Below are positions 1-7,528 of a stretch of DNA of 7,528 bases, piece after piece. The stretch comes from a virus. Its lineage: Duplodnaviria; Heunggongvirae; Uroviricota; Caudoviricetes. The DNA lies in IMG/VR virus record IMGVR_UViG_2534681703_000021. One strand, given 5' to 3'. The position numbers and the translations under genes are program-made. Numbering within the stretch: the first letter of the stretch is position 1; each line of letters begins with the position of its first letter. The notes below the pieces were generated by a model that worked only from the letters and a program-made list of their open reading frames with translations, did not search any database and was not told the origin of the DNA.

Positions 1-144
1 TTAATTTCGATTATTTTTCCCGTATGGAAAATTCTTAGAAACCGATCACATACAGCTGCATTTATTAAGGTTATCATCCGTTTCGCTGAAAAACATAACC
101 CATAAAATGCTAGCTGTACCAGGAACCACCTCCTTAGCCTGTGT

Positions 145-171
145 AATCTCCCTTACACGGGCTTATTTTTT
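145..171. other. P2-type phage attachment-site core (attR core if prophage)
   Basis: Minus-strand reading of 145-171 is AAAAAATAAGCCCGTGTAAGGGAGATT, which matches the 27-bp P2 att core as I remember it; it sits just beyond ogr and its terminator, where attP/attR lies in P2. The core sequence is recalled, not verified. Confidence 0.55.
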
Positions 172-206
172 ACGTACAACAAATTGAAATAAAAGGATTT
201 ATTTCT

Positions 207-230
207 GGTCACGTCCACACATTGACCACA
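207..230. repeat. Direct repeats GGTCAC / GTCCACA / GACCACA between the core and the terminator; candidate integrase arm-type binding sites (P' arm)
   Basis: ctGGTCACGTCCACACattGACCACAtcg; minus-strand reading gives TGTGGAC and TGTGGTC copies 11 bp apart. Location and repetition fit arm-type Int sites; the motif identity is only weakly recalled. Confidence 0.3.
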
Positions 231-235
231 TCGAC

Positions 236-265
236 AAAAAAGCCCCTCGACTGAGGGGCTTTCTG
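236..265 (-). terminator. Rho-independent terminator ending the late/ogr transcript (bidirectional in form)
   Basis: Perfect inverted repeat AGCCCCTC (241-248) / GAGGGGCT (253-260) with a 4-nt loop, extendable by A-T pairs; on the minus-strand RNA the stem is followed by UUUUUUG; lies 12 nt after the ogr stop. A T-rich run also follows on the plus strand. Confidence 0.75.
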
Positions 266-272
266 TTTGTAA

Positions 273-491
273 TTACATCCACATAATTTGCTGCCCTGAC
301 GGCAAGGGGTGCGGCCTCACGGCGTGGACTTCTCCCGGCTTCACGATGTATCGCTGTACCGACTCATAAGTGATGAACGTGGCGCTGCAATTCACGTTCT
401 GACACTGGTGATAACGCTCTTTTGTCGTGTCAGTGATATAGCGACTTGTACGCGCATGTGCGGCATGCTGACATAAAGGACAATGAAACAT
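273..491 (-). CDS. ogr: Ogr-type zinc-finger late-gene transcriptional activator, 72 aa
   Basis: MFHCPLCQHAAHARTSRYITDTTKERYHQCQNVNCSATF... with a CxxC...CxxxxC zinc-binding arrangement (Cys 4, 7, 30, 35). I chose the ATG at 489-491 because it is preceded by GGAAGAGGTG about 6 nt upstream; the ORF-track extension to 554 begins with TTG and has no comparable RBS. Confidence 0.88.
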   Translation of the reverse strand: MFHCPLCQHAAHARTSRYITDTTKERYHQCQNVNCSATFITYESVQRYIVKPGEVHAVRPHPLPSGQQIMWM

Positions 492-525
492 CGCGAGCAC
501 CTCTTCCGGTTTTGTTGATGGTGCC

Positions 526-554
526 ATTTTAGTTAATTTACCCTTATAAAACAA
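526..554 (-). promoter_or_regulatory. Candidate sigma70 promoter for ogr in the D-ogr intergenic region
   Basis: Minus-strand TTGTTT (rc of 549-554), 17-nt spacer, TAAAAT (rc of 526-531), about 35 nt upstream of the ogr ATG. No hairpin separates D from ogr, so read-through from the late operon is also expected. Confidence 0.4.
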
Positions 555-572
555 ACAGATAAAAACAAAATA

Positions 573-1736
573 TTACTCATCACCTTCTGTTTCGTACTCC
601 ACATCAGAAAGCCTGACCTCAAGCTCTAAGGACGTCGTGAAGCCGCTGTTATTCAGAAAATGTGTCACTTTAGTGATTGTCCAGTCCTGCTCGTCTATGA
701 CGCGCTTAAAGCCTGACACTTTAACCGGTGTTTCCGTGTAAATATCTGCCCGACCAGTAGCCAGGCTGATGGAGAACTCCGCTACACCCCGTTGCAGCTT
801 ATCCCACTTCGCCTGAGCGGCACGCATGGCCTGTGCTTTCGTGGCATATACCGTGGTCAGGGCAAAAACATTGTCAGCCTCACCGGCCATATATTCACCT
901 TCGCGCGCTTCCGGTACTTTTGGCGCTTTCTTCTGCCTGACCGGTTTCGCTTTTGGGTGCTCCAGTGCGCGCAGGTATTTTTCTTTCTTTTTGCGTTTCA
1001 GTTTTACCTTCTGCTTTTGCGGCTTCGGGTCTTTGGTGTGAAGCCACTTTGCCGTTACGCCGGTATAGGCTCCACGGTCAGCAATCGCAAAATGATGACG
1101 GTCGCCGTCGCTGCGGGTGATGGTAATCTGCGGGATTTTTTTACCGCTGGCCGTCACCCCCTGCCCCGCTTTGAGAAACAACAGTTTTCCCATTTTTACC
1201 GACACCTCACCGCCGTTGCGTTCTGCAAGACGGGTCAGGAATTTCGCATCAGACTCCTGCGACTGGTCGATGTGCGGGATTTTAATTCCGGCCAGTGACG
1301 GAGCGACACTGGCTTCCAGCTTGTTACGGGAGGCTATCGCCTCAACAATCGCACCGAGCGTGGTGTCATGCCATGAGCCTTCACGGCGGGAATTGAGCGT
1401 CCCGCGAAAATCTGCACTCCGGGCGCGGATGGTGACAACATCCGGCGCGCCCCGGTGTTCAACCTCATCAACGGTAAATTTCCCTTTGCATACCAGGGCA
1501 AAACCTTTCCAGCCGATATACACCGTCAGGACAGCGCCACGAACCGGCAGCCCGACCTGCCCGTCGGCATCGTTCAGTTCAATATCAAGCTGGTCAGCTT
1601 CAAAGCCCCGGTTATCCGTCAGAGTCATGCTCATCAGACGGTCGCTGATATTGCCGGTAATATCCCTGCTGTCGAGCATCAGCATGTAATCCGGCGTCAG
1701 CGTACTGCCTGCATCAAATGTCAGCGCATCCAGCAT
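573..1736 (-). CDS. D: Tail protein D (phage late control gene D family), 387 aa
   Basis: 387-aa ORF (MLDALTFDAGSTLTPDYMLMLDSRDITGN...) in the D position after U; start coupled to the U stop; contains a Lys-rich basic segment; TAA stop at 573-575. Confidence 0.9.
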   Translation of the reverse strand: MLDALTFDAGSTLTPDYMLMLDSRDITGNISDRLMSMTLTDNRGFEADQLDIELNDADGQVGLPVRGAVLTVYIGWKGFALVCKGKFTVDEVEHRGAPDVVTIRARSADFRGTLNSRREGSWHDTTLGAIVEAIASRNKLEASVAPSLAGIKIPHIDQSQESDAKFLTRLAERNGGEVSVKMGKLLFLKAGQGVTASGKKIPQITITRSDGDRHHFAIADRGAYTGVTAKWLHTKDPKPQKQKVKLKRKKKEKYLRALEHPKAKPVRQKKAPKVPEAREGEYMAGEADNVFALTTVYATKAQAMRAAQAKWDKLQRGVAEFSISLATGRADIYTETPVKVSGFKRVIDEQDWTITKVTHFLNNSGFTTSLELEVRLSDVEYETEGDE

Positions 1737-2215
1737 TATCCCGCCCCCGTCATACCTGTGAATCTAGTCGCCATACTGCCAGCCTTACCGATGAGCGACT
1801 CCGCCTGTTTACCGATATCGCCATAAAGCGCGGCCAGTGATTCATCAACGCGGGTGAGCGACAACGTAAAATCAATTTTCCGGGGTGTGCCGTCTGCAAA
1901 GAAAATACTCCCTGTTTCACTCACCTTGCTGATGACATACATGCCGTAAATCATGCCAGTGCCATCCAGCAACGGCCACGCCCGGCCTTCCTCTGCCATC
2001 AGCCTGAGCGTGGTCATCGTCAGCTTTCCGCCGGTCAGTTCGGGATAAAGCACACCGGCCAGCGTGATGTTTTCCTCACCCACACCGAGAAACTGGTAGG
2101 CATCCCGTTTACCGATACGGGAATTTGACGGCCAGCGATAATCCGATTCACGCTGCATGGTCTGGTGTGGCAGCGTCTGGCGCATAAAAACAAACATACC
2201 TAACGCGAGCATCAT
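1736..2215 (-). CDS. U: Tail protein U (P2 gpU-like), 159 aa
   Basis: 159-aa ORF following T; strong Shine-Dalgarno GGAGGTGA in the 14-nt T-U gap; its stop overlaps the D start (TAATG, shared A at 1736). Confidence 0.88.
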   Translation of the reverse strand: MMLALGMFVFMRQTLPHQTMQRESDYRWPSNSRIGKRDAYQFLGVGEENITLAGVLYPELTGGKLTMTTLRLMAEEGRAWPLLDGTGMIYGMYVISKVSETGSIFFADGTPRKIDFTLSLTRVDESLAALYGDIGKQAESLIGKAGSMATRFTGMTGAG

Positions 2216-2229
2216 TTTTCGTCACCTCC

Positions 2230-4677
2230 TTAACCGTCATGCATCATGCTGGCACGGGCGCGCGCACGTTTATCCCGCTCGTATTTTTCGAGCGCATCCT
2301 GTAACTGGCGGTCAAGCTGTGTCCCCGGCGCAGTACCACCCGTCAGGCTGATGTGATATTCGTTTTTACTCTGGTCTACATAAGAGCGGCCAGCCGGTGC
2401 CGTGACCGGCTGATAAGCCTGATAGCCTGCATAAGAGCTGGTCGCCGGAATATAACCACCGCTGCCATACGTGGCGGCTTGAGTTCTGGCGGCGGTCTGA
2501 TCAAGTGTGTCTGACTCTTTGTTGATAACACCGAGTTTTTCCAGTACCCAGTCAATACCGCTGCGCAGTTTGTTGAACGCATTAAGCGGCAGCATCAGCG
2601 CGTCAGCCAGTGCCTGCCCGAACATGACGCCCGTGTCACGGCAACGGTTCAGGGTGTCCTGGGTGGCTTTGACCGGGGCAATCAGGTTTTTAAACCACTG
2701 CCACGCGGCCTGTAACTTTTCGCCCAGCCAGTCAAACACCGGTTTCAGTGGCGAGAACAGCTCCCCCACCGGCGCAAATGCTGCTTTCAGCCCTTCAACC
2801 ACACCACCAAAGAATGCGCTGACAGGCTCCCAGTATTTACGGATAAGCAACGCCCCGGCGACAATGGCGGCCACCACAGCCACAATCGGCCAGCTAATCG
2901 CCCCGATGGCCGTCATAACAGCACTGCCAACCGTCGTGAAGATTGCCCCCATTGCGCCTGCTGCCGCGATGATGGCATTAATGCCGGTGATAACCGGCCA
3001 GGCTACAAGACCAATTGCACCGATGATGCCAATAAGCGCCAGTGCGCCACCGACAATAAGGCCGATGGTTGACGCCAGTGATTTGTTTTTCTGGATCCAG
3101 CCGTCGAGTTTTAACACATACTTTGTGGCCGTCTGCGTGAGATTACGCAGTGCGCCTTCCTGTTGGTCAAACAGGTCAGTCCCCACCGCCTCATAAGCAG
3201 ACTGAAACTCCTTAAAGTCACCGCCGAGGTTATCCTGCATGATTTTAACCAGCTCTTCCGTTTTACCGTCCGAGGCTTTCAGCGTGGCGGTCAGCTTATC
3301 CAGTTTTCCGCTTGCAGCCGCTGCCAGTAAAACGTTCGCTGATTTCAGGGCTTCCTCACCAAAAATGGTTTTAAGGTATTCCCCCTTCTGAGACGTTCCC
3401 AGCTTGTGTTTATCAAAGCTGGCCTGAATCTCTTTCAGAATGGTGAACAACGGACGCATATTTCCCTTTTTGTCCGAGGTTTTAACGCCAAGCTCTTTGA
3501 GTGCTTCCCATGCTTTCCCTGTCGGAGCCTGTAATCGGGTGACAACGGCACTACTACCAGTACCCGCCATTGACCCCCTGATGTTATTGTCATGCAGCAC
3601 ACCTGTCATGGCCGCTGCCTGCTCAAGACTTACACCCGCCGTCCTCGCAACCGGCCCGAGGTAAGTCAGTGCATCACTGAGCCCCTGAAAATCAGCCGCC
3701 GACTTATTCATCGTTGCCGACAACACGTCGCCCACATGGCTGACATCATCATTTGACAGTTGAAAGGATGCCTTAGTCCCCAGCAACAGTTGCGCGTTTT
3801 CTTCCATCGACCGCTGATTCGCCAGTGCCATATTCAGCGTGACCGGCGTTGCCGCCTGAATAGCCGCAGCATCTCCACCCGCTTTCGCGATGATTATCTG
3901 TGCACCGGCCGCATCATCCGCCGAGGCGGCGGTATTGTCGCCGAGCTGGCGCGCCTGTTTGCGTAGTGCGGTCATTTCGGCGGAGTCTTTTGCCACTCCG
4001 AGCACGGCCTGCAATTCTGAGTTTTTCTGCGCAAACTCATAACCGGGCATCAGCAACTTAACTCCGGCCATCGTTCCCGCCGCCGCAATCCCCACACCGG
4101 CAGCGCCTACTGAGGCCATATTTCCGGCCAGTTCCTTTCCGGCCTGATAACGCTGTTTGACTGCGTTAAGTTTTGCCTGTTGCGCACTGACACGCGCCAG
4201 CGCGTCGCGCTGCCGGTTAAGCTGTGCGGTGGTTTCACTGATACGGTTTTTCAGTCCCTGCTCATCATGTGCAAGATTGCGGGTATTAATTCCCACAGCG
4301 GCCAGTTCCCGCTGCTGGCGTTTAACGGAATCCGTCAGGCGGTTATATTTCGCCTGTAAGTCCTCCGCCGCACGCTTTGCGGATTCCAGCACTTTCGCCT
4401 GAGCACGGGTCGGACGTTCGGTGTTTTTAAACTGTGTGGCAAGGGCTTCGGCTTCCTGCCGAGCCTTTTCAAGTGCATGACCAGTCACGGCGAGCTGTGC
4501 ACTGGTCTTGCGAAATCCCTCAATACGGGATGCCTGACCGTTCAGCTCGCGCAGTGATTTTTGTGTTTCCCGGATATCCCCCGACAGCGATTTGCTCGCT
4601 GTACGGATGGATTTAAACGGGCGGGATGCCTGGTCAACAGCCCTGAGCAATACCTGTAATTTTACATTGTTACTCAT
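2230..4677 (-). CDS. T: Tail tape measure protein (P2 gpT-like), 815 aa
   Basis: 815-aa ORF with a coiled-coil-like N-terminal region (many Q/R/E/A/L heptad-like stretches), a long Gly/Ala/Ile-rich hydrophobic segment, and a C-terminal domain; positioned after E/E' as in all long-tailed phages; length equals P2 T as I recall. Confidence 0.9.
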   Translation of the reverse strand: MSNNVKLQVLLRAVDQASRPFKSIRTASKSLSGDIRETQKSLRELNGQASRIEGFRKTSAQLAVTGHALEKARQEAEALATQFKNTERPTRAQAKVLESAKRAAEDLQAKYNRLTDSVKRQQRELAAVGINTRNLAHDEQGLKNRISETTAQLNRQRDALARVSAQQAKLNAVKQRYQAGKELAGNMASVGAAGVGIAAAGTMAGVKLLMPGYEFAQKNSELQAVLGVAKDSAEMTALRKQARQLGDNTAASADDAAGAQIIIAKAGGDAAAIQAATPVTLNMALANQRSMEENAQLLLGTKASFQLSNDDVSHVGDVLSATMNKSAADFQGLSDALTYLGPVARTAGVSLEQAAAMTGVLHDNNIRGSMAGTGSSAVVTRLQAPTGKAWEALKELGVKTSDKKGNMRPLFTILKEIQASFDKHKLGTSQKGEYLKTIFGEEALKSANVLLAAAASGKLDKLTATLKASDGKTEELVKIMQDNLGGDFKEFQSAYEAVGTDLFDQQEGALRNLTQTATKYVLKLDGWIQKNKSLASTIGLIVGGALALIGIIGAIGLVAWPVITGINAIIAAAGAMGAIFTTVGSAVMTAIGAISWPIVAVVAAIVAGALLIRKYWEPVSAFFGGVVEGLKAAFAPVGELFSPLKPVFDWLGEKLQAAWQWFKNLIAPVKATQDTLNRCRDTGVMFGQALADALMLPLNAFNKLRSGIDWVLEKLGVINKESDTLDQTAARTQAATYGSGGYIPATSSYAGYQAYQPVTAPAGRSYVDQSKNEYHISLTGGTAPGTQLDRQLQDALEKYERDKRARARASMMHDG

Positions 4678-5097
4678 TCGTGTTTCCGCTTCGCCGGAGC
4701 GCCTTTTCGCGCCATGTGATGAGTTCGGTCAGGCTCATGGGATACAGTTCTGATGGCGGCCAGTGAAATATCACTGCCACATCCGCCATCAGGTCATCGA
4801 CCGAGAGATTTTTCGGAAACGTCACTGCACCGAGTTCGGCGACAAAAAACCGACCACCTTACCGGCCAGCGCCACAAGGTCAGGCAGTTCCAGCGCGGCG
4901 ACTTCCTGCTCGGTCAGCATCGGTGCCGTCATGCGCGGCAGCACTTTAATCAGTGCATCGACTTCGGAGTTCGCGACTGCAGCCAGACTGACACCGCGCA
5001 GCGTCCCGGCATTGGGTTTCATCAGCGTGACCTGTTCGATAACCTGCTCACCACGTTTGACCGGATTGTCCAGGGTAATGACGTTTTCTTTGTTCAT
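4670..5097 (-). CDS. E': Tail assembly chaperone E+E', -1 programmed frameshift fusion, predicted 142 aa
   Basis: Hand translation: zero frame to the F-L codons, then a -1 slip on TTTTTTG (4849..4843) continues as VAELGAVTFPKNLSVDDLMADVAVIFHWPPSELYPMSLTELITWREKALRRSGNTNE to TAA at 4672..4670. That is 85 + 57 = 142 aa, the size I recall for P2 E+E'. The stop overlaps the tape-measure start by 8 nt. Confidence 0.75.
4822..5097 (-). CDS. E: Tail assembly chaperone E (P2 gpE-like), 91 aa, zero-frame product
   Basis: 91-aa ORF between tube and tape measure, the conserved position of tail chaperones; ends ...KVVGFLSPNSVQ with the slippery heptamer T-TTT-TTG spanning the F-L codons. Confidence 0.85.
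   Translation of the reverse strand: MNKENVITLDNPVKRGEQVIEQVTLMKPNAGTLRGVSLAAVANSEVDALIKVLPRMTAPMLTEQEVAALELPDLVALAGKVVGFLSPNSVQ
4843..4849 (-). other. Slippery heptamer T TTT TTG (recoding signal for the -1 frameshift)
   Basis: Minus-strand sequence GG-TTTTTT-G read in zero frame as GGT TTT TTG; a canonical X XXY YYZ -1 site located 7 codons before the E stop. Confidence 0.8.
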
Positions 5098-5125
5098 GGT
5101 TTTCTCACTTCTGAATCGGGGTTAA

Positions 5126-5146
5126 CCGGTCAGCCAGGCTGACCGG
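5126..5146 (-). promoter_or_regulatory. GC-rich RNA hairpin in the tube-E intergenic region (possible attenuator or processing/stability element)
   Basis: CCGGTCAG (5126-5133) pairs with CTGACCGG (5139-5146) around a 5-nt loop; 7 nt after the FII stop and about 28 nt before the E start. On the mRNA it is followed by UUAACCCC, so there is no U-tract. Confidence 0.4.
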
Positions 5147-5153
5147 ATGAAAA

Positions 5154-5672
5154 TCACAGGCCGATATTGCGGCGGTGTTGCTCCAGCCGGTCGACGCCGT
5201 TCACCTTCTCAATCATGTTGATGGTGTCGATTTCGACCAGCTCCTTACCGTCCATCGTCAGCCGGAAATAGGTGCAGACCACGGAGATTTTCGACTCGGT
5301 GTCTTCTCCCTGTTTGCCCTCGCCGGTGTCGATTTCTTTCTGACGTCCACGCATGACCACCTCGACGGCCACCGTTTCGCCGGTATCGTCGCGCTGGTAA
5401 GAGCCTGCAAAACGAATCGGTACGGCATCCACACCGGTTGCGGCGTAAAGCTCCCAGATAACCGAATCCGGGAAGCCACCGAGCGACCACTCCATTGACA
5501 GCGCATCGTCATCAAGGCCGAGGTCTACCGGTGCGCTGCCGTTCATCCCCGCACCGCGATAGTTTTCGAGCTTACGGGTCAGTTTTGGTAGCGTGACGGA
5601 CTTCGCGACGCCCTGATAGCTGTAGCCGTTCAGAAAGACGTTCATTAACTTGAGTTTGCGCGGCATTGCCAT
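5154..5672 (-). CDS. FII: Tail tube protein (P2 gpFII-like), 172 aa
   Basis: 172-aa ORF (MAMPRKLKLMNVFLNGYSYQG...), same length as P2 FII as I recall; 12-nt gap after the sheath stop containing a GGAG Shine-Dalgarno; conserved sheath-tube order. Confidence 0.9.
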   Translation of the reverse strand: MAMPRKLKLMNVFLNGYSYQGVAKSVTLPKLTRKLENYRGAGMNGSAPVDLGLDDDALSMEWSLGGFPDSVIWELYAATGVDAVPIRFAGSYQRDDTGETVAVEVVMRGRQKEIDTGEGKQGEDTESKISVVCTYFRLTMDGKELVEIDTINMIEKVNGVDRLEQHRRNIGL

Positions 5673-5684
5673 CGGTCAGGCTCC

Positions 5685-6875
5685 TTAATTGCTGTTAACC
5701 GAGGTGACCAGATTTGCCAGGTATTTATCGGTAATACGCTGGCGCAGGGTCAGGTTTTCAAGAGGAGGCACCGGGGTATAGTCGTAGTCGATATACAGTT
5801 TTCCGGCCTTGAGGGTTTCCGCATCGTTGGATTCTTCGCTGAACCAGCAGGTCGCATCCACGATATAGCCGTTTGTTTTCAGCTCACGGAATTTGGCATT
5901 GATGCCGTCAACGATGTCACGAATCAGCGTTGCGGTGATGGGCTTGTCCACCGCCCACATGTGCGCCTCAGCCATCGTGTCGGCCAGTACCTGTGCGGTG
6001 CGGGTGTAGTTTTCAAAGAGGAACAGCGGGTCATCAGAGCAGGTACGGTTACCCCAGAATCGGAAACCGTCACGGCGAATCAGTGTTGTGACGCCTGACT
6101 CGTTAAGCAGGTCAGCATCGGTGCCGGACTCCTGCAAATCCCAGAATACAGAGGCGCTGATGCCGGTAACACCGTTTACCCCGACGTTGGACAGCGTTTT
6201 ATGCCAGCCCTGCTCCTGGTCGATTTTAGCGCGCAGACCCAGCGCACGGGCGGTGGCATACGCGGTGGCGGTGGTACTGGTGACCGTATCCCATGCGAGG
6301 AAATCCGGCCAGATGACCATCAGCTCACGCTGGCTGAAATTCTGGCGGTAGGCTTTCACCTCGGAAATGGTCTTACAGCCCCATGCGCTGATATATCCGA
6401 AAGCGCGCAGCTTCTGACAGACTGATGCCAGTGCAACTGCCACCTCTTTGGTGTCCAGTCCCGGCACGCCGAGAATACGCGGTTTAACACCGGTTACCGA
6501 CTCCGCCGCCAGCAGGGCTTTCAGTCCGGTGTACTGACCGTTTTCGTCGGTGGTGCCGATGATATTGGAAACGGTCTGCGCAAGTTTCGTTTCTTCGTCT
6601 TCGCCGGTGCCGTCTTCCACACGTACAACAACGGTGACCGGTTTTGACTGGTCAGCGATGGCCTGCAACGACGCCGCCAGCGTGCCTTTTTTACCGGCCT
6701 TTGCAATTGCGCTCTGCACATTGGTAATCAGCACAGGTTTATTGAGGGGGAAGGTTTCCGCATCCGCATCGCTGGCCGTGCAGACCATGCCGACAATGGC
6801 AGTGGATACGGTGGAAATGACGCGGGTGCCGTCGTTAATCTCCAGCACCTGCACGCCGTGATGATAGTCACTCAT
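5685..6875 (-). CDS. FI: Contractile tail sheath protein (P2 gpFI-like), 396 aa
   Basis: 396-aa ORF starting MSDYHHGVQVLEINDGTRV, same length as P2 FI as I recall; GGAG Shine-Dalgarno 8-11 nt upstream (rc of 6883-6886); immediately upstream of the tube gene as in P2 and other myovirus tail modules. Confidence 0.9.
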   Translation of the reverse strand: MSDYHHGVQVLEINDGTRVISTVSTAIVGMVCTASDADAETFPLNKPVLITNVQSAIAKAGKKGTLAASLQAIADQSKPVTVVVRVEDGTGEDEETKLAQTVSNIIGTTDENGQYTGLKALLAAESVTGVKPRILGVPGLDTKEVAVALASVCQKLRAFGYISAWGCKTISEVKAYRQNFSQRELMVIWPDFLAWDTVTSTTATAYATARALGLRAKIDQEQGWHKTLSNVGVNGVTGISASVFWDLQESGTDADLLNESGVTTLIRRDGFRFWGNRTCSDDPLFLFENYTRTAQVLADTMAEAHMWAVDKPITATLIRDIVDGINAKFRELKTNGYIVDATCWFSEESNDAETLKAGKLYIDYDYTPVPPLENLTLRQRITDKYLANLVTSVNSN

Positions 6876-6990
6876 CCGTTTAACTCCGTGGTTAATGGGT
6901 GAGTGGTATTTTCAGTTGTGCCGGAGATGTCAGGCTATTTGTCCCGGTTGGCTAAGGGATGACACAATTTATTCTTTGTCGCTGATGAGG
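6876..6990 (-). promoter_or_regulatory. Region expected to hold the Ogr-dependent late promoter for the FI operon (P_F); contains dyad GACA-N12-TGTC at 6961-6980
   Basis: Only 59 bp separate the invertase stop from the FI start, so the promoter must overlap the invertase 3' end. The perfect 4-bp dyad with a 12-bp spacer is centred about 95 bp upstream of the FI ATG. It is not the TGT-N12-ACA arrangement I recall for P2/P4 late promoters, and no convincing -10 was found. Confidence 0.25.
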
Positions 6991-7528
6991 GAAATTTTTT
7001 ATAGAGCGTGGACAGGCCAATATCAAAAATCAGCGCCACACGTTGACGAGATTCCCCCGCAGCCAGCAACCGTCCGACCTGCTCCCACTCACTCGTGGTG
7101 AGTTTCGGTCGTCTGCCACCAATACGACCTTTGGCTCTGGCTGCTTCCAGTCCGGCGCGTGTCCGCTCGACAATGAGTTCTCGTTCCATTTCAGCCAGGG
7201 CACCCATCACATGAAAGAAAAAACGCCCCATCGGCGTGCTGGTATCAATGGCATCCGTCAGGCTGCGAAAATTAATGCCGCGTTCGCGCAGCTCCTCAAC
7301 CAGAATGACCAGATGCCGCATACTACGCCCCAGCCGGTCCAGCTTCCAGACCACCAGTGTATCCCCCTCCGATAATGTCCTGAGCAGTTTTTTCAGTCCC
7401 GGCCTGTCGGACTTCGTGCCGCTGATTTTGTCCTCAAAAATCAGCTCACATCCTGCGCACTCCAGCGCGTTACGCTGCAATTCCGTGTTCTGGTCATTTG
7501 TTGACACGCGTACATAGCCAATAAGCAT
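6935..7528 (-). CDS. Serine recombinase, DNA invertase (Gin/Pin/Cin/Hin family), 197 aa, complete
   Basis: N-terminus MLIGYVRVSTNDQNTELQRNAL with the catalytic Ser in VRVSTNDQ; resolvase/invertase core motifs (GDTLVVWKLDRLGRS, MGRFFFHVMGALAEMERELI); C-terminal HTH (GRRPKLT...LSTLYKKFP). The ATG is the last three bases of the window (7526-7528), so promoter and RBS lie outside. TAG stop at 6935-6937. Confidence 0.9.
   Translation of the reverse strand: MLIGYVRVSTNDQNTELQRNALECAGCELIFEDKISGTKSDRPGLKKLLRTLSEGDTLVVWKLDRLGRSMRHLVILVEELRERGINFRSLTDAIDTSTPMGRFFFHVMGALAEMERELIVERTRAGLEAARAKGRIGGRRPKLTTSEWEQVGRLLAAGESRQRVALIFDIGLSTLYKKFPSSATKNKLCHPLANRDK

Follow-up and report, generated by a model that had tools for sequence, protein, structure and literature searches.

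In the window, which is the whole 7,528-nucleotide stretch of DNA analysed here, positions 145-171 are very probably the attR core of a P2-type (Peduovirus) prophage, attR being written P-O-B' in P2 nomenclature. As judged from sequence comparison, this prophage resides at the preferred E. coli P2 site, the 3' end of the small RNA gene cyaR between yegQ and yegR. The older P2 literature names this site locI, and the P2 att sites were reportedly studied by Yu, Bertani and Haggard-Ljungquist in 1989 and by Yu and Haggard-Ljungquist in 1993. The attR in the window is an ordinary right-hand P2 junction with biology that is already known, because 'cyaR RNA' is already in the literature as a P2 insertion site. 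In E. coli W it is occupied by a P2-type prophage, in K-12 by the ogr-D' remnant and in B by a P2-type element, and Crooks has it empty (PMC3032704).

The 27-mer AAAAAATAAGCCCGTGTAAGGGAGATT has a single copy in the window, on the minus strand at 145-171 with 0 mismatches, and 200 shuffles of the window gave 0 matches when up to three mismatches were allowed. It is base-identical to the feature 'attP' / 'Int attP core' of the P2 record AF063097 (24356-24382), and the match to the P2 core proposed in the earlier note is exact. The positions of the att sites were taken over from the GenBank annotation of this record with an offset of 1356. The same note had placed the stretch where attP lies relative to ogr in P2, and this holds as well: the core, an IHF site, an Int P-arm site, a terminator and ogr follow one another in the same layout as in P2.

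The breakpoints of host and phage homology were located with a 600-base query from the left end of the window. P2 and its closest relatives show homology from exactly position 145 onward (95-97% identity). E. coli chromosomes that carry no phage DNA here, of which there are thousands, align over 1-171 or 1-172 with 99.4% identity and no further. Since the P2 matches start at 145, the prophage-free matches end at 171/172 and the 27-bp overlap between them is the core, this is a host-phage junction. When the window was aligned jointly with P2 attP and the prophage-free E. coli YPE3, it tracked the chromosome to the left of the core and P2 to the right of it. Positions 1-172 have 1 mismatch each to K-12 and to YPE3, at position 23, and positions 145-272 are identical to P2 at 127 of 128 bases, with C for T at position 180 as the sole difference. 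The likeness to the attP and attR of phage P2 takes in the 27-bp core, the P arm with its one different base in 128, the IHF and Int sites, the terminator, ogr and the yegQ-cyaR flank.

Prophage genes and complete relatives

To the right of the core, the window encodes late genes of P2 type on the minus strand. The first is ogr (273-491), which codes for the late-gene activator of 72 aa and was assigned by Pfam Ogr_Delta (76.9 bits), NCBIfam PRK09678 (177.6 bits) and the P2 annotation. It is followed by gene D (573-1736), coding for the tail/baseplate hub protein (Pfam Phage_GPD), which at 387 aa is of full length and agrees with P2 gpD in length and position. Five further tail genes were assigned by Pfam and by the annotation of a 98.4%-identical relative: U (1736-2215; Phage_P2_GpU), the tape measure gene T (2230-4677; PhageMin_Tail), E and E' (4670-5097; Phage_TAC_7), the tube gene FII (5154-5672; Phage_tube) and the sheath gene FI (5685-6875; Phage_sheath_1). 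The lengths of the late-gene reading frames agree with the annotation of this relative, and those of ogr and D with P2 itself. A short minus-strand reading frame at 4670-4825 overlaps the end of gene E (4822-5097, minus strand), at the place of the P2 frameshift product E+E'. Its counterpart in the relative is annotated as 'GpE family phage tail protein', and the layout looks like the expected frameshift arrangement of the tail chaperone.

At the right end of the window, outside the att site, a serine DNA invertase of 197 aa is encoded at 6935-7528 on the minus strand (Pfam Resolvase and HTH_7). The annotation of phage pro483 calls it 'DNA invertase'; the tail region of the window is 97.8% identical to this phage, in which a serine DNA invertase likewise lies past FI. 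In a close relative, genes for tail fibre and tail-fibre assembly, fragmented and in opposite orientation, come after the invertase, a layout that suggests an invertible host-range segment. The prophage is thus distinct from P2 itself: its tail region shares about 97-98% identity with phages such as pro483, and the invertase past FI lies outside the matched part of the phages with the P2 core. Two of the latter, P24C9 and 10W, match the window only to about position 6967, which marks a mosaic boundary.

The closest complete genome is that of E. coli 90-9280 (NZ_CP024240), with about 98.4% identity over all 7,528 bases. Its gene order is yegQ, core, ogr, then capsid and terminase genes, replication genes, cox, C, int, a second core and yegR. 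The two cores are exact, lie in direct orientation and are 33,711 bp apart. The integrase of this prophage is identical to P2 Int at 335 of 337 residues, and two perfect TGTGGACA repeats stand at the end of int. No sequence 100% identical to the window was found, the best matches being 98.5% (complete E. coli genomes) and 97.2% over 6,969 bp (an IMG/VR contig that has the core at the same coordinates as the window). The window ends 7.4 kb into the prophage, so that the evidence for a second core and for int comes from relatives rather than from the window's own genome, in which attL and int are presumably present. If the prophage is complete, AATCTCCCTTACACGGGCTTATTTTTT would be expected in unchanged orientation 28-36 kb further right, between a P2-type int with two TGTGGACA repeats and the yegR flank.

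The junction was also seen in larger collections. Among 120 IMG/VR loci that hold the core, 52 have the arrangement cyaR-core-P arm and 65 the arrangement P' arm-core-host flank, which are the two junction types expected of lysogens. The cyaR-ogr-D junction was found in 1,123 of 5,426 complete E. coli genomes, about a fifth, a count that includes remnants of the type found in K-12.

Such remnants provide the principal alternative, namely that the window holds a real attR belonging to a defective or truncated P2-type element that lacks int and attL and no longer recombines. The model for this is the ogrK-yegZ remnant of K-12 ('cryptic prophage PR-X', NC_000913.3). It has the same site and the same cyaR-core-P arm-ogr junction, differs from the window in the host flank by 1 base, is annotated in RefSeq as overlapping the cyaR end and has a partial core at its far end. 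The junction count takes in elements of this kind, and the window stops short of the far end of the prophage. However, the K-12 remnant has only ogr and a D fragment (629 bp) fused to the partial core, whereas the window has full-length D followed by the whole U-T-E-FII-FI module and the invertase, intact over 7.4 kb. The closest relatives over the whole window are complete prophages with int and attL. For these reasons, a truncated remnant is unlikely, and we assign it only a small probability beside a prophage of ordinary P2 type. At the right end of the K-12 remnant (locus L005, 2313-2324), the partial core reads TACACGGGCTTATTTTTTT and has one extra T; a core broken off at this end implies that the deletion that formed the remnant stopped inside attL.

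The cyaR side of the junction

The left end of the window is chromosomal. Position 1 is the first base past the yegQ stop codon in three E. coli genomes, and by alignment to K-12 and to a prophage-free strain, positions 1-84 (plus strand) are the intergenic spacer between yegQ (trhP) and cyaR, with the presumed cyaR promoter, on the B' side of attR. The spacer is followed by a complete cyaR (ryeE) small RNA gene at 85-171 on the plus strand. The Rfam model RF00112 (CyaR_RyeE) matches 83-168 over its full length (model positions 1-85 of 85; E 7e-20), scoring 100.7 bits where the gathering score is 47. In K-12, cyaR (b4438) is an ncRNA of 87 nt that lies 84 bp past the yegQ (trhP) stop codon, which maps it to 85-171 of the window with 100% identity. 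Positions 1-144, in which the earlier note had seen no integrase-like reading frame, are therefore the host spacer and the 5' part of cyaR; that note overlooked what the left flank is, a small RNA gene with the core as its 3' end.

The intrinsic terminator of CyaR spans 136-171 (plus strand) and consists of an 11-bp stem (136-146/153-163), a 6-nt loop and a U-tract (164-171). The hairpin was found by the terminator scan, as inverted repeat I1 and in both the minimum free energy and the centroid RNA fold. The core is exactly the last 27 nt of cyaR and comprises the final two bases of the 5' stem half, the loop, the 3' stem half and the U-tract. Upstream of cyaR, a generic sigma-70 scan returned no consensus promoter. 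The blank scan would be unsurprising if the cyaR promoter depends on CRP and lacks a good -35 element. Read in this light, a CRP-like sequence TTAGAAACCGATCACA at 35-50 and a -10-like TATCAT at 72-77, both picked out by eye only in a stretch identical to K-12, are presumed candidate elements of the cyaR promoter.

This flank bears on whether the window could come from a free P2-like phage genome with 145-171 as attP, a reading that the core and the right-hand arm would fit, as they are indistinguishable from attP. However, the flank is that of E. coli yegQ-cyaR from 1 to 172, with its single mismatch and a complete CyaR by Rfam, and it contains no Cox site, P' arm or end of int. The Cox site, the Int 'P' arm' site and int, which P2 has on the flank of the core that does not face ogr, are all absent from the window. 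An alignment to the P2 attP region revealed no similarity between the left flank and the P' arm or the end of int. Thus, the free-phage reading is ruled out by the alignment of the left flank to the chromosome rather than to P2, and its probability is practically nil; the earlier view of an integrated prophage with host DNA to the left agrees with this alignment. That the 27-mer is merely the cyaR terminator, with a likeness to the phage site that has no recombination meaning here, is just as improbable: it also ends cyaR in prophage-free Escherichia, Shigella, Kluyvera and Enterobacter genomes, but the core in the window adjoins 7.4 kb of P2-type DNA that begins with the P arm, the junction lies exactly at the core edges, and as an exclusive reading this was rejected by the alignment, the terminator being the attachment site so that both descriptions hold.

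In a set with one representative genome per species, the exact core occurs 21 times, and the 5' part of cyaR stands before it in 20 of these cases, the exception being one attL. These occurrences span Escherichia, Shigella, Kluyvera and Enterobacter hormaechei. Previously, the CyaR terminator was found to allow 41% read-through in an hfq-deleted reporter background, which was taken as intrinsic to the terminator (PMC9765468). In a lysogen, CyaR transcripts that read through would cross the IHF and Int sites of the P arm and then reach the symmetric ogr hairpin at 239-262. In this way, CRP-driven transcription from the host might affect the occupancy of attR, or ogr.

The P arm and recombination at attR

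Positions 172-262 correspond to the P arm of P2 and contain an IHF site, an Int arm site with two arm-type repeats and the ogr terminator. The region around the core runs from an 11-bp hairpin with a plus-strand T-tract through an AT-rich stretch and GGTCACGTCCACACATTGACCACATCGA to a 10-bp GC-rich hairpin and the leftward 72-codon reading frame. The predicted IHF binding region (170-203, minus strand) was transferred from the 'protein_bind IHF' feature of AF063097; the earlier note had passed over this site between the core and the arm repeats. It contains an IHF-consensus-like 13-mer TTTCAATTTGTTG at 177-189 (minus strand) with 1 mismatch to WATCAANNNNTTR, and the only base that differs from P2 (position 180) falls within the N part of this motif. 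The predicted Int arm-type site (207-234, minus strand), transferred from 'protein_bind Int, P arm' of the same record, is identical to P2. The terminator of the ogr transcript and F operon, which is Rho-independent, was placed at 239-262 (minus strand) by the P2 annotation and by a perfect 10-bp inverted repeat, I2. Its hairpin is symmetric: as a plus-strand terminator it was called by the scan, and in the minus-strand reading TTTTTTGT comes after the stem GCCCCTC/GAGGGGC. The arm between 172 and 238 lies between two terminators that converge on it, the plus-strand one of cyaR and the minus-strand one of ogr.

Integrases of P2 type have the arm consensus tgTGGaCa (PMC3448106). Two arm-type repeats, TGTGGACG at 212-219 and TGTGGTCA at 223-230 (both on the minus strand), have the same orientation, a spacing of 11 bp and 1 mismatch each to this consensus. 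Of the three short direct repeats reported earlier between the core and the terminator, these two 8-mers stand, and the third is found only as a loose GNNCAC pattern (GGTCAC, 207-212). No third arm-type repeat with at most one mismatch to the consensus is present between the core and the terminator, and 172-238 contains no exact direct repeat of at least 6 nt. The arm has just one other consensus-like 8-mer, TCTGGTCA at 204-211, which has 2 mismatches and lies on the opposite strand. Across the window, 6 matches to the arm-consensus 8-mer were observed against 5.6 expected, which is the chance level. The arm and IHF motifs were rejected as stand-alone statistical evidence, as taken alone they are not above chance. 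Since motif matches occur at the chance rate, the assignment of the Int arm and IHF sites rests on the near-identity of 145-272 to the annotated P2 attP arm (127/128).

As a heterobivalent tyrosine recombinase, P2 Int links sites of core type with sites of arm type. By analogy, the core-binding and catalytic domains of Int would occupy the core and the N-terminal domain the arm-type repeats, IHF would bend the P arm between them, and strand exchange would take place inside the 27 bp common to attP and attB. After integration, the cyaR-proximal junction would run from host DNA through the core into the P arm (IHF at 170-203, Int repeats at 207-234) and on to the ogr terminator and ogr. As attP bears the same 27 bp as the cyaR end, integration restores an unaltered cyaR at attR. 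The lysogen would retain this complete gene, and attL, beside int and with the Cox sites, would keep just a 27-bp copy of the gene end. In excision, attR may be expected to contribute the core, the IHF-bent P arm and two P-arm Int sites, and attL the Cox-bound P' arm. Excision in P2 depends on Cox, for which the GenBank record AF063097 places the binding site on the int side of the core, and the action of Cox at attP and attL has been discussed (PMC3936717). We infer from the sequence that the attR of the window binds Int and IHF and is active in recombination.

Several other elements integrate at the 3' ends of small RNA genes, including phage 186 in tRNA-Ile, Fels-2 and SopE-phi in ssrA and P2-type elements at rybB (PMC3448106, PMC3032704). 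As in the window, their core spans the 3' end of the RNA gene, which stays intact, and the terminator dyad of the RNA lies within and next to the core. In contrast to those cases, the RNA targeted in the window is not a tRNA or tmRNA but an Hfq-dependent sRNA, and the core, at 27 bp a short one, covers just the terminator loop, the 3' stem half and the U-tract. The attR of phage lambda follows the same logic: an IHF bend brings together the core-type and arm-type sites of a heterobivalent Int, and a small DNA-bending factor sets directionality. Unlike lambda, P2 has Cox binding at the int-proximal P' arm (attL) and only IHF and Int sites in the ogr-proximal arm, and the site sequences are unrelated.

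Comparison with other P2-like phages divides this region in two. Phages that share the P2 core match the window from position 145, and others, which have different attachment specificities (pro483, S164, 11W, P24A7b and more), match it only from 185. Positions 145-184, the core with 13 further bp, thus behave as an exchangeable specificity segment, with the Int arm repeats and the IHF-distal part conserved. A variable core-binding domain has been described in the integrases of P2-like phages, in line with such a swap of 145-184 (PMC3448106). A diverged variant of the P arm (beginning GCCTGTAATAAACTGAAATAAAAGAATTTATTTCTCTCAATGTCCAC) stands directly past the cyaR core in E. coli ECDA1023 (locus L007) and in Kluyvera intermedia (locus L025), which implies that the cyaR site also serves P2-like elements whose arm differs in sequence, in Kluyvera too.

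The E. coli site and the meaning of the junction

An earlier P2-like element may once have inserted at the preferred E. coli site and left its scar there, in the form of a P arm and a distal core, both decayed, with yegR between them; we hold this reading to be about as likely as not. It draws on the prophage-free E. coli YPE3 (locus L002, 3145-3980), on K-12 (L005, 2313-3170) and on L004 (34863-35740), L026 and L019. Past the core, the alignment of prophage-free E. coli to the P2 P arm has 36 columns, 33 of them identical. Its local score is 43, and 0 of 1000 shuffles, which averaged 17.2 and peaked at 30, reach it. The putative relic arm has a 16-bp gap in the IHF region, and one arm-type repeat, TGTGGTCA, is still intact in it. 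A fuller, ungapped version is present in Escherichia sp. MOD1-EC7003. E. ruysiae and Kluyvera are without the relic and without yegR, a whole segment of roughly 800 bp, and have yegS soon after cyaR.

The best core-like 27-mer between the core and yegS in E. coli matches at 18 of 27 positions (L002, 3947-3973). The probability of such a match is 2.4e-5 per position, and 33 of 1000 shuffles equal it anywhere in the region. This candidate decayed core sits just before the start of the alignment with the E. ruysiae post-core flank, where synteny with E. ruysiae and Kluyvera resumes. A fossil P' arm was not detectable near it in the empty site (local score 22, with shuffles reaching up to 24). The proximal core alone would have stayed perfect, through selection on the CyaR terminator. 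No mention of a relic insertion was found in the searchable literature, whose coverage does not extend to the older primary papers on P2 att. If the scar is real, the attL of modern lysogens would be P'-core-(relic P), an attP-like arrangement, and it may be speculated that the leftover arm site could affect site preference or excision.

For the modern prophage, the junction fixes the right boundary of P2-type DNA in the window: the core at 145-171 is common to both sides, and phage DNA proper begins at 172. Positions 85-171 are a complete and functional-looking cyaR, and annotation should keep this gene out of the prophage call. The value of the junction lies mainly in annotation, and it raises no new question. 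The comparison of phages adds a practical point, namely that 145-184 can be treated as a swappable specificity module, with the arm common from 185 onward. Thus, the window provides another case of a known principle, in which temperate elements hit the 3' ends of stable RNA genes and bring a copy of the end with them, so that integration is harmless to the host.

What the first reader, a model, noticed from the sequence alone, without database searches (positions are those of the whole stretch)
4670..5097. Programmed -1 ribosomal frameshift generating E+E' on a T TTT TTG slippery heptamer
The E ORF carries a canonical slippery heptamer 7 codons before its stop. A -1 slip gives a 57-residue extension in the only frame open across 4670-4843, ending 8 nt inside the tape-measure gene. 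The predicted 142-aa fusion reproduces the conserved chaperone frameshift found upstream of tape-measure genes (lambda G/GT, P2 E/E'). The six-frame track and automated callers miss it.
Basis: partly seen in the sequence, partly recalled or inferred. Interest (0 to 1): 0.5.

Follow-up and report, generated by a model that had tools for sequence, protein, structure and literature searches.

The report
Known P2 tail-chaperone E/E+E' frameshift
This is the well-known programmed -1 ribosomal frameshift that makes the tail assembly protein E+E' of phage P2, sitting in a P2-type prophage almost identical to P2 itself.

Summary
On the minus strand, gene E (5097-4822, 91 aa) carries an in-frame T TTT TTG heptamer (4849-4843) whose last codon is followed by 6 sense codons and then the stop. 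A -1 slip opens a 57-codon extension that ends at 4670, 8 nt inside tape-measure gene T. The result is a 142-aa fusion.

The fusion is 141/142 identical to P2 gpE+E' (AAD03292.1 / UniProt O64312). The DNA is identical to P2 from 4944 to 4670. The P2 GenBank record annotates the joined CDS and a "site of -1 translational frameshift" at the homologous coordinates.

Conservation is strong:
- 80/80 close relatives keep the heptamer.
- 24/25 loci found through E alone (52-95% aa identity) keep T TTT TTN.
- 15/15 distant Peduoviridae keep an in-frame X XXY YYZ heptamer feeding an E'-like -1 ORF.
- Synonymous sites inside the heptamer are frozen.
- Codon periodicity switches to the -1 frame after the E stop.
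- 19/25 sequences (the window plus 24 of those loci) have no start codon for E'.

I found no canonical stimulator 5-9 nt downstream.

Verdict: already known, low interest. Automated annotation (PGAP) does split it into two genes. Side notes: a conserved RNA hairpin 51 nt downstream, an SD-like AAGGTG 5 nt upstream, the CyaR sRNA and a DNA invertase.

The parts
4822..5097 (-). Gene E: tail assembly chaperone, 91 aa, the zero-frame product (stop TGA 4824-4822)
   Evidence: ORF list and translation. Pfam PF10109 Phage_TAC_7, E 2.6e-12. Homologous to the P2 E CDS. This exact 91-aa protein occurs on 1000 or more contigs as 'phage tail assembly protein'.
4843..4849 (-). Slippery heptamer T TTT TTG (P-site TTT 4848-4846, A-site TTG 4845-4843)
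   Evidence: Sequence. In frame as X XXY YYZ. The P2 record marks the 'site of -1 translational frameshift' at the base homologous to 4842. Conserved in 80/80 close relatives, 24/25 mid-range loci and 12/15 distant relatives, with three other X XXY YYZ heptamers in the remaining distant ones. Synonymous sites are invariant.
4670..4843 (-). E' segment: 57 codons in the -1 frame plus stop TAA 4672-4670. It is reached only by frameshifting from E.
   Evidence: Translation. Pfam PF06528 Phage_P2_GpE, E 1.2e-21. 57/57 identical to P2 E'. Third-position diversity peaks in the -1 frame after the E stop. 19/25 sequences (window plus 24 related loci) have no start codon for it.
4670..5097 (-). Full E+E' coding unit (142-aa fusion, join at the heptamer)
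   Evidence: Same extent as the joined P2 E+E' CDS in AF063097. 141/142 aa identical to it.
2230..4677 (-). Gene T, tail tape measure protein, 815 aa. Its ATG (4677-4675) lies 8 nt inside E' (ATGAGTAA overlap).
   Evidence: ORF list. Pfam PF10145. The 8-nt overlap is kept in 21 of 22 scored related loci and 79/80 close relatives.
5154..5672 (-). Gene FII, tail tube protein, upstream neighbour
   Evidence: Pfam PF04985 Phage_tube, E 2.3e-60.
4750..4792 (-). Stable RNA hairpin inside the E' coding sequence, 51 nt 3' of the heptamer. Its role is unknown and it is not established as part of the frameshift signal.
   Evidence: The 46-nt stretch 4795-4750 folds at -24.0 kcal/mol, z -4.29 against dinucleotide shuffles, and z about -3 against synonymous recodings. 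96.7% of cells are paired in 24 sequences, with one compensatory pair. It is absent in distant Peduoviridae.
4855..4860 (-). Shine-Dalgarno-like AAGGTG, ending 5 nt 5' of the heptamer. Its role is unknown.
   Evidence: Sequence. The third positions of its AAG and GTG codons have diversity 0 and 0.083. They are two of only 4 low-diversity sites among 76 degenerate third positions in E. The spacing lies outside the 9-14 nt reported for -1 stimulators (PMC5009743).

Best explanation
The window carries the FI-FII-E-T-U-D-ogr tail operon of a P2-type prophage. Most ribosomes translating E terminate at TGA 4824-4822 and make the 91-aa chaperone gpE. A minority slip back one base when tRNA-Phe (P site, UUU) and tRNA-Leu (A site, UUG) sit on U UUU UUG. 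Both re-pair with UUU in the -1 frame, and translation continues through 57 further codons to give the 142-aa gpE+E'. That product ends 8 nt inside T.

By analogy with lambda G/GT, the shared E part would bind the tape measure protein and the E' part would recruit the tail tube protein. The fixed slip frequency would set the E:E+E' ratio needed for tail assembly.

Shown here: the sequence anatomy, near-identity to P2, and purifying selection on the heptamer and on the -1 frame. Taken from the literature: that the P2 site really frameshifts and that both products are essential. Inferred: the binding roles, and any coupling of T translation to E' termination.
For: - P2's curated record annotates the joined E+E' CDS and the frameshift site at exactly homologous coordinates.
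- The fusion is 141/142 aa identical to P2's. The DNA is identical to P2 from 4944 to 4670, which covers the heptamer and all downstream sequence.
- The reconstructed P2 junction GFL-VAELG matches AAD03292.1/O64312 exactly.
- Pfam finds Phage_TAC_7 plus Phage_P2_GpE on the fusion.
- The genes lie between tail tube FII and tape measure T.
- Among loci found through E alone, 24/25 keep T TTT TTN at the same place, with an open -1 ORF of 57-62 aa.
- 80/80 IMG/VR relatives keep the heptamer.
- 15/15 distant Peduoviridae (35-71% E identity) have an in-frame X XXY YYZ heptamer leading into an E'-like -1 ORF. Two of them use A AAT TTT and G GGA AAG, which have no long homopolymer run.
- The three synonymous sites in GGT-TTT-TTG have diversity 0, 0 and 0.083, against a mean of 0.487 for 76 other degenerate third positions, of which only 2 are invariant.
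- Codon-position diversity is 0.174/0.078/0.462 in frame 0 upstream of the heptamer, and 0.119/0.081/0.356 in the -1 frame after the E stop.
- 19/25 sequences (window plus 24 related loci) have no ATG/GTG/TTG from which E' could start.
- Literature: P2 frameshifts at TTTTTTG and gives 91-aa and 142-aa products (PMC3091744). The lambda G/GT mechanism, and the 2-3-fold higher efficiency in P2-like phages, are reviewed in PMC5009743.
Against: - Nothing in the data contradicts this explanation.
- No frameshift product was measured for this particular prophage.
- No canonical 3' stimulator is present. The first 43-60 nt downstream fold no better than shuffles (z -0.41 and -0.63), and the small proximal hairpin has no covariation support.
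- The SD-like motif is 5 nt upstream rather than 9-14 nt, so the efficiency cannot be predicted from sequence.
- The primary paper (Christie et al. 2002) could not be read. The experimental basis is therefore cited second-hand.
Confidence: 0.96

Rival explanations
1. E' is a separate small gene, translated on its own from GTG 4825-4823 as a 51-aa 'GpE family' protein, as PGAP and many phage records annotate it.
For: A GTG-start 51-aa ORF exists at 4825-4670. PGAP annotates it as its own CDS. That exact 51-aa sequence is recorded on about 995 contigs.
Against: This GTG is present only in the window and one other locus (L026). In other relatives the codon is GTA or something else. 19/25 sequences (window plus 24 related loci) have no start codon at all in the -1 frame between the upstream stop and the conserved DDLMAD motif. 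The -1 frame stays open and coding right from the heptamer in all of them. There is no convincing SD before the GTG. P2's curated record gives the fusion.
Confidence: 0.02
2. The frame change occurs in the mRNA rather than on the ribosome. RNA polymerase stutters on the T6 run and adds one U, so normal translation of the edited mRNA gives an E-E' fusion with junction GFFVAELG.
For: The site is a homopolymer run of six T. Transcriptional slippage is a known route to the same kind of product (PMC5009743).
Against: Per the review, slippage in bacteria is described for runs of about 9 A or T; this run has six. The seventh base is conserved (G in 22/24 mid-range loci, and 12/15 distant phages have TTTTTTG). 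The heptamer is always in the X XXY YYZ register. Two distant relatives use A AAT TTT and G GGA AAG, which have no long homopolymer but are classic tandem-slip sites. The deposited P2 protein has Leu, not Phe, at the junction, although that is an annotation choice.
Confidence: 0.02
3. The arrangement is a chance heptamer plus a chance open frame, or a frameshift mutation or sequencing error that split a once-continuous gene.
For: The bare heptamer occurs as often as expected by chance in the window: 2 found, 2.06 expected.
Against: The same split arrangement is present in more than 115 independent loci across several phage genera and host classes. Synonymous sites in the heptamer are frozen. 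Both frames show coding periodicity.
Confidence: 0.003

Closest known systems
Bacteriophage P2 gpE / gpE+E' (genes E and E+E', AF063097 / NC_001895; UniProt O64312 TAPFS_BPP2)
   Same: Same genes, same order (FII-E-E'-T), same heptamer, same 91-aa and 142-aa products and same 8-nt overlap with T. 141/142 aa identical. DNA is 98.2% identical over 561 nt, and identical from the heptamer region to the E' stop.
   Different: One substitution (N29 here, S29 in P2). The host prophage differs elsewhere, for example a DNA invertase next to FI where P2 has Z/fun (the P2 gene order is from my own knowledge).
Phage 186 orf51/orf52 (gene H) and other Peduoviridae E/E' pairs (KS14, Mana, phiE202, PSP3 and others)
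   Same: T TTT TTG in frame near the end of the E homologue, and a -1 ORF with the conserved ..ADIA.(I/V)F.W.P.. motif running into the tape measure gene.
   Different: 35-71% E identity. The distance from the heptamer to the E stop varies from 2 to 22 codons. The hairpin in E' is shared with 186 and the Yersinia phage vB_YenM_201.16 but not with the more distant genera.
Lambda G / GT tail assembly chaperone frameshift (Levin et al. 1993; Xu, Hendrix and Duda 2004, 2013, 2014)
   Same: Same position between the major tail and tape measure genes. A low-level -1 frameshift near the end of the first ORF gives two products with a common N-terminus that act in a fixed ratio and are absent from virions (PMC5009743).
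   Different: There is no detectable sequence-family relationship: only PF10109 and PF06528 hit at E up to 0.01. The slippery site differs (G GGA AAG in lambda, from my own knowledge). P2-type efficiency is reported as 2-3-fold higher. The tail is contractile rather than non-contractile.
E. coli dnaX -1 frameshift cassette (A AAA AAG with a 5' SD and a 3' stem-loop)
   Same: A tandem-slip X XXY YYZ heptamer decoded by E. coli ribosomes.
   Different: dnaX has an SD 9-14 nt upstream and a stem-loop a few nt downstream. Here the SD-like AAGGTG ends only 5 nt upstream. No supported structure lies within about 45 nt downstream.

Membership tests
P2-type (Peduoviridae) gpE / gpE+E' tail assembly chaperone frameshift | Zero-frame ORF homologous to gpE (Pfam PF10109 Phage_TAC_7) | tested here: met
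   47 bits against a cutoff of 25, residues 7-85. 90/91 aa identical to P2 gpE.
P2-type (Peduoviridae) gpE / gpE+E' tail assembly chaperone frameshift | -1 frame extension homologous to E' (Pfam PF06528 Phage_P2_GpE) | tested here: met
   76.3 bits against a cutoff of 23, residues 104-139 of the fusion. 57/57 identical to P2 E'.
P2-type (Peduoviridae) gpE / gpE+E' tail assembly chaperone frameshift | In-frame TTTTTTG (X XXY YYZ) slippery heptamer near the 3' end of E | tested here: met
   4849-4843, register GG[T TTT TTG], with TTG followed by 6 sense codons and the stop. The P2 frameshift site annotation maps onto it.
P2-type (Peduoviridae) gpE / gpE+E' tail assembly chaperone frameshift | Position between the tail tube gene (FII) and the tape measure gene (T), with E' ending at or inside T | tested here: met
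   FII is 5672-5154 and T is 4677-2230. The E' stop at 4672-4670 gives an 8-nt overlap.
P2-type (Peduoviridae) gpE / gpE+E' tail assembly chaperone frameshift | Heptamer and -1 ORF conserved in relatives under purifying selection | tested here: met
   Conserved in 80/80, 24/25 and 15/15 loci. Synonymous sites are frozen. Periodicity switches frame.
P2-type (Peduoviridae) gpE / gpE+E' tail assembly chaperone frameshift | Both the 91-aa and the 142-aa proteins are actually made, and both are needed for tail assembly | not testable with these tools
   Reported for P2 (Christie et al. 2002, as cited in PMC3091744; the GenBank note reads 'essential tail protein'). Not measured for this prophage.
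Lambda G/GT family (sequence membership) | Sequence homology to lambda gpG / gpT Pfam families | tested here: not met
   A Pfam scan of the fusion at E up to 0.01 returned only PF10109 and PF06528. The relationship to lambda G/GT is one of position and mechanism, not of detectable sequence.
dnaX-type stimulated -1 frameshift cassette | SD-like element 9-14 nt 5' of the heptamer, and a stable stem-loop starting a few nt 3' of it | tested here: not met
   The SD-like AAGGTG ends 5 nt upstream. The 43- and 60-nt downstream folds have z -0.41 and -0.63. The proximal 5-bp hairpin is no better than shuffles, with 9/24 outer pairs broken.

The most novel reading that the evidence does not exclude
The only element here that is possibly undescribed is the stable hairpin inside the E' coding sequence (4792-4750, 51 nt 3' of the slip site). 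It is conserved across the P2/186 clade, is more stable than synonymous recodings allow, and has one compensatory pair. The SD-like AAGGTG 5 nt upstream also has frozen synonymous sites.

One or both could be non-canonical modulators. They might tune the frameshift frequency, or control the fate of the mRNA segment that only frameshifted ribosomes traverse, and hence the translation of T. Published screens looked only 60 nt downstream and reported no structure (PMC3091744).
Probability: 0.12. Interest if true: 0.35.

Novelty: already known. Interest (0 to 1): 0.06.

Why it matters
Scientifically it adds nothing new. The site is the textbook P2 E/E+E' recoding event in a prophage 98% identical to P2.

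Its practical value is for annotation. PGAP and many phage submissions split the unit into 'phage tail assembly protein' and a spurious GTG-start 51-aa 'GpE family phage tail protein'. The fusion protein of this allele is absent from a collection of 15 billion proteins, while its two halves each occur on about 1000 contigs. The correct annotation is a joined CDS with ribosomal slippage at 4843.

Tried and rejected
- **Primary paper.** Christie et al. 2002 (by DOI and as PMC135442) is not held. I used PMC3091744 and PMC5009743 instead.
- **Solved structures.** A PDB sequence search with the fusion gave no hit at E up to 1.
- **Rfam.** No frameshift element or other RNA family lies in the E/E' region. 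The only hit in the window is CyaR.
- **Canonical 3' stimulator.** The 5-bp hairpin CGCCG/CGGUG, which starts 2 nt after the heptamer, was considered and rejected. The fold is not better than shuffles, there is no covariation, and the outer pairs are broken in 9/24 sequences.
- **Alignment-wide fold around the heptamer.** It pairs the U-run through G-U pairs and has a weak covariation term of -0.74. The matching 'terminator-like' hit at 4870-4849 is within shuffle expectation. I rejected it as a signal.
- **IMG/VR scan.** The scan with an E alignment returned only 99-100% identical relatives. That was useful for close-relative integrity but not for depth, so I sampled distant phages by tblastn instead.
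- **L027.** This Enterobacter sp. EA-1 locus has T5 instead of T6 but also other frame breaks in E. I treated it as assembly error or decay, not as a counter-example.
- **Correction to my notebook.** The checkpoint note says 18/25 sequences lack a start codon. The recount gives 19/25.
Full report
**1. What is in the sequence**

All the genes of the window run on the minus strand and form the P2 late tail operon:
- Ogr/Delta zinc-finger gene, 554/491-273
- D, 1736-573
- U, 2215-1736
- T, the tape measure gene, 4677-2230 (PF10145)
- E, 5097-4822 (PF10109)
- FII, the tail tube gene, 5672-5154 (PF04985)
- FI, the sheath gene, 6875-5685
- a serine recombinase, 7528-6935

In the E frame the sequence reads ...AAG GTG GTC GG[T TTT TTG] TCG CCG AAC TCG GTG CAG TGA. 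The heptamer occupies 4849-4843, and TTG is codon 85. Reading on from G4843 in the -1 frame gives VAELGAVTFPKNLSVDDLMADVAVIFHWPPSELYPMSLTELITWREKALRRSGNTNE. That is 57 codons, ending at TAA 4672-4670.

T starts at ATG 4677, so E' ends 8 nt inside T. The fusion is 85 + 57 = 142 aa. Of the six frames, only this one is open across 4670-4849.

**2. Is it more than chance?**

The bare heptamer is not. TTTTTTG occurs twice in the window, and 2.06 are expected.

The configuration is. There are six in-frame X XXY YYZ heptamers in the eight genes. Only this one sits near the end of its gene and opens a -1 frame that runs past the gene's own stop. That frame is 57 codons long; the other five run into a -1 stop within 8-18 codons.

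**3. Identity with P2**

The 561-nt region matches 74 phage records at 95% identity or more. These include Peduovirus P22H1 (100%) and phage P2 itself (98.2%).

The P2 GenBank record AF063097 annotates four features there:
- E
- a two-piece joined CDS E+E' ([quoted passage not shown])
- a misc_feature "site of -1 translational frameshift"
- T

Mapped to the window, these are 5097-4822, 5097-4670, 4842 and 4677 onward.

The window and P2 differ at 7 of 428 nt, all between 5083 and 4945. From 4944 to 4670 they are identical. The fusions differ only at residue 29, N here and S in P2.

My reconstruction of the P2 fusion with junction GFL-VAELG is exactly AAD03292.1 / NP_046780.1 / UniProt O64312 "Tail assembly protein E'". 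The alternative junction GFL-F is not in the collection. Pfam places Phage_TAC_7 on residues 7-85 and Phage_P2_GpE on residues 104-139 of the fusion.

**4. Comparative tests**

I collected relatives through the E protein alone, so the E' frame and the heptamer were not part of the search.

*(a) Close relatives.* All 80 IMG/VR loci (99-100% E identity) have TTTTTTG followed by 6 sense codons and the E stop. Of these, 79/80 give a 142-aa fusion. The exception contains an ambiguous stretch.

*(b) One genome per species (GTDB).* There are 25 informative loci at 52-95% E identity, from Enterobacter, Kosakonia, Scandinavium, Citrobacter, Yersinia, Serratia, Ewingella and an alphaproteobacterium.
- 22 have T TTT TTG, one has T TTT TTA and one has T TTT TTC, all in the same register.
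- The -1 ORFs are 57-62 codons long.
- In the 22 loci scored, the overlap with T is 8 nt in 21 and 11 nt in one.
- The one exception, L027, has T5 plus further frame breaks inside E. It is probably assembly error or decay.

*(c) Fifteen distant Peduoviridae.* These are at 35-71% E identity and include 186, KS14, phiE202, Mana, and Ralstonia, Halomonas, Klebsiella, Salmonella, Mannheimia and Aeromonas phages.
- 12 have T TTT TTG.
- The others have A AAT TTT, G GGA AAG and T TTT TTC.
- Each heptamer is in frame and leads into a -1 ORF with the E' motif.

*(d) Synonymous sites.* The three synonymous sites in GGT-TTT-TTG have nucleotide diversity 0, 0 and 0.083. The 76 other degenerate third positions of E average 0.487, and only two of them are invariant.

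*(e) Codon periodicity.* Codon-position diversity is 0.174/0.078/0.462 in frame 0 upstream of the heptamer. After the E stop it is 0.119/0.081/0.356 in the -1 frame. E' is therefore a translated sequence under purifying selection.

*(f) Start codons.* In 19 of 25 sequences (the window plus 24 of the loci in (b)) there is no ATG, GTG or TTG in the -1 frame between the nearest upstream -1 stop and the conserved DDLMAD motif. The GTG at 4825 that PGAP uses as a start exists only in the window and in L026. E' can be expressed only by a frame change from E.

**5. Mechanism**

The shown facts fit the classical tandem slip. tRNA-Phe on UUU in the P site and tRNA-Leu on UUG in the A site both re-pair with UUU one base back. 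The next codon read is then GUC.

The alternative non-homopolymeric heptamers in distant relatives (A AAT TTT, G GGA AAG) argue for ribosomal slippage over transcriptional slippage. So do the conserved register and the conserved seventh base. The review describes transcriptional slippage in bacteria for runs of about 9 A or T.

From the literature:
- In P2 the -1 shift at TTTTTTG gives the 91-aa E and the 142-aa E+E' (PMC3091744, citing Christie et al. 2002 and Xu et al. 2004).
- In lambda the analogous G and GT proteins bind the tape measure protein. The T part recruits the major tail protein, the ratio matters, and neither protein is in the virion.
- In P2-like phages the efficiency is 2-3-fold higher than in lambda (PMC5009743).

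The binding roles for E and E' are inferred by analogy. The strictly conserved ATGAGTAA overlap suggests that T initiation is coupled to E' termination, but that too is inference.

**6. Stimulators**

None is supported.
- The first 43 and 60 nt fold no better than shuffles (z -0.41 and -0.63).
- A 5-bp hairpin starts 2 nt after the heptamer. It shows no covariation, and its outer pairs are broken in 9/24 sequences.

This agrees with the reported absence of a structure in P2.

Two things did stand out.

The first is a hairpin at 4792-4750, CUGAUGGCG...CGCCAUCAG with an inner GUGAUA/UUUCAC stem.
- The 46-nt stretch containing it folds at -24.0 kcal/mol, z -4.29 against shuffles.
- It is about 3 SD more stable than random synonymous recodings of the same peptide. 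This holds in most members of the P2/186 clade.
- 96.7% of cells are paired across 24 sequences.
- One G-C to C-G/U-G compensatory change pairs a P-to-G amino-acid change with a synonymous change.
- It is not conserved in more distant genera.
- It starts 51 nt from the slip site, which is too far to touch a ribosome sitting on the heptamer.

The relatives are phylogenetically non-independent, so this is suggestive only.

The second is the SD-like AAGGTG at 4860-4855. It carries two of the only four low-diversity synonymous sites in E. It ends 5 nt from the heptamer, whereas -1 stimulators act at 9-14 nt and +1 stimulators at 3 nt. Distant relatives lack it.

**7. Annotation**

PGAP annotates the homologous E. 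coli locus as two CDSs: "phage tail assembly protein" and a 51-aa "GpE family phage tail protein". Many phage records do the same. Curated records join them.

The window's exact 142-aa fusion is absent from the 15-billion-protein collection. Its 91-aa and 51-aa pieces each occur on about 1000 contigs.

**8. Verdict**

The feature is an orthologous copy of an experimentally characterised recoding site. It is already known and of low interest. The residual novelty lies only in the possible distal hairpin and the SD-like element, which I rate at about 12% to be functional modulators.

Noticed in passing
window 83-168 (+): A full-length CyaR/RyeE sRNA gene (Rfam RF00112, 100.7 bits against a gathering score of 47) lies just outside the prophage end, next to ogr. 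In the matching E. coli locus the neighbours are yegQ and ogrK. The prophage therefore sits at the cyaR/yegQ site.
   Followed up: partly
window 6935-7528 (-), running to the window edge: A serine recombinase (Resolvase plus HTH_7 domains) lies next to the sheath gene FI. It is about 96% identical to genes annotated 'DNA invertase' in phage pro483 and a P2-like O157:H43 phage. In the matching E. coli locus, tail-fibre and fibre-assembly fragments lie on both strands just beyond it. This suggests an invertible tail-fibre host-range switch that P2 itself lacks.
   Followed up: partly
window 4750-4792 (-): A stable RNA hairpin inside the E' coding sequence, 51 nt downstream of the slippery site. 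The 46-nt stretch containing it folds at -24 kcal/mol, z -4.3 against shuffles and about -3 against synonymous recodings. 96.7% of cells are paired in 24 relatives, with one compensatory pair. It is conserved in the P2/186 clade only. Function unknown.
   Followed up: partly
window 4855-4860 (-): A Shine-Dalgarno-like AAGGTG (AAGGTGAT in some relatives, a perfect anti-SD match) ends 5 nt before the heptamer. Its two synonymous sites are among only 4 of 76 low-diversity third positions in E. The spacing fits neither the -1 range (9-14 nt) nor the +1 value (3 nt) for known stimulators.
   Followed up: partly
window 5123-5143 (-), between FII and E: A perfect inverted repeat, CCGGTCAGC-CTG-GCTGACCGG, lies in the FII-E spacer. 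Phage 186 has an annotated 'tI; partial terminator of pJ transcript' in the same spacer. It may lower transcription of E-T-U-D relative to the abundant sheath and tube genes.
   Followed up: no
window 4849-4870 (-): The consensus scan flags a G-U-rich 8-bp hairpin followed by the T run of the heptamer as terminator-like. The count is within shuffle expectation: 2 overlapping hits against 0.8 +/- 0.8. The alignment fold pairs the same region weakly.
   Followed up: partly
L027 (Enterobacter sp. EA-1, CP025776.1) 1440-1960: The E homologue has T5 instead of T6 at the slip site, which would fuse E and E' in frame. It also has other frame breaks within E. This is most likely homopolymer assembly error or a decaying prophage.
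   Followed up: no
L118 (OR820920.1, 'Bacillus phage vB_BpuM-ZY1'): A phage recorded with a Bacillus pumilus host carries a Peduoviridae E/E'/T module nearly identical in arrangement and sequence to that of a Halomonas phage. The host assignment looks doubtful.
   Followed up: no

Follow-up and report, generated by a model that had tools for sequence, protein, structure and literature searches.

A Pin/Gin-type DNA invertase beside the tail sheath gene of a P2-like Escherichia coli prophage and its probable invertible tail-fibre segment

What does a complete site-specific DNA recombinase do next to the tail sheath gene of a P2-like phage? The question is raised by a stretch of viral DNA of 7,528 nucleotides (the window from here on) that ends exactly with the start codon of such a gene. 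An earlier note on this DNA, made from the sequence alone, had interpreted the gene as the sign of an invertible tail-fibre switch lying just past the window end, and our analysis supports this interpretation. We consider it highly probable that the open reading frame (ORF) codes for the DNA invertase that belongs to an invertible tail-fibre segment of the Pin/Gin type, carried by a P2-like prophage integrated next to yegQ in Escherichia coli. The tail-fibre switch is real, but it is also common and has already been described.

The invertase gene and the tail module around it

Over 6.4 kb the window and phage P2 share 94% DNA identity. The gene order from FI to ogr, the Pfam matches to sheath, tube and Ogr_Delta proteins, and the conserved PF site and leader are all those of a P2-like (Peduoviridae) tail module, and the invertase is found in the same strand as the genes located downstream of it, i.e., FI, FII, E/E', T, U, D and ogr, in that order. 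Its immediate downstream neighbour is the tail sheath gene FI (5685..6875, minus strand), recognised by the Pfam families Phage_sheath_1, Phage_sheath_1C and Gp18_domIII_N. The earlier note had described the invertase as co-oriented with the tail genes and only 59 bp from FI, and this was found to be correct, the spacer that separates the stop of the invertase from the start of FI running from 6876 to 6934 (minus strand). In the alignment with P2 this spacer is homologous to the PF core promoter and the FI leader, and mapping from the P2 annotation places the expected transcription start near 6899–6901. The homologue of the PF binding site for the late-promoter activator Ogr (6944..6972, minus strand; from the P2 annotation and the alignment) overlaps the last codons of the invertase, and it is at this site that homology to P2 restarts. 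The final 10 codons of the invertase (LCHPLANRDK, then stop) come from this P2-homologous promoter DNA, and because they are read from it the protein has a C-terminal extension of 13 aa relative to PinE, found also relative to Fin and Cin. In canonical P2 the interval between G and FI is annotated with fun(Z) on the opposite strand, and it is this Z/fun slot that the invertase occupies, as had been proposed. Regarding its origin, the module would have taken the place of what canonical P2 has as far as the PF activator site, from the C-terminal end of H through G and the terminator to fun(Z).

The gene itself (6935..7528, minus strand) is complete and codes for 197 aa. The ATG, read as the reverse complement of 7526–7528, is confirmed as the final triplet of the window, and the TAG stop is located at 6935–6937. 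In the alignment PinE, Gin and Cin begin at the same point, with MLIGYVRVS. The Pfam family Resolvase matched aa 3–135 with an E-value of 2.8e-52 and 177 bits against a cutoff of 23, far above chance, and HTH_7 matched aa 138–181 (E 4.3e-13), while among the NCBIfam models none for the invertase family reached its cutoff. The catalytic domain of resolvase type (aa 3–135; 7124..7522, minus strand), delimited by Pfam and alignment, includes R7, S9, D64, R65 and R68, which are invariant among this protein, PinE, Gin and Cin, and also K46, K47 and R50 of helix B. Codon 9 (TCA; 7502..7504, minus strand) is aligned with Gin S9 and equivalent to Hin S10; as is established for the family, this serine would be the nucleophile. 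The Gin structure 3uj3 has an Ala at the same position. The C-terminal helix-turn-helix DNA-binding domain (aa 138–181; 6986..7117, minus strand) was recognised by HTH_7 and by a match to the Hin DNA-binding domain 1hcr.

At the protein level the identities were 85–86% to PinE of e14, 85% to Fin of Fels-2, 79% to Cin of P1, 75–77% to Gin of Mu and 74–80% to the two invertases of P2 prophages in EPEC E2348/69, falling to 40% for PinQ and PinR. The comparison with Gin, Cin and Pin that the earlier note had called for, carried out by these identities and by a neighbour-joining tree, groups the protein with Pin and Fin. We assign it to the Pin/Fin subgroup of the Hin/Gin/Cin/Pin family on the basis of the ORF list, the Pfam domains and the identities (75–86% to Gin, Cin, Fin and PinE), and its description as a complete Gin/Pin-type serine invertase at 6935–7528 was therefore right. 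The identical protein was found in 40 blocks of the public assembly collection.

Resolvases share the Pfam domains of this invertase, and the gamma-delta and Tn3 resolvases are among its PDB matches, so that a resolvase of the Tn3/gamma-delta type, or another serine recombinase with an unrelated target (cointegrate resolution, shufflon), had to be considered as well. The resolvase matches are far weaker, though, with an E-value of 4e-33 for gamma-delta resolvase against 4e-94 for the top PDB matches, the Gin structures 3uj3 and 4m6f. Besides, the residues that contact Fis, specific to invertases, are present. Using the numbering offset of 1 between Hin and our protein taken from the 1hcr match, Q150, R153 and L154 correspond to Hin Q151, R154 and L155 and are invariant in PinE, Gin and Cin, and K46, K47 and R50 correspond to Hin 47, 48 and 51, with the basic character retained. 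Hin Q151, R154 and L155 have been proposed as Fis contacts, and McLean et al. described these three residues and the basic positions 47, 48 and 51 as conserved only in Fis/enhancer-dependent invertases (PMC3798978). Judged from these residues, the protein is a member of the Fis/enhancer-dependent serine DNA invertases (Hin/Gin/Cin/Pin/Fin, the "Din" family).

Crossover sites and fibre cassettes past the window end

The source contig (L021 in our comparison; GCA_000355295.1, contig AQEY01000014.1) is 100% identical to all 7528 window bases and continues for 323 nt past the invertase ATG. The earlier note had expected a crossover site just past 7528, and a 26-bp site, TTCTCCCAAACCAACGTTTATGAAAA, was indeed found in this contig at positions 243–268, 55 bp upstream of the ATG. 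It is imperfectly palindromic, with half-sites TTCTCCCAAACC and CGTTTATGAAAA on either side of a central AA, and it is identical to the invertase-proximal site of e14. The 55-bp spacer between site and ATG contains a GGGGGA Shine-Dalgarno sequence. A simple scan of positions 6700–7528 of the window and 1–1000 of the contig detected no sigma-70 consensus promoter for the invertase. Three terminator-like matches inside the invertase gene, located in conserved coding sequence, were discarded as coding by-products; the T-run at 7223–7237 was treated in this way because it stems from the codons for GRFFFH.

The last 242 nt of the contig, which are the first of the segment, contain a silent gp53-like fibre C-terminal cassette that is read away from the invertase. 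The same 242 nt were found in two relatives (L003 and L004) at the opposite end of the segment, where they are fused to the fibre gene H. Of the nearest complete genomes, L003 and L004 are 98.5% identical to the window and L028 is 99.3% identical, and L028 has the window's own junction and two sites separated by 1.9 kb. In the relatives the distal site, TTCTCCCAAACCAAGGTATGCGAGAA, with the half-sites TTCTCCCAAACC-AA-GGTATGCGAGAA, is located in inverted orientation inside H, 1.8–1.9 kb from the proximal site. The pair was found in L001–L005, L014, L015, L018, L019 and L028, and it is the strongest inverted repeat of the region in L001 and L002; an analogous pair of sites, with different half-sites, appears in L016. 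A second inverted site in H was present in every relative whose sequence reaches far enough, save for the deletion derivative L017, in which the whole fibre region is missing, gpA is located 570 nt upstream of an identical invertase and only the proximal site is left.

A common layout was observed in L001, L002 (phage pro483), L003–L007, L014, L015, L018, L019 and L028. One strand of the segment carries a silent fibre C-terminus and a tail-fibre assembly gene, and the other strand carries a second tail-fibre assembly gene and the expressed C-terminus of H. Two convergent Caudo_TAP/tfa genes are found between the cassettes in L001, L002, L005–L007, L014, L015, L018, L019 and L028, and in L001 a tfaE homologue is annotated. 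The proximal and distal sites share the codon phase. Inversion in silico of L001 and L002, as well as the natural pair L006/L007, gave in both orientations an intact H (445/373, 399/439 and 399/439 aa, respectively), and the alternative H proteins share their first 277–280 aa. In L003 and L004 the fibre genes are frameshifted, possibly from sequencing errors. The two inverted sites flanking opposed fibre C-termini and assembly genes that the earlier note predicted are thus present in the relatives, 1.8–1.9 kb apart, and the alternative C-termini and chaperones found in them identify the region, at the level of sequence, as an invertible tail-fibre segment of the type of Mu G, P1 C and e14 P.

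The sites bear also on the nature of the recombinase. They are of the gix/pix type, single 26-bp sequences in inverted orientation, and neither a transposase nor a res-like array was found nearby, either in the window or in the flanks of the relatives; we therefore rejected a Tn3/gamma-delta resolvase. A shufflon consists of the tyrosine recombinase Rci and multiple sfx repeats in pilV. Here the recombinase is of the serine type and its target is a phage fibre gene with two sites, so a shufflon of the Rci type was rejected as well. Taken together with the protein matches, this leaves a resolvase or any serine recombinase with an unrelated target practically without a chance. The finding of an inverted repeat pair and of fibre genes, and of a recombinase that is not of the tyrosine type of the shufflon, fits none of the outcomes that the earlier note had named as refuting its interpretation.

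The source contig stops 242 nt into the segment, and its invertase might be an orphan or a relic in a degraded prophage, with the distal site or H missing and nothing left to flip. Deletion derivatives such as L017 occur, and the EPEC prophage L011 is a remnant. The invertase ORF is intact, though, and identical in many genomes; the proximal site of the source is perfect and the cassette comes directly after it; and the nearest complete relatives (L003, L004 and L028, with identities of 97–98.5%) all carry two sites. Short-read assemblies typically break inside the segment at loci of this kind (L020, L022 and L023 are other cases), and the EPEC remnant flips in experiments nonetheless (PMC4272514). 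A relic in the source genome is in our opinion very unlikely.

Inversion of the segment and its probable mechanism

The comparison of closely related genomes provided evidence of inversion. The O157:H7 strains EC4115 and TW14359 (the pair L006/L007), presumably both isolates of the 2006 spinach outbreak, are identical over 8501 nt save for 1875 bp that are the exact reverse complement of each other, and the breakpoints are flush with the 26-bp sites. Similarly, L018 differs from L015 and L019 by an exact reverse complement of 1811 bp, the invertase protein being identical in all of them. In this case the inner half-site has a C/A polymorphism at its position 7 that has changed places between the two sites, the trace that strand exchange at the central AA should leave. 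The segment of L028 is the reverse complement of that of L003 (97.9% over 1923 nt), with collinear flanks. Over a larger sample, the junction of pro483 as deposited was found in 125 complete E. coli genomes and a synthetic inverted junction in 283. Both of the orientations that the earlier note had proposed to look for do exist, in these three sets of genomes and with breakpoints located exactly at the sites, and this comparison of relatives indicates that the segment between the sites inverts. Draft contigs with the identical invertase often end at or inside the segment (L020–L023), a pattern that fits mixed orientations or repeats shared with other prophages. There is also prior experimental evidence for a P2-like prophage of EPEC E2348/69, in which Goldberg et al. 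(2014; PMC4272514) detected inversion of the segment 2977580–2979467 with read pairs and with PCR. Flipping would then be expected in the source strain too.

The mechanism is likely to be the one of the family. Dimers of the invertase would bind the two inverted 26-bp sites, the first located just past the window end, at 55 bp from the ATG on its upstream side, and the second inside H, ~1.9 kb further. An enhancer with Fis bound to it, contained in the initial ~90 bp of the invertase gene, would bring the sites together on supercoiled DNA, Ser9 would cut with a 2-bp stagger at the central AA/TT, and half of the tetramer would rotate, so that the segment is religated in the flipped orientation. 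In this way the constant N-terminus of H (~277–280 aa) would be fused in frame with either of two receptor-binding C-termini, and behind each of these lies a tail-fibre assembly chaperone of its own. With each C-terminus provided with its own chaperone, the progeny phage would be of two host-range types, and inversion would probably affect host range.

The enhancer could be located within the window. The P1 GenBank record annotates the Cin enhancer at nt 19–90 of cin, and the homologous stretch of our gene (coding nt 19–90; 7439..7510, minus strand) aligns to it free of gaps, with the 15-mers conserved. On this homology we propose it as a putative recombinational enhancer. An enhancer is expected to have two Fis sites ~48 bp apart in cis, and two Fis-like 15-mers of the form G-N13-C are found in the stretch, at nt 22–36 (7493–7507) and nt 71–85 (7444–7458), 49 bp apart. 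The distance between the centres of the proximal one and of the crossover site is ~97 bp, similar to the ~100 bp in the native hin locus (PMC3798978). Extra conservation of synonymous sites over nt 19–90 was not clearly elevated when compared with codons 31–140 (52% vs 35% against cin, 68% vs 63% against pinE and 43% vs 47% against gin), and for this reason the enhancer is retained here as a candidate. By the gapless alignment and the Fis-like 15-mers with their spacing, an invertasome with Fis and the enhancer would be the probable mechanism.

The invertase might also have a role at the level of the host. In a lysogen it could act in trans on the segments of other prophages (e.g., the P segment of e14) or between prophages, and this would yield fibre variants or rearrangements affecting superinfection, as with PinQ and StfE2. 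Members of the invertase family cross-complement, and the identity of the proximal site to the invertase-proximal site of e14 favours action in trans. Furthermore, in L016 and L022 the crossover site is the exact point at which the identical invertase and the P2 tail module give way to a segment with other inner half-sites; beyond the crossover point this segment comes with a different myovirus baseplate and fibre module, and the outer half-site of the invertase is kept. PinQ has been found to invert the P segment of e14 in trans and to block T2 adsorption (PMC12529663), but PinQ is the protein with merely 40% identity to the one studied here. The arrangement is in cis, with intact in-frame fibre cassettes and chaperones, and phage host-range switching explains all of it. 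As an explanation of the locus we find the host-level role unlikely; it adds to the reading as an invertible tail-fibre segment and does not replace it. That the enzyme also recombines sites in different prophages of one cell, giving chimeric tail modules or chromosomal rearrangements, or switches fibres in trans with an effect on superinfecting phage, is conceivable if rather doubtful.

Related systems and meaning for P2-like prophages

That an invertase can switch tail fibres has been known since Mu, P1 and e14. Among the closest systems are phage pro483 and the "P2" of O157:H43 T22 (Peduovirus), with 96–97% DNA identity across the invertase–sheath junction, 97.5% protein identity, a "DNA invertase" annotation, and the same sites and cassette layout; they differ only in alleles and in the combinations of fibre cassettes. 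The Salmonella P2-like prophage Fels-2 has an invertase with 85% identity (Fin, STM2702) and the identical gene order (ogr, D, U, T, E, FII, FI, invertase, an opposed H C-terminus with G-like genes, and H), but belongs to another genus of Peduoviridae (Felsduovirus) and has another host and other fibre cassettes. Fin is reportedly active as a DNA invertase, a result said to go back to Kutsukake in 2006. In EPEC E2348/69 the prophage L011 also has the segment, the invertase, the sheath and the tube on to ogr, with pix-like sites. Its invertase is 76–80% identical to the one described here, and the element differs in that it is truncated, a remnant whose tail module has diverged further (about 75% DNA identity). 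Another difference is found at the second EPEC locus (L012), which has three repeats and four states.

The Pin/P system of e14 in E. coli K-12 is similar in the protein (85–86% identity), in the identical 26-bp invertase-proximal site, in an invertase that reads away from the segment and in the contents of the ~1.8-kb segment, with stf C-termini, tfaP and tfaE. In contrast, e14 is a lambdoid remnant and its segment affects a side tail fibre, whereas here the P2 H fibre is involved; PinE is also without the 13-aa extension that our invertase reads from the P2 PF promoter region. Gin/G of Mu and Cin/C of P1 share the enzyme family (75–79% identity), 26-bp sites with a central dinucleotide and a segment that holds the alternative C-termini and the chaperones, the constant N-terminus of the fibre lying outside it; the enhancer, annotated for cin within the 5' portion of the gene, would be a further common trait. 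Their segments are 3–4.2 kb long and the phage backbones are others, and in P1 cin reads towards its own segment, with cixL at the 3' end of cin.

The invertase–sheath junction was found in 547 of the 5426 complete E. coli genomes. Given this frequency and the presence of the layout in Fels-2, pro483, the "P2" of O157:H43 and the EPEC remnant, the element must be considered already known and common. The earlier note had singled it out as going beyond the standard P2 tail module, and the novelty implied there was overstated, since ~10% of the complete E. coli genomes and several named phages carry the arrangement. No new biology is involved, invertase-driven switching having been shown already in P2-like prophages of E. 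coli. The significance is chiefly for the annotation of the tail-fibre region of a common family of P2-like prophages. This region is misassembled or misannotated because of the invertible segment, at which or inside which draft contigs break. PGAP, for its part, annotates H as a pseudogene in one of the orientations. For the phage itself it means that host range, and any prediction of it made from a single assembly, would be bistable.

Junction of the prophage with yegQ

By comparison with three relatives (L003-L005), base 1 of the window is the first base past the yegQ stop codon, so that bases 1-272 are the junction between the prophage and the host chromosome. Some part of the window matches 5425 of 5426 complete E. 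coli genomes. K-12 retains an ogrK remnant at the yegQ locus that the prophage occupies. The adjacent ogr gene was listed mechanically as an ORF of 93 aa from a TTG start (273-554), a start that is probably placed too far upstream, since in RefSeq relatives ogrK is annotated with 72 aa (219 nt), equivalent to 273-491 in the window.

Coding sequence of the invertase and of the fibre gene

At its 3' end (6935-6972) the invertase ORF (6935-7528, minus strand) overlaps the homologue of the binding site for Ogr, the activator of the P2 late promoter PF. The final 10 codons of the invertase are in fact translated P2 promoter DNA, and for this reason the protein is 13 aa longer than PinE, the invertase of e14. 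Within the coding region of the same gene we found three matches to terminators of the hairpin and T-run type (7223-7292 and 7034-7048, minus strand), where 0.5 would be expected. They are probably coding by-products, since at least one of them derives from the conserved GRFFFH codons.

The fibre gene H, inside which the distal crossover site is located, appears in RefSeq split in two in one of the orientations (5699-6898 in L006, the EC4115 locus, and 14087-15508 in L005), under the names 'gp53-like domain protein' and 'incomplete phage tail protein', the latter as a pseudogene. The H ORF of EC4115 is intact and codes for 399 aa; the split is an artefact produced by annotating the gene in its flipped state.

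Rearrangements and breaks at the invertible segment

Four draft contigs that carry this invertase end at or within the invertible segment. The first base of L023 is position 16 of the 26-bp crossover site, that of L022 lies 16 nt ahead of the site and that of L020 at the segment's far end; L021, the contig from which the window comes, ends 242 nt inside the segment. These breaks are compatible with mixed orientations of the segment or with repeats common to other prophages.

In the relative L017 (5152-8000) the replication gene gpA is found just 570 nt upstream of an identical invertase. The head, baseplate and fibre genes are all absent and the proximal crossover site is the only one remaining. 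This locus is a large internal deletion with an end near the crossover site.

A different kind of junction was detected in L016 (5699-7945) and in the contig L022 (17-42). In both, the yegQ flank, the P2 tail module and the identical invertase with its outer half-site CGTTTATGAAAA have stayed together as far as the crossover point, and exactly there a segment whose inner half-sites are different (TTCCCCTAAACC) is joined to them. Upstream, the DNA of L016 is a different myovirus module, with the order T, U, X, D, V, W, J, I and fibre, and the distal site located in this module has another outer half, GGTTTTTGACAA. The arrangement looks like the product of two prophages joined by site-specific recombination, or like a mosaic phage.
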